The notes under the pieces were generated by a model. The model was not told the origin of the DNA. It made no database searches and was given only the letters and a program-made list of their open reading frames with translations. A DNA stretch of 64,000 nucleotides from Myxococcota bacterium (lineage in GTDB: Bacteria > Myxococcota_A > SURF-8), in contig OZ223209.1 in NCBI GenBank assembly GCA_965140415.1, positions 2,784,001 to 2,848,000 of the forward strand, read 5' to 3'. The position numbers and the translations under genes are program-made. Positions 1-64,000 of the stretch are shown here, piece after piece. Numbering within the stretch: position 1 is the stretch's first letter; the number at the start of each line of letters is the position of its first letter.

Positions 1-2
1 TG

Positions 3-677
3 AGCGCCCTGTTCGGTGTCCGCCGCCTCCCCGAAGTGGAAAAGCTGTTCGCATATTTCTGCGTCAATAGCGGTGGCTTGATGGATCAGAAAAACCTGGC
101 CAAAGAGCTGGGCATCAACGTCCGTACCTTGTCGGACTACACGGATTACCTCTTGTCTTCCGGTCTGATCTACCTGTTACCCGGCATCAAGACCACGGGC
201 AAGTCTGCCTTGAAGAACCGGAGCAAAGTCTACATCGCGGATGCGTCGATCCGAAATGCGGTGCTGATGAAAGGTCGCAACTTGCTGACAGATGCTGCGG
301 AGCTCGGCCTTCTGGTCGAGACTGCCGTGCACAATCATATGGTATCCGCCACAACGAACAGCTTTACACAATTTGGCTACTGGCGTGACCGCAATGGTCG
401 GGAGGTGGATCTCGTGCAGATCCTGCCGGACGGTGAAACCCTCCCCATCGAAGTCAAATATAAGTCGGAAACGAAACCCGCCGACCTGAAGAACCTGAAA
501 GAGTACATGAAGGCATCCGGTGCAAAGCTGGGGGTGCTGGCCGTCCGGCGAGCAGAGGAGTTCGATGTCTTGACGGAAGGCGAGACAAGCATACTCAAAA
601 TCCCGGCCTATCTTCTGCTATACTTGCTGGGCCATGCGGAGTTTTTGCCGCCCGGTATGCAACATGAGGAGGACTGA
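3..677 (+). CDS. ATP-binding protein, AAA+ ATPase with C-terminal DUF4143 domain (5'-truncated by window edge)
   Basis: Frame is open from the window start. Motifs KVYIADASIRNA, GLLVETAV and YWRDRNGREVDLV...PIEVK are typical of DUF4143 ATPases. Confidence 0.8.
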   Translation, partial: SALFGVRRLPEVEKLFAYFCVNSGGLMDQKNLAKELGINVRTLSDYTDYLLSSGLIYLLPGIKTTGKSALKNRSKVYIADASIRNAVLMKGRNLLTDAAELGLLVETAVHNHMVSATTNSFTQFGYWRDRNGREVDLVQILPDGETLPIEVKYKSETKPADLKNLKEYMKASGAKLGVLAVRRAEEFDVLTEGETSILKIPAYLLLYLLGHAEFLPPGMQHEED

Positions 678-895
678 TCAGCTTGAGTTTTGAGGATGAA
701 ATTGAGACACAATCAAAGCACGTTTCCGTTGACGAATCTTGACAAAGGTGCACGAAAATGGGTGCCTCAGGCTGCTTTTTATGCTTTATTTGCTCGTCAT
801 GCTGTACAACCGTTGTAGGTGTATCTATTTGATATTACATATACTATCAGTGATTTTGATATGTTAGCACGATAGTGAGTAATACCGCCACGCCA

Positions 896-942
896 GAATG
901 GCATTCAAGAGGCCGGCGGTTCGATCCCGCCTAGCTCCACCA
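896..942 (+). mobile_element. 3' fragment of tRNA-Ala(GGC); probable att core at a genomic island boundary
   Basis: GAATGGCATTCAAGAGGCCGGCGGTTCGATCCCGCCTAGCTCCACCA has the anticodon loop, T-arm and CCA end. No D-arm or 5' acceptor strand lies upstream. Confidence 0.8.
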
Positions 943-1068
943 AATAATTAACCGGAATCATTAAGAAAATTAAGCTTAAGGTTTCGGTTTTTTTGTGTCA
1001 GAAAGTTGATCTGTGCCAAATTGAGCCAATCTCTTGCGCAAAATGCGCAACTTTGCCACATATTAAAG

Positions 1069-1094
1069 AGGCCGCATCAATCGGATGCGGCCTG
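1069..1094 (-). terminator. Intrinsic terminator-like hairpin downstream of the esterase gene
   Basis: AGGCCGCATC-n6-GATGCGGCCT inverted repeat with a short T-tract on the minus strand. Confidence 0.55.
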
Positions 1095-1122
1095 GGGCAA
1101 TCACTCCTTGTTTTTGATATCT

Positions 1123-2526
1123 TTACTCGGTGGCAAAGGCCTCGCAAGTGGGGAAAGCGGTCATGGCAAGCTTGTTTTTAAGAATGGAAGCGCATAAAAG
1201 CTGGCAGGTGGGGGAGTCGGTTTCTTCGTCGCAGCAGGTGTTGATTGCATCGATAAACGGTCCTGCCCCATCGATGCCTGGTGTGCACTCTGCCGTGTCG
1301 TATTCCGCTGCAATGCAGGCGAGAGGGGCATCGTCGGTTTGATCGACTGCCGCATCGCAGGAATCGACGCATCCCCCACATTCCAGCATCCCTTCGCCGC
1401 TATAACCGAACTCCAATAGCTGGGCTGCCAGAATATTGGCCAGAGCAGTATTTACAACTACGCAATCTCCCATGAATTGGCACAAGGTGTCACAGTGAGT
1501 GACTGTTCCTGCTTCACAAACCACGGCATCTTCGATTTCGATATCAAAGGGCTCCAAACTTGTTTCTGCGGTGATGCTTTCTGAAATCGCAGGCAATACG
1601 AAACCTTCAGGAAGCGAGTAACCTTTCGGTTTGGAAAGAAGTACTTGCGCAAGCCAGGGGTTTAGTTCGCTTAACCATTTGTGTCCCACTTCCTGGGAGG
1701 CAGAGACCATGAATACATTGGTTTCATCGTTGTAATAGTTGGTGGCAAGAGATGCCTGGATATAGAAATCCATTTTGGGTACGCTGACTTCTCCCGGCTG
1801 TGCTTCGCCTCCCCACTGATCCTCTTCTCCACCGAAGGTAACTATTACAATCATGTCGTCAAGTGGTTGTGGATCGGCAGGATCGGTTTTATCGATCATG
1901 CCGGAGGCGGGGATACCTCCTGCAAGGATGTCGGAGCGGCGCTTCAGAACATAATTGACGAAAATGCCTCCCGCAGAATGACCTCCGATATAGATCCGGT
2001 TTTTATCTACTGGGAAATGTGCGGCGATGCATTGCACCAGGCTGTCGAATAAATCCATATCCGCGTTCGGCAGGTCCAGTTCATCATCGTTTCGGGCGCC
2101 ATCCCAAACCGGCCAGATCGTCCCGTTGCCATTGCTACTTGGGGCGACGACGATAAACCCGGTATCGGCGAAATCCTGTAACTTTGCGGCGTTCAACGTG
2201 AAATCTTTACCATCGCCACCGGTTCCGTTGAAAGCGATTAACATTGGACGGGGACCGGAAAGGTCCGACGGCAAGGTCAGGTAGAATTCTCGATCTTGCT
2301 CGGAAACGGTATAGCTCTGGTTAAGTCCTGCTACAGGTGCGCTAGTTGCAAAATCGCCAGGACAGGCTGTGGCAGCATTCGCCACAAGCGCTGTGGCCGG
2401 AACGGCTTCGTATTGCGCTTCAAAGCCGACTTCGTAGGGATTTGTGGTGTCATCGTCGCTACAGGCAGTAACGAAAAACAGTAGCATGGAAGAAGACAGA
2501 AAAACGAACCAAGAGGCTCTGGACAT
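1123..2526 (-). CDS. Lipoprotein alpha/beta-hydrolase (PHB-depolymerase/feruloyl-esterase-like) with Cys-rich C-terminal domain
   Basis: Lipobox (VTAC), GGHSAGG nucleophile elbow after VDKNRIYIG, and many Cys in the C-terminal region. AAGGAG RBS precedes ATG 2526. Confidence 0.75.
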   Translation of the reverse strand: MSRASWFVFLSSSMLLFFVTACSDDDTTNPYEVGFEAQYEAVPATALVANAATACPGDFATSAPVAGLNQSYTVSEQDREFYLTLPSDLSGPRPMLIAFNGTGGDGKDFTLNAAKLQDFADTGFIVVAPSSNGNGTIWPVWDGARNDDELDLPNADMDLFDSLVQCIAAHFPVDKNRIYIGGHSAGGIFVNYVLKRRSDILAGGIPASGMIDKTDPADPQPLDDMIVIVTFGGEEDQWGGEAQPGEVSVPKMDFYIQASLATNYYNDETNVFMVSASQEVGHKWLSELNPWLAQVLLSKPKGYSLPEGFVLPAISESITAETSLEPFDIEIEDAVVCEAGTVTHCDTLCQFMGDCVVVNTALANILAAQLLEFGYSGEGMLECGGCVDSCDAAVDQTDDAPLACIAAEYDTAECTPGIDGAGPFIDAINTCCDEETDSPTCQLLCASILKNKLAMTAFPTCEAFATE

Positions 2527-2738
2527 GCCGGACTCCTTTGTTGTTTTGTACTGCGGGTTGATTTCGGTGAATCGTAATTCTGGAGGAGACAAATGTCAAA
2601 TAAAAAGGAGGCGCTCTTAAGAGAGAAGTCCTTTATAGCTGCTGTTTACAGACATGTATGGGCATACGCGATTGTAATTATCGAGAGTGAGGATAGTTAG
2701 TGTAGTTTTGGTTGTCGTAAAAGGAAAAGGCAATGAAA

Positions 2739-4553
2739 TCAATGGGATGCATTTGCGGATTTTAGCGTCATGTCGCTTTTCAGCACCCGATAATAACTGG
2801 CGACGATATCCCCTCGACTTAGAATGGCAAGGATTTTGTGGTGTTCGATGGGATCGACCACGATGACTTCATCGAAACCGCGTGCAGCCATCATCTGGAT
2901 GGCGTCCAGCAAGGTGTGCTCTGGGCTCACCGTTGCCGGTTCAACCGTTAGATCCGAGGCGACCAGGATAGGGCATAAATCAGGCCGGGACGTGATGGAG
3001 CGCAAGTGGCGGCCATCAACCTGGCCTATCAATTGTTCTTGTTCGTTAACGACAGGAAGGCTGGTTTTCTCCGAACGAGAAAACAATTCGATCATTTTCA
3101 TGGCCGGGTAGTTTTCTCGCACGGTGTGGACCGTTTCCGAAGCGTTCTGCTGAATGGCGTCCGCCACTTTCAGCTTTCTCAAAATGGCGTCCATCATTTC
3201 CCCCATGTGCGCGGGGGCGTGCAAGCGATTCAACGCTTGTTTTTCATAGATTCCGAAGCTCTTCGAAATCGCGTATGCCAGGAAACATACCCACATGGAA
3301 GGCACGAGCAAATGGTAGTTTCCAGTCATTTCACTGACCATGATGATTGTTGAAATCGGTGTGTTTGCTGCGGCTGCAAAGAATCCCGCCATTCCCACCA
3401 GAACGAAAGCTCCGGTTTGTATGCCGATGCCTGGCCATATTAGCTCGATCATGACTCCCACAGCACCACCCATGGCGCCACCAATGACAACCGCAGGACC
3501 GAAAACGCCTCCAGAGCCACCAGAACCGACAGAGAAGGATGTAGTAACGATTTTACCTAGCGCAATTGCCAGAAAAAGCCCGATTGTAACTTGGCCGGTA
3601 AACCCATTCTGCAAAATGCCGTAGCCGGCGCCCAGAGTTCCCGGTAAGAAAAATCCAATGATTCCAACAACAGCACCGCCTATTGCCGGTTTGTAAACGT
3701 TGGGAACGTTCAATTTGGCAAATAAATCCCGAACGCCGTAAAAGCTTTTTGTGTAGAGCCAAGCGCCACCGGAAACCGCAACGGCCAGCAATCCATAAGG
3801 CAGAAGTTGCATTGGATTCTCAAAGCGGAAATCCGGAGTGATAAACAGTGGATCCCAGCCGAATTGCATGGCGAAAACGCCGTAGGCGATGATCGAAGAG
3901 ATCACCGTAGGCATAATTACTTCATATTCAAGATCCAATTCACGGTACAGAACTTCTGCTGCGAAAAGTGAGCCTGCCAAGGGAGCATGGAAAATCGCTC
4001 CGATTCCGGCTCCCATGCCGGCGGCCAATAGCACTCGACGCTCTGTAGGATTAAGACCAAGCCACGTGGCCAGCATCGAGCCAAAACCCGAGCCGATCTG
4101 GGCGATTGGACCTTCACGTCCAGCCGAGCCGCCCGAGCCGATCGTCAAGGCCGAGGCAATAATTTTAACGATTGGAACCCGTGCACGGACAATGCCTGAT
4201 TTGTTCAAGTAAGAATCGATGGCTGCATCGGTTCCATGTCCTTCCGCTTCAGGGGCGACACGGAAAACGAGAATACCACTGAGCAAGCCGCCGATTGCAG
4301 GTAAAAACAACAACATCCAGCGTTTGAATTCATTGTCGGGTTCGGGAAATAGCGAAGGCTCTCCACCTGGGCCCATGGGATGATACCCGGCGATCAGGTC
4401 AAAGAAGAGGAATTTTGAAGCGGATAAGATCGTATAAAAGGCGATTGCTCCCAAACCGGCGACAATGCCTACCAGTACGCAAAGAAACAACAAGCGCCAA
4501 ATGCCACTTTTCATGAATGAGGGAACAAATTTTGAAATTTCTGTTTGTTTCAT
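2739..4553 (-). CDS. ClC-family chloride channel/antiporter with C-terminal CBS domains
   Basis: GHG, GREGP and GVFGP signature motifs, multiple TM segments and a CBS-pair-like tail. Confidence 0.92.
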   Translation of the reverse strand: MKQTEISKFVPSFMKSGIWRLLFLCVLVGIVAGLGAIAFYTILSASKFLFFDLIAGYHPMGPGGEPSLFPEPDNEFKRWMLLFLPAIGGLLSGILVFRVAPEAEGHGTDAAIDSYLNKSGIVRARVPIVKIIASALTIGSGGSAGREGPIAQIGSGFGSMLATWLGLNPTERRVLLAAGMGAGIGAIFHAPLAGSLFAAEVLYRELDLEYEVIMPTVISSIIAYGVFAMQFGWDPLFITPDFRFENPMQLLPYGLLAVAVSGGAWLYTKSFYGVRDLFAKLNVPNVYKPAIGGAVVGIIGFFLPGTLGAGYGILQNGFTGQVTIGLFLAIALGKIVTTSFSVGSGGSGGVFGPAVVIGGAMGGAVGVMIELIWPGIGIQTGAFVLVGMAGFFAAAANTPISTIIMVSEMTGNYHLLVPSMWVCFLAYAISKSFGIYEKQALNRLHAPAHMGEMMDAILRKLKVADAIQQNASETVHTVRENYPAMKMIELFSRSEKTSLPVVNEQEQLIGQVDGRHLRSITSRPDLCPILVASDLTVEPATVSPEHTLLDAIQMMAARGFDEVIVVDPIEHHKILAILSRGDIVASYYRVLKSDMTLKSANASH

Positions 4554-4910
4554 GCTTTTAGCAAACTGTCATGAAATTAAATATCTCGCACTTCCGATTG
4601 AAAATAGGAACCAGGAAGTAACGGAAACAGTGGTTAACATATCGACACGTGGAAGTAAAGAACCGATTCGCAATATGAGTGCTTGTTTTTCATTTTTAAC
4701 GGAAATGTTCCCGAATTCGTAATTGTCCTGGTGAAAGTAGGCGTGGCTTTTGGCAGTCTTAAATGGAGTGTGGGGCCGATGAATTTAATAACAAAGTTTT
4801 ATTTAATTTGGTATGTTTACTTTAATTTGAGAGATTCATCATCGTTCTGGTTGATTGAATTTCACGAATCAAGTTAAAGAGTAAAACACGATAATCATAG
4901 AGAGGTTTTC

Positions 4911-5186
4911 ATGAATCAATGCGCTTTTTGTGGAGCCGAAGTGGAAATCCTGGATCGTGTATTGCGTAAACAAACCTGTCCTCAGTGTGGTGAGGATCTA
5001 CATTGTTGCTTGCAGTGCCGATTCTATGAAGAAGGTCGTCAGAATGATTGCCGGGAACCGCGAGCCGAACGAGTCCTTGACAAGGACCGGGCGAACTACT
5101 GCGATTATTTCGAGTTTCATGGTGTGTACGAAGCCATCGATTCTGTTGACGATGCGAAAAAGAAACTGAATGATTTATTTAAGTAG
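4911..5186 (+). CDS. Small Cys-rich zinc-ribbon hypothetical protein
   Basis: CAFC...CPQC...CLQC...C...NYCDYF pattern, with GAGG RBS. Confidence 0.8.
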   Translation: MNQCAFCGAEVEILDRVLRKQTCPQCGEDLHCCLQCRFYEEGRQNDCREPRAERVLDKDRANYCDYFEFHGVYEAIDSVDDAKKKLNDLFK

Positions 5187-5208
5187 TCCCTGAAAGTCCG
5201 ATCTGAAT

Positions 5209-5850
5209 TTATACGTTGCGGTCGAGCCAATGCACGATCAGAGTCAGCAAGATACATCCGAACAGCAATTGAATGGGACCGAGTAACCATAACACCAGAG
5301 GGATCGTCAAGTAGTAACCGCGCATACCCAACGTATTGTGTGTCGCACCACGATTCAAGGCTTTGGCGACTTCCAAGGAACTGGCTAACGGTTCTTCTTC
5401 GTCGCGCAGCGTAATCATGAAGCTGGCGTGGTTAAAGTAGCGAATGGCCAGTGCGAAATTGAAAAAGGCGATAAACAAATCAATTGCCAGAACCAGCCAC
5501 TTGATCTCCCATACATTTCCCTGTGAAAACGAGAATAAATCCAGAAGTTGCATGGATTGCGAGATGCTCTTTCCTCCGAATGCGGCATGCAGCATGGCAA
5601 GGCTCAGAAAAACGGCGGTGGAGGCCAGAAAACTGGCTGCCATGATCCAGTTGCGCATGGTTTGAATCGCTAACACGTCCGGGTGATCGGCGCGGATCAT
5701 TTTGACCCATTTATAGCGGAGATGATTGGTTACTCCGGTGGAGGTGGTTAAAGGGGCTCGCTTGAATTTGTAGATCAGGTGTAGATGGTAAAAGAACAAA
5801 ATAGAAAAAGATAATGCGGTAATTATTCCTTCTAGTGCTCCGGCGGACAT
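5209..5850 (-). CDS. DUF599 family membrane protein
   Basis: LAIQTMRNWIMAASFLAST and GMRGYY...LWLLGP motifs. Confidence 0.85.
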   Translation of the reverse strand: MSAGALEGIITALSFSILFFYHLHLIYKFKRAPLTTSTGVTNHLRYKWVKMIRADHPDVLAIQTMRNWIMAASFLASTAVFLSLAMLHAAFGGKSISQSMQLLDLFSFSQGNVWEIKWLVLAIDLFIAFFNFALAIRYFNHASFMITLRDEEEPLASSLEVAKALNRGATHNTLGMRGYYLTIPLVLWLLGPIQLLFGCILLTLIVHWLDRNV

Positions 5851-5998
5851 GTCAAGCCTCACATCTATCAATTGGGGAAGAAGCAAATCCCATTAAATCG
5901 CACCTTCCTTGATTGTGCCAGCCGATATAAATATTCCATAAATATCAGATGGTTATTTAAGGGATCCCCGCTGCTTGATGTGTGAGTGGCAGTGCGTT

Positions 5999-6688
5999 TT
6001 ATTTCAACACTTTGTTAAGTTCCAAACTGTAGAGATATTCAACGCCGTCCTTGGTGCGCCGGGGACCGATTTCAAAACGGCCTAAAACCGTCATGTTCAA
6101 TACGCTGCGATACAGTCGTTCTCGGTCCACTCGCAGTGGATCTCCTTTAACTGTCACATAAACCAGATCCGCCATCGTCGGAGGATTACAGAATACGCAG
6201 CCGGCCATCACGACAGCGGGATTTGCGATCCAGAAACGAGACAATTCTCCATCTTTCCCAGGTGTATCGATGGGCATCACCGCTCCTGAAATCGAGACGG
6301 CTCCTCCATGGACACGCGGGAGACCTTTTTCAAAGAATTTTTTATTGATTTTATAGAACATGTAGTTCTGTTTCAGATTGCGAAAGGTAAGGGGGAACGG
6401 CTTTTGCCAGTTCGGCGTAACCTTTTCCAAGGAAACCGCAGGCATGTTTTCGAAATGACCTTTGGCTCGCAACGTTGCATTCGTGCCGTGTTGTTGGACT
6501 CGTTTCTGCATCATTTCCGGGGGCGGCTCGACCGGAGCTTCATTTTGTGTAACTAAAATAGTAACGAGGTGGGAACATGTCGATGTCATTGTCTGGCAAA
6601 ACGCATTGTTGTTAAAAGCAACTGCCAGTAAGCCCACCATTGCAATCATGCCTATTTGCACTGTTTTCGACCGTTTAAAAATCACCAC
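5999..6688 (-). CDS. Secreted DUF3299-like protein
   Basis: N-terminal signal-like segment, VSISGAVMPID and GCVFCNPP motifs. Start codon uncertain. Confidence 0.55.
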   Translation of the reverse strand: MVIFKRSKTVQIGMIAMVGLLAVAFNNNAFCQTMTSTCSHLVTILVTQNEAPVEPPPEMMQKRVQQHGTNATLRAKGHFENMPAVSLEKVTPNWQKPFPLTFRNLKQNYMFYKINKKFFEKGLPRVHGGAVSISGAVMPIDTPGKDGELSRFWIANPAVVMAGCVFCNPPTMADLVYVTVKGDPLRVDRERLYRSVLNMTVLGRFEIGPRRTKDGVEYLYSLELNKVLK

Positions 6689-6881
6689 TGCACCTCAATT
6701 GCCACATGAGATTAACCGAGAACGTAAAACAACCTTTCCCATCCTAGTCACAATCCCTTACAGGTCAATCGGAAAAATCGAAAAATTGGTAACGTAAACA
6801 AACTTCGTCATGGCAAATAGTAATCGTTGACGCTAGATGAGAAAGAGAGCTAAAGTAAAATGCAAAGGAGGTAGATGGCAT

Positions 6882-8357
6882 ATGGATGCGCCATTGACTT
6901 TGTCGCCAAAACTCTCTTATCAACTTTACGATTCCTGTTGCGTTGCTTTACTGCATGGAACGGGGCTTGTTTTGCGTTTGAATCGAGCCGCTGGGGAATG
7001 GTTCCGAGCGTTGGATCGAGGCGAAAAGACTGCCGCTCAACTCGATTCGAAATTCTCTAACTCATTGCAGAAACTTGGGATTCTTGTCAGTTCGAAGGAA
7101 AGTAAACAGGCGCATTCAGAAGCAGCAACAAAAATGCCTTCTGCTGGCCAGGCACAGGTGCTGGAACAGTTGACGATCGATGCTTGCAAGCTGCGTATTC
7201 CCATTCATGCTCAGCTCGAATTGACGTATCGTTGCCCATTGAAATGCGGGCATTGTTATTTGCGATCGGAGAAGCCGGACAAAGGGAGTGAGTTATCGAC
7301 GCGGCAAATATTTGACTTTCTGGATCAATGGGCGGAGCTTGGCGGTCTGTTTCTACTTTTAACAGGCGGGGAGGTGTTTTTACGTAACGATTTTAAGGAG
7401 ATTTTTACTCATGCACGTCGTCGCCGATTGGCCGTATCGTTATTGACAACGGGTTATGGACAATCGGAGAGCGACTGGTTGCAATTGATTGAACAGGGCC
7501 TGGATCAGGTGCAAATCTCGTTGTATGGCCCGGATGCAGGGACTCACGATGCATTTACGGGTGTTGCGGGATCGTTTGACTATGCCTGGAATGCCTTGGT
7601 GTTACTTAAGCGCTATGGCGTGCAGGTTCGGGCCGCGATTAGTGTGAACCAGAGTAATTTTGCGCTTGTGCAAGCTTTGACAAATCGTTTGGAAGACGAG
7701 GGGATACGCTTTAATTTCAACACGGATATGCTGCCCTTGCGCGATGGTCAACGCGTTTCTGCTGTCGTGCCTTTAGAAAACGATCAATTTGAGACGTTAG
7801 TTCGAATGTATCCCGACCATTGGACGCATGGACATATGACGGGTAAAGCGATGGGGGATCCTCCTTGCAATGCCGCCAGAGCGATGCTGGCGCTAGATCC
7901 ATACGGCAGACTTTCTCCTTGCCTGATGTGGCGTGAGTTTGCAGGTTCGATTGTGGATAATGAGAATTGTGAATTACCTGATAATATTGCTGTTGATAAC
8001 ATGGATAGTGTTGTTGATAACTTGTCTAATATACCGAAAATAAATGATAATACTGAAATTGATATTGTGAATAACTCTGTGGATAACTTTGTGGATAAGT
8101 CTGTTGAAAAGCTTGTTGATAACCCTGTGAATAACTCCTTGGCTCAGCTTTGGAATACGTCGGAAGTGTTTCTTTCCGCTGCGAATTTGTCGATGAAAGA
8201 TTTAGATGATTGTGCATCTTGTGAGCAGCGAGAAGTCTGCCGCAGATGTACTGGTCTGAATATGCAACGCGGTTTCTCAAAGAAAGAGCATTCTTTGGTT
8301 GACTGTTGGCAAACCAATGTGATATACAATATTCAGACTATGAAAGAGGAGAAGTAG
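6882..8357 (+). CDS. Radical SAM/SPASM peptide-modifying enzyme with probable N-terminal PqqD-like RiPP recognition element
   Basis: CPLKCGHC (CxxxCxxC), TGGE, and SPASM cysteines CNAAR...PC...CASC..VCRRC...C. AGGAGG RBS precedes ATG 6882. Confidence 0.9.
   Translation: MDAPLTLSPKLSYQLYDSCCVALLHGTGLVLRLNRAAGEWFRALDRGEKTAAQLDSKFSNSLQKLGILVSSKESKQAHSEAATKMPSAGQAQVLEQLTIDACKLRIPIHAQLELTYRCPLKCGHCYLRSEKPDKGSELSTRQIFDFLDQWAELGGLFLLLTGGEVFLRNDFKEIFTHARRRRLAVSLLTTGYGQSESDWLQLIEQGLDQVQISLYGPDAGTHDAFTGVAGSFDYAWNALVLLKRYGVQVRAAISVNQSNFALVQALTNRLEDEGIRFNFNTDMLPLRDGQRVSAVVPLENDQFETLVRMYPDHWTHGHMTGKAMGDPPCNAARAMLALDPYGRLSPCLMWREFAGSIVDNENCELPDNIAVDNMDSVVDNLSNIPKINDNTEIDIVNNSVDNFVDKSVEKLVDNPVNNSLAQLWNTSEVFLSAANLSMKDLDDCASCEQREVCRRCTGLNMQRGFSKKEHSLVDCWQTNVIYNIQTMKEEK
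7952..8134. repeat. Cluster of DnaA-box-like 9-mers inside the radical SAM CDS
   Basis: TGTGGATAA at 7952, 8078, 8090; TGTGAATAA at 8066, 8126; TGTTGATAA at 7991, 8012, 8114; TGTTGAAAA at 8102. Confidence 0.75.
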
Positions 8358-8360
8358 GTT

Positions 8361-8453
8361 ATGGAAAACCCGACTATCGAAATCGTTGAAGATCTGGAAG
8401 TAACCGACACTGCGGACGATTGTCAATACTGCGCTGGTCGTTCGATCTGCTGA
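8361..8453 (+). CDS. Putative RiPP precursor peptide MENPTIEIVEDLEVTDTADDCQYCAGRSIC (30 aa)
   Basis: ATG lies 3 nt after the rSAM stop, with GAGGAG/AGG upstream. Acidic leader-like N-terminus and a 3-Cys C-terminal core. Confidence 0.75.
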   Translation: MENPTIEIVEDLEVTDTADDCQYCAGRSIC

Positions 8454-8477
8454 TCAGCTTCCAATAATTCCGCTACA

Positions 8478-9488
8478 TTACATTGCTTGATCCGACTGGA
8501 CCTGCACATTGGGAAGTCGTTTATGTAGATTTTCGATTTCTTCCTGTGTTACCTTGGTTTCTGTCACAATCAACGTCTTCAGCATTTTCATGTCATAAAG
8601 CGGGGCAAGGGAAACCACCGGAGTTTTGGCAAGATCCAGATACTCCAGTTCTTTCATGTGGTTGAGCAAGGATAAATCCGTAATCGGAACTCCCCACAGT
8701 TTTAACATCTTCAGTTTCGTAAATGGTTTGAGCATATTCAAGTCCCGCAACGGAGTGTTGCAGAGATCCAGATAGGTAATTCGTTCTGCTATCGGAAACA
8801 ACGGGGACAGATCCGTAATCTGGGTGCTGCAAGTCAATATCTCCGTGATGTTGGGCATTTGAGCTAAAATACTGATGTCTGTAACCGGGCATTGCAGCAG
8901 GTCGATGCGCTTCAACTGTTTCATTTTCAGTAATGGCGTAAGATCTGAAATGTGTGCCATTTTAGCATCTATTTCCGTCAACTTGGATAGACCTATCAAT
9001 GGTGTCAGGTCATGAACGCCAGTCCCCCAGATGTTCAAATACTCCAGGTTTTCCAATGTTGAAAGTGGTGTTAAATCCGTTACGTCCGGAGAGATGCGCA
9101 TGTCGAGGCGGCGTAGGTTTGTCAAACCGGAAAAGAGCGACAAATCTTTCAATCCTGCAAAACCGACAAACATGGAGGTTAACTCCGTGCAGGTTGGAAT
9201 GATCGAAAGATCGGCTTGCTTCATTCTGCCAGAAATCGATTCAAACCAGATCTGCCCCTGATCGGGATGCGCCATCCACCAGTCGTACCAATATTCATCT
9301 CCCCAAGGCGGAACGAAAGCCGCACAGCCGGTTGCTTCTTCTTGCTGCACAGGAATGGCTTCGATATCTACTGGCACCTCTTGAACATTTTGATCTTTTT
9401 GGTGTGCCGTGCTGGATGTTGTGGGGGAACAGGCGCTGAAAAAGAAAACGATCGATAGGAACATCAACAGAGAAAATCGATTCATCAT
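8478..9488 (-). CDS. Leucine-rich-repeat (internalin-like) lipoprotein
   Basis: Lipobox FSAC and repeated ~22-aa LRR units (DLTPLxxLxxLxxLxL). Confidence 0.85.
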   Translation of the reverse strand: MMNRFSLLMFLSIVFFFSACSPTTSSTAHQKDQNVQEVPVDIEAIPVQQEEATGCAAFVPPWGDEYWYDWWMAHPDQGQIWFESISGRMKQADLSIIPTCTELTSMFVGFAGLKDLSLFSGLTNLRRLDMRISPDVTDLTPLSTLENLEYLNIWGTGVHDLTPLIGLSKLTEIDAKMAHISDLTPLLKMKQLKRIDLLQCPVTDISILAQMPNITEILTCSTQITDLSPLFPIAERITYLDLCNTPLRDLNMLKPFTKLKMLKLWGVPITDLSLLNHMKELEYLDLAKTPVVSLAPLYDMKMLKTLIVTETKVTQEEIENLHKRLPNVQVQSDQAM

Positions 9489-9660
9489 AACCCCATTTCT
9501 AGGCACGTATTAAATGAAACCTTCGCTGCCAAGCGGAAGTCATCATAACGGAGAAAGACCGAGAGGAAAAGCGCTTTTTTAAATTTTGATGAGCAACAGT
9601 AATGCTGTTTTTTTACAGGCTTAGTTTCGGACGAGAAGATGCAGGTCTGGTGATATGCGA

Positions 9661-10704
9661 CTACTGCTTCTTATCGGCTCCCTTGCCGAGCATTCCGCAG
9701 GCCCCATAAATGTCCTGTCCTTTGGACTGTCGGATAAAGGTATTGACGCCGTTTTCCGTGAGCTTTCGCTGGAAGGCGAAGACTTCCTCCATGGGAGGAG
9801 GCTGAAATTCCGCCTGCTCATGTGGATTGAAGGGAATGAGATTGACTTTGCCGCCGATGCGACGCGCAATTTTGATCAGCCGTTTGGCATCTTCGGGCAG
9901 GTTATTGATTCCATCCAGCAATACATATTCAAGTACGATTCGCTTCTTGCGCGGCTTGGGGAAGGCTTCCAAGGCTGTAATAAGTTGAGCAAGCGGGTAG
10001 CGCTTGTTAACCGGCATGATACGCGAACGGACTTCGTCTGTCGTGGCGTTTAAAGAAACCGCTAATCCTGCACCGCAACGCTCGCCTAAAGCTTTGATCT
10101 CCGGCACAAGCCCGGATGTGGAAACCGTCAATTTGCGTCCGCTGAAGTTTACACCATGATCGTGCATCAGAATATTGCAGGCATTGACGACGTTGTCGAG
10201 ATTATGAAGCGGCTCACCCATACCCATCAACACGATGTTGCTGATGCATTCCGGGTCGTTGTCGAGATGAGCGCGTGCCTGGCGATATTGATCGACAATT
10301 TCGGAGCAAGTCAGGTTTCGCTGGAGTTTCAGGGTTCCGGTTAAGCAGAAGCGGCAGCCCATAGCACAGCCGACTTGAGAAGAGACGCATAATGTCATGC
10401 GGTCGTCGGAAGGAATCAATACCGATTCCACCGTCGAGCCATCCGACAGCTTGTATTGAAGTTTCTCCGTCCCGTCTTCGGATTGAATGCTCTGTGCAAC
10501 TTCAATAGGTTTTAAGGTGCAGCTTTGGGCAAGATCGTCTCGAAAAGCCTTGGCCAGATTCGTCATTTGATCGAAATCGTTGACATTGTGGCGGTGGATC
10601 CACTCGAAAAGCTGTTGGGCGCGGAATTTCCGATGTCCCAATGTTTCCGTAACGTAGTGGGTCAGTTCTTCGAACGTGAAATTTCTTAAATCTACTGGGG
10701 GCAT
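9661..10704 (-). CDS. rlmN: 23S rRNA (adenine(2503)-C2)-methyltransferase RlmN
   Basis: CVSSQVGCAMGCRFC, MGMGEPL and DIYGACG motifs. Confidence 0.95.
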   Translation of the reverse strand: MPPVDLRNFTFEELTHYVTETLGHRKFRAQQLFEWIHRHNVNDFDQMTNLAKAFRDDLAQSCTLKPIEVAQSIQSEDGTEKLQYKLSDGSTVESVLIPSDDRMTLCVSSQVGCAMGCRFCLTGTLKLQRNLTCSEIVDQYRQARAHLDNDPECISNIVLMGMGEPLHNLDNVVNACNILMHDHGVNFSGRKLTVSTSGLVPEIKALGERCGAGLAVSLNATTDEVRSRIMPVNKRYPLAQLITALEAFPKPRKKRIVLEYVLLDGINNLPEDAKRLIKIARRIGGKVNLIPFNPHEQAEFQPPPMEEVFAFQRKLTENGVNTFIRQSKGQDIYGACGMLGKGADKKQ

Positions 10705-10756
10705 GAACGCTTACAATCTCTTTCAAGCGAGCGGACTCGATCCTGCTCGATGGTTT

Positions 10757-13015
10757 TCACAAATGCCAACGTTTTCCCGGGCCGATTGGAATGCCTTCCG
10801 GTCCGATGGGGTGGACTTTTCCCTGGTCCATATAGCCTAGGTCTACAAGGGGTTGAACCTGCTGGGAAAGTCCTTGCGGAATTCTGCGCAACGTAAGGTA
10901 ATCAAGCCCGATACCGAAATCTTTCGATTCTATCGCCTTGCCGACAACCTTCAACGCGATCCTAACCGGGCCGGTTTTCAGATGCAAGGATTGTTGCGAG
11001 CGCCACGGAACAAAACGGTAATCCGGTTGATAACCGGAAAAGATCGGCGTCAATGGCTTGTCATCAACCGATAGCTGAAAATCAGCTAAAAACGGTCCCT
11101 GCATACAGGACAGCTCAACAAGGTAGTCTCCCGGCTGGAAGATGTATTGCTCGAAGGAAATCGTGGAACCGATTCCTTTTGCTTTGAAATACACCTGTGC
11201 GGCGTCGGGATTGTCCGGGAAATAGCGGGTGGTGCGAAGGATCGTCATGGTCCCGTTGGTAAACCGCATCCCGGCGAGTTTTTCCTCGATCTCATTAAAA
11301 AGAACGCCGTTATCGGTATTGGTCTTTAGTTTTATCAAGCGGTGTTGGTAGGGAGCATAACGATAGAAGTCCCGGTTTGGATAAAGGTACATCAATTCCG
11401 CGCTGCCTTCATACAAATGCCGGGCGAAAATTACATCCTGATCGAAATCCGGTTCGTTGAAGTTGAAACCGTACATATAACTGACGGTGGAACCGGGAAT
11501 CAACACTACGGCGTTGTGGATTTCTTCCTGTTGTACCAACCGATGCAGGCTGTCGTCGACTTCCCGAAAATGCTTGTAATTGTCCCATAATTGCGGATTA
11601 AGCCAGAATAGTCCAAAAAGAAACAGGGTCAGTCCCAATGAAATGGGCAAGGCAAGCAGCAGGCGTTGAATCGCTGGAAATCGCCGACTAAGTAGCTGCA
11701 TCCAATCCATCAGGCGAGACAGGCCAAGCGCGATCAGAAAAACCATGGCTCCGATCCCTTCGAAATAGAAGCGCGGGCCATAGCAGTTGCCATGATAATA
11801 GAAAAAGAAATATCCGATGATCAGGGAAAGCAACAGCGCCACAAGTGCGGCGGTTTCCTTTCGAATTCGGCCTGCGGCACATGGTAGTACGAGCAGCAAT
11901 AGCGCCATTGGCGTTCCGAACAAGTTCAATGAAAGGCTGGTCAGTCGTTGGCTTGTAACTTTTACTGCATCTTCAGGATAAAAGCCGTTAGGGAAACCAA
12001 ATTGGCCATGCTCGTTTTTACAGCCGACATCCTCTCCGAAACCGAGGCGATGGCAAGTTGGCTGCTCTTCCGTCAGAGCGAAATATTCATCCTGGGCAAA
12101 GCGAAAAACATTGCCGGTCAGATTATGGTTGACCATCAACTGGATGGAACCGATTCCAAGCGCCAACGCCATGGCAGGCAGCATTGCAACCAATTGCCTT
12201 GGGCGCTTGATAAGCATTGGCAACAGAACGACGGCCAAAGGTAAAAGTAGCAAAATGCTGTTGTAGGCGCGAATGTTGAATAGCGCTCCAATCAGTCCGC
12301 CAATCAACAGGATGCGAAATCGGCGTTTGTCTTGGCTGTAAAGCAGGGCCTGATCGAGTGCGATCAAGGATAGCAGCCCGCTTAAGGCATGCGCCATGAA
12401 CGAGGCGGACATGAAAATATAGAAGGGGGAAACCAATAACAACAACACCGCAAGGCGTGCCAGATAAGGACCGAAACCTCTGTCTATGATGCGATAGAGT
12501 GGCCAGATCGAAAGTGCAGCTAGGACCGGGTTCACCAGCCAGGGAACATGCAACTTGACGCCTAAAGCCAGAACAAGCGGCCAGCCCGGTTGAAACAGGC
12601 TGATCATGCGTCCTTGATCCACATAATAGAAATGTGGAAGGAAAAAATCCGGTACGGGAGGTGCAGGAATCGTCAACCAACCCCGTGCAAGGGCTTTGGC
12701 CTGGAAAAGATAAGAGGACGAATCGGTTACGTGCGGAATGCTGTCCAGCACGACGATATTTGCGGTGACGGTCACCAATAGTGCAGTAACTATCGTTAAA
12801 AGCAGAAACAGGGAATCCGGAATCTTGTCGCTTATTTTGCGAAAGAGCTCCAATAACTGCGGTCCGGCAATAACTGTCAACAGCAGCAACACACCGAAGA
12901 TGATTTGTGGGATGGGCTGGAAGGTGGTCAGAATGCGCATCGGGTCGAATGACGTCACCAAAAGAAACAGCAGGATCGTCAGTGCGATTCGAACTCCTGT
13001 CGTTAAGACCCGCAT
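10757..13015 (-). CDS. GT-C fold membrane glycosyltransferase (ArnT/PMT-like) with extracytoplasmic C-terminal domain
   Basis: Many TM helices, PHVTDSSSYLFQA loop, PGWPLVLA and YGPRFYFE motifs. Confidence 0.7.
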   Translation of the reverse strand: MRVLTTGVRIALTILLFLLVTSFDPMRILTTFQPIPQIIFGVLLLLTVIAGPQLLELFRKISDKIPDSLFLLLTIVTALLVTVTANIVVLDSIPHVTDSSSYLFQAKALARGWLTIPAPPVPDFFLPHFYYVDQGRMISLFQPGWPLVLALGVKLHVPWLVNPVLAALSIWPLYRIIDRGFGPYLARLAVLLLLVSPFYIFMSASFMAHALSGLLSLIALDQALLYSQDKRRFRILLIGGLIGALFNIRAYNSILLLLPLAVVLLPMLIKRPRQLVAMLPAMALALGIGSIQLMVNHNLTGNVFRFAQDEYFALTEEQPTCHRLGFGEDVGCKNEHGQFGFPNGFYPEDAVKVTSQRLTSLSLNLFGTPMALLLLVLPCAAGRIRKETAALVALLLSLIIGYFFFYYHGNCYGPRFYFEGIGAMVFLIALGLSRLMDWMQLLSRRFPAIQRLLLALPISLGLTLFLFGLFWLNPQLWDNYKHFREVDDSLHRLVQQEEIHNAVVLIPGSTVSYMYGFNFNEPDFDQDVIFARHLYEGSAELMYLYPNRDFYRYAPYQHRLIKLKTNTDNGVLFNEIEEKLAGMRFTNGTMTILRTTRYFPDNPDAAQVYFKAKGIGSTISFEQYIFQPGDYLVELSCMQGPFLADFQLSVDDKPLTPIFSGYQPDYRFVPWRSQQSLHLKTGPVRIALKVVGKAIESKDFGIGLDYLTLRRIPQGLSQQVQPLVDLGYMDQGKVHPIGPEGIPIGPGKRWHL

Positions 13016-13020
13016 GAGTG

Positions 13021-15480
13021 TCAATCCGTTAGAGCCTGCCGGTTGAAACGGAAAACCAGCACGGCAATCAGGTAGCATCCTGCGCCCACAACACCGGTGA
13101 TCATGATTCCTACACCGATGGAAAGAATCATGGCGAAGACTGAACCGATGACCGAAAGCGCGCCGTTGATGGCCCATAACCAGGGTGTGGCGCGCGGAAC
13201 TTCACGGTCGGCTGCGGTCAATCCGATTGGAAACGCACAGCCCATCAAGATACCGATGGCAAACAGCATGATGGTTGCCAGCGCGATGCGTGGCGCCAGC
13301 TGCACTCCGTGGAATGCCTGTAACAGATGCGGCAGCAGTACCGTCAGTGCGAGTGTTCCCAAAAAGAGCAGCCAGAGCGCGATTCCGGCGCGTTTCTGCA
13401 TGTTTGCTCGACCCAACACAAAACGTCCAGCTAGCGAACTTCCGATGCCGGTGGCCAGAAGAATCGAGAACAATACAACTGTCAATGAATATACCGGGTG
13501 TCCAAGGAAGAGCGTCAGGCGTTGGATCAAGCTGATTTCCACCAGGATAAAGCCCAATCCGATGGCGGCGAAGTAGACTCCGTGACGCCCCAACGGCTTC
13601 AAAGGCAGAGGTGCAACGCCTTTGGCGCGTTGGGCGCGTTCATGCAGCCACAGAGGAATGAAAAGCCCGGCAATGGACATGAGTACGACCAACACGAACA
13701 ACACCACGAGAATGGTGATCGCCCGGACGTTGAAGTTCGTCATCCACTGATCTTGAATGTCTACACGCAGAAAGTCCCGCAGTCGAAGCATGTTGAAGAA
13801 AAACGGGGCATCGTCGGTAGTAGGACTGATATTCAGAGAATAGCCCGCAATTGCCTGTTCATGAGTCTTGGGTGACAGAACCTCCGCGAAAATCGGCATA
13901 CTGGTTTCGTCGGGAGTTAATAGCAGTGTAAAGTCCATGTTTTTACACAGATCTTTGAAGGTCGTCACATCTTGAGGGCTGAAGGGTTTGGCCGAAATGA
14001 TGATCGTTCCCACTCCGGTCGGGCTTTCTGCTGTATCGCCGTGATCGGTGGTGGCGATCAGCACATGCTGCCGGGGATCTTTGGCACCGAGGTTTCGTAG
14101 TGCCTCATAAGCCAACGTCGTGCAGCGAATCATCTCACCGGGGCGACTGCGTACCCACCAGCGCGACATTGTTAAAACTCCACGATCTGTCAGGTGAGAG
14201 AGAAATTCGGTCCAGGCTTCGACCGTATACAGACTGTTCTCGGTCAGGACAAAAGCACCGGCGCTGGTTGCGGCCCAGGAGTCGATCAGCGAAGCCTGAA
14301 TGATATCGAACTTTTCATTGCTGCGTTCGATCCAGGAGCGGGCTTCGTCGTTGACGAAGCGCAGTTTCGGGTTTTGCGCCAGATTGCCGGTAAAGGAGGC
14401 CATGTCCTTTGTGATCAGATCCAGAATGTCGTGATTGATTTCGACTCCGGTCACTTTCTTCGGGTTGTACAGCAGCGAAGTCAGCACGTCGCGACCACCG
14501 CCGGTGCCGATAATCAACACATTCGATTCCGGGCGCAAGTGATGCGCCAGGGACGTGACATCGTAGCGCAAGTGCCGGATTTCGTCCGCGTGGCCACTGT
14601 ATTTTGTAATCACCGTTCCCGCAGCGGCATCGATGCTGAGCATCAACTGCTGAGGCTCTTTTTCCGCTTTGTAGGTCGGCGACATGCCCCAACCGAAGGC
14701 AAAAGGGAGCAGATCGCGAAAGACCGTCACCACCGAATGGCTGTTCCAGCGCTCGACAAGCGGTTCCGACGGCACACGGCTGGCCACCGGAAGACCCACC
14801 ACGTTTTTTACCCATTTAATCTCAAACAATCGCACGCTTGGTTGAATCAAAGCCGCCAAGACAAGCAATGCACTTAGCACAGCGGTGCTGCGTTTGAGAA
14901 GCCGCGATTGACTGCCAAGGGAAAACATCCACGCGCCGATTGCCGCCAGTGAAGCTCCGGCAAAGACCATGCCCGGTCCCGTCAACGGACGTGTGAGCGC
15001 CCACATTAACAGACATCCGATAGATGCTCCTGCCAGATCGAAGGCGTATAACTTGCCGATTTGTTTGGGGAAACGTGTAAGAACCAGACTGACCAGAATG
15101 CCTGAGAGCGTAAAGGGAATGGTGATCAGCAGGAAGGTGCTGATAATACTAGCCATTCCTGTTACGGTCAAAGAAGGCAGAAAGGGAATCTGCAAGTGCA
15201 GCCAGAAAGTGATGACAACGGAAACGCAAAACGCCAGTGCAAGGCCAGACAATCGTTCCGAAAGCTTTTCGGTGGGAAACCAATTGGGACGCAAGTAGAC
15301 GATGACCGAACCGAAAGCCATGCCGAACAGGGCAATGCTGATCGTCATAAACGCATAATGATACCACATCGTTACGGAGAAAATGCGCGTGTAGGTAATT
15401 TCCAGTAGCAGCGTGGCGCAGGTAATGAAAGCGAGTCCCAAAGGAAGCAGGCGCGGTATTTTCTGGTTGTCAGTCGGCAT
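13021..15480 (-). CDS. Membrane protein fused to a spermidine-synthase-like SAM-dependent domain
   Basis: TM blocks flank VLIIGTGGGRDV, VEIN, DEARSWI, FDIIQ and LYTVE motifs. Confidence 0.8.
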   Translation of the reverse strand: MPTDNQKIPRLLPLGLAFITCATLLLEITYTRIFSVTMWYHYAFMTISIALFGMAFGSVIVYLRPNWFPTEKLSERLSGLALAFCVSVVITFWLHLQIPFLPSLTVTGMASIISTFLLITIPFTLSGILVSLVLTRFPKQIGKLYAFDLAGASIGCLLMWALTRPLTGPGMVFAGASLAAIGAWMFSLGSQSRLLKRSTAVLSALLVLAALIQPSVRLFEIKWVKNVVGLPVASRVPSEPLVERWNSHSVVTVFRDLLPFAFGWGMSPTYKAEKEPQQLMLSIDAAAGTVITKYSGHADEIRHLRYDVTSLAHHLRPESNVLIIGTGGGRDVLTSLLYNPKKVTGVEINHDILDLITKDMASFTGNLAQNPKLRFVNDEARSWIERSNEKFDIIQASLIDSWAATSAGAFVLTENSLYTVEAWTEFLSHLTDRGVLTMSRWWVRSRPGEMIRCTTLAYEALRNLGAKDPRQHVLIATTDHGDTAESPTGVGTIIISAKPFSPQDVTTFKDLCKNMDFTLLLTPDETSMPIFAEVLSPKTHEQAIAGYSLNISPTTDDAPFFFNMLRLRDFLRVDIQDQWMTNFNVRAITILVVLFVLVVLMSIAGLFIPLWLHERAQRAKGVAPLPLKPLGRHGVYFAAIGLGFILVEISLIQRLTLFLGHPVYSLTVVLFSILLATGIGSSLAGRFVLGRANMQKRAGIALWLLFLGTLALTVLLPHLLQAFHGVQLAPRIALATIMLFAIGILMGCAFPIGLTAADREVPRATPWLWAINGALSVIGSVFAMILSIGVGIMITGVVGAGCYLIAVLVFRFNRQALTD

Positions 15481-15683
15481 AGATACTCCATTGCATACAG
15501 AACAAAATCACCGATCTCTTATAAAAGAAAGAAGCAGTGAAAGCAACGATATAATGGTAGTTAGGCAATAGTTTGAAGTGGAATCGCGCTGGAGAAGTCG
15601 TTTTGGTGTGGGTCGGACATTCTCCTTGGCTTGTGTCTGACAGCTTGTTGTGGTAACTAGATGATCGATTGCCCCTTGGTTAG

Positions 15684-17645
15684 ATGTATTGGGAGGTTTG
15701 TATTATGCTGAACGTTCGACGAGTAATTCTGAAGCTGATGTTTTTGCTGTTGCTTTCGCTGATGGTGGCATGTGCATCCGGTGGTCAGCCAAAAGCGGAC
15801 ACACCGACTAAAACAGAAGAATCGAAAGAAGCAGGTTCGGCTGCGCTGGATATTGAAGCCTATATGAGCATCTTGTCCGTGTCCAACCCGGAGGTATCCC
15901 CGGATGGCTGGATTTATTACAAAACCTGGTCCACCGGAGTGGATCAGATCTATCGGGTGCGTGAGAAACAAACGGAAACCGTGACGGATGAAACGCTGTT
16001 CCCGGAAGGCGTGGATTTCTTTTCCCTTTCGCCGGATGGTAACTATCTGGTAATCGGTGCGGATGAGGGCGGAAACGAACAGTTCAGTCTTTACCTGATG
16101 AAAACAGCGTCGCCGGGCGAGGGTGTACAGGCGGTAGCCGTCAACCCGGAAGAGCGCGTCGACGGTGCGCTCTGGTCCTCCGATTCCACGTTTTTCGTAT
16201 TTCGTGCCAATGGGCGTAACGGCAAGGATTTCGATGTCTGCCGGGTGGATGTGGCTACCAAAAAACGTTCGACTCTGTTTGAGCGTGAAGGCTACACCTG
16301 GATTCACGATGTTTCGCCGGATGGGAACTCGGTTCTATTCGCACGCTATTGGGGAGGAAATCTCGCGGATTTGTATCTGGGAGATGTGACGAGCGGCCAG
16401 GTTCGACAACTAACGGAAAAGGAGCGTACGAGCGGGTCCTATGATTCGGCCCGCTTTCTCAAAGATGGTCAGTCGATCATTGCAACCACCGACGATGGCT
16501 TTGAGCGCAGTGTGATCGTTCGTATGAATTTGGCGACAGGCGAGCGCAAGAAGATCAGCCAGGTGAACTGGGATATCGAATCGTTATCGCTTTCACCTGC
16601 ACGGGATCTGGCGGCTTATGTGTATAACGAACATGGTGCCAGCCGCCTGGTGTTGGCTAAACCGGAAGATCTAACTGAGATACGCAAGCCTGAATTGGGG
16701 TTGGGTTTGATTTCCGGCATCAGTTTCGGCAACGGTTTTATCGTGTGTGCCTATTCCAATCCGACTCAGACCGTGGATTTGTGGCGCATCGATTTGAATG
16801 ATGGGGCGATATCGCAAGTTACATTTTCCGATTACGCAGGGGTGGATCGTTCGCGCTTTGTCATGCCCGAACTGGTACATTACCCAACCTTTGATGGACG
16901 TTCGATTCCTGCATTCCTGTACCGTCCGAAAGGCTATGAGAATCAGCCTGCTCCCTACGTCATTTATGCGCACGGTGGCCCGGAATCACAGTTTCGTCCG
17001 CAATTCATCCGTAGTTTCCAGTTCATGTTGGAGCGAGGCATCGGTGTGCTGGCTCCCAATGTCCGGGGATCGTCTGGATACGGTCCGGCATATCTGGAGT
17101 TGGATAACTACAAGAAACGCATGGACTCCATCACGGATTTTGAATATGCCGCGCGTTATCTGATCGATAACAAAATCGCCGATCCCAAACGCTTGGGAAT
17201 TCGGGGAGGCAGTTATGGCGGCTATGTGGTCATGGCGAGTATCACGGAATATCCCGAACGCTATGCAGCGGCGATCAATTCTGTTGGAATCGTGAATTTC
17301 CTGACCTATTTCCAGCGAACGAAAAAATACAGGCGAGCCGTGCGCGAGAAGGAATACGGCCCGATGAGCGATGAGGATTTCCTGCGCTCCATCTCGCCGA
17401 TTTTTAAAATCGACCGCGTAATGACGCCTCTGATGATCGTTCATGGTGAAAACGATCCGCGCGTACCGGTTCAGGAAGCCAGGCAGATTATCGAGGCCTT
17501 GACCGCGCGTAACCAAGTGGTTGAGCCTGTGATTTTCCCCGATGAAGGTCATGGCGTTCAGAAACTGGAAAATCGTTTGGAGCTATACCGACAGATGGAT
17601 GCATTCCTGCTTCGGTATCTGAAACCGGATGAGGTTTCCGAATAG
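15684..17645 (+). CDS. S9 family (prolyl oligopeptidase/acylaminoacyl) peptidase, lipoprotein
   Basis: Beta-propeller repeats, HGGPE, GGSYGG, HGENDPRV and DEGH catalytic motifs, lipobox MVAC. Start may be slightly downstream. Confidence 0.92.
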   Translation: MYWEVCIMLNVRRVILKLMFLLLLSLMVACASGGQPKADTPTKTEESKEAGSAALDIEAYMSILSVSNPEVSPDGWIYYKTWSTGVDQIYRVREKQTETVTDETLFPEGVDFFSLSPDGNYLVIGADEGGNEQFSLYLMKTASPGEGVQAVAVNPEERVDGALWSSDSTFFVFRANGRNGKDFDVCRVDVATKKRSTLFEREGYTWIHDVSPDGNSVLFARYWGGNLADLYLGDVTSGQVRQLTEKERTSGSYDSARFLKDGQSIIATTDDGFERSVIVRMNLATGERKKISQVNWDIESLSLSPARDLAAYVYNEHGASRLVLAKPEDLTEIRKPELGLGLISGISFGNGFIVCAYSNPTQTVDLWRIDLNDGAISQVTFSDYAGVDRSRFVMPELVHYPTFDGRSIPAFLYRPKGYENQPAPYVIYAHGGPESQFRPQFIRSFQFMLERGIGVLAPNVRGSSGYGPAYLELDNYKKRMDSITDFEYAARYLIDNKIADPKRLGIRGGSYGGYVVMASITEYPERYAAAINSVGIVNFLTYFQRTKKYRRAVREKEYGPMSDEDFLRSISPIFKIDRVMTPLMIVHGENDPRVPVQEARQIIEALTARNQVVEPVIFPDEGHGVQKLENRLELYRQMDAFLLRYLKPDEVSE

Positions 17646-19344
17646 AGTGATACGAACGGGAGGTTCAGTGTCAAAACCAGGGCGACAGCATGTAAATCTC
17701 TTTTCGGGGGTGGAGCGGAGAGTTTCATCGCATCGGAGAATACTCTTCCAGAGTAGAGCTAAAAGAGTGTTGTTTTTCTTCGTGCTGGGAATGTGGTGTT
17801 TCGTGCTGCCTTGTGCTGCTTCGGAATATGAGAGCGAGCGCTATCACGAATCGATAAAGAGTTTGGATCGAACTGCGGGGGAGATCGCACTTGGCGACAA
17901 AATCCGCCACCGATTTGGACTGGCAGGCAAAAGGCCTCCTAGCTACGACTCCGGGGTGACACTGGCGGCGAAATTGGAAGCGGAGATGCTTTCTGACTCT
18001 GCCAATGATGACAAAACGCCGGAAAGCGAGAACCTGGAGCATATTCGAGAGCGATTGCGTCAGGCGGGAATTTCCGACTATCACGTAACCGGAGCAAAGG
18101 CGATACAGCCCACGACGAGTCTTGTCGTGGAATCGCTGTTGCGTTGGGTGGATGCGCAGAGACAGGACAATTGGAACCGGTTCGGTGTCGCTTTGGTGGG
18201 ATACGGTGAGCGCGTACTTGGCATCGTGTTTTTAACGGAACGGCAAGTGCGTGTGAATTCGATGGCGCGTCAATTGGCTAAGCCGGGAAATATCACAGTT
18301 GAAGGACAGGTGCTGCAACCGGTCAAGGATTTACAGGTTTATCTCGAATTGCCTACAGGCCGAGTAACACAACAACGTCCCATGCGATTGGCTTCCGGGG
18401 CATTTAGCCAGCTACTGAAGTTCAAGAAGGATGGCAGCTATCGGGTGCAGATCGTGATCGATCGTGGGCAAGGTCCGCAGGTCGCATCCTTAATGGATAT
18501 TTCGGTCGGCAATGCGCCGCATCGTGCAAAAGTTCCAACCTTTGGAGCGGCGGATGATGCTCCACTCGATGTCATTCAGCGACAGATGCTTGAATGGATC
18601 AATTTGATAAGAAGGGGTTATGTGCTTGCACCACTGCGACATAGTGAGCGGTTGTCCACGATTATTCAGAGTAAAGTGAATGCCACCAATGGAAGCGAGC
18701 CGTTGCGGCATCGAGGGAAAAATGGCCAGGGACCGGGTGAGTTGCTTCAGGATGCGGGAATCGATACGGAAGCGTATGGCGAGAATCTGGGGCGGAATCG
18801 GAAGCTTTCAAGTTTGATGCGCGAGTTGATACAAAGCCCGGCCCATCGGCAGAATTTGCTTGCTTCGCACTATACACATGTGGGGATTGGCCTTCGTAAA
18901 ATTCAAGACACCGGGATCTGGACGGTTGGCCAACTGTTTGCTCGTCTGCCGGTAAGTCCGATCTACAAAACGGGGCGTGTGTTGAACCTACAGCCGGAGT
19001 TCTGGCAGGATATCCACAAGGAGAGGTTTCGTCGCAAGCTTCCCGCTCTGTCCGTCAGTCGTACACTGATGAATCAAGCGAAGGAACTGGTACGTAGTCA
19101 GGGCAGGGGAGGACGTATCAACAGTATCCGTTTGCGTGAAATGGCTGAACGAAAAATCAGCTCTGCTCCCAACCAGTTGGCACAGATGGTGGTGGTGCTT
19201 CCTGTTGCTTCATTGGACGAATTGAAACACTTCGCCGGATTCGTACAGGCACGATGGAAACTGGCGGGTGTATCGCTGATTCAGACAAAGCCGAAAGGAT
19301 TATTGGCGTTAATCGTATTGGGTGAGCAATACGATAGCAAATAG
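17629..19344 (+). CDS. CAP (SCP-like) domain secreted protein
   Basis: GENLG...SPAHRQNLLASHYTHVGIG motif. True start is probably downstream of 17629. Confidence 0.75.
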   Translation: MRFPNRVIRTGGSVSKPGRQHVNLFSGVERRVSSHRRILFQSRAKRVLFFFVLGMWCFVLPCAASEYESERYHESIKSLDRTAGEIALGDKIRHRFGLAGKRPPSYDSGVTLAAKLEAEMLSDSANDDKTPESENLEHIRERLRQAGISDYHVTGAKAIQPTTSLVVESLLRWVDAQRQDNWNRFGVALVGYGERVLGIVFLTERQVRVNSMARQLAKPGNITVEGQVLQPVKDLQVYLELPTGRVTQQRPMRLASGAFSQLLKFKKDGSYRVQIVIDRGQGPQVASLMDISVGNAPHRAKVPTFGAADDAPLDVIQRQMLEWINLIRRGYVLAPLRHSERLSTIIQSKVNATNGSEPLRHRGKNGQGPGELLQDAGIDTEAYGENLGRNRKLSSLMRELIQSPAHRQNLLASHYTHVGIGLRKIQDTGIWTVGQLFARLPVSPIYKTGRVLNLQPEFWQDIHKERFRRKLPALSVSRTLMNQAKELVRSQGRGGRINSIRLREMAERKISSAPNQLAQMVVVLPVASLDELKHFAGFVQARWKLAGVSLIQTKPKGLLALIVLGEQYDSK

Positions 19345-19351
19345 GCTGCTG

Positions 19352-20404
19352 CTACCAGCGCGCCTCGTGATCTTCCACGACGCCGGGGACATCTTCCAGC
19401 CGCAGGCTGGGGCCATCGGGGATATTGAGATTTCCGCTGAACGTCCCGATCGGTTGATGAAAACAACTGACAATCAACCCGGTATTCAAGGTTTCCGAAC
19501 GTTCTCCACGCGGATTGAATTGCACATCTACCACACCATCGTCGGTTTGTACACGCCAGGGAGACAGAATCGCCCTCTTATTGTAGGTGAATGTCGCATG
19601 CCCGACCGGGTAGCGTTTGCCGTCCACCCAGATTGCATTTTCAGTGAAGGTCGGATGATGATCCGGCTGCACCAGGTTCAGCCCGATGCGAGACCCTTCT
19701 TTGCTGGTGCCACCAAAGCAGGCCCAGCGCCATTCCCAGTGATAGTCGTGATATCCGGCGGTATGATCCACCGCGCCGAAGGAATAGCCTTTGGGGAGAT
19801 CGTATTGAGTATCGCCGAGTTGAATGCGACCGCTTACCGGCAATCCGGCCAGTTTGTGCGTAAAGGCAAAGGAACCCTTCGGGGTTGGCGTAATCACCTG
19901 ATGAGGAACGGTTTTCGACGGATTTTCTTCGATCTCGGCAGTGATGCGTAACGGTCCCTGCCTGGTCGTTACATCGACATCTACCCGTTCGATATCGCCC
20001 TGGGTGCCATATTCCATGGACACACGGTTATTGCCTTGTAAAAACGTGGCATGACCCTGAGAGGCGTGATCGCTGATCGATACGCCACGCGCCAGCGGAC
20101 TCATTCCTTTGAACTCGACCAGCCGGTGAGTTGTCATATCGAAGACATAAGCAAAAGTCGTCCCAATGTATCCCGTGTCGACAACAGCGATTCCACACAT
20201 CACCGAAGGCGAAAACAGACCGACGAAGCGCCAGCGTTTTTCACGATAGCGGCGCATGAACGAAGCGAAGGAGGGCAGGTGTTTATTCAGCGCTTCCGGT
20301 GCAATCTTGGAAAGAGGATATTCAGACAAGGTCAGGTCTTGAATTTCACCCGCGTACAGTCCGTATGCAACATCGCCGGAATCTGCAAATAGATCAGAAG
20401 CCAT
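19352..20404 (-). CDS. DUF2804 family protein
   Basis: KRWRF, WRWAC, GLNL, ENAIW and FHQPIGTFSG...VVEDHEARW motifs. Confidence 0.8.
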   Translation of the reverse strand: MASDLFADSGDVAYGLYAGEIQDLTLSEYPLSKIAPEALNKHLPSFASFMRRYREKRWRFVGLFSPSVMCGIAVVDTGYIGTTFAYVFDMTTHRLVEFKGMSPLARGVSISDHASQGHATFLQGNNRVSMEYGTQGDIERVDVDVTTRQGPLRITAEIEENPSKTVPHQVITPTPKGSFAFTHKLAGLPVSGRIQLGDTQYDLPKGYSFGAVDHTAGYHDYHWEWRWACFGGTSKEGSRIGLNLVQPDHHPTFTENAIWVDGKRYPVGHATFTYNKRAILSPWRVQTDDGVVDVQFNPRGERSETLNTGLIVSCFHQPIGTFSGNLNIPDGPSLRLEDVPGVVEDHEARW

Positions 20405-20512
20405 CGGTCTATCCTTTTTTTGAAACTGGGGCAAGCGCGAAGAATGGCTTTATGCTTGTATCAGGAGGTCGTCCATTCCACGATCGATCCTTCTGAAGTG
20501 TAACTCATTACA

Positions 20513-21715
20513 CTAGGGATTGCGATACTCTTTATGGAAGGCGGCGATCTTTTCATAAGCCGAAACCAACGTCTCTTCCTGCGGCAGAAAGACCACACGG
20601 AAATGCGCGGTGCCGGGGCGTTGCCCGAATCCCGAACCGGGAACCGCAACCACGCCGGTGGATTTGATCAACTCGGAAACCCAGTGATTGTCATCTTTGA
20701 CACCATGAAGTTTCGGGAAGGCGTAAAACGCACCTTGTGGCGACACGCAACTGATTCCTTCTACTTCATTAAGCATCTTGGTCGTGATGTCACGACGTCT
20801 TCGGAGTTTTTCAAGAACTTCAGGCAAATGCGCCTGATCGCCTTGCAAGCAGGGTTTGACGGCATACTGGATCGGATGATTGGCGCATAGTCTGGAGCGC
20901 AGGATTTTGTTGATCGCTTCGATGTAGTCTCCCATAATCTCCTGCTGTCCACTTACGATGCCCCAGCCGATGCGCAGGCCGGGACCGAGATAAGATTTCG
21001 ACAAGCCGTTGAAGGTAATGCAACTGAGTTCCGAATCCAGGGAAGCCGTACTGATATGCTGCACGTCATCCAATAGCAGTTTGTCGTAAATTTCATCTGA
21101 GAACAGTACGAGATTGTATTTCTTCGCCAGCGCGATGACCTGTTGCAGCGTTTCTTTCGTGTATAACGCCCCGGTTGGATTGTTGGGATTGATCAGCACG
21201 ATAGCGCGGGTTTTATCGTTGATTTTGCTTTCCATGTCCGCGATATCCGGCTGCCAGCCATTTTCTTCATCCAGATAATAAGGATTTTCTTCCGCCTGTA
21301 ACTTGGCGATAACCGCCGTATACAGGGGATAACCGGGAGCGGGCGTCAGAATGTTTTCTCCGGGATTCAGTAGCGCAGTCAGGCAGATTTCAATCGCTTC
21401 ACTGGCTCCAGTCGTTACAAAAATATCCTGGATGTTTTCAATGCCTTTTCTCGCGGCTTCCTCGTGCACGGATTGTACCGCTTCGCTAATACCGGAGGAA
21501 GGTGAGTATCCGGCGTGGTTTTCCAACATGGCTTTATGGGTGGCTTCGATGACCGGCGCGGGGACCATGAAATCGTATACGTTCGGATCTCCGATGTTCA
21601 GGTACAACATCTCTTTGCCGGTTTTTGCAACCTGTTGTGCAAGTACAACGATATCACGCACGGCATAACGAATATCCTGGGTGCGTTTGGCGGGGCGAAT
21701 GGGAGTTAAGGTCAT
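20513..21715 (-). CDS. Class I/II PLP aminotransferase (AlaA/AlaT-like alanine transaminase)
   Basis: LNIGDP, INPNNPTG, DEIYD and GLSKSY..PGLRIG motifs. Confidence 0.9.
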   Translation of the reverse strand: MTLTPIRPAKRTQDIRYAVRDIVVLAQQVAKTGKEMLYLNIGDPNVYDFMVPAPVIEATHKAMLENHAGYSPSSGISEAVQSVHEEAARKGIENIQDIFVTTGASEAIEICLTALLNPGENILTPAPGYPLYTAVIAKLQAEENPYYLDEENGWQPDIADMESKINDKTRAIVLINPNNPTGALYTKETLQQVIALAKKYNLVLFSDEIYDKLLLDDVQHISTASLDSELSCITFNGLSKSYLGPGLRIGWGIVSGQQEIMGDYIEAINKILRSRLCANHPIQYAVKPCLQGDQAHLPEVLEKLRRRRDITTKMLNEVEGISCVSPQGAFYAFPKLHGVKDDNHWVSELIKSTGVVAVPGSGFGQRPGTAHFRVVFLPQEETLVSAYEKIAAFHKEYRNP

Positions 21716-21776
21716 TGTAACCTCCTGTGTTCGTTATGTTTATCGACGCACCGGCACCGGGTGACATCGGTTGCGG

Positions 21777-21805
21777 ATGGTAACGCGGAAGGGCGGGGCT
21801 GTCAA
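21777..21805 (-). promoter_or_regulatory. Sigma70-type promoter of the aminotransferase gene
   Basis: TTGACA-17 bp-TACCAT on the minus strand. Confidence 0.6.
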
Positions 21806-21933
21806 TCAAGTTTCGAGAAGGGATTCGGATTATTACTGAAATCAATCGCGTCGTTATTTCCTTGAGGTGAGAAGGGGCATCTGCTATACAGGAGCATCTG
21901 TTATTAGACCTTAAAAGGACGTTTGACTGCCTC

Positions 21934-22509
21934 ATGAAACGACTTGCAACACTTTGCCTGTTTTTCATCCTCCTGCTGATGGCTCCTGCCGTATTCGCTC
22001 AGGATTATTCCTACCTCGACGACGAAGAAGAGGATCACTGGATGTTTTCCCTTTCTCCCGGCTACGGTTTGCTCTACGTCAGTGGGGAAGAGGATATTCG
22101 ACATGGGTTCGGTAGCAGTATCGAAGGAAATTATGAAGTCGCTCCGGGCTGGCGCGTGGGATTGAAAGCAAAGCTTGGAATCTACGATGGAGATAAAGAT
22201 CAAGACCAGGGAATCTATACGCAAGTCGCCTTGTTGGGAGGCGCGCGCTACACTTTTCTACGGGACTGGGTACAGCCGTATGTGTTTGTCGATCTGGGGT
22301 GGGTGCGCACGGAACTGGATAGGGAAACCGATACGATACTGACCAGTCATTCCATGCAGATCGAGGGTGGCCTGGGAGTCAGCTTCCGCATTCTGAAAAG
22401 CTTTTATTTGGGGTTGGAAGCCGCCGTGGGACCGCAGCTTTTCGGCCACGACGATATCCACGGCAGCTTCTATTTCCACGGACTGCTCTGTTTCGAGCTT
22501 CGAGTCTAA
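21934..22509 (+). CDS. Outer-membrane beta-barrel domain protein
   Basis: Signal peptide, amphipathic beta-strands and a GARY...VQPYVFVDLGW pattern. Confidence 0.7.
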   Translation: MKRLATLCLFFILLLMAPAVFAQDYSYLDDEEEDHWMFSLSPGYGLLYVSGEEDIRHGFGSSIEGNYEVAPGWRVGLKAKLGIYDGDKDQDQGIYTQVALLGGARYTFLRDWVQPYVFVDLGWVRTELDRETDTILTSHSMQIEGGLGVSFRILKSFYLGLEAAVGPQLFGHDDIHGSFYFHGLLCFELRV

Positions 22510-22524
22510 CCTGTTAAAAACCTA

Positions 22525-23238
22525 TTATTTTCCTACGGTTGTGCCAATGGCCTTACCCAGCAGGGCCTGTTGGATGTTTCCCGCCTTCAGTTGACTGAAT
22601 ACCCGGATCGGCAGGTTGTTGTCACGGCAGAGTGAAAAAGCGGTCTGATCCATTACCCGCAATGACTTTGCCAGCGCTTCGTCAAATGACACGCTGTCGT
22701 ACAGTTCCGCATCATCGAATTTTGCAGGGTCTTTGGAGTAGACACCATCGACTTTCGTCGCTTTCAATAGTTCATCGCAATGCAGTTCCACCGCACGCAG
22801 CGCCGCTGCCGTATCCGTCGTGAAGTAGGGATTTCCAGAGCCACCGGCCAGAATGACGACTTCCCCACGATTCATCGCCTGTTCGGCTGCCGGTTGAGCG
22901 TAACCGGGAACGACGTGTCCGACCGCGAAGGCGGAGAACACGCAGGCAGGCTGTCCAACGGACAAAAGCGCGGATTCCATCGCCAGACCGTTGATTACGG
23001 TCGCCAGCATACCCATGTAGTCGCCTTTGTAGCGATCCATGCCCAGAGATTGCCCGATGGAACCACGGAAGATGTTGCCACCCCCGACCACGATTCCGAT
23101 TTGTACTCCGGCGCTAGCTGCCGCTTTGATTTCCGTTGCCAATTCTTTTGTAAATGAGGCGTCGATCACTGCGCCTTTTCCGGAAGGACACAACGCCTCC
23201 CCGGACATTTTAAGCAGTACTCGTCTGGTTTCGCTCAT
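22525..23238 (-). CDS. pyrH: UMP kinase
   Basis: RVLLKMSGEAL, GGGNIFRG and GNPYFTTDTAAALRA motifs; follows tsf. Confidence 0.96.
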   Translation of the reverse strand: MSETRRVLLKMSGEALCPSGKGAVIDASFTKELATEIKAAASAGVQIGIVVGGGNIFRGSIGQSLGMDRYKGDYMGMLATVINGLAMESALLSVGQPACVFSAFAVGHVVPGYAQPAAEQAMNRGEVVILAGGSGNPYFTTDTAAALRAVELHCDELLKATKVDGVYSKDPAKFDDAELYDSVSFDEALAKSLRVMDQTAFSLCRDNNLPIRVFSQLKAGNIQQALLGKAIGTTVGK

Positions 23239-23341
23239 GTTTCGCTCCTTGGTTGTAAAGGATGTCATGTTTTTCCGGTTATATGCTCAGATTATATCCG
23301 GTTTTGTCGTTCACGTCAGTATGTTGCTAATAAATCCCAGA

Positions 23342-23379
23342 AAAACGCCCCTGGCCGGTTCGGCTCAGGGGCGTTGAAA
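23342..23379 (-). terminator. Intrinsic terminator after tsf
   Basis: AACGCCCCTG...CAGGGGCGTT hairpin followed by a T-run on the minus strand. Confidence 0.7.
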
Positions 23380-23406
23380 AATCAGTCATCGCTTGTTTAT
23401 CGTATC

Positions 23407-24363
23407 TTATTTTCCGTCCAGTTGAGCGGCGACTTCGGCGGCCAGGTCGTTGGAACGTTTTTCCAGTCCTTCACCTACCTGCCAACGAGTGAAGCGGCGA
23501 ATGCTCAACTCTTTGCCGATTTCTTTGCCAACGGCTGCCAGGGCTTTGCTAACCGTCAGACTGGTGTCATGTACCCAGATCTGCTCGAGCAGGACGTTGT
23601 CTTTGAAGTACTTATTCATTTTGCCGTCCACAATGCGGTCGGCCAATTCCGCCGGTTTGCCGGATTCGATAACCTGCGTTTTGTAAATCTCGCGTTCGCG
23701 GGCTAACAGGTCTTCCGGAACTTCTTCACGAGTTACGCAAATAGGATTGCTGGCCGTGGCGTGCATAGACAGCATTTTGGCGAAATTCTGAACCGGTTCC
23801 AGCTGTGCCGCATCCGCTGAACAACCCAGTTCGACCAGCACTCCCAGTTTGCCACCCATATGGATGTAGGAGTTGAACAGACCTTCGCCGTCCAGTTCCC
23901 AACGGACGAAGCGACGAGGGCTGATGTTTTCGCCGATGTTCGCTACGAGATTGTTCACGACATCGTTCACGCTCAGGTTCTCATCTGCGATCCACTTCTG
24001 ATCGTAAAGGGCATCCGCGCCTTCTTCTGCCTTGATGACCTTGGGCGCCTTGGCGGCGATGTGCATGCGAAGGTTTTCCACAAAAGCCTGGAAGTCGGGG
24101 TTACGGGCGACGAAATCGGTTTCGCAGTTAACTTCCACGATCACGCCCGTTTTGCCATCATCACTAATATAGGAGGCAACCGCGCCTTCACTGGTGATGC
24201 GTCCGGCTTTTTTCGCCGCTGCGCTCAAACCTTTTTTACGCAGGAAATCAATTGCAGCCTGCATATCACCGTCGGACTCGACGAGTGCTTTTTTACAATC
24301 CATCATACCCGCGCCGGTTTTCTCGCGCAGCTCCTTAACCATCAATGCCGTTACGTTGGCCAT
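23407..24363 (-). CDS. tsf: Translation elongation factor Ts
   Basis: VKELREKTGAGMMDCKKAL and EVNCETDFVA motifs. Confidence 0.98.
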   Translation of the reverse strand: MANVTALMVKELREKTGAGMMDCKKALVESDGDMQAAIDFLRKKGLSAAAKKAGRITSEGAVASYISDDGKTGVIVEVNCETDFVARNPDFQAFVENLRMHIAAKAPKVIKAEEGADALYDQKWIADENLSVNDVVNNLVANIGENISPRRFVRWELDGEGLFNSYIHMGGKLGVLVELGCSADAAQLEPVQNFAKMLSMHATASNPICVTREEVPEDLLAREREIYKTQVIESGKPAELADRIVDGKMNKYFKDNVLLEQIWVHDTSLTVSKALAAVGKEIGKELSIRRFTRWQVGEGLEKRSNDLAAEVAAQLDGK

Positions 24364-24439
24364 TGTCTTACCTCTCTTGGTCTATAGCTCAACTCATACT
24401 TTAAATGAGTTGCGGTCAGTTATGAAAAAAACAAGCTTA

Positions 24440-25312
24440 TTATTCGGCTGCGGAATCTTCTTTAGAATCCGACGGTGCAGCTTCCGCCTCGGCTTTTTCA
24501 GCGGTGGCGTCAGCCTCGGTCTCCTTGCGCGGAGCAACCTTCTTCACAGCAACTTTCTTGCCGCCGATATCACGCTTCTCTTCGCTGATCGAACCGTCCT
24601 TCGCCTTGGCCGGAGAGGTGTCCTTTTGCAGAGCCTGGCCTTCCAAACAGGCGTCGGCCACTTTGCGGGAGAACAGGCGAATCGCGCGAATGGCGTCGTC
24701 GTTGCCCGGAATCACGTAATCCACACCATCGGGATTGCAGTTGGTATCGCAAACCGCGATAACCGGGATACCCAGGGTGTTGGCTTCGTGAACGGCGATT
24801 CTTTCCTTGACCGGATCGATGACGAACATCACGCCGGGAAGGCGACCCATTTTGCGGATACCGGACAAGTTCTTGGACAACTTCTGGCGAAGCTTGTCCT
24901 TCATCATTGCTTCTTTTTTCGTACGAACCGGGTAGTTGCCGTCTTCGAACATCTTTTCCAGTTCGTTCAGGTTGTCGATGGAAATGCGGATGGTGCGGAA
25001 GTTGGTCATCGTACCGCCCAACCAGCGGTTGTTGACGAAAAACATTCCGGCGCGTTCGGATTCCTGCTTGACCACGTCCGCCGCCTGGCGTTTGGTTCCC
25101 ACGAACAGCACGGATTCGCCATCGGCAACGCGATCGACGATGAACTGATACGCTTCGCGGAACATACGCACGGTCTGCTGCAAGTCGATGATATGCACAC
25201 CATTGCGAGCGCCGAAAATGTAAGGTTTCATTTTCGGGTTCCAACGCGCCGTCTGGTGACCAAAATGGACACCGGCTTCCAACAATTCTTTCATTGTGAT
25301 AGGTCCAGGCAT
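24440..25312 (-). CDS. rpsB: 30S ribosomal protein S2
   Basis: [18 protein letters not shown] and [10 protein letters not shown] motifs. Confidence 0.98.
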
Positions 25313-25327
25313 GATCGATCCTTTCGT

Positions 25328-25405
25328 GTTATGCCTCCACCTTCGTCAAGTGATTATTGCCACCGGATGACCGGCACACAGGCAAGCTCATCGGAAGGTG
25401 TGTGA
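25328..25405 (-). ncRNA. rpsB 5' leader (t44-like autoregulatory structure)
   Basis: CACACCTTC...GAAGGTGGAGGCATAAC closing stem resembles the conserved rpsB leader. Confidence 0.65.
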
Positions 25406-25445
25406 AATACGTCGGTTAGGACAATCCCAACCGTCCGGGGCGCTA

Positions 25446-25474
25446 TGTCTAGCAGACATGCCTTAAAATTGCAA
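25446..25474 (-). promoter_or_regulatory. rpsB-tsf promoter
   Basis: TTGCAA-17 bp-TAGACA with an extended TGn element and a GC-rich discriminator. Confidence 0.55.
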
Positions 25475-25513
25475 GCAATTTCTTTATATAGTAGAAAACC
25501 AATCCTTCGGAAA

Positions 25514-26884
25514 TCAGGGCTGTTTTATCCAAACGGATTTCACGTTGACGAACTCCCGGATGCCTTCTTCCGATAGCTCTCTGCCATAACCCGAAAGCTT
25601 GATGCCACCAAAGGGCAGGCGAGGGTCGGATTTGACCATCCCATTGACGAAGACCGCTCCCGAATCGATGCGCCGTGCGTAGTCATCTGCGAGTTCCATA
25701 TTGCCGGTCCAGATTGAACCGCCAAGGCCAAGCGGCGATTCGTTGGCGATGCGAATCGCCTCATCGGCACTTTTGGCAGCGATCACCGGAGCCACCGGTC
25801 CGAAGGTCTCTTCATCCGCAACGTTCATTCCGGGGCGAACACCCGTCAGCATTGTAACCGGGTAATATGCTCCCGGGCCTTCCGGGATTTCTCCTCCCAT
25901 AACCAACTTGGCTCCACTGGCAACGGAAGCCGTCACCTGCTCGTGCAATTCGGCGCGCAGGTCGGTCCGCGCCATCGGTCCGATATCGGAATTTGAGTCC
26001 ATCGGGTCGCCCATGTTCAATTTGGATAAGTTCTCTTTGAATCGTTGTGCAAAGGAATCCAAAACGGGTTGTTCCACGATAAAGCGTTTTGCGGCAATGC
26101 AACTTTGACCGCCGTTGATAAGGCGGGCATCGGCGGCAACCTTGGCTGCCTGTTCGATATTGGCATCGGAAAGGACGATAAACGGATCGCTGCCTCCCAA
26201 TTCAAGAACGGTCTTTTTAAGGACCGACCCAGCCGTTGCCGCAACTTTGCGACCCGCGATTTCACTACCGGTCAATGTCACCGCCATCACGCGCGAATCC
26301 CGGATGACCTGTTCCGTCGTTCGGGCGGAAATCAGCAGCGTTTGGAAGGCACCTTCAGGGAAGCCCGCCTCAAGAAATATTTCCTCGATGGCAAGGGCGC
26401 TCATCGGTACGTTGGAGGCATGTTTAAGTAGACCGACGTTTCCTGCCATCAGCGCTGGGGCCGCGAATCGGATAACCTGCCAGAAGGGGAAGTTCCAGGG
26501 CATAATGGCAAGAACCGGTCCCAGTGGGTCGTAACGAACGTAGCTTTTATCGGCATCGGTTTCTTCCGTGCGATTTGATAGAAAGCGTTCCGCTTGTTCC
26601 GCATAAAAATCACAAACCCAGGCGCATTTTTCCACTTCGGCAAGCGACTGCTTGATGGGCTTGCCCATTTCCTGCGTGATGATTTCGCCATATTTGGCTG
26701 CATTTGATCGAAGTACTTTGGCTGAATTCGTCATGAGTTCCGAACGTTTGGCAAAGGGAATTTCTTTCCACTCTGAAAAAGTTTGCGATGCCTGTTGCAG
26801 TCGGGCTTCGATTCCATTTGCATCGGTTTCTTCAAACCGCTTGATTTCTTCTCCAGTTGCAGGATTTATACTGGCTATCGCCAT
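25514..26884 (-). CDS. NAD(P)-dependent succinate-semialdehyde dehydrogenase (Sad/SsaD-like)
   Basis: IMPWNFP, LELGGSDPF, GQSCIAAKRF, EETFGP and PFGGIKLSGYGREL motifs. Confidence 0.9.
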   Translation of the reverse strand: MAIASINPATGEEIKRFEETDANGIEARLQQASQTFSEWKEIPFAKRSELMTNSAKVLRSNAAKYGEIITQEMGKPIKQSLAEVEKCAWVCDFYAEQAERFLSNRTEETDADKSYVRYDPLGPVLAIMPWNFPFWQVIRFAAPALMAGNVGLLKHASNVPMSALAIEEIFLEAGFPEGAFQTLLISARTTEQVIRDSRVMAVTLTGSEIAGRKVAATAGSVLKKTVLELGGSDPFIVLSDANIEQAAKVAADARLINGGQSCIAAKRFIVEQPVLDSFAQRFKENLSKLNMGDPMDSNSDIGPMARTDLRAELHEQVTASVASGAKLVMGGEIPEGPGAYYPVTMLTGVRPGMNVADEETFGPVAPVIAAKSADEAIRIANESPLGLGGSIWTGNMELADDYARRIDSGAVFVNGMVKSDPRLPFGGIKLSGYGRELSEEGIREFVNVKSVWIKQP

Positions 26885-26924
26885 GATAGATTCCTTTCTT
26901 GTTTTGTAGGTTCGTGACCCTCTG

Positions 26925-28568
26925 TCAGTGTTGCAGAATTTCTCCCAGTCGCTTGGTCAACTTCAAATTTTCTCCGTAATCGACGGGAACCACGATCACG
27001 GTCGGTTTCGATTTTTCTTTAAATGCTTTTTTCATGATTGGAATAAAGTCTTCCGTACGTTCAACTTTCACACCATTGCAACCGAATGATTCCGCCAACT
27101 TAACCATGTCAGGATTCTTGATCACCGTGTGAGATGCTTTGCCGAATTGCGCCATCTGCTTCCAGGTGATCAAGCCGTATTCATCATCCTGCCATACCAG
27201 GAAAGTGGCTGGAATGTTGTATTGTACGGCAGTTGCCAGTTCCTGCACGTTCATCAGAAAACCACCGTCGCCGCATAGGCCGACCACATTTTTTTCCGGG
27301 AACAATCGTTTGGCCGAGATCGCGCCGGGCAGGGCGATGCCCATCGAGCAGAATCCATTCGAGATGATGCAGCTATTGGGAACGTAGGTTGGAAACGAGC
27401 GGGCTACCCACATTTTATGCGCCCCAACATCGCTTATAAGAATATCGTCGTCCCGCATAATCGCTCGTAAGTCGTGCAGAATGCGTTGAGGTTTCATGGG
27501 AAAATCCGGGCTGTCGGATTCGAAAGACAATTCCTGCTGAATGTGCGAGCGTTCCGTAGCAAATTCAGGAACATCTTTCCAGTGTTTGTGTGTCAGTCGT
27601 TGATTGATCGCCCACATGGCTCCAGCCAGGTCTCCGACGACTTCGACTTCAGGGCGGTAGTGCTCATCTACTTCTGCCGGAGTGAAATCGATGTGAATAA
27701 TGCGCTTGTTATGCTTGGGATTCCAAACGGATGGGTGCCATTCGACGAGATCGTAGCCGATGCATAAAACCAGATCCGCCTGATCGAAGGATTCGGAAAC
27801 ATGATCCCTGCTTTGCAAACCAGCAGTCATTAGGCTGCGTTCGTGACGTGCGCTGACTGCGCCTTTTCCCATAAAGGTATTTGTAACGTAAAAGCCGCTT
27901 TTTTCTACTAGTATATTCAATTGCTTAGCTGCTCTTGTGCGAACGCAGCCATTGCCGGCTAAGATGATGGGTCGCTCGGCCTGGGCCAGCAATTCCATTA
28001 CCCGATCGATCGCTTTCTCGTCTGCGGCAGGGCGTCTGACTTTCGATCCTTTTTGAAAAGGAACGTTTCCCGTGTCTTCTTTTGCAATGTTTTCAGGTAG
28101 TTCAATGAGGCAGGCACCGGGCTTTTCCGTTGCTGCGAGTTTGAAAGCTTTATGAATGACTTCGGGAATGTTGCAGCCGTGATAAATGGAGTGCGACCAT
28201 TTGGTGATCGGCTCGAATAAGTCAACAATATTCATGTTTTGGTGAGATTCTTTATGGAGACGCTGCGTGCTGGCTTGTCCGGCGATTGCCACAACCGGGC
28301 TTCGATCCATATTCGCATTTGCCACGCCGGTTACCAGATTGCTTGCTCCCGGTCCAAGGGTAGCCAAGCAAACGCCTGGCTTGCCTGTTAGTCTTCCATA
28401 AACGTCCGCCATAAAAGCTGCTCCCTGCTCGTGGCGGCAGATTACGAACTCAATTGGAGAATCCAGCAAGGAAATCATCAAATCGGCGTTTTCTTCACCC
28501 GGAACGCCGAAGATCGTGTCGACTCCTTCTTCTTCCAGGCATCGTAAAAACAAATCCGATGCTTTCAT
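26925..28568 (-). CDS. ThDP-dependent acetolactate-synthase-like protein; probable 2-oxoglutarate decarboxylase (OgdA-like)
   Basis: FGVPGEEN, RHEQGAAFMADVYGRLTG, ESHQ and GDGGFLMN motifs; co-oriented directly upstream of the SSADH gene. Confidence 0.75.
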   Translation of the reverse strand: MKASDLFLRCLEEEGVDTIFGVPGEENADLMISLLDSPIEFVICRHEQGAAFMADVYGRLTGKPGVCLATLGPGASNLVTGVANANMDRSPVVAIAGQASTQRLHKESHQNMNIVDLFEPITKWSHSIYHGCNIPEVIHKAFKLAATEKPGACLIELPENIAKEDTGNVPFQKGSKVRRPAADEKAIDRVMELLAQAERPIILAGNGCVRTRAAKQLNILVEKSGFYVTNTFMGKGAVSARHERSLMTAGLQSRDHVSESFDQADLVLCIGYDLVEWHPSVWNPKHNKRIIHIDFTPAEVDEHYRPEVEVVGDLAGAMWAINQRLTHKHWKDVPEFATERSHIQQELSFESDSPDFPMKPQRILHDLRAIMRDDDILISDVGAHKMWVARSFPTYVPNSCIISNGFCSMGIALPGAISAKRLFPEKNVVGLCGDGGFLMNVQELATAVQYNIPATFLVWQDDEYGLITWKQMAQFGKASHTVIKNPDMVKLAESFGCNGVKVERTEDFIPIMKKAFKEKSKPTVIVVPVDYGENLKLTKRLGEILQH

Positions 28569-28816
28569 TTATGCCTCCTCCGCAGGTTTGCAATGTTCGT
28601 TTACTTGCAAGAAATGTGTAGTTCTTTCATTGCGATAGCTTAACATGAAACCTCTGAAAACAGAAGCCATTGAAGTCAATCGCGAACAATAGGCGACTTC
28701 TTGTGTCAAGTCGTACATGCGTTTAAGGACATGCATAGCTATAAGTAGATCATGGAAAAGGGAGAATCATTCCACCTTGAATGGAAAATTTGAATTGTTG
28801 CAAAGTGATGGTTAAT

Positions 28817-29035
28817 TAGTGGTCATCTTGTGGCGCGATTGTGTAGCTTTTCGATTTTGCTTCCAAAATGGCACGGTGAGTGTGGCGAAATAGTGGCGCG
28901 ATAGTGGTCATCTTGTGGCGTGATAGTGTCGTTTTACGGTCCGCTTTGTGCAAAGAGATTTGTGGTCTGTAACAACGTGCTGTTGTGTTTGTGGCGTTTT
29001 ACTGGTCACCTTGTGTTGGTTTACGGTCTTGTGGT
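28817..29035. repeat. Degenerate 11-bp-period direct repeat array (T[A/T]GTGG-type units)
   Basis: Phased units at 28817/28828/28839, 28880 to 28946 and 28989 to 29022. TAGTGGTCATCTTGTGGCG occurs at both 28817 and 28902. Confidence 0.7.
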
Positions 29036-29036
29036 G

Positions 29037-30413
29037 TCAGCATGTTTCAAGCCAGTTTGAAAGCCACTGGATCTGACGGCGCACCTCTTTTGGAGCGGTT
29101 CCTCCCAATACCGAACGAGTAAGGACGGCCTGTTCATAGCTAAGCGAAAGCTCGGTCAGAGAAAGTTCGGGGAAGTCGGCTTTCAATTCCTCCGGGGTGA
29201 GAGATTTCAAGTTCTTTTGTTGCGATTCCAGCTTTGAAACAAGCTTTCCAACACGTTCGTGAGCGAGTCGGAAAGGAACGCCTGTTTTGGTGAGCAAATC
29301 TGCCAAATCAGTCGCGAGAAGATCGCCACTAAGTGAATTAGACAATTTCTCTTCGTTGAACGTTGCTCCATTCAACGCCCCGGTGAAAACGCGCAAAACG
29401 ATTTCCGTTGTATCCAGAGCATCGAATAAAGCGGTCTTGTCTTCTTGTAAATCTTTTGCATAACTCAGAGGAACGCCCTTGGTGAGAGCGAGTAAGACCG
29501 TGCATTGTCCGATGACCCGTGCCGCCTTGCCGCGAACCAATTCCATCGCGTCCGGGTTTCGTTTTTGCGGCATCATCGAACTGCCTGTCGAATAGGTGTC
29601 GTCGAAACGGATGTAGCCGAAAGCGGGATTGGACCAGAACACGAATTGTTCGGCGTAACGGGACAAATGCGTGCAGATCCCGGCGCAGGCGAACACCGTT
29701 TCCTGAACGGCGTCGCGGTCGCTGATGGCGTCGATGCTGTTTCGAAGAACATCCGAAAAGCCTAGATCCTGAGCCAATCTTTCCCTGTCTACCGGGAAGC
29801 CGGAGCCTGCCAGCGCACCGCTGCCCAAAGGACAGCAATCGGCGTGGCTATAAGCTGCTTCAAGTCGCTCGATGTCACGTTTTAGTGCGAAAGCGAGTGA
29901 TAGCAGGAAATGTCCCAGCGTTACCGGTTGTGCGGGTTGAAGATGCGTGGTCCCGGCGAAAAGAGTATCCACATGTTGTTCCGACCGTTTTAGAAGTACG
30001 CGAAGTAGTTGACGGGTCAACTCGATCTGCGCTTTCAGGGCGGACTTTAAATAAAGTCGTAAATCGCAAACAACCTGATCGTTGCGACTACGACCTGTGT
30101 GAATTTTCGCTCCTGTTGGTCCCAGTTTCTCAGTTAGAAGGCGTTCGACCAGGGTGTGTACGTCTTCATCATCGGGAAGAGTATCGAAGGCACCTTGTTC
30201 AAAATCAATAAGGATCGCATCCAGAGCGGGGAGCAACTCCGACAGTTCCTTTTCGGAAAGGACGCCGATACGCTGCAATTCCTTTGCCCAGGCTTTATTC
30301 GTTTGGATGTCGTATGGTAGAAAGCGGATATCTACCGGTAACGAGCGGTTAAGTGCGTCCATCCATTCGTCGGATTCGTTCTGAATGCGTCCCTGATAAA
30401 GTGTCACGATCAA
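29037..30413 (-). CDS. argH: Argininosuccinate lyase
   Basis: [24 protein letters not shown] and DLQEDK motifs. Confidence 0.97.
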
Positions 30414-31690
30414 TCCCTTTTGAAATTATAGCGGAACTTCGAATATTTCGGTGCTTGATAGCCGTTGAGGCGCTCGCCGCCTTCCATTTCGATCAAAGTC
30501 CGAACCTTGATTGGCAGACCATACAGGTTGATGAAGCCTTCCGCGTCGCTCTGGTCGTACACGTCGTCCTGGCCGAAGGTGGCGAAGTCTTCCCGATACA
30601 GCGAGTAAGGCGAGCGCCGACCTTTGACGATGATATTTCCCTTGTACAGCATCAGGCGAACATCGCCGGTGACGTTCTGCTGGGTTTCGGCGACGAATGC
30701 ATCCAGCGCCTCGCGCAAAGGTACAAAGTATCGTCCATTGTATACCAACTCGGCATATTTCGGAGCAAGTTGTTCTTTAAAGTGCATGGTCTCTCCATCG
30801 AGCACCAGACTTTCCAATTCGTGATGAGCCATGTACAGAATCGATCCGCCGGGAGTTTCGTATACGCCACGGGATTTCATGCCGACCAGACGGTTTTCAA
30901 CGATGTCCACACGCCCGACGCCGTGAATGCGTCCCAGTTCGTTCAGTTTCTCAACCAGATCGGCGGCGGAATAGGGCTCGTCATCGATGCTTTTAGGGAC
31001 TCCTTTTTCAAAGCCGATCTGTACTTCCAACCCCTCATCGGGAGCTTCCCAGGGGGCATTGGTAATATGGAATACCCGATCAGGGGCGCTTTCCCAGGGA
31101 TCTTCCAATTCGCCGCCTTCACTGGAAAGGTGCCACAGGTTGCGGTCGTGACTATATATCCCCTTGGGATCGACGTTTAGCGGAATATTGCGCTCTTTGG
31201 CATAGGCGATGGCATCTTCGCGGGAGCGAATATCCCACATGCGCCAGGGTGCGATAACCTTGATTTTCGGATTGTAGGCTTTAAAGGCCAATTCAAAACG
31301 CACCTGATCGTTGCCTTTGCCGGTGCAACCATGCGCGACGGCGTCTGCCCCTTCTTCTTCAGCCACTTCCATCATGCGTTTTGCAATCAATGGCCGGGCG
31401 ATGCTGGTTCCCAAAAGATAGCGTCCTTCATAGACTGCGCCAGCCTGCACCATCGGGAAAAGATAGTCGCTGCAAAAGATCTCCTTCAGATCATCGACGA
31501 TCAGCTTTTCGGCACCGGTTTTCAAGGCTTTTTGCTCCAAGCCTTCCAGTTCTCCCACTCCCTGACCGACATCTGCAACGTAGGCGACGACCTGGCAGTT
31601 ATAGCGCTCTTTCAACCATGAAATGATGATGGAGGTGTCCAATCCACCAGAATATGCTAATACGACTTTCTTGATTTCTTGCTCGTCCAT
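30410..31690 (-). CDS. argG: Argininosuccinate synthase
   Basis: [24 protein letters not shown] and SRGVYETP motifs. Confidence 0.98.
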
Positions 31691-31722
31691 TGTTTGCTTC
31701 CTTTTTCTATTTGATTTTTCCG

Positions 31723-32160
31723 TTACTTGATCAGGTTTCGAAGTGTTTTTATCGCTTGCTGTGTTTTGGCAGGACCATCGCAGGCGACGAAGACGGTGTC
31801 GTCACCGGCAACCGTTCCAACAACAAAGGGGAACCTGGCGTTATCCAGGGCGATTCCTACTGCGCCTGCTTCTCCGACCGGAGTGTGAATGACCAACATG
31901 CTGTCACCCGCTTTGTTGATTGCCATTATTTTTTCTTTGAGTCTTTTCGGTAAGGGTTCCGAACGAAGTTCGGGACCAGGCAGAGCGTATTGACCTTGTG
32001 TTTTAATCAGCATAAGGGATTTGATATCGCGTGAAATCGTGGCTTGTGTGGTGTCGAAGCCTTGTTTCTTCAACGCATCCGCCAATTCGTTCTGGGTGCT
32101 GACGCGCTTACTGGCGATCAATTCCAGAATGGCTTCTCGTCGTTTTCGAGTGTCAGACAT
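31723..32160 (-). CDS. argR: Arginine repressor
   Basis: TQATISRDI and GTVAGDDT motifs. Confidence 0.95.
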
Positions 32161-33238
32161 GATTCGACTCCGTACCGCTGTGATTGTTCAGGAATTGAGA
32201 GGCGATTTGCAGATACGTTTGTGTGCCTGCTTCAAGTTCTTCTATGCTGATTCGTTCATCCGGCTGGTGGGAATATTTCGGATTTCCCGGTCCAAGCTTG
32301 ATGGCGGAAATTCTCGCTTTTTGTAAAAACGCCCAGTCGCTGGCAGCATCGGAGGCGAATACTTTCTTTTGCGGCAGAGTCCTACGAGCCGCCATCGCAA
32401 TCGGATGATCCGATGCCGTTTCACATGGAATCCAGTGATCAGAGCAAACGCTTATGTTTCCACTGACCACTCCCTGCAACAGCATCAGGATTTCCTCGTT
32501 GCTGTAGGAGGGGGTCGTTCGAATATCCAATAACGCTTTGGCGTTTGGCGGAGTGACATTATCCGCCACTCCTGCAAGAATTCGGGTCGGTGTAACCCGG
32601 ATCGTTCCAAGAGTTGGATGACTACGCTCGAAGGGAACCTTTTTCAAATTGATGAGATCGCCTGCCAGTAGATGAATCGCGTTGGTTCCGTTTTCACGGG
32701 CCGCGTGTCCCTGTTTGCCGGAATTTGTCAGTTCTACAACCAGCAAGCCGCGCTGTGAAATGGCGATATCCAGGTTGGTTGGCTCGCCGACGACCGCGCC
32801 CTGAAAGCTGCCCAGCTTTTTCAACAATCGGGGGAGGGAGGGGTCGTTGCCTTCTTCTCCGATGGAAAGCGCGACGACCAACTCGCCGCATTCAAAACCT
32901 TGTTGCTGCAAAGCAGTTGTTGCGGCAAGCATGGCGGCGCAACTGCCACGCGCATCCACTGCGCCGCGTCCGTAGAGCCAGTCGTTTTCTAGAATTCCCT
33001 GCTGAGCAGGATACTTCCAACCTTCTCCTGCCGGAACCGTATCCAGGTGGGAGTTGAACAGCAGCCGAACCCCGGACTTTTCCCCTTTAATGGCAACCCA
33101 TATTCCATCTTCACAACGCTGACAGGGCAGACCGGCATCCGTACAGATGTCGTAAGCGGTTTGCAAAATCGCTTCTTCATGACCGGTTTCCCCCGAAACC
33201 GCAAGCAAACGCTGCAATATGGACAGGGTGTCAGGCAA
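32153..33238 (-). CDS. argE: M20 family deacylase, acetylornithine deacetylase-like
   Basis: NSHLDTV, GRGAVD, GEE, GEPT and SHQPDE motifs; lies within the arg operon. Confidence 0.8.
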   Translation of the reverse strand: MPDTLSILQRLLAVSGETGHEEAILQTAYDICTDAGLPCQRCEDGIWVAIKGEKSGVRLLFNSHLDTVPAGEGWKYPAQQGILENDWLYGRGAVDARGSCAAMLAATTALQQQGFECGELVVALSIGEEGNDPSLPRLLKKLGSFQGAVVGEPTNLDIAISQRGLLVVELTNSGKQGHAARENGTNAIHLLAGDLINLKKVPFERSHPTLGTIRVTPTRILAGVADNVTPPNAKALLDIRTTPSYSNEEILMLLQGVVSGNISVCSDHWIPCETASDHPIAMAARRTLPQKKVFASDAASDWAFLQKARISAIKLGPGNPKYSHQPDERISIEELEAGTQTYLQIASQFLNNHSGTESNHV

Positions 33239-34151
33239 GTTCCGTCTCCTGATAAACCTGTTTTTCGCGTTCTTCGACGATCATGGTGCCGCAGCCTTCG
33301 CCGGTGAACAGTTCGACCAGCAGAGAATCGGGAGTAAAGCCACCGATGATGTGCGTTCGTTTGACGCCCGACTGCACGGCTTTAAGGCAGGCGTCCAGTT
33401 TCGGTCGCATACCGGCGGAAACCGCACCGCTTTGCAGCAACTCATCCAAGTCCTGCTTGTCGGCAAAAGGAATGAGCGAACCGGGATCGTCCAGATTGGC
33501 GAAAAGGCCGCCGCTCTGAGTGATGAAGATCAGTTTCTTGGCTTGCATGGAAACGGCAACGGCTTTTGCGATGCTGTCTGCGTTGATATTAAGCACCTGG
33601 CCCGCTCCGTCACTGGAAAGGCAGGACAGCACCGGCACGTAGTCTTGATCGAGCAGTTGCGACAAGGTTTCAGTGTCCACGGAAACGATGTCCCCCACAA
33701 AACCGAAATCAACCGTTTTTGTATCGCCCTCATCGGTTTCAATGGAGACTGGAGGTCTTTTGCTTGCCAGGATCATATCGCCGTCCACACCGCTCAAGCC
33801 CACTGCCTTGCATTGCTGCTTTTGCAGGGAGACCGTCAGATCCAGGTTGAGTTGTCCGGCGTAGACCATTTTAACGACATCTAAAGTCCGCGCATCGGTT
33901 ACACGTCGACCGGCGACCATGACCGGCTCGATGCCGAGCTTACGGCTGATTTCACTGGCTTGCGGTCCACCGCCATGAACGACGACCACACGAATGCCGA
34001 GATCATTCAAAAGGGCGATCTGCTCTGCAAGATTGGTGACAGCGTCTGCATCGTTCAGAATCGCGCCACCGATTTTAATAACGAACGTCTGTTTTTTGTA
34101 ATGGCGAATGTACGTTCGTGCTTCCTTAAGTGAAATAATCGAAGGATTCAT
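33231..34151 (-). CDS. argB: Acetylglutamate kinase
   Basis: IKIGG, VHGGG, GRRVT, NINAD and GMRPK motifs; no GNAT domain. AGGAG RBS precedes ATG 34151. Confidence 0.92.
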   Translation of the reverse strand: MNPSIISLKEARTYIRHYKKQTFVIKIGGAILNDADAVTNLAEQIALLNDLGIRVVVVHGGGPQASEISRKLGIEPVMVAGRRVTDARTLDVVKMVYAGQLNLDLTVSLQKQQCKAVGLSGVDGDMILASKRPPVSIETDEGDTKTVDFGFVGDIVSVDTETLSQLLDQDYVPVLSCLSSDGAGQVLNINADSIAKAVAVSMQAKKLIFITQSGGLFANLDDPGSLIPFADKQDLDELLQSGAVSAGMRPKLDACLKAVQSGVKRTHIIGGFTPDSLLVELFTGEGCGTMIVEEREKQVYQETELA

Positions 34152-34158
34152 GTTCTCC

Positions 34159-35316
34159 TCATTCAAAACAACGTTGTAAGGCTTCAACAAACAGCAAGGC
34201 GTCTTTTTGAGACAGCACCAGTGGTGGCATCATACGGAAGATTTCGGGACGATTGCTGCTGCCGACGATGATGCGGTGTTTTTGCAGCAGGTGTTGTCGT
34301 ATGGGGCTGCTGTCTTCAAAGAGTTCCACGCCCAACAACAACCCACGACCATGCACCGCTTTGACTTTCGAAAGCTTTTTCAAGGCCGTTTTCAGTCGAT
34401 CGCCAACCGAACGGGCCTGCTCAAGAACGTTTTCTTTCTGGAGGATATCCAATGTTGCCAGCGCCGCCGCGCAAGCCAGGGGACCGCCACCGAACGTCGA
34501 GCCCAGCATCCCGCTTTTGACATGTTGGGTGATCGCTTCATTGGCGATTGTCGCTCCAACCGGAAAACCACCGGCCAGGCCCTTGGCCATGGTCAGAATA
34601 TCGGGAGTGACTCCGTATGCTTCGGCTGCCGTATAAAAGCCCATGCGACCCGCACCACACTGCACTTCATCGAAAATAAGAACGGAACCGGTTTCATCGC
34701 AACGCTTGCGCAACGCCTGGAGAAATTCCGGACTTGCATCGATTGCACCGGCCAGACCTTGCACCGGTTCGATGATGACGGCGGCGCAGTCGTCCGTGAC
34801 AATCTCGTTCAAATCCTGCGTTTGATTCATTTCAATCAGGCGAACGTGCGGAAAGAGAGCTTCTCCATTACAGGATGCAAGCTTGCGGTATTTTTCGATG
34901 CCTGAAACGGCCAGCGTGAGCAAGCTGCGACCATGGAAGCCGCCATGAATTGAAACGATGGTCTTGCGTCCGGTTGACAAGCGCGCCAGGGTCAAGGCGT
35001 TTTCATTCGCTTCCGCACCGCTGTTACACAAAAATACGGAAGCAAGTCCCTTCGGCATCCATTCGAGCAATCGCTCGGAAAGCCTCTGGCGCAGCGGATG
35101 ATCGGAAATATTGGAGTAAAAGATTAAGCGCTCGGCCTGCGCCGCGATGGCTTGTACCAGACGCGGGTGACAATGACCGACGGAGGCGACGGCGTGTCCG
35201 CCGTACAAGTCGAGATATTCGTTGCCGTCTTCGTCGATGACGGTGCAGCCCGTACCGGCAACCAACTTCATCGGTAGTTGCGGATAAACGGGCATTTGTG
35301 GAGCGGGACTTAACAT
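34159..35316 (-). CDS. argD: Acetylornithine aminotransferase (class III PLP)
   Basis: NSGAEANE, FHGR, EPVQG, DEVQCG and STFGGGPL motifs. Confidence 0.9.
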   Translation of the reverse strand: MLSPAPQMPVYPQLPMKLVAGTGCTVIDEDGNEYLDLYGGHAVASVGHCHPRLVQAIAAQAERLIFYSNISDHPLRQRLSERLLEWMPKGLASVFLCNSGAEANENALTLARLSTGRKTIVSIHGGFHGRSLLTLAVSGIEKYRKLASCNGEALFPHVRLIEMNQTQDLNEIVTDDCAAVIIEPVQGLAGAIDASPEFLQALRKRCDETGSVLIFDEVQCGAGRMGFYTAAEAYGVTPDILTMAKGLAGGFPVGATIANEAITQHVKSGMLGSTFGGGPLACAAALATLDILQKENVLEQARSVGDRLKTALKKLSKVKAVHGRGLLLGVELFEDSSPIRQHLLQKHRIIVGSSNRPEIFRMMPPLVLSQKDALLFVEALQRCFE

Positions 35317-36350
35317 GGGTAGGCTCCTGTATGATGCAGCCCGGCGGTTTCGGAAAGACCGAGCATCAGGTTCATGTTCTGAATCGCCTGTCCGGCAGCG
35401 CCTTTGACGAGATTATCCAGAACAAGCGCGATTTCCACTTCATCGTTTTTCTGTGCCACGTGAATATGAACGTGGTTTGTGCCTGCAATCTCGGCCAGTT
35501 TTGGCGGCTGATCCAGGACATGAACGAAAGGCGCATTCTCGTTATAAAAGCGATTATATAAATCAGGAAGATCTACAGAAGTGATCTGTTCATTCTGAAG
35601 ATATGCCGTTGCGGCGATGCCGCGCACGAAAGGTCCGGAATGTGACAGCAAACGACTTTGAACGGTATGCCCTGCAATCCGGGAAAGCGTTTCGTTGATT
35701 TCCGGTTCGTGCTGGTGCGACAGCGTTTTGTAGGCATAGAAATTACCATCACGGAAGGGGTGGTGTGTTCCGATCTTTGGATGAATGCCGGAGCCGGATG
35801 AACCCGTTACTGCAAAGACGCCAACAGGAAACGAGAGCAGTCCTGCATTTGCCAAAGGCAATAACAGCAATTCTGCGGCGGTTGCAAAACAGCCGGGATT
35901 GGCGATGCGGGTTGTGGTTTCAATTTGCGGTTTAAAGGCTTCCGGCAGTCCATAAACGAAGGATTCCGTTAGTTCGAAGCAGTGATGTTCGCCGTAATTG
36001 TCTGCATATTCCTTTTGTGAGGAAAGCCTGAAATCGGCAGCCAGATCAATGATTTTTAAAGAGTCGTATGAAGTTAACTCCTTCATCAGTTTGTTGCTTT
36101 GACCATGCGGCATTGCCAGGAAAAGGACTTTGCATTGCTCTGCCAGTTGTGCCGGGTCAAGGTCGCGGAAGCAATCTTTTGTGAGATGACGCAAACTCGG
36201 ATGCACGCTGCATAAAGATGCGTTCGCGTGACTTCGGGAAATTGCCAGAACGTTTTCAACCTGTGGATGCTGATATAAAAGCCGAAGCAATTCTCCGCCT
36301 GCCAGTCCCCCTGCACCGATCACGCCTGCTGTAATCGTTGTTTCAGTCAC
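35310..36350 (-). CDS. argC: N-acetyl-gamma-glutamyl-phosphate reductase
   Basis: IDLAADFRL, IANPGCFAT and DNLVKGAAGQAIQNMN motifs. Confidence 0.95.
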   Translation of the reverse strand: MTETTITAGVIGAGGLAGGELLRLLYQHPQVENVLAISRSHANASLCSVHPSLRHLTKDCFRDLDPAQLAEQCKVLFLAMPHGQSNKLMKELTSYDSLKIIDLAADFRLSSQKEYADNYGEHHCFELTESFVYGLPEAFKPQIETTTRIANPGCFATAAELLLLPLANAGLLSFPVGVFAVTGSSGSGIHPKIGTHHPFRDGNFYAYKTLSHQHEPEINETLSRIAGHTVQSRLLSHSGPFVRGIAATAYLQNEQITSVDLPDLYNRFYNENAPFVHVLDQPPKLAEIAGTNHVHIHVAQKNDEVEIALVLDNLVKGAAGQAIQNMNLMLGLSETAGLHHTGAYPC

Positions 36351-37411
36351 AGCAGGGCCGCCTTTCTGGAATAGGCGTCCAGCACGATCTTGGATAATCC
36401 TTCGATATCCGAACGCGCGTTGTGCGCGGGGATACCCAACGAAGACGTGATGAAGTCACGACCTACCGCGTTGTCCGTCACGGGGCCGGTGAAGACATCG
36501 ACAGCCAGACCGAAGCTATTGTTGAATAGTTGTACTGCGCCAAAAGCTGCGACAGGGTCGGGAGCGCAAAGAACAAAACAGGCAGCGACGCTCATCAGTT
36601 GCTCATCGGACAAGATCTCCCGAACGCCGTATTGACCCAGGATGCCGTCGCCCAATTCGGCAACGATCAGATCCGGTGTTTCGCGAGCAAGTCTATTGAT
36701 CAGACCGCGCGCAATCGGAAGAATCATGTTGCCATTGGTGGAAACGACACCGGCATCGGTGAAGTCCATCACGGGGTCGGCTCCGGCATCGCCCATTGAA
36801 AGGATGTCGCGCATGAGGCTGACGCCGGTCAGTTTGACGGCGGCAACGCGCAAGCCTCGATGTGACAGGCGGCGCACGATTTCAGTTGCAGCCAGGGTCT
36901 TTCCGCTGTTCATGCTCGTTCCCGCCACGTAAATGATTGGCGGTGTGTTATCCAGCGTTTCGGCTGGTTGGATGTCGTTGGCGCTGATTGTGGCTGGCAC
37001 ACCCACACGATCTCCGATTTTTGGGAAGGCGAGCACGCTGCCAAGCACCTCGACATTAAAAGGATTTCCCAAGTCGGGATTGATAGCGGTGCATTTACCG
37101 ATGACGCCACCAAGGTTCAGAATTTGCAGCGTATCCCCAACGTTGACGGAAGAGGGGACCTGTCCTGCATAGCCTTGCAGCGCTTGTCTGGCTCCCAATA
37201 CACCGGCGACGATGTCTCCCTTGCGTATCTTGATCATACGTCCGGCATAGTTTTCGATGGTGTCGTATTGAAATTTCTGTGTGATTACGCGCACCGCGAC
37301 GATTGCGCCTTCGATGGCGGGGATTTCGTCTCCGATTACGGCGTTGTAATCCAGTTTCGCATTCCGTGTTGAAGAAGCGATTCGGTCAAGTTGTATTCGT
37401 CTCACATCCAT
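36347..37411 (-). CDS. DUF1611/DgcN-like P-loop protein, first gene of the arg operon
   Basis: GTSMNSGKT P-loop-like motif, KLTG..RD, DFTDAGVVST and ELGDGILG; stop overlaps the argC start. Confidence 0.7.
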   Translation of the reverse strand: MDVRRIQLDRIASSTRNAKLDYNAVIGDEIPAIEGAIVAVRVITQKFQYDTIENYAGRMIKIRKGDIVAGVLGARQALQGYAGQVPSSVNVGDTLQILNLGGVIGKCTAINPDLGNPFNVEVLGSVLAFPKIGDRVGVPATISANDIQPAETLDNTPPIIYVAGTSMNSGKTLAATEIVRRLSHRGLRVAAVKLTGVSLMRDILSMGDAGADPVMDFTDAGVVSTNGNMILPIARGLINRLARETPDLIVAELGDGILGQYGVREILSDEQLMSVAACFVLCAPDPVAAFGAVQLFNNSFGLAVDVFTGPVTDNAVGRDFITSSLGIPAHNARSDIEGLSKIVLDAYSRKAALL

Positions 37412-37419
37412 GGTTCACC

Positions 37420-37483
37420 TGCATAACAATGCAATAAACAACGTAGAAGGTGCATGAATATGCAGATTGCGCATAAAAGTCAA
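37420..37483 (-). promoter_or_regulatory. ARG boxes (ArgR operators) overlapping the arg operon promoter
   Basis: Palindromes TGCATAACAATGCA (37420) and TGCATGAATATGCA (37451). A degenerate third box at 37470 contains the minus-strand -35 TTGACT. Confidence 0.75.
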
Positions 37484-37577
37484 GGAATATTTCGTTCTAT
37501 TTCAGACTTTTTCGTGAGTTTTCGTAACTCTTGATTGCATGAAACGGTTTTTATAGGGTGGAAATTGCAAAAGCTTC

Positions 37578-37606
37578 TTGTTGGAATGATTCTTCTTGTC
37601 TATAAT
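37578..37606 (+). promoter_or_regulatory. Sigma70-type promoter for the DUF819 gene
   Basis: TTGTTG-17 bp-TATAAT. Confidence 0.55.
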
Positions 37607-37726
37607 CCGGCAGGTTTACAGGCAGTACCCTGTCATACGTTCAAAAGACTGCTCACACGCAAACTGCAAGCCGTTTGGAAATTCCACCTGCGTTGGTAGT
37701 TCGTACAACCTCAGGAAAGGTAAAGG

Positions 37727-38863
37727 ATGTCCAACACGCCACTTTGGGCCATGTCGCTGCAAATCCTACTGTTATTGTTGTTGCCTGCGCTTGTTTTAAA
37801 GGCTGCAAAGCATCTGAAAATCGTACAACTTCTTTCTCCTGTGCTTGTGTGTTACCTAAGTGGAATTGCGCTGGCCAACCAGGAGACGATCCCTCTTTCA
37901 TTTGATATTGCCATGATCGTAAGAAATGCGACGGTGGCACTGGCTATCCCGTTACTGCTCTATTCGGTGGATATAATCGGCTGGTTGCGCTTGTCGAGGG
38001 CAACGGTGATCTCTTTTGCATTGTGTGTCTTCTCGGTGATGCTGACCAGTGCCATCAGTCATTTCATGTACCACGATACCTTCGATAACAGTGCGAAAAT
38101 CGCCGGAATGATGGTCGGTGTGTACACGGGCGGGACGCCGAACATGAACGCCATCGGCACTGCGCTGGGAATCGAGCCGGAAATGTTCATCGTGCTGGAA
38201 AGCGTGGACATGATTATGGGAGCGATGTACCTGATGTTCCTGCTATCTTTCGGCCCACGTCTTTTTGCGTATATATTGCCTCCATTCAAAAACGCACAAG
38301 GTGTTGAAAATGAACTGAACGATCAACTTCCGGTAAGTGAAGTCCTTTTCAAGCATGTCATGATTTCATTAGGATTGACGATCGTCGTCGTTGCATTGGG
38401 TGGCGGGCTTGGAATGCTGCTGCCGAAAACCTTTCAAGAGGCGGGTGCCATTCTCCTGATCACGACCTTCGCGATTATTTGTTCGCTTAATCCGAAAGTT
38501 CGCAACCTGAAAGGTTCACATGAATCGGGCATGTACGTCCTACTGATTTTCTGTGTTGCGGTAGGAAGTTGTGCTAAATTCGAAACTCTGGTCAACACCT
38601 CTCCGGCTATTTTCGGTTTCATCGGTTTCGCCATGTTCGGTGCCGTGGTTCTGCATCTGCTGCTTTCCAAATTGTTCAAAATCGATAGAGACACCGTGAT
38701 TATCACCTCGGCTGCTGGTATTTTCGGTCCGGCGTTTATCGGTCCGATTGCACAAGCGCTTAATAACAGGGAAATCTTTTTCAGTGGTATCGCAACCGGA
38801 TTGGTTGGCTATGCGATTGGAAATTATTTGGGGCTTGCGCTTGCCTGGATGTTGGGTGGTTAG
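37727..38863 (+). CDS. DUF819 family membrane protein (putative transporter)
   Basis: Polytopic membrane protein with LAIPLLL, GVYTGGTPNM and GYAIGNYLG motifs. Confidence 0.85.
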   Translation: MSNTPLWAMSLQILLLLLLPALVLKAAKHLKIVQLLSPVLVCYLSGIALANQETIPLSFDIAMIVRNATVALAIPLLLYSVDIIGWLRLSRATVISFALCVFSVMLTSAISHFMYHDTFDNSAKIAGMMVGVYTGGTPNMNAIGTALGIEPEMFIVLESVDMIMGAMYLMFLLSFGPRLFAYILPPFKNAQGVENELNDQLPVSEVLFKHVMISLGLTIVVVALGGGLGMLLPKTFQEAGAILLITTFAIICSLNPKVRNLKGSHESGMYVLLIFCVAVGSCAKFETLVNTSPAIFGFIGFAMFGAVVLHLLLSKLFKIDRDTVIITSAAGIFGPAFIGPIAQALNNREIFFSGIATGLVGYAIGNYLGLALAWMLGG

Positions 38864-38894
38864 GGGATTTCCCACCAAAGACGAGTAGATTCAA

Positions 38895-40847
38895 TCAGTC
38901 GTGTTCGGCATTGCGCCCGATTGTTTTCAACACGATGGAAAACACAAACAAAGCAGCAGTGTAAGCAAACAATGGTTGCAACATGCTGGCTGGAAGATAT
39001 CCCAATAGGATGGCGCCGACTCCTACAACCAATGCATATGGCATCTGGGTGCGGACGTGGTCCAAGTGGTCGCAGGCGGCGGCGATGGAAGACATGATGG
39101 TGGTGTCCGATAGCGGGGAGCAGTGATCTCCGAAAATCGCTCCGTCCAGCACCGCGCCGATGCTGATGACCATCACCGGCATGCCGCCGACGTGAAAGGC
39201 CAGTGGTACGGCAGCGGGCAATAAGACCGCCATGGTTCCCCAGGAAGAACCGGTTGCAAACGAAATGAATGCTGCCAGAAGGAAGATCAGTACCGGTAAG
39301 ATCCAATTCGGTAGCGTATCCGCCAATAGGCTTACCATATACTGTCCTGTGCCGAGTTGGTTGTTGGCATCGCCGATAGCCCAGGCCAGAATCAGCACCG
39401 CGAATGCCAGTAACAGCACCCGCCAGGCACTCAGCCAGGCCCGAAGAAGTGTTGTAAATGGCGTTTTACCGGATGTCCAACCTAGTATAATCGCAAGAAA
39501 AGAACCGGCAAGAGAGGCCATCGCCAGAACCCAGCCCCCGTCTTGACTGGCAATAAGGTAATTGTCTTTGAGCGCAAATAATCTGGCGGTGTCGAATGTG
39601 CTCCAGGCAGCAGAATGAAGTCCATCCGGGCTGATAAGACCGGCTCCATTGAAGGCCATGCCTGATAACGTGATGAAAATAACAAGCAAAACCGGCAAGA
39701 TCGCGGTATGGGCGCGAGGTCGCCCTATGGCTTCAGGCGCTTGCGCTCCGGCTAACGGTGTGGAACCTTCTCGAAGTACTTCATTGTGTTTCCTCGCGCG
39801 GCGTTCGGCTTGCAGCATGGGACCGAAATCGCGACCCATACCGACCGATAAAAACAAAAAGATGAGTGCAAACAAGCAGTAAAAGCGATAGGGAAGGGTG
39901 GACAGGAACATGGCATAGGGTGAGCCATCCATGCCCAAGGTCTGCATGGCATCGCCGATCAAGCCGACTTCGTATCCGATCCAGGTGGAAATCAGCGCCA
40001 GCCCGGCGATGGGTGCGGCGGTGCTATCCACAAGATAGGCCAGTTTTTCCCTTGAGATCTGCGCCCGGTCGCTTAATGGGCGCATGGAACTGCCGACGAC
40101 CACGGTGTTGGAGTAATCATCAAAGAAAATCAGAACACCAAGCAGGGCAGTGGCCAGTTGGGTCGAGCGAGCATTTTTAGCGAATTTTCCCAATAGATCG
40201 GCCAGGCCGCGCATACCACCGGAAACCGTGCAGACATTGACCATGCCGATCAAGGCGAATGTAAACAGGAAAATGTAAAAGTGGAAGTCATCTACCATCA
40301 CATGATACAGAATCATCGCGCTTTGCGTGACAGCAGCCAGTGTTGGACCGGCAGCGCTGCCATCCCAGCCCAGCAGTAAACCTCCTATTACCACACCGAG
40401 AAACAAGCCTAAAAGCAACCTTCGTGTTGCAATGGCAATGGCAACCGCCAATAATGCAGGTAGCAGAGAATACCAGCCGATATGCAGGGCTTGCGCTGTT
40501 GCACTTGGAAGACCGTCGCCCTGGAGAGTTATCGATTGAATAAATCCTTTCTGACTGATTGACATGCTACAGGAGTCGATTTGCTTCTTTCCGTTGCCGA
40601 TTACCAAGGGACTTGGCAATCTTTGAGCGACAGAAAGCAGGGCCTCTCCCTGTACAACGAGATTACAGGTGAAGCTTGTGTCGTTTGAAATGGCTTCAAG
40701 TTGTTTTACGAGGTTTTGCTGTAGCCTGTTCGCTTCGAATTCGCTGATTCGATTCGAATTTACCGGAAGGCTGGAAAGCAGCAGCGCCAGAATGGAAATC
40801 AACAGAAACGCCAGTATCAATCGAATTCGGATCTTCATCGGTTTCAA
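38895..40847 (-). CDS. Na+/H+ antiporter NhaC family protein (possible amino-acid transporter)
   Basis: FFDDYSN, SREKLAYLVDSTAAP, TGSSWGT and GDHCSPLSDTTIMSS motifs. Confidence 0.9.
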   Translation of the reverse strand: MKPMKIRIRLILAFLLISILALLLSSLPVNSNRISEFEANRLQQNLVKQLEAISNDTSFTCNLVVQGEALLSVAQRLPSPLVIGNGKKQIDSCSMSISQKGFIQSITLQGDGLPSATAQALHIGWYSLLPALLAVAIAIATRRLLLGLFLGVVIGGLLLGWDGSAAGPTLAAVTQSAMILYHVMVDDFHFYIFLFTFALIGMVNVCTVSGGMRGLADLLGKFAKNARSTQLATALLGVLIFFDDYSNTVVVGSSMRPLSDRAQISREKLAYLVDSTAAPIAGLALISTWIGYEVGLIGDAMQTLGMDGSPYAMFLSTLPYRFYCLFALIFLFLSVGMGRDFGPMLQAERRARKHNEVLREGSTPLAGAQAPEAIGRPRAHTAILPVLLVIFITLSGMAFNGAGLISPDGLHSAAWSTFDTARLFALKDNYLIASQDGGWVLAMASLAGSFLAIILGWTSGKTPFTTLLRAWLSAWRVLLLAFAVLILAWAIGDANNQLGTGQYMVSLLADTLPNWILPVLIFLLAAFISFATGSSWGTMAVLLPAAVPLAFHVGGMPVMVISIGAVLDGAIFGDHCSPLSDTTIMSSIAAACDHLDHVRTQMPYALVVGVGAILLGYLPASMLQPLFAYTAALFVFSIVLKTIGRNAEHD

Positions 40848-40914
40848 TCTATGAAGGGTTGTCGATGATTGGAGTGTACACCCCTATCCGTGCAGGATCA
40901 ACACTTCGATCGTT

Positions 40915-42594
40915 TTAACGATTCTGTAAACTCTGCTGGGCCGCGGTTTTACGCAAAGGAAGAAAGTCGGACAGTGCCTGCATCGCTTGCTGATGTTCCG
41001 CCAATGTCGAGGGGGCCATCGGATCGGATTGTACGGAGTCTTGTATCGCAGCATGAAGCTCATCGATACGCTGTTGAAGGTCAAGAGGCTCTATGGCGTC
41101 TATAAAGGCTTGCAACTGCACATCGTAGCGAGCGCGACATTCGGTATTGGCTGCACATTTCGAAACGATCACACTGCTTCCGCTTGGAAAGTCCGGCGAT
41201 TGGGTAAAGGCACGGTCGGTTCCCCAGGGGAGCATCGAAAAACGGCTGCTGGCATCGCTGTGCAGGTAGTAGTTGTTGTGTGCCTGGGCATAGCCGTCGA
41301 AATGCCCGATATAATTTTCGACCACCCACATGCGGATGATTTCGTCCAGATCGGCAAGGCCGGAGACCGAACCATACCAGGTGTCATCCGAACTATTATG
41401 AATGGCTTGCACCAACTGTTTCAGATCGCCAATATCATCCTTGTCGCCTTCATCGATTTCGAAATCTTCTTCCTGACCGACATACAAATCGATACTGCCT
41501 TCGTACAAATGCTGCGAACTTGAAAAGGCATCGGACAAGAAGAGATCGTCGTAGCGTTCTACAACCGAGTACAGGCCGTAGTCTTCTCCATTGACACGCA
41601 CCCAGGCGTAACCAGTGCGAGGGGCAGGCACATTGAACAGGCGGAAGAGTTCGTATGCCAGGGTTTCATGGAGCATCGTGGGGTCGTCTACCATACTGTT
41701 CAAGGTCAAGTTCCTTAACCCGAGCAGGCGATTGCTTTCGATGATCTCATCTATTCCCAACTTGAAGGAGGCTTTTTGTCCCAATGGGCGATAGGACAGG
41801 CCACCTTTCAGGCGGATACCGATCGTGGTTTCATCTACATTCTGTTCCAGGTCACTAACGGAAATGGAGCCTTCTACGTAGTCATTCGGGTTTTGTGAAA
41901 GCGCCTGAATGGAGGCTTCACTAAGTGTCAACTCGATTGTGAAGACGTTCAACGGATCGAAAAGGAGACCGGAGTCTTCGGTGGTGGGAACATTCGTTTT
42001 GCCTTGCGTCGGCAGCGTTTGCCGCCAGGGGCCTTCCATATCGGGGAGTCTCCCCCAGGTGATGTCGTCTGGTAGATCCGGCAGGCTGGTTTGATCCTGT
42101 TCGTCCCGGTCGGGGGTTAACAGGTAGAGTTCATCGGAACCGCATTTGATACCAAAGGTGAAACCGGCTTCGCCGCCGTCTTCCGCCTTGATAACGAAGT
42201 GATCGCGAGGAGAAATGCGGGTTCCCTGTGGAAATGCGTAATCGTGGCTTTTATCGGACGGTTTGTCGGTAAGAATCCAGCCGGACAAATCCAGGCTTTT
42301 CGTTTTGGAAGGATTCGCGATTTCCACCCAGTCACGCCCCTGGCAGTCGATTTCGTTTAGAACAGGATTTGCCGTATCGCCATCAACAGGGGAATCCTGA
42401 TCATTTTCAGACGCTTCCATGTCGCCATCGATTGTATCCCCATCGGTACAATTGGGGCAGTCGCCATCTTGATCGGTCGGTGCATTGTCCGTACTGCCAC
42501 AGGCGAACATCGTTAGCGAAATCAGGCAACATGCCAATAACAGCCATGAAGCCGAATGGGGGAAAAAACTCACGCGATAAACAGGAGAATACAT
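40915..42594 (-). CDS. Lipoprotein with lamin-tail-like domain and CotH kinase domain
   Basis: Lipobox FAC, LNEI..DWVEIAN..LDLSGWILTD, VPAPRTGYA, YGLY..VE and HNNYY..PW.TD motifs. Confidence 0.85.
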   Translation of the reverse strand: MYSPVYRVSFFPHSASWLLLACCLISLTMFACGSTDNAPTDQDGDCPNCTDGDTIDGDMEASENDQDSPVDGDTANPVLNEIDCQGRDWVEIANPSKTKSLDLSGWILTDKPSDKSHDYAFPQGTRISPRDHFVIKAEDGGEAGFTFGIKCGSDELYLLTPDRDEQDQTSLPDLPDDITWGRLPDMEGPWRQTLPTQGKTNVPTTEDSGLLFDPLNVFTIELTLSEASIQALSQNPNDYVEGSISVSDLEQNVDETTIGIRLKGGLSYRPLGQKASFKLGIDEIIESNRLLGLRNLTLNSMVDDPTMLHETLAYELFRLFNVPAPRTGYAWVRVNGEDYGLYSVVERYDDLFLSDAFSSSQHLYEGSIDLYVGQEEDFEIDEGDKDDIGDLKQLVQAIHNSSDDTWYGSVSGLADLDEIIRMWVVENYIGHFDGYAQAHNNYYLHSDASSRFSMLPWGTDRAFTQSPDFPSGSSVIVSKCAANTECRARYDVQLQAFIDAIEPLDLQQRIDELHAAIQDSVQSDPMAPSTLAEHQQAMQALSDFLPLRKTAAQQSLQNR

Positions 42595-42837
42595 GTTGTT
42601 ATTATCTCTTTTAATTCTGGGCGATTAGTTTCATTAGATCGCCGATCTTGCCTTGAAAACGGATTCAATCTCTTTAGGAATCCTATCATAATGAGGAAAC
42701 GTCTGTAAACAAACTGTCTGTATCGAAGTGTCAAGAGCGAGATCAAGGAATTGGCAGGAAGGCATCGGCTCATTTTCATTGAGGAAAATATGGGTCTGCG
42801 ATAGGATGCAACAGGTTTCACCAAAGGGAGAGCAAAA

Positions 42838-45414
42838 ATGAGCAACGAACAAAAGCTGTGGCTACTCATCTTGATGTTGGCGGCGATGTGTATTTCTGGA
42901 GTCTCCTGCTCGGATTCTTCCAATGAAACGATTGTGGATGGCGACAGCGATCTATCGGAAACCGAAGAAGAACGGGAAGCGGAAGAGGATACCGTAGACG
43001 GCTTATTTGATAGCGCCTGGTGGCAGACTCCGGATGAATCTTCGATTCTGGGGCTGCTCGACCGCAGCACATTCTTCAAGGAAAACGCATGGTTGATTGA
43101 AGAGATGTCAAGCTGGTTCGAGGAGAACCACTATTCTGAAAAAGCGGAGATTCCCGGCGATGCCAGCCAGTTGGGATATTACCCCGTTGCAAATGGGAAA
43201 TGCTTTGCGTTTGTGGGTACCTATTTCCCTCGTAATACACTGCACGAACTCTTGGGACCGGATTATCAGAAAGGCGGGCAGGGCTATTTCAGCGATTTCA
43301 GCGCAATGCTGGATAAAGACGGTACCTTGCTTTCATGGAAGAGCGACCGCATCTGGAAACCGCGGCAGGCCCAGGTTGTGGTGACGAATATGGCTGTCGA
43401 TGGAGCGGATCTGGAACTGGATACGGTTGCCTTTATTCCGTCCGAAGATAGTGGTATGGCAACATCTGTGCTGCTACAGGTGCATACGATCCGCAATAAT
43501 GGCGAGGGCGCCATTTCTGGACTGCAACTCCGCCTGCAAAGTTACGGCTACGGTGAAGATGCAGCAAATGATTCGAAATGGCTCGAACAGGTGCGGGACG
43601 ATCATCGCTTGCGTGTACGGGCATTAGATGTCGATTTCAGCCAAGTGGAAGTGGAAAACGAAAAATATCCGGCTCTGGTTTCGCCGGAAATGACCGTAGA
43701 AGCCGGAGAGGAAAAGCAGTTCGTCATCGTCTATGAATTCGTGAAAGACGGTGAGGAGGTCGGCTCGGGATATGAAGCCGTGCAACAAGTGGGCTGGAAA
43801 ACCCTTCTTGATCGAACAGCAGCCTGGTGGCGGAAATTTCATCAGGAAGGTTTGATGATACATACTCCCGACCGCCGGGTAGACGATCTTTTGGAAACCA
43901 ACAAGGCGGTGGTACGCAGCCAGATTACCGAATACGGAGGCATCGTGCCGATGTCGCACTACACCAATACCTGGATTCGGGACTCCTTCGGTCCTACGCG
44001 CTTTCTGCTGAAGTTTGGATATACGGAACTGGCCTGGGGCTTAAGTGATTACTATTACAAAGCGGCGGCGCTTCGTGGTGGAATCGGGAACGCAGTTGAA
44101 GCGGATATGGATGTAACCGGTGAGATTCCCGAACTGGATTGGATGAGCGAAATTCCTTTTTCCGGTAGACTGCGTGGAGAAGGTCCCAGCTACCTGCCTT
44201 TGATGCATACCTGGTGTTGGCGATATACCGGGGAAGCGAAGCGTTTGCAAAAGCGCTGGGAATACCTCATGCATACCCTGAAGGGACAGGAGGTTACGGA
44301 CAAAGGGTTGATGTACTTCAGTGGAGATGAAACCTTCCGACCCGTTATGGCGTACAACATGGGGTTGGATCTGGAATATAAATTCGAGGAACTGACGTAC
44401 TCGGCCAATAGCGGCTTTCTTTTCGTGCGTGCGGCTGAAATGCTGGGCGAATTCGGTGAGAAAGTCGGCTTGCAGCAACCGGAGGATCTCGCATGGTTAG
44501 CGCAACAGGCTGAGGTCGTACGAAACTCTACGGAGCAGCAATATTGGATGGAAGCAACCGGGCGGTACAGTCCCTTCATTTACATGGACACGATGGCCCA
44601 GGAAATCAAACCCGGTGAAGATGTGAACACCAAGCCGCTGTGGTTGAACTATCTTGGCAGAGACGATGAACGGGCGCGAGAGAATATCGATTCCGTGATG
44701 GATGAAAGCTTGCGCGATAACGGACTGATCCAGAATCAGTTCAACCTGGACGATACCTTATTGGGTGTGCCGATCGGACCGGGCTTGATGACGGGAATGA
44801 GCATTGCCTATTTCATGTATAACGGTGCGGAACTGAACCTGGATGTAGCAGATAAAACATTCGATTCCATCGGTGCGTATGCCATTGCCAGTGGTACGTA
44901 TTCGGAAGTGATGCTGTTTGCCCTGCCGCGACAGGCGGTCAGCCCGTTTTATGATCGTGTCAGTACTTCCGGTGAAACCTGGGCGCGCTGTCGTCCCTGG
45001 GAGGGGGCCATCAGTGCAGAAGCGATCGAGCATTATTTGATCGGATTTGAAGCGGATGTCCCCGGCGGCTGGATGATGCTGGCTCCAAGATTGGTTCACG
45101 ATTCGAACTGGATCGAGGCCGAAAATTTGGCTTTCGGTCCACTGCGATTGAGTATGCGCTTTGAGCGTGAAGAAGATTCCTACAGCTTTACCATTACATC
45201 TCCGACAGAGCCGGATACTGCCGGGCTTGAACAGATTTATCTGCGCTTGCATGTGGCAAAGGGAAAAGAGTTTAACGTATTCGTAGACGGAGAGAAACTT
45301 CCCCAAACCGACTTGGAGATTATCTCGGATTATGATAGTGTCGCCGAACTTCGCCTGACCCTTGCCGCAAAGCAGGGCGAGCAGGTTGTGACGATAGAGC
45401 CCATCGTGCAGTAA
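42838..45414 (+). CDS. Large lipoprotein, possible (alpha/alpha)6-barrel glycoside hydrolase-like
   Basis: Lipobox VSC and Y..TWIRDS motif reminiscent of GH15/six-hairpin glycosidases. Confidence 0.55.
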
Positions 45415-45482
45415 AGGGTTTTATTAAACTCTATGAAATAGCGGTTCGTACTAAGGTGAACCGAGAACGAGTTGAGGAAATT

Positions 45483-45839
45483 ATGCCGAGTCAGCCATCG
45501 AAGAAACTTGAAACATTCCCGAATCCCAAGCCGGAGCGGGACTACGAAATCCATATCACTTCGCCGGAATTTACCTGTTTGTGCCCGATGACCGGTCAGC
45601 CCGATTTCGCCACCATCGATGTGAAGTACGTGCCGGATCAGCTTTGTGTCGAGTTGAAATCCTTCAAACTGTACATCTGGTCGTTCCGGGATGAGGGGCA
45701 TTTTCACGAGGCGGTCACCAATCGCATAGCCGATGATCTGATCGCCGCTATCGATCCTCGCAAGATCACCGTAACCGGTTGTTTCAACGTGCGTGGCGGC
45801 GTGACGACAACCGTTACCGTCAGCCATCAAAAGGCATAA
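45483..45839 (+). CDS. queF: NADPH-dependent preQ0 reductase
   Basis: [25 protein letters not shown] and RGG motifs. Confidence 0.96.
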
Positions 45840-45844
45840 AAAAT

Positions 45845-45864
45845 AGGCCCCAAAAGTGGGGCCT
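45845..45864. terminator. Hairpin terminator between convergent queF and thrS
   Basis: AGGCCCC-n6-GGGGCCT, with an A-run on the left that reads as a T-tail on the minus strand. Confidence 0.65.
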
Positions 45865-45893
45865 GAAAATCAAGCATTCAAAACAGGAAACGC

Positions 45894-47843
45894 TTAGTCG
45901 CGTTCGGGCAGGTTGCGTTCTTTGATTTCGGTCAGCAGCCATTGCTTGAATTCGGAATAGGGCAGGGTCTTCTGGGCTTTTACTCCGAAACGGCGCAGCG
46001 TAACGGTTTCTTCTGCGCGTTCCTTTTCGCCAACCACCAGAACATTTGGGATTTTCCAGTGGCTGATTGCCATACGGACTTTCTTGTTCAACGTTTCGCT
46101 GGAAGTATCCACTTCCGCGCGGACGAACTCTCCGAATAGATCGTCTTTCAGCTTCTGAGCGTAATCGGTGAATTCCGCTGCTACCGGGATGATGCGAACC
46201 TGAGTTGGAGCCATCCAGGTCGGGAATGCGCCTGCGAAATGTTCGATCAGGAAGGCGATGAAACGTTCGTGCGTGCCAAGTGGTGCGCGGTGAATGATCA
46301 CCGGGCGGTGCGGTTGACCGTCTTCGCCGGTATAGGAAAGATTGAAACGTTCGGCGGAAACGAAATCCACCTGATTGGTGCTGTTGGTTTCTTCGCGACC
46401 GATGACATTTTTAAACTGCACGTCCACTTTGGGGCCGTAGAAGGCCGCTTCGCCATAGGCGACTTTGTAAGGCAATCCCAACTCATCCATGGCCTGCATG
46501 CAGAAGTTCTCTGCTCGCTTCCATAGTTCCGGATCATCCACGAATTTGTCTTTTGCCGGATCGTGCAGGCTCAGGCGCATGTAATATTCCGTCAAGCCCA
46601 GCAACTTGTAATACTCCATGTGCATCTGCATCACGGACTTGAATTCTTGTTGGAACTGGTCTTCGCGAGCGTAGATGTGCGCATCGTTCATGCACATGCC
46701 GCGCACACGCAGTAAGCCGGCCAGTTCTCCCGATTTTTCGAAGCGATAGACATGCCCGTATTCCGCCATGCGCAGCGGCATCTCCCGGTAGGAGCGAGGA
46801 CGCGCATCGAAAATCATGTGATGATGCGGGCAGTTCATCGGCTTCAGGTAAAAGGCTTCTTCTTCATCTTCCAGTTTCATCGGTGGAAACATGGAATCCT
46901 TATAGTGCGCCAGATGCCCGCTTGTGTGATACAGGTTCTCTTTCGTGATTTCCGGAGTGGATACGCGCTGATAGCCATACCGGAATTCGGTTTCCTTGGC
47001 CAGTTTTTCGAGTTCTTCCCGAATCACCGTACCATTCGGAAGCCACAGAGGCAGCCCTTTGCCGACCATTTCACTGATATGGAAAAGTTCCAGTTGTTTT
47101 CCAAGTTTACGGTGATCGCGGCGCTCCGCCTCTTCCAACCTGTGCAGGTGATCCGACAGTTCCTGCTTCGTCGCCCAAGCTGTTCCGTAAATACGGGTCA
47201 GCATTTTGTTCTTTTCGCTGCCTCGCCAATAGGCACCGGCCACGCTCATCAGTTTGAACACTTTCAGTAAACCCGTGTGGGGCGCGTGAGGTCCACGGCA
47301 AAGATCGGTAAACTCGTCCTGTGTGTAAGTGGAAATGACTTCCCCTTCTGGAAGATCCTGAATCAACTCGACTTTGTAGATTTCTCCCGCCGGTTCCCAC
47401 ATGGCCAGCGCATCTTCTTTGCTGACTTCCTTGCGTTCGATGGGAAGCCGCTTATTCGAGATCGACTTCATTTCTTTTTCGATCTTCTTGAATTCTTCTG
47501 CCGAGAAGGTCTCGTCTCCGAAATCGATATCGTAGTAGAATCCGTTTTCAACGGTCGGACCGATGGCGAGTTTGGCCTTCGGATAATGTCGTAAAATCGC
47601 CTGCGCCATAAGGTGGGCTGTGGAGTGGCGCAGTACGGACAAACCTTCTTCGGAGGCGGTCGTTACACTCGTCAATTGACCGGATTCGGTCAACGTGGTC
47701 GATAAATCAACAACTTTATCATCTAATTTTGCAGCGATCACGTCGCCTTTTAAAAGCCCCTGGCTTTTCAACGCTTCCGCTGCGCTGATTCCGGAATCCA
47801 TTTCAATGGTTTCGGATTCGAATTGAATCTGCACTTTGCTCAT
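45894..47843 (-). CDS. thrS: Threonine--tRNA ligase
   Basis: TGS domain, RHSTAHLMAQA, DLCRGPH, RDHRKLG, KPMNCP and AAFYGPK motifs. Confidence 0.98.
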   Translation of the reverse strand: MSKVQIQFESETIEMDSGISAAEALKSQGLLKGDVIAAKLDDKVVDLSTTLTESGQLTSVTTASEEGLSVLRHSTAHLMAQAILRHYPKAKLAIGPTVENGFYYDIDFGDETFSAEEFKKIEKEMKSISNKRLPIERKEVSKEDALAMWEPAGEIYKVELIQDLPEGEVISTYTQDEFTDLCRGPHAPHTGLLKVFKLMSVAGAYWRGSEKNKMLTRIYGTAWATKQELSDHLHRLEEAERRDHRKLGKQLELFHISEMVGKGLPLWLPNGTVIREELEKLAKETEFRYGYQRVSTPEITKENLYHTSGHLAHYKDSMFPPMKLEDEEEAFYLKPMNCPHHHMIFDARPRSYREMPLRMAEYGHVYRFEKSGELAGLLRVRGMCMNDAHIYAREDQFQQEFKSVMQMHMEYYKLLGLTEYYMRLSLHDPAKDKFVDDPELWKRAENFCMQAMDELGLPYKVAYGEAAFYGPKVDVQFKNVIGREETNSTNQVDFVSAERFNLSYTGEDGQPHRPVIIHRAPLGTHERFIAFLIEHFAGAFPTWMAPTQVRIIPVAAEFTDYAQKLKDDLFGEFVRAEVDTSSETLNKKVRMAISHWKIPNVLVVGEKERAEETVTLRRFGVKAQKTLPYSEFKQWLLTEIKERNLPERD

Positions 47844-48028
47844 CGATATTCTCCATACCTCAAACCGTTTAACTAAATGAACTCATTATCGAAAGGTGAT
47901 TTCTAGCACGAGCGTGACTGGGTGTCAACGACAATGAATGTGAAAGTAACGCACAAAACGGTCGCTTCGCTTCGCCGCGACTTTCAACGTTCCCTTTTGA
48001 TTGTTTAACTGTGCTGGAATAGCCGTTG

Positions 48029-50899
48029 TTACGCGTTGGATTGAACAAGCAAGGAATCCAGAAATGCATTGACTACAGGATCGGTTTCGCCTGCATAGTG
48101 ACCGCTGATGTGGCCGAACTGTTCAGTGGGAACCATGCGATGCAGGGCATATAAAACGATTTCTCGCAGTAGGGCTTCGTCATGGTCGATGAAGCGTTGC
48201 ATATCGGGTACAAGCTCGGATATCCGATTTTTCCCGATGGTTTGGATGGTGCAGGCGATCAGCCATTCGTCATACCCATCGTGTAAGAAAGAACGAAGCA
48301 GAGATACTGCATCGAGTGAATTGAGTTTGAATAACTGATGTCCGTTCTCGATCTTGTCTTCCAAGTCGATGCTGTCGAGAATGGGAAGCAGGTAGCGTTT
48401 GGTTTCTTTCTCACAAATATTGTCAATAATCTCCATTGCATTCGATCGCATGACCTGGTTACTGCTGCGCATGTTGTAGGAAACGATCTCGATCTGTTCG
48501 CGAGGGTAGATCATTGCCAGCAAATGGAAAGCCCGATCAAGGATTTCCTTTGCACGGTCTTTCAGGGCACTGTCAAGCAGTTGTTCATCTATCAGACTTT
48601 CCCTTAAAATTTTAATGTATACCAAGGTTTGGTAATATTGCTCAAGTTCCGAGTGCAGCATCGACTGGATGCGTTTGTAATCCAGTGAAATTTCATCATC
48701 TCGCTTGATGAACAGTTTTTGCATGGCGCGCACTACTGCCGACCGCAGCTTGACGTCCTTTGTTTCCAGCAGTTTTTCTAGAATTTCGTAGGCTTTGACT
48801 GATGGGATATTGGACAAGACGACAGGCAAGGATCTGCGAATTCCCGCGCTAATGTGATCGAGCAGTAGAACGTCTTCCAATTGTTCCAGAATCAATTCCC
48901 CATACTGGGAAAGGGCGACTATCGCTGTTTTGCGCGTGTCCGGGTCATTCAATTTGAAAATCAAGTTGGGAACCAGTTCCGTGGATCGCATCAGGCCGGC
49001 TGCTTCAATGGCGGCTCGTTGCACATCGAGATTGGGATCGTTGATCAATCGGAATAACGGCTGATAAAAGCTCTTGATTTTAATATATCCAAGTACGCGT
49101 GCTCCGTTTTCCCGCTCAACAGGGTCGTGATTGTCCAACATCTTTTTCAGTTCCGCCGTCGATGAGAGAATGCCTTCCAGGCCTCCAAATTCAATCAGAC
49201 CGCTGATCGTCGCGGCTTTCACCTGTGGGCTGGAATCATGCAGGAAATGAGTGATAATCTCGACCGCGCGGCTGTTTTCCAGTCTGCTGTACATTCGAAT
49301 CGCCATGGCGCGGACTCGTTCTTCCGAGTCGTTGAAATGATTGCGCAGATATTTCGAATACTTGCGATTGTGGCTTTGAGCCAGGTATTCGATGGCGCGC
49401 TCGCGTACCCTGGGATGACGGTTTTTCAGCAAGGGCAGGATCGATTCATCCCAATCACTGAAGTTGGATAGGGGAATTACCTCTATGGCATTGAGCACTT
49501 GAGTTTCATCCGAGGATGCCAGTGCTTTTTGAATGACGGTGCGGCTGATTGCCAGATTGCGGTCATCCTCTACGGTTTCCATGCCGGTACGTTTGGATCG
49601 ACGATCGCTGGCGAGTAATAGTGCTTCGATGTACTTGTGGCGCATGGACACCAGTAGCCCGATCCAGACCATCAATAATAGTAGAATGCCCCAACTCAAT
49701 TTCTGAATATGGGCCATGTCGTTAATCACGAAAAAGTAGTTTAAAAGCAGGAAAATCAATCCGGCGATAGCCTGGGCTGCCGGACGCATGATGCCGTCGC
49801 TTATGGCCTTGGCTTTGCGCCGATGAGCGGGAGGCAGTGGCTGATACAGTAATTGAGTCGTCGTGTCGGTAATCGTGTATCGAGTGACCAGTTCTCCGCC
49901 TTTGGCCATCGTTACACCGATAAATCCTACAAATCCCAGGGTAAGGATCGATCCACCGAACAGGGCGAAGGGAAGAACCAATAGCGCCCAAAGAATCCCC
50001 ACTTTTTCCAATAGCCTTGATGTCAGGAAGAACTGTGTGATGCAGGCCAGTAAACCGCCGTAGGCGTAAATAGAAAAGAAGAAATCCGCTAGGTCTTCGC
50101 CGCTGTATTTGTATTGCGCAGTCACTTTGAATTGATAGTCTACGAAGGTGACGGCCAGAATCATGACCATGGTTACCAATACGATGTGATTCTGAAGACT
50201 TTTAAAAACCGTAACGCTGCTTTCCGGGTAGGTACTGTCGAGTCGTTGTTGCCTGGAGCGCTGTCGACCACGTTGTTGATTGATTACCCGGTAACGATTG
50301 CTCAGAAAGTTAAAGATTACAAGGCAAACAAGGATAGATACGATACAGACGAAACTCAGATTGTAAATGCCGATGTGCTCTTTAAGGCTTCGAATGGGAA
50401 AGGAATATAGATTGGCCAGTACCGCACCGCCGCCGATTACACCGAAAAGGCGTTTCGCTTCTCTTGCATTGAACAGTTCATTGGCAAAAGTCCAGAACTG
50501 AATCACCAGCATGATTCCCATGATTTCGATGAACACATACAGCGCCGGAACCACCCAATAGGCCTGCGATGTTTCCAGCAATCCACGAAACACAAGGAGT
50601 ATCAGAACGAAAATCACATTGGAGGCATTGATGATACGTCTGAGCGATAAGCGGATGACCTGTCGGGTATAGAGTAAGGTCGTCAGGCTCACTCCAAGAG
50701 CCACGATAATGTACATATAGGGGAGCCAGTCCAATCGAGATTCGCTTAGAAACAGTGTGTCCTTCATGATTCGGCCAATAATGAAGGCAGCAACGGCATT
50801 GAAGGCATACATCGCCATTAAAAAGGTTTTTAAGAATTCACCTTTTCTAATTTTGAAAGCCTTCTGAAGGAAAGTTTTCACCCGTTCTCCAGGTGTCAT
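48029..50899 (-). CDS. Npt1/TLC-like MFS transporter fused to HEAT repeats
   Basis: TM block with QFWTFANELFNAREAKRLF, followed by HEAT/PBS-lyase-like repeats. Confidence 0.8.
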   Translation of the reverse strand: MTPGERVKTFLQKAFKIRKGEFLKTFLMAMYAFNAVAAFIIGRIMKDTLFLSESRLDWLPYMYIIVALGVSLTTLLYTRQVIRLSLRRIINASNVIFVLILLVFRGLLETSQAYWVVPALYVFIEIMGIMLVIQFWTFANELFNAREAKRLFGVIGGGAVLANLYSFPIRSLKEHIGIYNLSFVCIVSILVCLVIFNFLSNRYRVINQQRGRQRSRQQRLDSTYPESSVTVFKSLQNHIVLVTMVMILAVTFVDYQFKVTAQYKYSGEDLADFFFSIYAYGGLLACITQFFLTSRLLEKVGILWALLVLPFALFGGSILTLGFVGFIGVTMAKGGELVTRYTITDTTTQLLYQPLPPAHRRKAKAISDGIMRPAAQAIAGLIFLLLNYFFVINDMAHIQKLSWGILLLLMVWIGLLVSMRHKYIEALLLASDRRSKRTGMETVEDDRNLAISRTVIQKALASSDETQVLNAIEVIPLSNFSDWDESILPLLKNRHPRVRERAIEYLAQSHNRKYSKYLRNHFNDSEERVRAMAIRMYSRLENSRAVEIITHFLHDSSPQVKAATISGLIEFGGLEGILSSTAELKKMLDNHDPVERENGARVLGYIKIKSFYQPLFRLINDPNLDVQRAAIEAAGLMRSTELVPNLIFKLNDPDTRKTAIVALSQYGELILEQLEDVLLLDHISAGIRRSLPVVLSNIPSVKAYEILEKLLETKDVKLRSAVVRAMQKLFIKRDDEISLDYKRIQSMLHSELEQYYQTLVYIKILRESLIDEQLLDSALKDRAKEILDRAFHLLAMIYPREQIEIVSYNMRSSNQVMRSNAMEIIDNICEKETKRYLLPILDSIDLEDKIENGHQLFKLNSLDAVSLLRSFLHDGYDEWLIACTIQTIGKNRISELVPDMQRFIDHDEALLREIVLYALHRMVPTEQFGHISGHYAGETDPVVNAFLDSLLVQSNA

Positions 50900-51067
50900 C
50901 TACTTCTATCGTCTCCTGTAAAGCATTAAGGTGGTCCCCGGATGCATCTTTCACATCGATTCGACAAAAACCATATCAGGAGGTTGGCATAAAGGCAAGA
51001 GAATGCCAAAAGGAAGAAAGCATATATGAACTGGTGGTTTGAAAAACGACAGGTCCGTTGCTGTTGC

Positions 51068-51095
51068 TTGACAGCCCGGTCAATTTTTCTATACT
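51068..51095 (+). promoter_or_regulatory. Sigma70 promoter of rph-rdgB
   Basis: TTGACA-16 bp-TATACT. Confidence 0.65.
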
Positions 51096-51140
51096 CACTC
51101 GATACTTGATTGAAGTGAAAACTTCGGGAAAGGAACGAAG

Positions 51141-51878
51141 ATGAGAGAAGATGGTCGACAAGCAAACGAGATCCGTCCTGCCGCAATTCAGACGGGTATT
51201 CAGAAATACCCTGATGGGTCTGTATTGATCACCTGTGGGGATACCAAGGTGATCTGCGCGGCTCATGTGACCCAAGGTGTGCCCGGTTTTCTGATCGGTA
51301 CCGGGCGCGGCTGGGTAACGGCGGAATATTCCATGATGCCTGGAGCGGGTCAGGGACGTACCAGGCGAGAACGGCAAACGGGAGGGCGTTCTTCTGAGAT
51401 CCAGCGCCTGATCGGTCGTTCGCTTCGTGCCGTATGCGATCTGGAGAAACTGGGTGAATTGACGGTAACCATCGATTGCGATGTGTTGCAGGCTGATGGC
51501 GGTACGCGAACGGCGTCAATTACAGGAGCTTTTGTTGCACTGGTACTGGCTTTGAAGCGTGTGCAGAGCATGGGACTCATTGGGGAACTTCCTCTTACGG
51601 ATACGGTAACCGCGATTAGCTGCGGCATTGTCGGAGGTCAATTGCTTTTGGATTTGCCCTATGTCGAGGATTATCAGGCGGAAGTCGACATGAATGTCGT
51701 CATGACCGGCAGTGGTCGCTTGATCGAAGTGCAGGGAACTGCCGAGGGGTTGCCTTATACCCGTGAGCAGCTGAACCAACTGCTGGATCTGGCGGAAAAG
51801 GGATGTGGTGAATTGGCTGCCTTACAGAGAGAAGCATTACCAGAGGTTTACGATGAAATTACTGCTCGCCACGCATAA
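51141..51878 (+). CDS. rph: Ribonuclease PH
   Basis: [21 protein letters not shown] and [16 protein letters not shown] motifs. Confidence 0.97.
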
Positions 51879-52461
51879 CCGGGGTAAAGTCAACGATCTG
51901 AACGCACTGTTGCAGGACTCGGACATCACGGTGCTTAGCCTGGATGATGTTCCCGATTTGCCGGATGTCGAAGAGGATGGCGACACTTTCCTGGACAATG
52001 CCAGAAAGAAAGCCCAAGCTTGTTTCGGCCATTGTGGCATTCCGACTCTTGCGGATGATTCGGGGTTGATGGTCGATGCGTTAGACGGTGCGCCGGGCGT
52101 TTATTCCGCTCGCTATGGCGGTGAACCGTCCAATGACGAAAAGAATAAAGCCAAGTTGCTGGAGGAATTGAAAGATTTTCCATTAGATAGACAGCGTAGT
52201 GCCAAATTCGTTTGTGTGCTGGTGTTTATCGGAGAAGAAGGGCACGAAAGTGTAGTCGTTGGTGAGGCGAAGGGGCATATCACTCACGAGCCGAAGGGAA
52301 CGAACGGTTTCGGATACGATCCGCTTTTCGTACATCCTGCCTACAATGGAAAAACGATGGGAGAGGTAAGCCAGCAGGAAAAAAATGCGGTCAGCCATCG
52401 TGGTGCAGCCATGCGAGACATGCTCCCCAAAATTTTGGCATTTTCTAAAAGCAAGCGCTAA
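51853..52461 (+). CDS. rdgB: Non-canonical purine NTP pyrophosphatase (RdgB/HAM1)
   Basis: [27 protein letters not shown] and SHRG motifs; overlaps rph. Confidence 0.95.
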
Positions 52462-52516
52462 AATGCGCAAGCGATAACGATCCAGTGATATTTTCCGTCA
52501 GGAAAGGAAACAGGGA

Positions 52517-53425
52517 ATGACAAGTATTCTAGCTCCGCTGGAGACTCGGACGATTAAGAGCATCGATGGCTTACCGATACATGTCACGATTGCTGGTACA
52601 GGACCGCATCGATGGTTGTTGCCTCCTGGATTGGGGACTCCGGTGTTGTGCTGGAAATATCTTTTTGAATATTTTCATGAAAAGATGACGATCGTCACCT
52701 GGGATCCGCGTGGTTGCTATCAATCCGGAATACCTAAAGATCCTGAGCGATTGCGGGTTGAAAGTCACGTTGAAGATGCATTCGCCGTGATCGACGAGAT
52801 GGGCTGGCAGGATGGTGGTTTTGTGACCGGCGGATGGAGCATGGGCGTTCAGATCGGTCTCGAATTGTTCCACAATGCTCCTCACATGGTTCGAGCCTTG
52901 ACCCTGATCAACGGTGCATTTGAGAACGTGCTGAGAACGGCTTTCGCATTGCCGATCGGAAACAACATGATGCGTGGCGTTGCCCACGTCGCCAGCCTGC
53001 TCGCGCCTCTGAGTGCACCTGTTTCCAGTTATCTTCTTGGACAAGATTGGGCTTTGGATCTGCTTAAAAAGCTATCGATTGTTTCCAATAATGAAGACTT
53101 TTTCGCCGAAGTCGCACAACAGTTTAAAGGGCTGGACTTTAAGACCTATTTCAAAATGATGCTCAAGCTCGATGAACATTCCGCTCGCGAAATCTTACCA
53201 ACGGTCAATGTGCCGACCCTGGTGACGGCAGGAAGCCTGGACAAGATGACACCACCAGCGGTATGTCGGTTTGCCCATGAGCAAATTCCTGGAAGTGGTT
53301 ATTTCGAAATTCCCAACGGTACGCACTACACAACCATCGAGTACCCGGAGATTGTGAATCTTAAACTGGATCAATTCTTCCGAACTCGCGTGTTTGCCGA
53401 TAGTTGGGATAACCCCTCGGACTGA
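52517..53425 (+). CDS. Alpha/beta hydrolase
   Basis: GWSMG nucleophile elbow, D and GTH catalytic residues. Confidence 0.85.
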   Translation: MTSILAPLETRTIKSIDGLPIHVTIAGTGPHRWLLPPGLGTPVLCWKYLFEYFHEKMTIVTWDPRGCYQSGIPKDPERLRVESHVEDAFAVIDEMGWQDGGFVTGGWSMGVQIGLELFHNAPHMVRALTLINGAFENVLRTAFALPIGNNMMRGVAHVASLLAPLSAPVSSYLLGQDWALDLLKKLSIVSNNEDFFAEVAQQFKGLDFKTYFKMMLKLDEHSAREILPTVNVPTLVTAGSLDKMTPPAVCRFAHEQIPGSGYFEIPNGTHYTTIEYPEIVNLKLDQFFRTRVFADSWDNPSD

Positions 53426-53611
53426 TGCCAGAATAGCCGATAAGAAAGCAAGTTCTCGCGTGAGATCACAATTTGTCGTTGTTTCTGTCCGTAATGCTGG
53501 AACGTGATCAAATCCTTACTTCGAGTCAATTGTAATTGCGAATGATTCCGTGATCGAATATACTCTGGGTAAGCTTCCTGGGGGCAGGAGGTATCTGGCA
53601 ATTGGATTGGG

Positions 53612-54766
53612 GTGACAATGCAACGGCTCGCAGCACTTCTTCAGCGGCATGAAACGTGGCTGATGGAGAGAATCCTCCATTACGCAAAAACTCACGACTA
53701 TGCGAAATATACATCTACACTAGTGGAAGCCTGGAGGCTTTCCATAAGTGGATTGACGGATTCCATTCTAAAAGGGATCGAACATTATAGAGAGTCCGCA
53801 GAGCTGCACCCGGATGATACTTTTCAAGATAATCCCGTAGCGGAATTCGGCATTGTTGAAGCACAACGCCATCGGGAACGCGGAATCAGTTTCACGATGT
53901 TTTTAGGGTTGTTCAAGTATTACCGACAAGCCTATCTTGATTTGCTTAAAGAATATCTGGAAGAGGATGCGGAACGCGATCATTTCGGTGTATTTCTAAA
54001 TCGTATTTTCGATCGAATCGAAATCGCATTTTGCGAAGAATGGACACAACTCAGTGATCGAGAATTAATTCAGAAATTGCAGTCTACCAATCGCTTTATG
54101 ACCAATGAAAAGAATATGTACCTGACCGCATTTGAGAGTCAGAACAATCCTGTTGTGCTTCTGGATTCTGCATGGTGTATCGTTAACATCAATTTTGAAG
54201 CGGCCCGCTTGGTTTCTCCAACAGTTTCACCTGGAAGCAGTTACTATAGTATAGAAAATGGTCGGACAGACGATGACTTGAAAACGGAAGCAGATGTAAT
54301 TCAAGGAAACAAGGCAATATTGGGGAAACGATTTGAGGATGTATTTCCCTGGTTGGGAGAAATCGTTCAAAAAGCGAAATGTGAAGATAAAAAAGAAGCG
54401 ACTTTCGAAATTGAGTTCAATCAGTTCGGTGAGTTACGTTTTTTCGAAGGAAAGTTATGCAAAATGTTGGATGTCAGTGAGAAGTTCAATGGCATCCTGC
54501 TGATACTTGAAGACCGCACTGAAGCGAGAGATCTCTCGAATGAGAGAGAATGCCTGATTGCTGATCTACAAAAGAATATTAGAGAAATCAAGAGATTGCA
54601 GGGGATGTTGCCGATTTGTGTGTCCTGTAAAAAGATCCGTGATGATAAGGGGTACTGGAACCAGATCGAGAACTACATTTCAAGCCGCTCCGAGGTCGAC
54701 TTCAGCCATAGCCTTTGTCCTGAATGCACCCAGGAACTTTATGGTGATTTCTTGAAAGAAAAGTGA
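53612..54766 (+). CDS. Signalling protein: N-terminal helical domain, PAS-like domain and C-terminal Cys-containing output motif
   Basis: PAS-like segment ending in EDRTE, then LPICVSCKKIRDDKGYW...FSHSLCPEC. Confidence 0.75.
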   Translation: MTMQRLAALLQRHETWLMERILHYAKTHDYAKYTSTLVEAWRLSISGLTDSILKGIEHYRESAELHPDDTFQDNPVAEFGIVEAQRHRERGISFTMFLGLFKYYRQAYLDLLKEYLEEDAERDHFGVFLNRIFDRIEIAFCEEWTQLSDRELIQKLQSTNRFMTNEKNMYLTAFESQNNPVVLLDSAWCIVNINFEAARLVSPTVSPGSSYYSIENGRTDDDLKTEADVIQGNKAILGKRFEDVFPWLGEIVQKAKCEDKKEATFEIEFNQFGELRFFEGKLCKMLDVSEKFNGILLILEDRTEARDLSNERECLIADLQKNIREIKRLQGMLPICVSCKKIRDDKGYWNQIENYISSRSEVDFSHSLCPECTQELYGDFLKEK

Positions 54767-54903
54767 ATATTCTCCGCGTGCTCAAAGCTCTGTTTCTGTT
54801 TTGGCCATACATTTCAAGCCTGTAAAGACGAGTTCCTGTTTTCTCGGAAAAACTCTTCATCTTTTCTATTGCGTATTGAGACAAACTGTGCTTTTATGAC
54901 CGA

Positions 54904-55178
54904 CCGTGAAACGCTAAACGATGGTATGAAGACGGAAGAACAGGAAGTATGACAGGATTTTCTGAAAGGTTCTTGGTTCAGCAGGCAATGGCACCGAAAG
55001 CAAGGACCGGAAAACACCCTCTTACGACTAAAGGGGGGCGAGTCGATGTCGCCTGTCCTCCCAAAAAGGGATTGCAGAGGCTTGTTGCAGCCTGTACGCA
55101 GTCTCTGGAAAATCGTTACGCAAACGTACAATTCCGACCTGAAATCCCCGGCTCAACAGAGAACCGGGGATTTTTTTT
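54904..55178 (+). ncRNA. Candidate structured non-coding RNA or cis-regulatory leader, family not recognised
   Basis: Promoter-like TTGCGT-17-TTTTAT (54869-54897), nested complementary segments and a strong terminator at 55142-55178. Confidence 0.45.
55142..55178 (+). terminator. Intrinsic terminator
   Basis: AAATCCCCGG...CCGGGGATTTTTTTT. Confidence 0.85.
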
Positions 55179-55241
55179 CTCGATTCTGAAAAGAAACCTC
55201 TTTTCTATTACTCTCACCTGTAATCTACCGGGAGTTATACG

Positions 55242-55973
55242 ATGACACCTGACCGGCACATTTTGGAACAGTTGAGTTTACTGCTGGAACTGCAAGAACT
55301 GGATAACGAAATTCTGGAGTTTGAGAAAGAACGGGAGAAAATTCCTGAAAAAACGAAGAACATGGAAGTTACGTTGCTGGAGCACCAGAAAAATCTGGAG
55401 GAAATCGAAAACAGGCAACAGCAGTTGGAGACCGAACTCAACGATAAGAACACACAACTGAATTTGGAGCGGTTGAAAATAAAGAACACGCGAAATAAAG
55501 AGACCGCTCTGCAAAACATCAAGCAGTACGAAGCGTTTTTGCGTGAAGTGGAAGTTCAGGAAGACAACGCCGATGATTTGGAAGCGAACGTTCGTGATCT
55601 GCAAAAACGAATTGATGCAACCAAGGAAGAAAAAGACGAACTCAATCAGAAGATCGAGAGTATTCGTCATTCTCAGTCCGGCGAAATGAAGGAACTGGAA
55701 AACCGTTTGGAGAAGTTGGACGAAACGCTTGACAAAATGTACGACAATCGGGACGAATTCATCGAAAAGCTAGATGAAGACCTGTATTTAAAGTACGAAT
55801 ACATTGCCGAGCGTGTTGGTGATGAAGTTGCGGTCGCAAAAATCATCGATGGTCACTGTGCGGTTTGCAACATGGCGGTATTGCCGCAAATGCTCAATGA
55901 AATCATGGCTGGTGCGTTACATGCCTGTTCTTCTTGTCGACGAATTCTCGTCTGGGTTGATGAAGACGACTAA
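55242..55973 (+). CDS. Coiled-coil protein with C4-type zinc ribbon (DUF164/CT398-like)
   Basis: LLELQELD N-terminus, long coiled coil and CAVC...CSSCRRIL. Start uncertain. Confidence 0.88.
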   Translation: MTPDRHILEQLSLLLELQELDNEILEFEKEREKIPEKTKNMEVTLLEHQKNLEEIENRQQQLETELNDKNTQLNLERLKIKNTRNKETALQNIKQYEAFLREVEVQEDNADDLEANVRDLQKRIDATKEEKDELNQKIESIRHSQSGEMKELENRLEKLDETLDKMYDNRDEFIEKLDEDLYLKYEYIAERVGDEVAVAKIIDGHCAVCNMAVLPQMLNEIMAGALHACSSCRRILVWVDEDD

Positions 55974-56064
55974 AAACATCGAATAACTTCGATCTCTTCC
56001 CTGTCTCTTGAACAATACAGCCCCCTTTTGGGGGACCCTGTGTTGTTTCAAGATGGAGAGTTAT

Positions 56065-56475
56065 ATGACTTTTGAAGAGATAGAGGAAGATCTAGGTTAT
56101 ATCCCGGATAGAATGGCCCGATTGCAGTATGTGGTCGATTTGGGGAAACAACTGCCGGACTTGCCGGATGAGTTCCGGATCGAGTCCAATCTAGTCAAAG
56201 GATGCATGAGCAAAGTCTGGATGGCAGGGCAACCTTTAAAAGGCAATCCCAAGTTGCTTGAATTCTTCGTCGACAGCGATTCCCATTTTGTAAAGGGCTT
56301 CGCGGCAATCGTACTGACAGTCGTTTCTGCAAAAACACCACAACAAATACTTCAAGTCGAAATCGAGCCACTGTTTAAAAGGTTGAATTTAGAAGAGCAT
56401 ATTTCCCCGCAGCGGAAAAATGGGCTTTTCGGACTGATTGGGCGCATTCATAAAATCGCGGAAGAATATTTATAA
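56065..56475 (+). CDS. sufE: SufE family Fe-S assembly sulfur-acceptor protein
   Basis: VKGCMSKVW, DSDS.FVKG and SPQRKNGL motifs. Confidence 0.9.
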   Translation: MTFEEIEEDLGYIPDRMARLQYVVDLGKQLPDLPDEFRIESNLVKGCMSKVWMAGQPLKGNPKLLEFFVDSDSHFVKGFAAIVLTVVSAKTPQQILQVEIEPLFKRLNLEEHISPQRKNGLFGLIGRIHKIAEEYL

Positions 56476-56508
56476 CAGACGTTCGAAAAGACTTAAAAAC
56501 CTAAAAAG

Positions 56509-56814
56509 CTAATCCTTATCAACAAGTTGTTTGGGACCGGCGTTTCCGGCGATGCGTTCGTATTCGCCTTTTCCTCTTCGCTTATAGGTTGTAAACCCTT
56601 TCTTTGCAGCATCTTCGTAATTGACTTTTCCGGTTGCAATGTCACGGGCGGATGTTAGTTTGGCCGGCGTTGAAATCAGGCGTTCCAGTTCGCCGTCACC
56701 GGGGGCATCTTCTGCCACACAATCACCGATGCAGTAGCTGCGTTTTTCTTGGGAAGAATGCAGTATCTCCAGAATCGCTCCACATTTCTTGCACTTATAT
56801 TCATAGATTGGCAC
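56509..56814 (-). CDS. FmdB-family zinc-ribbon protein
   Basis: (M)PIYEYKCKKCG...LERLIS, with a GTG start. Confidence 0.8.
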   Translation of the reverse strand: MPIYEYKCKKCGAILEILHSSQEKRSYCIGDCVAEDAPGDGELERLISTPAKLTSARDIATGKVNYEDAAKKGFTTYKRRGKGEYERIAGNAGPKQLVDKD

Positions 56815-57153
56815 GAAAGCAGCTCCATTCATTATACGATTCAACAGCTTGGATCATAGAGCCGATTGCGGATGCAGTCAAGAAAGAGAGTGCACTAAAA
56901 CAGCGAAATGGTAAGGGACATGATGAACGGTCGTAATGATTGATTTGACTATGAAATTGGAACTTACCCGTTATTCGGACATGAATTGTAACCGAACCTA
57001 TTGACAAAGTAGTAAATACTGGAGTAAATGAAAGTCTCCAACTAGCGCCACCTAGTGACATGAAAATAAAGTCAAATAACCAATACACGTTACGATGGTG
57101 AAAATGTGATTTCCTGAGTCGCCCATGCCTTTTGATTGAAGGAGCAATATCCA

Positions 57154-58800
57154 ATGTCGTTGAGAAAAAGAATCTGTAATATCAATGTAATAACGGTAGC
57201 TTTTCTTCTAATTGCGATGCTTACGATGTCTGCCTGTGGTGGTGAAGATGATGATACCAGCACGGATGGCGATCAATCGAGTTCCGATGGAGATTGGGAG
57301 GGAGAAAGCAATACGCTTTGTGTACCGATGCAAATTCGTGCCTGTTCATGTCCAGCGGGAGTTTCCGGCACCCAGACTTGTAATGCCGATGGAACCGCGT
57401 GGGGAACATGTCAGGGATGCCCGTCTGTGGATGGAGATCTGACCACAGATGGAGATGTTTCGATAGATGGAGATAAGACAACAGACGGCGATGGGCCCGC
57501 TGATGGCGATGAACCTGCGGATGGTGATGAGCCTGCTGATGGCGATGAACCTGCGGATGGCGATGAGCCGGTGGATGGCGACGAGCCAGTGGATGGCGAC
57601 GAGCCCGCTGATGGCGACGAACCTGCGGATGGTGATGAGCCTGCTGATGGCGATGAGCCTGCTGATGGCGATGAACCTGCGGATGGTGATGAGCCGGTGG
57701 ATGGCGACGAGCCTGTAGATGGTGACACTCCCGTGCTGAATTGCGATAACAACCTCTTTGATGAGGTGGTTAGCGGTGTTTCCGTCGGGACTGACAATCA
57801 AAGTCAACCGGTATGGTTTTATAATGCCTATGATGACGAAACGTATCCGGCAAACAATATGGTGATAGAAAACTGGGCTTCTTATGGAGGACCGACAACT
57901 GCCGGAACCTATCAGTTTACCGCTACCGAAGCCAGCTATCTGGATTGTGGTTTCTGCCTACAGGTTTACAAGGATTGTGAAAGTGATGGGCAGGGTGGTC
58001 AGAGTTGCGACAAGGTCTTTATGCCCAAGGTCGGCGGAACTTACACAATCAATTCCTTGGGTACTACCGAAGGACAGAGTATTGCCGGTGTGGTTGAAAA
58101 CCTAGAGTTACAGGAAGTGACAATCAATTCCGAAACGCTGGTGACGACACCCGTTCGTAATGGTGAAACCTGGTGTTTGCCATATTATGAATTTTCTGGT
58201 GATTTACAGGCACCTGGATTTGTGGACATGGATCCTCCAACCGGTTTGAGTTGCGAATACCCGGATGCTCCTTATCATTTCTGGGGACCGGTTCCGGGTG
58301 ACACGGAAACGCAAGCCGGCACGGTTCCACCAATGGGATGGCCCGGCGCTTATCATGGAGGCGCGATCAAAGAATTTGATTTGGCGCGGTTTAAATGCGA
58401 CAACCCCAACATCAAAACGCTGTTTATTATGGTTGGGGCCGGTTGGTGTTCTGCTTGTGAGGGATTCTTCGAAGACATGGTATGTAATGATGGCGGGTTA
58501 GAAGAACAACTGTTGGCTTTAAATGCAGAAATTCTATACGTTATTGGTGAAAACAATAATGTGGCTACAGCTACGAATTCCTTTGCAGAGTTGAAAATGA
58601 ATAGTTATGGCTGCGAAGGCGGTTATCGGATCAGCGATACCGACAATACGGCGGGAGAACGTGTGATATGGGAAAGCCGATTGTACTCCGGTATCCCCTG
58701 GGCGGCGGCAATCCGCATGAGCGATATGAAACTGACTCACTCTCAAGGAGAAGAGTATTACCTGGATTTTGTTGGGATCGCAACAGAGAACAACCAATAG
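57154..58800 (+). CDS. Lipoprotein with Cys-rich module, DGD tandem repeats and C-terminal thioredoxin-like (WCxxC) domain
   Basis: Lipobox MSAC, CSC...GTQTC...WGTC module, (DGDEPA/V)n and AGWCSAC. Confidence 0.8.
   Translation: MSLRKRICNINVITVAFLLIAMLTMSACGGEDDDTSTDGDQSSSDGDWEGESNTLCVPMQIRACSCPAGVSGTQTCNADGTAWGTCQGCPSVDGDLTTDGDVSIDGDKTTDGDGPADGDEPADGDEPADGDEPADGDEPVDGDEPVDGDEPADGDEPADGDEPADGDEPADGDEPADGDEPVDGDEPVDGDTPVLNCDNNLFDEVVSGVSVGTDNQSQPVWFYNAYDDETYPANNMVIENWASYGGPTTAGTYQFTATEASYLDCGFCLQVYKDCESDGQGGQSCDKVFMPKVGGTYTINSLGTTEGQSIAGVVENLELQEVTINSETLVTTPVRNGETWCLPYYEFSGDLQAPGFVDMDPPTGLSCEYPDAPYHFWGPVPGDTETQAGTVPPMGWPGAYHGGAIKEFDLARFKCDNPNIKTLFIMVGAGWCSACEGFFEDMVCNDGGLEEQLLALNAEILYVIGENNNVATATNSFAELKMNSYGCEGGYRISDTDNTAGERVIWESRLYSGIPWAAAIRMSDMKLTHSQGEEYYLDFVGIATENNQ
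57430..57735 (+). repeat. 18-bp coding tandem repeat, 17 hexapeptide units DGDxxx (12 are DGDEP[A/V])
   Basis: Directly visible repeats of the form GATGGCGATGAACCTGCG. Confidence 0.95.
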
Positions 58801-58883
58801 GCGCTGACCGTGTTAGTAGTGGAAAATTTGTGTAAGCATGGATGCGTGATTCTGTGCGATTCTTGTGAAAAAAGGAAGGTAAA

Positions 58884-59945
58884 ATGAAGAGTGGATGGTT
58901 ATCGCTGATCGTTCTTATGTTGTGTCTGGCATTGTTTGTTGTCGGTTGTGGCAGTGGTGACGACGAGACTCCCGATGGGGATTCGAACATCGATGGAGAC
59001 TCTGAGAATGAGGACGATACAACCTCGGATGGAGACACGACTGTCGATGGCGATATGGATAGCGAAAGCGAACCCATTACCGATGGCGATGTGTCTGTTG
59101 ATGGCGATGATGAGATCGGTGATGGAGACTTAGAAATTGATGTCGAAAGCGAGCAGGAACAGCTCGCTTGCACGGGTACGGTAGTCGATACGGTTATGGG
59201 GACCGTTCAGAACCAGGATGGGAATGGAATCGATATGGTCGCTGCTTTGCTATGCATTGCCAAGCCTGGCGATCGGGAGACTTGCCTGGACCCGGAATTC
59301 ACGAACGGTAGCGGAGCATTTACCATCAGTGTCCCTGAAGAGCACCAATGCCAGGTGGGAGCTGCAATACACTATATCGCCACACAGGACTTTACGTTGC
59401 ATGGGCTTTATTGCCCGGTGGACATCAGTCAGGGCGGGACTCTTGCCGTGGATCCGGTCGTATTACGACAGGCTCCACAGGCGACGCGCACGGCGCTGGG
59501 AGATACCAGCCAGCCTCACGACATTACCAGTCCCGAAGGCGTGGTCTTGACTGTCATTCCTGATGATCTATATCTTTGGGATTTTACCTACGATGATTTG
59601 CGCCTGCTCAGTTGGGATTCCACCAGTTGGGGGTGGCCCTGTTTCATCGATGCCAATGATCCCCCAGACGCCTTGGTCGCATTGGTGCCTGAATTCGAAA
59701 CTGCGCATGAAACCGATGCTGTTCACATCGCGTTCCCCAATACCCAAAATCTTGCGGCAGGAACCGAAGTCGATTTATATGGCTTGGGCGGAGTTGGAAC
59801 GGAGAACTGGACCGGAGAGGAAATCGAAGAGGCGCAATGGGCGAAAATTGGAAGCATGACGGTCAGTAACGATGAAACCATGATCCGAACGGCAGCAGGG
59901 CAGGGGCTGCCATTCTGTACCTGGGTGGGATATAAACAAAAATAA
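58884..59945 (+). CDS. Lipoprotein with acidic DGD-rich N-terminal linker
   Basis: Lipobox VVGC, multiple DGD motifs and a beta-sandwich-like remainder. Confidence 0.8.
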   Translation: MKSGWLSLIVLMLCLALFVVGCGSGDDETPDGDSNIDGDSENEDDTTSDGDTTVDGDMDSESEPITDGDVSVDGDDEIGDGDLEIDVESEQEQLACTGTVVDTVMGTVQNQDGNGIDMVAALLCIAKPGDRETCLDPEFTNGSGAFTISVPEEHQCQVGAAIHYIATQDFTLHGLYCPVDISQGGTLAVDPVVLRQAPQATRTALGDTSQPHDITSPEGVVLTVIPDDLYLWDFTYDDLRLLSWDSTSWGWPCFIDANDPPDALVALVPEFETAHETDAVHIAFPNTQNLAAGTEVDLYGLGGVGTENWTGEEIEEAQWAKIGSMTVSNDETMIRTAAGQGLPFCTWVGYKQK

Positions 59946-59988
59946 CCCCCAGCAAGTTTCCTCGCCGGGGGTCTGTTTCGGACAGGCT

Positions 59989-60026
59989 GAACGGGATGAG
60001 AGCCAGGAGCTTTCGTCCCGTTTTTT
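59989..60026 (+). terminator. Intrinsic terminator after the lipoprotein pair
   Basis: AACGGGATGA...TCGTCCCGTTTTTT. Confidence 0.65.
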
Positions 60027-60027
60027 G

Positions 60028-60522
60028 TTACTTTTTCAGAACAGGCGTGACAAAGGAAACCAGCTTGTCTTTGAGCGCCTCTAAGGAAAATTCGGGGTTT
60101 TTAGCCACTTTCTCCGCCAGATCCTTGATTATCGACTCTTCGGTATTCAGTTCCTGGGCGATGTAGAAAGGATCGATTTCCTCGGGATTGCCGACTAATC
60201 CGCAGCCGGTGACCTGGCCAATCAACTCCTCGCCATCGAACAACGGAATGGCGATACGAATGAGACCGCCTTCACAGAAATCGACGACGGCTTGCTTGGC
60301 CGCTTTGGCTTGAACGATCATCGCCATGTTTGTCTGGCTACAGAAACTGGCCAACGTGTCGGGTTGCTCGCGAATTCGTTCGCATAGCGGGTTGCGAGTT
60401 CCTTCTCCGAAAAGGATTTTCCCGCCGCCATCGGTCAAAGACATTGCCAGACCGGTTTCCTTAAACATTTCTTGCAGTTTTTCTTTCCACAGCTCTTCCG
60501 ATAAAATACTTAACACGTCCAT
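60028..60522 (-). CDS. Standalone PocR ligand-binding domain protein
   Basis: LQE.F...TGL....D, NPLC..IR, FC, CEGGL...AIPL....IG pattern. Confidence 0.8.
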   Translation of the reverse strand: MDVLSILSEELWKEKLQEMFKETGLAMSLTDGGGKILFGEGTRNPLCERIREQPDTLASFCSQTNMAMIVQAKAAKQAVVDFCEGGLIRIAIPLFDGEELIGQVTGCGLVGNPEEIDPFYIAQELNTEESIIKDLAEKVAKNPEFSLEALKDKLVSFVTPVLKK

Positions 60523-60574
60523 TCTTCCGCCTCGTTATCCACTTTGTAGAACATGAAAACAACTCTGGAGCAAT

Positions 60575-61804
60575 TTACTCTATCACGATGGCATTCGCAA
60601 GTAGTTCCCACATGTGGACGGATTTCCAGGGACGTTTGTACTCTTTGGCAAGATCGCCGATGCCGTCGATGCAGTTGACGCAGGGAGTGCAGACCAATTC
60701 CGCTCCGGTACGATCAATTTGTTCGACTTTGATCTTTCCATAGTGATTACGGGCTTGTGCAAAGCCGGAGATGAGCGCGCCACCACCGCCGGAGCAGCAG
60801 TAGTTGTATTCGCGATTCGGCCACATTTCAACCCAGTTTTCACATACGTTGTCCAGTACGTAACGGGCGTCTTCCAGAATATCCGCGTATCCGTTCATAA
60901 TGGATTTACGACCGGCGTTACACGGGTCATGCAGGGTGACGATTTCCTTGTTCTTGCTTTTATCGAGCTTGAAGCGGCCTTCCTGAATCCATTTGGCATA
61001 CAGGTTGACAACGTGAACTACATCAAATTTCGGTTTGATGCCGAATTTGCGGTAGCCATCAACGGTTGCAAAGTAACCATGACCGCATTCCGTATAGGCC
61101 ATGGTTTTGCAGCCAAGCTCTTCCAGTCTTTCAACTTGCTTTCGCAGGTTGTTTTCCCAAGATTCAAGATCACCGGAGAACATGCAGTAGTTGGTGCCTT
61201 CCCACCAAATGGAAGGCATCGTCCAGTCGGCATTGGCGGCGTGAAACACCTTGTAAATAAACTGTAATTCGTTCGGGTGGTACATGGGCAGCTTGGAGTT
61301 GATGGTGGCGTAGAATTCCGCCCCTTCTTTGTCGATGGGGACTTGAACTGCCGGAATTTCTTCCTGAAGTTCTTCCAGCATCCAATCCACCGTATCCAAC
61401 CATTCTTCGGTTGGAATCTGCATGTTGTTGCCCTTGTCACGGTGCAGTTCACAGGTGAGTTGCGCTTTTCCAGGTTTCTTGTCCATGGGACGCATCGAGC
61501 GTGCGCGGGTGACCATGCTGGTCATCTTGACGCCCATCGGGCATACGTAACTACAGCGCTCGCAGCCGGTGCACTGGAAAATCCAGTCGTGATCGATGAG
61601 TTCCTGCTCCTGACCCAGCATGACCAGGCGTACCGCTTTACGTGGTTCCATATCGGTGAAACCGCTGAGCGGACAGGCGCTGATACATTTTCCACAACTG
61701 AAACAGTAATCCAGAGCAGCCGTCCAGTTGGCCTCTTCCAACAACAGGTCGCGAAGAGGTGTTTCTTTGCTTTTATCGAGTTCGATGACAGTTCCGGTTT
61801 CCAT
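60575..61804 (-). CDS. HdrD-like Fe-S oxidoreductase (2x[4Fe-4S] plus CCG domains)
   Basis: CFSCGKCISACP, CTGCERCSYVCP, ECGHG, HDPC, YCCSGGGG and TPCVNC motifs. Confidence 0.88.
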   Translation of the reverse strand: METGTVIELDKSKETPLRDLLLEEANWTAALDYCFSCGKCISACPLSGFTDMEPRKAVRLVMLGQEQELIDHDWIFQCTGCERCSYVCPMGVKMTSMVTRARSMRPMDKKPGKAQLTCELHRDKGNNMQIPTEEWLDTVDWMLEELQEEIPAVQVPIDKEGAEFYATINSKLPMYHPNELQFIYKVFHAANADWTMPSIWWEGTNYCMFSGDLESWENNLRKQVERLEELGCKTMAYTECGHGYFATVDGYRKFGIKPKFDVVHVVNLYAKWIQEGRFKLDKSKNKEIVTLHDPCNAGRKSIMNGYADILEDARYVLDNVCENWVEMWPNREYNYCCSGGGGALISGFAQARNHYGKIKVEQIDRTGAELVCTPCVNCIDGIGDLAKEYKRPWKSVHMWELLANAIVIE

Positions 61805-61807
61805 GTG

Positions 61808-63829
61808 TCAGACTCCTTCGTTTGCCACGTGTGGTTCGTTCGTTTCCTCACTCATGGGGGAATCGGACGACAGAACTCCGGCGGCGCTGTTGATGATTTT
61901 AGCAAGTCGATAGGGCTCGTTGTTGGCGATTGGATGGTATTGCACCATGTTCGTATCCAATCCGGACTCGGCCAGGAATTTCTGGACCCGCTTGACCCGC
62001 TCCGCCGCAACGAGATTGCCCTTCAATGAACGGCAAACCGACGGATGGCAGCCCATAACCAGAACCTGACTGGCGCCTTTTTCCAGCGCTCCAAGCATCG
62101 CTGTTTCTTCAACACGACCCGCACAGGGAACTTCGATAAACGTGGCTTCTGTCGGGACCGTCAAGCCAAGCCGACCCGCTTGATCCAGAGATGGAATCGC
62201 CGATTGTTGACAGGCAAAAACGATCAAAGGTTTTTTGTCGCCAAGAAGCGGTGTCGCTTCGTCTAAGACGTCGGACATCTGTAGTTTGCTGAGACCGCCA
62301 TGCTCGATGGCCTGACCCGGACACGCCGCAGCGCAGATGCCACATTCCCAACAGGCATTGGATAGAATCGTAACGGATTTCTTGTTGAGATACGTTTCAA
62401 TCGCACCATGTGGACAGAGCCGCAAGCAGGTCAAGCAACTTGCGCATTTGCTGACGTCGACTTTGACCATTTCCACAGGAGAGGTTACCGTTTCTTCCGG
62501 CAACAGGCTCAATACCTTGGCGGTAATGGCATCCGATTCGTATCGGGATTCCAAGGGGTTGCAGTCATTATGGCAGCCGCCTGCGAACAGGATTCCACGT
62601 CTGGCAGAGCTGACCGGCATATGGCGGATATTGCCGGGTTGCAGGAAACCTTCAGCATCCAACGGCTGGCGCAGCAAAGTGGAGAAAATGGGATTGTCCA
62701 GGCGTGGTTTCACACGACTGGGAACAACAAGACGGTCGATGTGGATTTTGAAAGCCCGATCTGGAATGATTGAATCCACCATGGTCACGACAATATCGTC
62801 TTCTCCTGCTTGCAAGAGAGGCGTTTTCTCATCATAACGCAGGAACTGTACTCCTGCCGCGCGGGCGTCATCGTACATCTTCTGGCCGTTTTTACCGAAG
62901 ACCGGCATATTGCGGAACATGACATACGCTTGCCCACCGTTCGTTACATGCTTGTTTGCAGCAACGATGGTCGCTTCTGCTGCGCAGCGCCGTTCCGGTC
63001 CCTGGAGATCCAGAAGAATGCCAACGGTGTCCGTTTTGGCACTGCCATTATGTGTGGAGTCCATGAGGCTTCGTAATGTCTCATGAGGCACCGCCAGTTT
63101 GGTGTCATCTTCGATGCGCGCATCGATTGCGATGACAACGGCTCCAGCTTGATAGCCTTTGGCCTTCCCATTGTCTTCTACGACGATGTGGAAATCTCCT
63201 AGCTGTCCATTGATCGCACGCAACGGTGTCTTTTCGCTGATTGTGATGCGCTCATTCTTTTCCGCAGCTTCAACAAGTGCTGTGGGCAAGGGGAAGAAGC
63301 ATCCTTCAGGAGTGTCCGTCTTTAAAAGCAGCACATCCAGATCCGCAGAGGCAAGCGACAGGGCCGTTTGATAGGCAGCGTGATTGCCACCCAGCACGAC
63401 GATGCGTCGATTGACCGGGCGCGTCGAAAGAGCGATGGGGCGCGCTTGTCTTGCGCGGGCAACCGCAATACGCAGGATGCGCTCCGCTTTTTCAGACGCC
63501 TGATCGATGTCAGGATGAATCCAGGCGCAGCGCTCTCTCAAATTGGTCTGGAAAAGGGGGATGGTTACCGTCGAATCCCCTTCGACTTGCAAAGGACGCT
63601 CCGTAACGGAAGGCTCCTGCGCACCGCAGACGACAGCCGCGACCAGTTGTTCCTGTTCGCACAACTGACTGAGTTTCTGCTGGCCTTGTTGACCGAATGG
63701 ATCGTCGATATGTGCAAGATAAAGACTAGAGTCCGCTTTCAGGCGTTCTTCCACCTGTGAAAGGCGAAGGCCGGTCTGCAGGGCTTCATCGGTATCGCCG
63801 ATAAAAATACCAACTCGTTGATTGCTCAT
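61808..63829 (-). CDS. HdrA/QmoB-like flavoprotein fused to ferredoxin and MvhD-like domains
   Basis: NLRERCAWIH, CASCLTCLRLCP, CWECGICAAACP and MvhD-like FAC...VPCAGRV...GCH..C. Confidence 0.85.
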   Translation of the reverse strand: MSNQRVGIFIGDTDEALQTGLRLSQVEERLKADSSLYLAHIDDPFGQQGQQKLSQLCEQEQLVAAVVCGAQEPSVTERPLQVEGDSTVTIPLFQTNLRERCAWIHPDIDQASEKAERILRIAVARARQARPIALSTRPVNRRIVVLGGNHAAYQTALSLASADLDVLLLKTDTPEGCFFPLPTALVEAAEKNERITISEKTPLRAINGQLGDFHIVVEDNGKAKGYQAGAVVIAIDARIEDDTKLAVPHETLRSLMDSTHNGSAKTDTVGILLDLQGPERRCAAEATIVAANKHVTNGGQAYVMFRNMPVFGKNGQKMYDDARAAGVQFLRYDEKTPLLQAGEDDIVVTMVDSIIPDRAFKIHIDRLVVPSRVKPRLDNPIFSTLLRQPLDAEGFLQPGNIRHMPVSSARRGILFAGGCHNDCNPLESRYESDAITAKVLSLLPEETVTSPVEMVKVDVSKCASCLTCLRLCPHGAIETYLNKKSVTILSNACWECGICAAACPGQAIEHGGLSKLQMSDVLDEATPLLGDKKPLIVFACQQSAIPSLDQAGRLGLTVPTEATFIEVPCAGRVEETAMLGALEKGASQVLVMGCHPSVCRSLKGNLVAAERVKRVQKFLAESGLDTNMVQYHPIANNEPYRLAKIINSAAGVLSSDSPMSEETNEPHVANEGV

Positions 63830-64000
63830 CAGTTTCCTCCGATCCCGTAAACGGCCAGACTGTCCGTGTCGTTTTGTCGCCCCTGTAAATCCATCAGAAT
63901 TCGCTTGGTTGCCGCCATGGCTTGCAGGCGGGAGGCTTGAATGTCGACCGGTCCGGCACAGGCTCCAGCTAAATAAACTCTGGGTTTCGAGGTTCGAACG
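63829..64000 (-). CDS. C-terminus of an upstream HdrA/QmoA-like protein (truncated by window edge)
   Basis: Translates VRTSKPRVYLAGACAGPVDIQASRLQAMAA...; its TGA overlaps the next ATG. Confidence 0.7.
   Translation of the reverse strand, partial: VRTSKPRVYLAGACAGPVDIQASRLQAMAATKRILMDLQGRQNDTDSLAVYGIGGN

Follow-up and report, generated by a model that had tools for sequence, protein, structure and literature searches.

The gene for a radical SAM/SPASM maturase found in the 64,000-nt window (the whole stretch of DNA that was analysed) carries a lineage-specific, in-frame insert in which nine co-oriented matches to the DnaA box are translated as part of a predicted disordered loop. The best reading of this structure, and one that we consider reasonably probable, is that of a box array that arose incidentally within a coding sequence. 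The features on which the argument is based, all on the + strand, are the following:
6837..8357, + strand: radical SAM/SPASM RiPP maturase gene, an ORF of 506 codons.
7233..7256, + strand: CX3CX2C motif (CPLKCGHC) of the radical SAM [4Fe-4S] cluster, assigned from the translation and the motif position.
7866..7922, + strand: first SPASM element, CX12GX4C (CNAARAMLALDPYGRLSPC), just 5′ of the insert.
7950..8138, + strand: in-frame, lineage-specific insert of 63 codons (189 bp), 30.7 % GC, predicted to be a disordered loop.
7952..8020, + strand: three outlying boxes in the apparently decayed part of the repeat, TGTGGATAA at 7952 and TGTTGATAA at 7991 and 8012.
8021..8065, + strand: AT-rich stretch with 10 G/C in 45 bases (counted by eye), coding for LSNIPKINDNTEIDI.
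8066..8137, + strand: tandem array of six 12-bp units, T-GTG-GAT-AAC-yy, coding for x-V-D/N-N/K, from Tandem Repeats Finder and the codons.
8211..8306, + strand: second SPASM element, CX2CX5CX2C (8211–8249), and the last conserved Cys (8304–8306), 3′ of the insert and in the same frame.
8361..8453, + strand: candidate precursor peptide, a 30-codon ORF (MENPTIEIVEDLEVTDTADDCQYCAGRSIC) that starts 4 nt past the maturase stop codon.

The database form of the maturase, P0001, starts at Met16 (position 6882) and has 491 aa. Its radical SAM core was recognised by PF04055 (E 6e-16), and its top Foldseek matches were SkfB, SuiB, CteB, PqqE, and anSME. SPASM domains are characterised by the Cys motif CX9-15GX4C ... 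CX2CX5CX2-3C ... C; in an alignment of 26 sequences, C118, C122, and C125, as well as C329, G342, and C347 (491-aa numbering), were invariant, and C444, C447, C453, C456, and C475 nearly so. The presence and conservation of the SPASM cysteines, together with the fold matches to SuiB, CteB, and PqqE, identify the second domain as SPASM. The protein thus has the CX3CX2C and SPASM Cys motifs of SuiB, CteB, SkfB, and PqqE; as in these, there is an RRE-like N-terminal domain (in its model) and a short Cys-rich precursor ORF as a neighbour. Unlike them, it reaches no curated family cut-off, because all 44 NCBIfam matches, to rSAM/SPASM maturase families, were far below their cut-offs (best score 93 bits, cut-off 395), leaving it without a named curated family. 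Its orthologs have both PF13186 (Pfam SPASM) and PF04055 on record; PF13186 was not detected in the copy from this genome, probably because the insert splits the domain. The ORF at 8361..8453 is the probable precursor peptide: the same type of ORF, ...DDC.YCAG..C, is also found 3′ of the ortholog in five of six related loci. No NCBIfam model matches its 30 residues.

The insert, IVDN...VNNS, is situated between ...PCLMWREFAGS and LAQLWN in the SPASM half of the maturase, and its GC content (30.7 %) is well below the 48.0 % of the remainder of the gene, in agreement with its initial annotation as a low-complexity, AT-rich interruption of the SPASM domain. The reading frame is uninterrupted across it, and the Cys motifs on its 3′ side keep the phase. 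The AlphaFold2 model had a mean pLDDT of 85.1 and was confident outside the insert, whereas residues 367–415 (491-aa form) scored below 50 and had no secondary structure; this agrees with the proposal that the insert is a loop, and suggests that the enzyme may tolerate it as a disordered loop in the SPASM domain. It was absent from all six ortholog ORFs (33–45 % identity), which have a 6-residue loop at this position, and from six of six more distant homologs, being common only to P0001 and to P0002, from a sister species. This alignment bears out the suspicion that the insert is lineage-specific, and the sequence thus behaves as a coding low-complexity insert, both restricted to a lineage and located in a disordered loop. 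A BLASTN search of the genome returned only the insert itself and 14-nt chance words, with no second copy, and we therefore rejected its origin as a mobile element (an in-frame MITE or an RPE-like element). A scan of the insert for promoters and terminators yielded only weak matches (9–10 of 12), as expected for AT-rich DNA.

Low-complexity tandem repeats are error-prone in assemblies, and it could be argued that the insert does not exist in the DNA of the organism. Three sequencing runs were available, all from one study and none on record as RNA. The insert was present without differences in contigs from two of them, X1 and X2, although X1, in which one contig spans the whole gene, may be the source of the assembly; in X2 it was covered by a 597-letter contig over 7896–8357 with a word depth of 21. 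No variants or copy-number differences were seen in the insert in these contigs. A 4-letter insertion at 7895, outside the insert, occurs in one X2 contig. Since the sister protein has an insert of equal length, and the frame is open with the downstream Cys motifs in phase, an assembly artefact is exceedingly improbable.

In the coding frame the box reads T GTG GAT AA, the reverse complement of TTATCCACA. The matches on the + strand are TGTGGATAA at 7952, 8078, and 8090, TGTGAATAA at 8066 and 8126, TGTTGATAA at 7991, 8012, and 8114, and TGTTGAAAA at 8102. All nine are co-oriented and lie within the reported interval; nevertheless, only five fit the strict consensus TTATNCACA, three having one mismatch and one having two. 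In the three TGTTGATAA sites the invariant C6 is lost, and the site with two mismatches is TGTTGAAAA. Tandem Repeats Finder identified a period of 12 with 6.0 copies at 8066–8137, which coincides with the exact 12-bp spacing previously noted for six boxes, starting at 8066, 8078, 8090, 8102, 8114, and 8126. With its head-to-tail copies, an open frame, and a period divisible by 3, this is an in-frame tandem repeat. The 12-mers at its two ends are identical and TGTTGATAAC is present three times, which is the mark of duplication rather than of nine sites of separate origin. There are additional GATAA cores among the outlying boxes of 7952..8020, and the stretch at 8021..8065 (22 % GC) separates these boxes from the tandem array; this is the AT-rich stretch that had been described next to the array, and the count by eye of 10 G/C in 45 bases supports that description.

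These observations suggest a simple history for the array. A 12-nt unit, xxT-GTG-GAT-AAC, coding for x-Val-Asp-Asn, would have been amplified by replication slippage in a surface loop of the SPASM domain, just after the CX12GX4C hairpin; the older copies (7950–8065) would have decayed, while the six younger ones (8066–8137) would still form a tandem array. The unit would spell a DnaA box by chance, and the nine-box array would be a single coincidence that was then copied. The pattern may have been retained in the sister species through constraint at the protein level, with a Val at every fourth residue.

The main alternative is that the array is a selected DnaA-binding locus, either a titration sink or a regulator similar to datA or to the DnaA-box clusters (DBCs) of Bacillus, and hence an instance of true dual coding in late-replicating DNA, in which the protein would only put up with the sequence as a loop; we regard this as rather unlikely. 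In its favour is the abundance of boxes. The word TGTGNATAA occurs seven times in the window against 1.69 expected, a number reached by none of 100 shuffles, and the genome-wide census that had been recommended places the insert first, as the densest DnaA-box cluster of the 5.98-Mb genome (8 sites with up to one mismatch in 190 bp, with runner-up clusters of 5 and 4 boxes), a density typical of a DnaA-box cluster or datA-type sink. The insert also contains four co-oriented double boxes with 3-bp spacers, half of the eight such pairs in the genome, which are confined to three loci and of which a reversed-genome control gives two. Nevertheless, all nine sites derive from a single repeat unit and count as one event, not nine. 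The genome contains 174 tandem-repeat loci (period of at least 9, at least 4 copies), 168 of them with a period divisible by 3, and by shuffling of units a repeat unit equal to a perfect box is expected 0.013 times; a coincidence is thus plausible only because very many genomes were scanned.

The organism has a canonical DnaA, which aligns over its full length with the DnaA of entry 8btg (E 4e-112), and its lineage uses TTATCCACA arrays, both of which would favour a selected locus. A three-box TTATCCACA array at 230.9 kb shows conservation at the DNA level in a relative of another genus, and a cluster of nine boxes occurs at 3.286 Mb, both arrays being intergenic. As in these native arrays, the boxes of the insert are head-to-tail, use the extended word TGTGGATAAC, and include the TGTGAATAA variant. 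However, the native arrays have 2-bp (also 0- and 4-bp) spacers and no TGTT variant, whereas the insert is coding, has 3-bp spacers, and includes TGTT. With five consensus boxes and four pairs spaced by 3 bp, the sequence suggests that DnaA from the host probably binds the array incidentally, such binding being unselected.

Known DnaA-box loci are mostly proximal to the origin, and datA and DARS depend on sites for IHF or Fis. The array resembles the B. subtilis DBCs and the E. coli datA and DARS loci in that consensus and near-consensus boxes are densely clustered outside oriC; it differs from them in being coding and proximal to the terminus. It also shares the grammar preferred in E. coli, where, according to excerpts of PMC11317965, co-oriented pairs 2–3 bp apart predict 15 of 16 DnaA-bound regions and a 3-bp spacing, that of the array, is one of the two needed by DnaA for stable binding in vivo. 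Likewise, stable binding in B. subtilis depends on how densely boxes are packed locally and on their affinity (excerpts of PMC2533591), which would also favour selection. The same excerpts, however, describe the stable DnaA sites of B. subtilis as "eight intergenic regions", that is, eight of eight outside genes, and PMC4585315 refers to "three non-coding regions" for known DnaA-binding loci, whereas the array is in frame inside the ORF at 6837–8357.

Codon choice provides a more direct view of selection on the DNA. The codons preceding the nine boxes (ATT, GCT, GTT, ATT, TCT, TTT, TCT, CTT, and CCT) all end in T, and the Asp codons of the insert are GAT in 11 of 11 cases, including four outside the boxes; both regularities had been reported and they are real. 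They had also been taken as a sign of DNA-level selection, an argument that is not supported. Third-position T occurs in 38 of the 63 insert codons and in 16 of the 27 non-box codons (59 %), and with GAT at the four Asp outside boxes this indicates a codon bias that extends over the whole insert and is not specific to boxes, in units that are besides tandem copies. Against the 59 % of non-box codons, nine T-ending codons before boxes would have a probability of approximately 0.009 if independent. A back-translation test seems to favour a selected locus, because codon choice departs from random synonymous expectation: none of 2000 synonymous draws with genome codon usage reached the observed count of boxes with up to one mismatch, and the fraction reaching it was 0.002 with the usage of the rest of the gene and 0.013 with that of the insert itself. 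Codons are treated as independent in this test, a premise that tandem copies violate, and we rejected its face-value significance because these copies share codons by descent. At the third base of the box Val, the synonymous position most important for the consensus, GTG and GTT occur in a 5:4 ratio, so that GTT breaks C6 in four of nine boxes, and one box has two mismatches; the conserved arrays at 230.9 kb and in L046/L091, the pair of loci described below, keep perfect boxes. All box changes but one are from G/C to A/T, and the unchanged positions are already A/T except for the first base of the Val codon, a pattern that would fit AT-biased decay.

Comparison with P0002, an 80 % identical protein, can be read in both directions. 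Its insert has the same length, with 36 of 63 residues (57 %) identical; it retains all nine box Val, has D, N, or Y (all with NAT codons) as the middle residue at nine of nine sites, and retains the N/K residue (AAN) at seven of nine; its changes are those that a TTATNCACA constraint would allow, as expected of a selected locus. Against such a locus, two boxes have lost their AA (VDQ and VDS). Aligning the P0002 and P0001 arrays by hand with a shift of one unit gave slightly better identity (14/21) than the unshifted register (15/25). Pattern searches for DNA of the P0002 species gave 416 matches in metagenome contigs and 289 in genome contigs, none of them related; a degenerate DNA pattern for MWREFAGSIVD gave no matches in metagenome contigs, and a search for shorter protein fragments with the insert gave 57 candidates, none of which scored. 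The relatives that lack the insert have no compensating cluster at this chromosomal place, the orthologous loci containing 0–2 boxes in ca. 4 kb, which also argues against a selected locus.

We scanned one genome per species for three strict boxes with a 12-bp period and found at least 122 loci. In 80 of these there were 98 arrays, and in 26 cases an open frame of 150 codons or more ran across the array. Among the matches listed, 14 of 20 ORF-spanned loci read x-V-D/N-K/N and 9 of 17 such array ORFs had Pfam domains. Also among the matches listed were four array ORFs (L042, L075, L096, and L098) coding for AlbA_2/HATPase_c_4(/HTH_24) proteins with (T/S)VDK linker repeats. These linkers are similar to the insert in having a 12-nt, four-codon unit x-V-D-K/N spelled TGTGGATAA, with a 12-bp period. 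They lie between folded domains, HATPase_c_4 and HTH_24, with Pfam domains on both sides, and are thus inter-domain linkers, unlike the insert, which splits a SPASM domain and belongs to a bacterium whose DnaA is canonical. Two of them, L096 and L098, belong to metagenome-assembled genomes (MAGs) with records titled Diapherotrites and Woesearchaeota archaea. The initiator of archaea is Orc1/Cdc6 instead of DnaA, so that binding by DnaA should be impossible there. The occurrence of these (xVDK/N)n box arrays in genes of archaea, which presumably lack DnaA, together with the 5:4 ratio of Val codons, leaves a weak case for the DNA-level selection that had been proposed for the insert. A point in favour of a selected locus is that box arrays conserved at the DNA level do exist inside ORFs: the proteins from L046 and L091 are 42 % identical, whereas the DNA around 3–4 perfect in-ORF boxes is near-identical.

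The position of the array in the chromosome was examined in relation to the origin. Cumulative GC skew has its minimum at about 0.16–0.5 Mb and its maximum at 3.12–3.16 Mb, and dnaN (147.4–148.5 kb) and dnaA (148.8–150.1 kb) lie near the former; the single 16S gene, on the minus strand at 5.22 Mb, fits an origin near dnaA-dnaN, and the orientation bias of genes, taken from crude long ORFs, gave no information on where the origin lies. The array, at 2.792 Mb, is on the rising arm of the skew, approximately 0.33 Mb before the maximum and ca. 88 % along the right replichore, with no local inflection. It is therefore away from the skew minimum and from dnaA-dnaN, and the GC-skew analysis upholds the previous opinion that it is not oriC. 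A second origin, or the captured or relic origin of a mobile replicon, could be suggested by the box array beside an AT-rich stretch within an ORF, and by the occurrence of 12-bp-period arrays in an apparent Chryseobacterium oriC (L080, 15 boxes in 1.3 kb without ORFs). A parallel would be ori-lambda in gene O of lambdoid phages, where initiator-site repeats and an AT-rich region are in frame and translated as a linker; two more iterons mean 13 more residues there (excerpts of PMC7466680). However, the ori-lambda repeats bind the protein encoded by their own gene and fire an origin, whereas the maturase is unrelated to replication, not an initiator, and the skew indicates no origin. With skew, dnaA-dnaN, and the 16S gene pointing elsewhere, and no other copy of the insert in the genome, any kind of origin is highly improbable.

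The precursor ORF is probably read through the box array on the maturase transcript, as indicated by the arrangement of the sequence, and this raises a further alternative. In E. coli, complexes of DnaA with its boxes can stop transcription, and DnaA bound to the array might impede RNA polymerase at a point 220 bp 5′ of the precursor gene (8361–8453), so that RiPP output would follow the level of the initiator or the state of the cell cycle. The conserved 30-codon ORF, 4 nt after the maturase stop and probably in the same transcript, would be compatible with such a roadblock or attenuator, as would the activity of DnaA as a transcription factor in other bacteria (excerpts of PMC11317965). Nevertheless, orthologous operons work without the insert, the boxes show decay within an insert-wide codon bias, and the promoter-like matches (9–10 of 12) are weak, all of which makes this function quite improbable. 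We also find it unlikely, and propose only tentatively, that the array is a selected, late-replicating sink in a coding loop, possibly acting in addition as a brake on the RiPP precursor gene, and bracketing the terminus together with the nine-box cluster at 3.286 Mb. If so, the DnaA-binding capacity of the cell would rise only at the end of the replication round.

The preferred reading, an incidental array in a disordered coding loop, would call for caution. From the motif itself, the frame xxT-GTG-GAT-AAx cannot hold a stop codon and four of the six frames of a 12-bp-period box array are necessarily open; the repeat gives a harmless x-V-D-N/K, and slippage can thus build apparent DnaA-box clusters within genes, even in archaea, so that box density alone would produce false positives in programs that search for origins or clusters. 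The literature searched contained no case in which a chromosomal locus for the control of DnaA lies concealed within the loop of a protein, and if the array were selected, it would extend dual coding of the lambda O type to the control of host replication. In either case, the maturase gene would provide a natural test of DnaA titration by a coding, transcribed box array.

The insert lies in a maturase gene of the source genome G000 (a single contig of 5,975,757 bp, 52.4 % GC), with the following features in the window (G000:C1:2784001–2848000):

6837–8357, + strand: radical SAM maturase ORF, 506 codons; the 491-aa database form, P0001, begins at Met16
7866–7922, + strand: CX12GX4C hairpin, upstream of the insert
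7950–8138, + strand: insert, 63 codons, between the hairpin and the CX2CX5CX2C motif
8211–8249, + strand: CX2CX5CX2C motif, downstream of the insert
8361–8453, + strand: small ORF MENPTIEIVEDLEVTDTADDCQYCAGRSIC (…DDCQYCAGRSIC), 30 codons, starting 4 nt past the maturase stop

Judged by sequence and predicted structure, the maturase product is a radical SAM enzyme. The ORF matches PF04055 (E 6e-16), and its orthologs contain both PF13186 (SPASM) and PF04055; the top NCBIfam matches, all far under their cut-offs, are rSAM/SPASM peptide maturases, PqqE and NirJ-type enzymes. An AlphaFold2 model (26-sequence alignment, mean pLDDT 85.1) was structurally similar to SkfB, SuiB, CteB, PqqE and anSME. 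The product of the 30-codon ORF did not match any NCBIfam model. A peptide with a C-terminal DDC.YCAG..C motif recurs 3′ of the maturase ortholog in five of six related loci (L006, L007, L009, L010 and L012; not L011), suggesting that the two genes probably code for a RiPP maturase and its precursor, the latter of a probable undescribed RiPP family.

The insert has 30.7 % GC, versus 48.0 % for the remaining gene, and holds nine matches to the DnaA box:

7952, 8078 and 8090, + strand: box TGTGGATAA
8066 and 8126, + strand: box TGTGAATAA
7991, 8012 and 8114, + strand: box TGTTGATAA
8102, + strand: box TGTTGAAAA

The initial annotation described all nine as matching TTATNCACA. Their positions and spacing were borne out, the 12-bp period being exact for six boxes (TRF: 12 × 6.0 copies at 8066–8137), as were the T-ending codon before every box (9/9) and the use of GAT for Asp throughout the insert (11/11); however, only five conform to TTATNCACA, three having one mismatch (invariant C6) and one having two. 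The window has 7 occurrences of TGTGNATAA, versus 1.69 expected. Contigs from two sequencing runs of one study contain the insert unaltered, which leaves an assembly artefact a negligible probability. Residues 367–415 have pLDDT below 50 in the AlphaFold2 model, and are thus predicted to form a disordered loop.

The insert is lineage-specific. A six-residue loop replaces the 63 residues in the orthologs of six related genomes (33–45 % identity) and in six more distant homologs, and query residues 372 and 433 are just 6 nt apart in the homology-search rows of two relatives. Among 26 homologs, retrieved from 5.8 billion protein clusters, the insert was present only in P0002, an 80 % identical sister-species protein encoded on one metagenome contig; a search for shorter protein fragments with the insert found none, and scans of genome and metagenome contigs did not recover the DNA encoding P0002. 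The P0002 insert is of equal length, with 36 of 63 residues identical versus ca. 83 % elsewhere in the protein. At the nine box positions it invariably retains Val (9/9), followed by D, N or Y (9/9) and then by N or K (7/9), with the spacer residues reshuffled (S, F, L and P, each encoded by a YYT-type codon in G000).

The initial annotation took the codon pattern as a sign of selection on the DNA itself, an argument that we do not find supported. Repeat units 1 and 6 are the same 12-mer and TGTTGATAAC is present three times; since the nine sites were copied from one 12-nt unit, their shared codons are inherited rather than independently maintained. A back-translation test, whose fractions ranged with the choice of codon table from 0/2000 to 0.013, restates only the common descent of the copies. 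The codon bias also extends beyond the boxes: a third-position T is present in 16 of 27 non-box codons, and GAT encodes Asp in 4/4 cases outside the boxes. Of the three synonymous box positions, the most consensus-relevant one, in the Val codon, is split between GTG and GTT (5:4), and the other two are invariably T, the state favoured by AT-biased mutation. Changes in the boxes appear to run from G/C to A/T, with one exception (T to A in GAA). Moreover, the frame xxT-GTG-GAT-AAx never admits a stop and four of the six frames through an array of 12-bp period are necessarily open, so an in-frame array needs no special explanation.

G000 makes coding repeats freely: we found 174 tandem-repeat loci (period ≥9, ≥4 copies), 168 of them with a period divisible by 3. 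Their units often contain GATGGCGAC-type words (Asp-Gly-Asp), with periods of 15 and 18 and up to 59 copies, suggesting that repeat proteins are very numerous in G000. Among shuffled repeat units, perfect boxes arose at a rate of 0.013 per genome; such a unit is rare in one genome and expected somewhere across the very many scanned. We consider most likely, with moderate confidence, that a tetrapeptide repeat was built in frame by slippage, that the disordered SPASM loop would tolerate it, and that its unit would simply coincide with a DnaA box. DnaA probably binds the insert to some degree all the same, whether or not such binding is under selection.

We also searched a set of genomes, with each species represented once, for triplets of strict boxes with a 12-bp period and identified at least 122 loci. 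The 80 loci fetched from these contain 98 arrays, 26 of which lie wholly within an open frame ≥150 codons long; 14 of 20 such ORF-spanned loci translate x-V-D/N-K/N, and Pfam domains were found in 9 of 17 tested ORFs. Two groups with perfect boxes are as follows:

L096:1201–1233, L098:1201–1245, L075:1201–1245 and L042:1201–1257: 12-bp period; linker (T/S)VDK repeats of AlbA_2/HATPase_c_4(/HTH_24) proteins
L046:1201–1245 and L091:1201–1233: homologous ORFs of ca. 298 codons from Anaerolineaceae MAGs, 42 % protein identity

Among the loci examined, the (T/S)VDK-repeat proteins come from two bacterial and two archaeal MAGs, the latter assigned to Diapherotrites and Woesearchaeota by record title, one on a 3.7-kb contig. 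To our knowledge, archaea have no DnaA. Incidental coding box arrays demonstrably occur. Another in-gene array is found in Pseudolactococcus (L100:1201–1245), in an rRNA methylase ORF (PF06962 at residues 45–187) holding HVDKYVNKYVNKYVNK within the domain range; the DNA here comprises one perfect box and three boxes with a single mismatch. Chryseobacterium accounts for 10 of the 80 loci; in one (L080:889–2183), 15 boxes, with several triple arrays of 12-bp period, occupy 1.3 kb without ORFs of ≥100 codons, a probable oriC. The DNA of L046 and L091 is nearly identical over three to four perfect boxes (12-bp period) and an adjoining 16-bp palindrome, GTCCAGAAATCTGGAC, which codes for LSRNLD and recurs later in the L046 ORF. 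Box arrays conserved at the DNA level inside ORFs thus do exist, and the ORF has the appearance of an initiator gene that carries an origin within it, as lambda O does. These boxes are perfect despite far greater divergence, whereas four of nine are degraded in the G000 insert.

The insert as an origin is most improbable, in agreement with the initial annotation. The cumulative GC-skew curve runs through a flat minimum (0.16–0.5 Mb) and peaks at 3.12–3.16 Mb; dnaA and dnaN (147–150 kb, minus strand) and the sole 16S gene (5.22 Mb, minus strand) agree with the minimum in placing the origin near 0.2 Mb. The insert, at 2.792 Mb, is on the rising arm, ca. 0.33 Mb ahead of the terminus. Box clusters elsewhere in G000 occur at two loci only:

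G000:C1:230876–230908 (L004:3377–3409): intergenic three-box head-to-tail array TGTGGATAAccTGTGGATAAccccTGTGAATAA, upstream of a gene whose 414-aa product belongs to no Pfam family
G000:C1:3286142–3286999 (L003:3143–4000): ORF-free intergenic region of 1 kb, flanked by a thioesterase gene and rsgA; its nine boxes form two groups of opposite orientation and include three double boxes

The first, within the skew-minimum plateau, has a counterpart of conserved sequence and synteny in a relative from a different genus (L025:1487–1621), beside a homologous gene, and is a candidate oriC or DnaA-regulated promoter. The second, terminus-proximal (ca. 0.15 Mb beyond the skew maximum) and distant from dnaA, may represent either a relic origin or a locus of the datA type.

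By its sequence, the G000 DnaA (L001:1501–2835, minus strand) is canonical, and the lineage therefore uses TTATCCACA arrays. Aligned to the solved DnaA 8btg, its DNA-binding domain reads GGKDHATVINA versus GGRDHTTVIHA, two residues of the conserved recognition-helix motif being different. Double boxes (co-oriented pairs 2–3 bp apart with ≤2 mismatches in total) number eight in G000, confined to the insert (four) and the two other clusters, versus two in the reversed genome. According to PMC11317965, stable DnaA binding in E. coli requires such pairs with a spacing of 2 or 3 bp, and they mark 15 of 16 bound regions; in B. subtilis, PMC2533591 attributes stable binding to local box density and affinity, with 8/8 stable sites intergenic. 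From these binding rules and its double-box arrangement, the insert physically resembles a very good DnaA substrate.

A selected DnaA sink would also fit the rank of the insert as the densest cluster of boxes with ≤1 mismatch in the genome (eight in 190 bp; the next have five and four), the correct 3-bp spacing, the precedent of L046/L091 and the pattern retained in P0002, where changes between species are exactly those tolerated by TTATNCACA (D/N/Y = NAT; N/K = AAN). However, besides the boxes degraded in G000, two more lack AA in P0002 (VDQ, VDS), and we regard a sink as unlikely. A roadblock formed by DnaA ahead of the precursor gene is far less likely still, and a selected function of either kind is, jointly, doubtful. 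Searches of open-access full text found no paper that describes a DnaA-box cluster within a radical SAM gene or within a coding repeat of a chromosome.

Follow-up and report, generated by a model that had tools for sequence, protein, structure and literature searches.

A candidate non-GNAT N-acyl-L-glutamate synthase at the head of an arginine operon in a Myxococcota bacterium

Results

In a 64,000-nucleotide stretch of a Myxococcota genome (the window), an arginine biosynthesis operon begins with a gene, here called X, whose product has no GNAT, amino-acid-kinase-like or ArgJ domain (Pfam, NCBIfam). With about even confidence, we propose that X is a non-GNAT N-acyl-L-glutamate synthase that replaces ArgA and ArgJ, that it is CoA-dependent, and that its acyl group is most likely succinyl. 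A role for X in the first step of arginine synthesis is suggested by a conserved linkage of X to argC, by the near-exclusivity of X with respect to ArgJ and ArgA, and by a remote homology to DUF1611/DgcN proteins. An earlier note on this DNA had cast X as a replacement for ArgA that makes N-acetylglutamate; linkage, distribution and P-loop homology argue for the replacement, but the acetyl group is probably wrong, as described below.

Gene X leads a packed arginine operon

Pfam and NCBIfam searches gave the gene order X-argC-argD-argB-M20 deacylase-argR-argG-argH (Table 1), with matches for argC, argB, argG and argH above curated cut-offs. This agrees with the order in the earlier note, in which the M20 gene had been called argE; its assignment is to the ArgE/DapE family only, and we presume that it encodes the N-acylornithine deacylase of the window's lineage. 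The genes are translationally coupled and as tightly packed as had been described: the stop codon of X and the start codon of argC overlap in the sequence GTGA, and the remaining junctions are overlaps of 4-32 nt or a gap of 32 nt. The 319-aa ArgB consists of an AA_kinase domain with no fused acetyltransferase domain, also as previously read, and Pfam detected no GNAT gene within the operon. ArgB, ArgD and the M20 protein gave sub-threshold matches to LysZ, LysJ and LysK, but a LysW-type carrier pathway was rejected because the clusters have no ATP-grasp ligase and the packed operon has no space for a small carrier gene.

Table 1. Features of the X operon and its control region, in window coordinates
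Feature	Position	Strand	Remarks
Gene X	36347-37411	-	354 aa, ATG start; predicted N-acyl-L-glutamate synthase
argC	35310-36350	-	TIGR01850 331 bits, cut-off 233.6; GTG start
argD, acetyl/succinyl-ornithine family aminotransferase	34159-35316	-	PF00202 335 bits; TIGR00707 358 bits, below cut-off of 410
argB, N-acylglutamate kinase	33231-34190	-	TIGR00761 224 bits, cut-off 151
M20 ArgE/DapE-family deacylase	32153-33238	-	PF01546 and PF07687; all NCBIfam matches below cut-off
argR, arginine repressor	31723-32160	-	PF01316 and PF02863
argG, argininosuccinate synthase	30410-31690	-	NF001770 608 bits
argH, argininosuccinate lyase	29037-30413	-	TIGR00838 494 bits
ARG-box-like perfect palindrome TGCATATTCATGCA	37451-37464	.	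Minus-strand reading; overlaps -10-like TATTCA hexamer (by eye)
Second ARG-box-like perfect palindrome TGCATTGTTATGCA	37420-37433	.	31 bp from the first; the ATG lies 9 bp downstream
TTGACT, -35-like hexamer	37478-37483	-	17 nt upstream of TATTCA; by eye only

Homologs of X are 351-364 aa long and span 95-100% of the query, which supports the ATG at 37411 as its start. The gene had earlier been drawn to position 37483, which falls in the upstream control region; on this minus strand the coding sequence starts at 37411. Directly upstream, where ARG boxes had been noted, both palindromes read TGCATnnnnATGCA; such sites number 12 genome-wide, against about 5 expected from composition. Palindromes with one or two mismatches lie no more than 90 nt upstream of X in four of the seven loci scanned (L006, L007, L082 and L079), and we infer that the palindromes upstream of X are ArgR operators. 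The genome's own argF has no nearby ARG-box-like site better than chance, and a strict sigma-70 consensus scan called no promoter upstream of X.

The distribution of X is nearly exclusive with ArgJ and ArgA

The window's genome (5.98 Mb, one contig, 93.7% complete) has genes for all the remaining steps that lead from N-acylglutamate to arginine, with argB, argC, argD, the M20 gene, argG and argH in the operon and a canonical argF elsewhere (C1:1833500-1834408; 401 bits). Searching the whole genome, we found no PF01960 match for ArgJ, and apart from the kinase portion of ArgB (positions 5-288) nothing matched the classical ArgA model TIGR01890. The acetyltransferase half of TIGR01890 had no match anywhere in the genome, a search that covers classical ArgA; a GNAT-only synthase could still be encoded. 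For the classical forms, the absence of argA and argJ claimed from the operon therefore holds genome-wide.

With an alignment of 16 X sequences we retrieved 80 related loci from Gemmatimonadota, Myxococcota, Planctomycetota, Acidobacteriota, Elusimicrobiota, Bdellovibrionota and Pseudomonadota MAGs. In 79 of these, argC follows on the 3' side of X on the same strand, and the contig of the 80th runs only 281 bases beyond X. Immediately upstream of X is argG in 72 of the 80. Strong X homologs (at least 298 bits) occur in 46 of 251 genomes of the window's phylum. All 46 have ArgC, all lack ArgA and 45 lack ArgJ, so that 45 lack both, whereas ArgJ or ArgA is present in 134 of the 205 genomes without a strong X. 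The co-occurrence of X with arg operons in genomes lacking argA and argJ, which the earlier note had proposed as a check, is borne out. Among the 203 ArgC-bearing genomes, 45 have X only, 128 have ArgJ or ArgA only, one has both and 29 have neither. Since these 29 have ArgC with no X, ArgJ or ArgA, unrecognized synthases exist, and one is possible in the window's genome too.

ArgJ renders both ArgA and ArgE dispensable, so an anti-correlation between X and ArgJ is expected for any function at the ArgE step as well. X could be an accessory NTPase for another step, for instance one that activates the M20 deacylase or serves it as a SIMIBI-type metallochaperone, or else have a regulatory role, with an unrecognized GNAT elsewhere serving as the synthase. 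The ArgJ pattern fits such a role equally well, the 29 genomes point to hidden synthases, and the structural match lists of both Foldseek and VIA-align abound in SIMIBI NTPases, among them HypB, UreG and MeaB/MMAA, which act in metal delivery. We consider this explanation very unlikely, given that X is tied to argC and not to the M20 gene, and that some loci, such as the Pseudomonadota locus L069, contain X together with argC and ArgF' but show no M20 match in the next 10 kb downstream. The failure to find a GNAT gene in the operon, or the ArgA acetyltransferase half in the genome, also argues against it, as does Steroidobacter denitrificans, which is reported to have X and no ArgE candidate (bioRxiv 10.1101/2024.10.14.618325).

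X joins a DUF1611_C-like P-loop domain to an all-beta domain

X has more than 3687 homologs, and at 50% identity the family has 1418 representative clusters. Its relatives in the Protein Atlas bear automatic names only ("hypothetical" or "DUF1611 domain-containing"), and PF07755 is annotated on 16% of the members of one cluster there. X has two domains, an all-beta one at the N terminus (approximately residues 1-145) and, at the C terminus, a BioD/DUF1611_C-like P-loop domain (approximately 150-354); its AF2 model has a pLDDT of 97. The motif GTSMNSGKT, which had been singled out as P-loop-like, is a canonical Walker A (GxxxxGKT) at residues 164-172; G170 and K171 are invariant among 68 homologs and T172 is at least 90% conserved. 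Lys193 is also invariant; in M. tuberculosis BioD its aligned counterpart is the Lys of the "CKP..TG" stretch, which is likewise conserved. Among the 68 sequences E252 is at least 90% conserved; it follows a beta strand as part of the motif "ELGDG" and resembles the acidic residue of BioD-type enzymes. In its Walker A, acidic residue and fold, X matches the SIMIBI class of P-loop NTPases, with nucleotide binding and hydrolysis putative.

The description of X as DUF1611/DgcN-like stood for the C-terminal domain and failed as a family assignment. Pfam DUF1611 (PF07755) scored X at 19.1 bits, under its cut-off of 25 and over residues 157-194 only, and the NCBIfam DgcN model NF041892 had no match to X at E ≤ 0.001; a true DUF1611 protein from a relative scored 161 bits with NF041892, itself under the cut-off of 480. 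A comparison of the X family with four true DUF1611 proteins by hhalign gave 95.5% probability (E 1.4e-8, 174 columns), with the alignment confined to residues 149-345 of X and the N-terminal part of DUF1611 unaligned. By VIA-align, the best matches to the C-terminal domain were the DUF1611 structures 2g0t (Z 17.6, rmsd 2.8, 181 aligned) and 2obn (Z 16.2), and DgcN itself (7xrj) scored Z 15.1. From these comparisons we regard the C-terminal P-loop domain as a remote homolog of DUF1611_C, in a protein that, by its sub-cut-off score, the lack of an NF041892 match and its different N-terminal domain, lies outside Pfam DUF1611 and NCBIfam DgcN.

This relationship was detected by VIA-align and hhalign only. 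Foldseek against the PDB placed SRP GTPases, HypB and BioD on top, with no DUF1611 entry among the matches listed. Searched against PDB sequences, the X family HMM matched around the P-loop alone (E ≥ 1e-4), and at E ≤ 1 it recovered no DUF1611 chain. Residues 1-150 of X have no Pfam match, and the N-terminal domain modeled alone (pLDDT 90) reached a best Z of 3.4, with none of 48,161 chains at Z ≥ 5.

DgcN is a D-glutamate N-acetyltransferase, reported to use acetyl-CoA, and the one characterized member of DUF1611. It shares with X the C-terminal P-loop alpha/beta domain and, if our proposal is correct, glutamate as the N-acylated substrate. X differs in having GKT rather than GKR in its Walker A, in the additional invariant K193, and in an all-beta N-terminal domain that has no PDB match and is distinct from the N-terminal part of DUF1611. 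The partners of X are arg genes, whereas true DUF1611 genes adjoin genes for DgcA-like epimerases or Orr-like racemases. A PF07755 search of the window's whole genome found nothing, and true members occur in five of 121 genomes of its phylum; one genome of the window's order (G017) carries both X and a true DUF1611. Our literature searches found no paper linking DUF1611 with N-acetylglutamate and, for DgcN with D-glutamate, only papers citing the pathway.

The P-loop domain also resembles that of ATP-dependent SIMIBI enzymes. BioD structures matched it at Z 15.4-15.8, no more than about 2 units below the top match, and CTP synthase (14.8) and formyl-THF synthetase (12.8), which activate substrates with ATP, were also among the matches; the X fold scored Z 13-16 against BioD, HypB, SRP GTPases and MinD. 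BioD shares the GTxxxxGKT P-loop and the Lys closing the next strand, aligned at the sequence level, but its identity to X is only about 12-15%, X has an extra N-terminal domain, and BioD lies among biotin genes where X lies among arginine genes; ATP use by X is putative. Two observations weigh against the reading we favor: the DgcN homology is remote, limited to the C-terminal domain and within about 2 Z units of dethiobiotin synthetase, and a canonical GK-T Walker A with a BioD-type Lys193 is commoner in ATP-using enzymes than in CoA-dependent transferases.

Because of that Walker A and lysine, ATP-dependent ligation stays a live alternative, though one we think unlikely. Here X would be a ligase of the BioD, CobQ or formyl-THF-synthetase type that turns free succinate, or acetate, into an acyl phosphate and joins this to the amino group of L-glutamate without acyl-CoA, a reading with which E252 in its ELGDG motif is also consistent. 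Against this, the top two structural matches and the sole significant profile match are DUF1611, whose one characterized member is reported to use acetyl-CoA; P-loops also bind the phosphates of CoA; and we identified no nucleotide-base recognition motif in X. An extended form of this idea, which we consider unlikely, is that X is an ATP-dependent N-acylglutamate synthetase in which the BioD-like domain makes the acyl phosphate and the N-terminal domain, whose fold has no match among solved structures, presents L-glutamate and perhaps senses arginine. In the window's lineage, such an enzyme would supply a fifth variant of the arginine pathway, in which succinylated intermediates are deacylated at ornithine and then pass to canonical ornithine transcarbamylase.

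Neighboring transcarbamylases predict succinylated intermediates in relatives

Many X loci encode an ArgF', whose specificity site aligns with Glu92 of Xanthomonas N-acetylornithine transcarbamylase and was placed via PDB point mutants. Substitution of this residue (E92A/P/S/V) switches the enzyme to N-succinylornithine, as a recent preprint states, citing Shi et al. 2007 (bioRxiv 10.1101/2024.10.14.618325). In 62 of the 80 X loci an ArgF' covers the site, which is V in 50, A in nine, and I, S and T in one each; Glu was never found. In relatives, these ArgF' neighbors predict succinylated rather than acetylated intermediates.

No ArgF' scored above cut-off in the window's genome or its four nearest sampled relatives (0 of 5), so for this genome the acyl group is assigned from phylogeny. 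A 398-aa carbamoyltransferase at C1:2930755, considered as a hidden ArgF', was rejected as YgeW (683 bits). In a quick X tree rooted with paralogs, L006 and L007 form one group with the X of the window (SH-aLRT 93), inside a 66-row clade (97) that is otherwise linked to V-type ArgF', and A-type lineages branch deeper. From this placement, succinyl is the most likely acyl group in the window's genome.

Alternatively, X could make N-acetyl-L-glutamate, the pathway being the usual linear one with acetylated intermediates and the M20 protein serving as acetylornithine deacetylase. ArgF' is missing from the window's operon and from the operons of its closest relatives (L006, L007, L082; G023, G029, G017, G035), which use a canonical OTC; this is the classical layout of that pathway, and DgcN transfers acetyl. 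We judge this quite unlikely, since all 62 ArgF' adjoining X homologs are non-Glu at the specificity site, the window's clade is nested among ArgF'-linked X, and the window's X is 55-60% identical to the X proteins of ArgF'-bearing loci.

Discussion

If X is a CoA-dependent N-succinyl-L-glutamate synthase, as we favor, its C-terminal P-loop domain would bind acyl-CoA, by analogy with its remote relative DgcN, and the acyl group would be passed to the amino group of L-glutamate. ArgB, ArgC and ArgD would carry the N-succinyl intermediates on to N-succinylornithine, the M20 enzyme of the operon would deacylate this to ornithine, and the pathway would be completed by ArgG, ArgH and the canonical ArgF, whose gene lies outside the operon. 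Repression of the operon would come from ArgR bound to the pair of palindromes that precede X.

The earlier note had allowed that such a role might already have been proposed, and a first-step role is indeed in print as a prediction, reached there independently: a GapMind preprint predicts an alternative N-succinylglutamate synthase, ACG33_RS14135 (A0A127FCT3) (bioRxiv 10.1101/2024.10.14.618325). As the preprint describes it, this hypothetical protein nearly always belongs to an arg cluster that also carries argB, C, D, F', E, G, H and R, is never accompanied by ArgA homologs, has a weak structural match to DgcN (7XRJ), and has ArgF' neighbors with A, P, S or V at position 92 (bioRxiv 10.1101/2024.10.14.618325). 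All four features (arg-cluster setting, ArgA exclusion, DgcN match and, in relatives of the window's genome, ArgF' residue) are reproduced here for the X family, and from the agreement of these descriptions we infer that X and the preprint protein belong to the same family. No Steroidobacter name appeared among the homologs listed for X or for the Pseudomonadota homolog at L069. Our analysis differs in finding exclusivity against ArgJ as well as ArgA, where the preprint reports it against ArgA, and in a lineage that has a canonical ArgF and an operon M20 protein in place of ArgF', whereas S. denitrificans is said to have no ArgE candidate.

Known first-step enzymes, namely ArgA (kinase-like plus GNAT), ArgJ, GNAT-only forms and the Bacteroidetes ArgA2/BT3761, a GNAT N-succinylglutamate synthase (PMC9026213), resemble X in proposed reaction, pathway position, arg-operon linkage and putative ArgR control. 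Unlike ArgA, ArgJ and ArgA2, X has no GNAT, kinase-like or ArgJ (Ntn) domain, and its fold is unrelated to theirs.

In much of Gemmatimonadota, Myxococcota, Planctomycetota, Acidobacteriota and other phyla, no enzyme is recognized for the committed first reaction of the arginine pathway, so automated reconstructions score the genomes concerned as auxotrophic. If X is the missing synthase, this gap would be closed, the reaction would have a third unrelated fold, and the extent of the succinyl variant among bacteria would become apparent.

Operon structure and pathway gap

The interval 36347..37483, which the earlier note had treated as one gene, contains a single ORF, X, which extends to 37411; the remainder (37412-37483) is the control region upstream. 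Pfam and NCBIfam scans matched the genes downstream to argC, argD, argB, an M20 ArgE/DapE-family deacylase, argR, argG and argH, bearing out the arg operon that the note had described. Translational coupling joins the operon genes: a common GTGA contains both the stop of X and the start of argC, and by ORF coordinates each remaining junction is an overlap of 4-32 nt or a spacing of 32 nt. After argH comes a 468-bp gap and then genes for a TPP-dependent acetolactate-synthase-like enzyme and an aldehyde dehydrogenase; a DUF819 membrane protein gene is divergent from X.

Directly upstream of X, where ARG boxes had been noted, we found two perfect ARG-box-like palindromes as putative operators; sites of this type number 12 in the whole 5.98-Mb genome, against ~5 expected from composition. 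Of seven loci scanned, four in which X heads the cluster (L006, L007, L082 and L079) have similar palindromes (1-2 mismatches) upstream of X, at a distance of no more than 90 nt. By eye, a TTGACT-17-TATTCA pair precedes X, and the first palindrome contains the pair's -10 element; a strict consensus promoter scan of this region did not call it. Near the genome's separate argF we found no ARG-box-like palindrome better than chance (1, with 2 mismatches, vs 2.1 expected), and argF may lie outside the control of the X-operon operator.

Table. Coordinates of X, its control sites and other genes discussed. Locations are in the window unless a locus (L), genome (G) or contig (C) is named.
Feature	Location	Strand	Details
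X	36347-37411	minus	354 aa, ATG start
ARG-box-like perfect palindrome	37451-37464		TGCATnnnnATGCA, upstream of X
Second perfect palindrome	37420-37433		TGCATnnnnATGCA, upstream of X
Acetolactate-synthase-like enzyme and aldehyde dehydrogenase	25514-28568	minus	547 aa and 456 aa
DUF819 membrane protein	37727-38863	plus	
Locus of the separate argF	L002, G000:C1:1832000-1835908		window's genome
YgeW	L004:1435-2631, G000:C1:2930755-2931951		outside window
X-like paralogue	L086:6758-7774		G081
X-like paralogue	L087:6662-7690		G181
X-like paralogue	L088:6808-8478		G016
X-like paralogue	L089:6862-7980		G184
Genuine DUF1611 loci	L095:1069-3323, L092:380-2670, L096:401-2634		relatives
Strong X and ArgJ	C59:1686-2702, C21:14286-15398		G198

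The window's genome is a single 5.98-Mb contig, 93.7% complete. The reported lack of argA and argJ held genome-wide for ArgJ, which had no match, and for classical ArgA, whose model matched only the kinase part of ArgB; GNAT-only synthases are beyond the reach of these searches. ArgB (319 aa) consists of an amino-acid kinase domain alone and, as the note had said, carries no fused GNAT domain. A canonical ornithine carbamoyltransferase (OTC) is encoded 1 Mb away from the operon (401 bits). The other OTC-like matches are an ATCase-like gene and the knotted carbamoyltransferase YgeW (683 bits), which is not an arginine gene and was rejected as a hidden ArgF'. As the arg genes and a separate OTC are present and ArgJ and classical ArgA were not found, glutamate acylation is the only step unaccounted for.

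Conservation and distribution of the X family

The candidates scored included at least 3687 X homologues, and the family comprises 1418 representative clusters at 50% identity. The 120 homologues listed share 55-100% identity in alignments spanning 94% or more of the length, and all are named 'hypothetical protein' at source; the family is large and well conserved. We compared gene order in the 80 best-ranked of 591 genomic relatives. In 79 of them argC lies downstream of X in the same orientation (the contig of the 80th stops 281 bases past X), and in 72 argG precedes X; the usual order is argG-X-argC-argD-[1-kb gene]-argB-M20-argH-argR. The 1-kb gene encodes ArgF', a member of the N-acetylornithine carbamoyltransferase family; two examples score 379 and 406 bits vs a cut-off of 288. 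Point-mutant structures of the Xanthomonas enzyme in the PDB allowed us to place residue 92 in the ArgF' alignment; in the 62 X loci with the site covered it is V in 50, A in 9, and I, S and T in 1 each, and never Glu. E92A/P/S/V switches the enzyme to N-succinylornithine specificity (bioRxiv 10.1101/2024.10.14.618325, Appendix 2, citing Shi et al. 2007).

We then counted these genes in an even sample of 251 genomes of the window's phylum; with one exception, their completeness was 90% or more and their contamination 5% or less. Tallies are plain counts without a statistical test because kin are not independent. A strong X, with a score of 298 bits or more, occurs in 46, ArgJ in 135, ArgA in 20 and ArgC in 203. 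ArgC is present in all 46 strong-X genomes and ArgA in none; with ArgJ in a single one, 45 of 46 lack both ArgA and ArgJ, a co-occurrence that the note had proposed to check. Of the 203 genomes with ArgC, X alone is present in 45, ArgJ/ArgA alone in 128, both in 1 and none of the three in 29. Exclusivity of X and ArgJ would be expected just as well if the role of X were linked to the step of ArgE. The exception, G198, has a strong X (370 bits), ArgJ (405 bits) and two argC matches in an assembly of 830 contigs with 3% contamination; redundancy or a mixed bin is possible. Eighteen of the 29 genomes without X, ArgJ or classical ArgA come from one family (members of family f9 include G006, G012, G018 and G024), and these 29 indicate at least one more unrecognised N-acylglutamate route in the phylum.

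In 13 further genomes of the 251, all with ArgJ, there are X-like genes that score lower against the X profile (86-172 bits) and align to it from about residue 35-50 on. In the four loci examined they are not beside arg genes; their neighbours are Asparaginase_2/isoaspartyl-peptidase-type (2), M20 peptidase (1) and GCS2 glutamate-cysteine-ligase-like (1). They form a paralogous subfamily, predicted to have another role.

The suspicion that similar proteins had already been proposed proved right. In its available text, the GapMind 2026 preprint 'Novel enzymes for amino acid biosynthesis in diverse bacteria and archaea' predicts this role, without experiment, for a protein whose homologues are almost always in arg clusters, never occur alongside ArgA homologues and match 7XRJ weakly in Foldseek, with A/P/S/V at position 92 in 90% of 70 neighbouring ArgF' (bioRxiv 10.1101/2024.10.14.618325). 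The X family fits every descriptor, being matched by description and not by sequence, and we regard the two families as the same. In the accessible part of Ashniev et al. 2022 the candidates are only GNAT-type (ArgA2) and M20-type (ArgA3), the X family not among them (PMC9026213). The observation stands, and the functional idea for X is sound, but it had been published before as a prediction.

Fold and possible chemistry

The AlphaFold model of X (68-sequence alignment; pLDDT 97) shows two domains. A SIMIBI-type P-loop fold is predicted for the C-domain (about residues 150-354), whose top exhaustive structural alignments are DUF1611 structures (2g0t, Z 17.6, rmsd 2.8, 181 residues; 2obn, Z 16.2), followed by BioD (Z 15.4-15.8) and DgcN (7XRJ, Z 15.1); in Foldseek the leading matches are SRP GTPases, HypB and BioD. 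When X was compared by profile with four genuine DUF1611 proteins from same-phylum genomes, the probability of homology was 95.5% (E 1.4e-8, 174 columns), in the C-domain only. Family scans gave sub-threshold local matches around the P-loop only, to DUF1611 (19.1 bits, cut-off 25) and MobB (Pfam, NCBIfam), and the NCBIfam scan gave no match to DgcN (NF041892). The label 'DUF1611/DgcN-like' therefore stands as remote kinship of one domain, not as family membership. The N-domain (residues 1-145) is all beta (pLDDT 90 modelled alone); of 48,161 PDB representatives, none matched it convincingly (highest Z 3.4, none at or above 5). Genuine DUF1611 genes in relatives adjoin an Orr (ornithine-racemase)-like gene (338-405 bits, below cut-off) or a DgcA/Ala-Glu-epimerase-like gene; one genome of the window's order, G017, has both a true DUF1611 gene and X.

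Two chemistries are compatible with X. The DUF1611/DgcN relationship leads us to propose acyl-CoA transfer, to which we give about an even chance, ahead of ATP-dependent chemistry. That X is instead an ATP-using BioD-type enzyme seems unlikely, yet several features would suit it: a canonical Walker A GKT (G170 and K171 invariant, T172 at least 90% conserved) in place of the GKR of the four true DUF1611 proteins, an invariant K193 aligned with a conserved Lys of M. tuberculosis BioD, and an ELGDG motif with E252 at the end of the next strand. Formyl-THF synthetase (Z 12.8 to X), which carries out ATP-dependent N-acylation via an acyl phosphate, is a precedent in this fold class.

Pathway layout in the window's lineage

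A quick maximum-likelihood tree, with the paralogues as root, places the window's X, on a long branch, together with two Myxococcota MAGs, L006 and L007 (SH-aLRT 93). This group lies within a clade of 66 rows (97) whose other members are linked to V-type ArgF', and lineages with A-type ArgF' branch deeper. The L006, L007 and L082 clusters are without ArgF' and have argR-argG-argH after the M20 gene, and ArgF' above cut-off was absent from all five genomes searched, the window's and those of four relatives from its family or order. The simplest reading is that an ancestral succinyl-type pathway lost ArgF' in this lineage, after which deacylation would occur at ornithine, followed by canonical OTC; an acetyl pathway is also possible. 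The available portions of bioRxiv 10.1101/2024.10.14.618325 and PMC9026213 describe no route that combines succinyl intermediates with canonical OTC. The window contributes an X-family member with an unusual pathway layout and an N-terminal domain without a structural relative among solved structures, and it sharpens the mechanistic question of acyl-CoA transfer versus ATP-dependent acylation.
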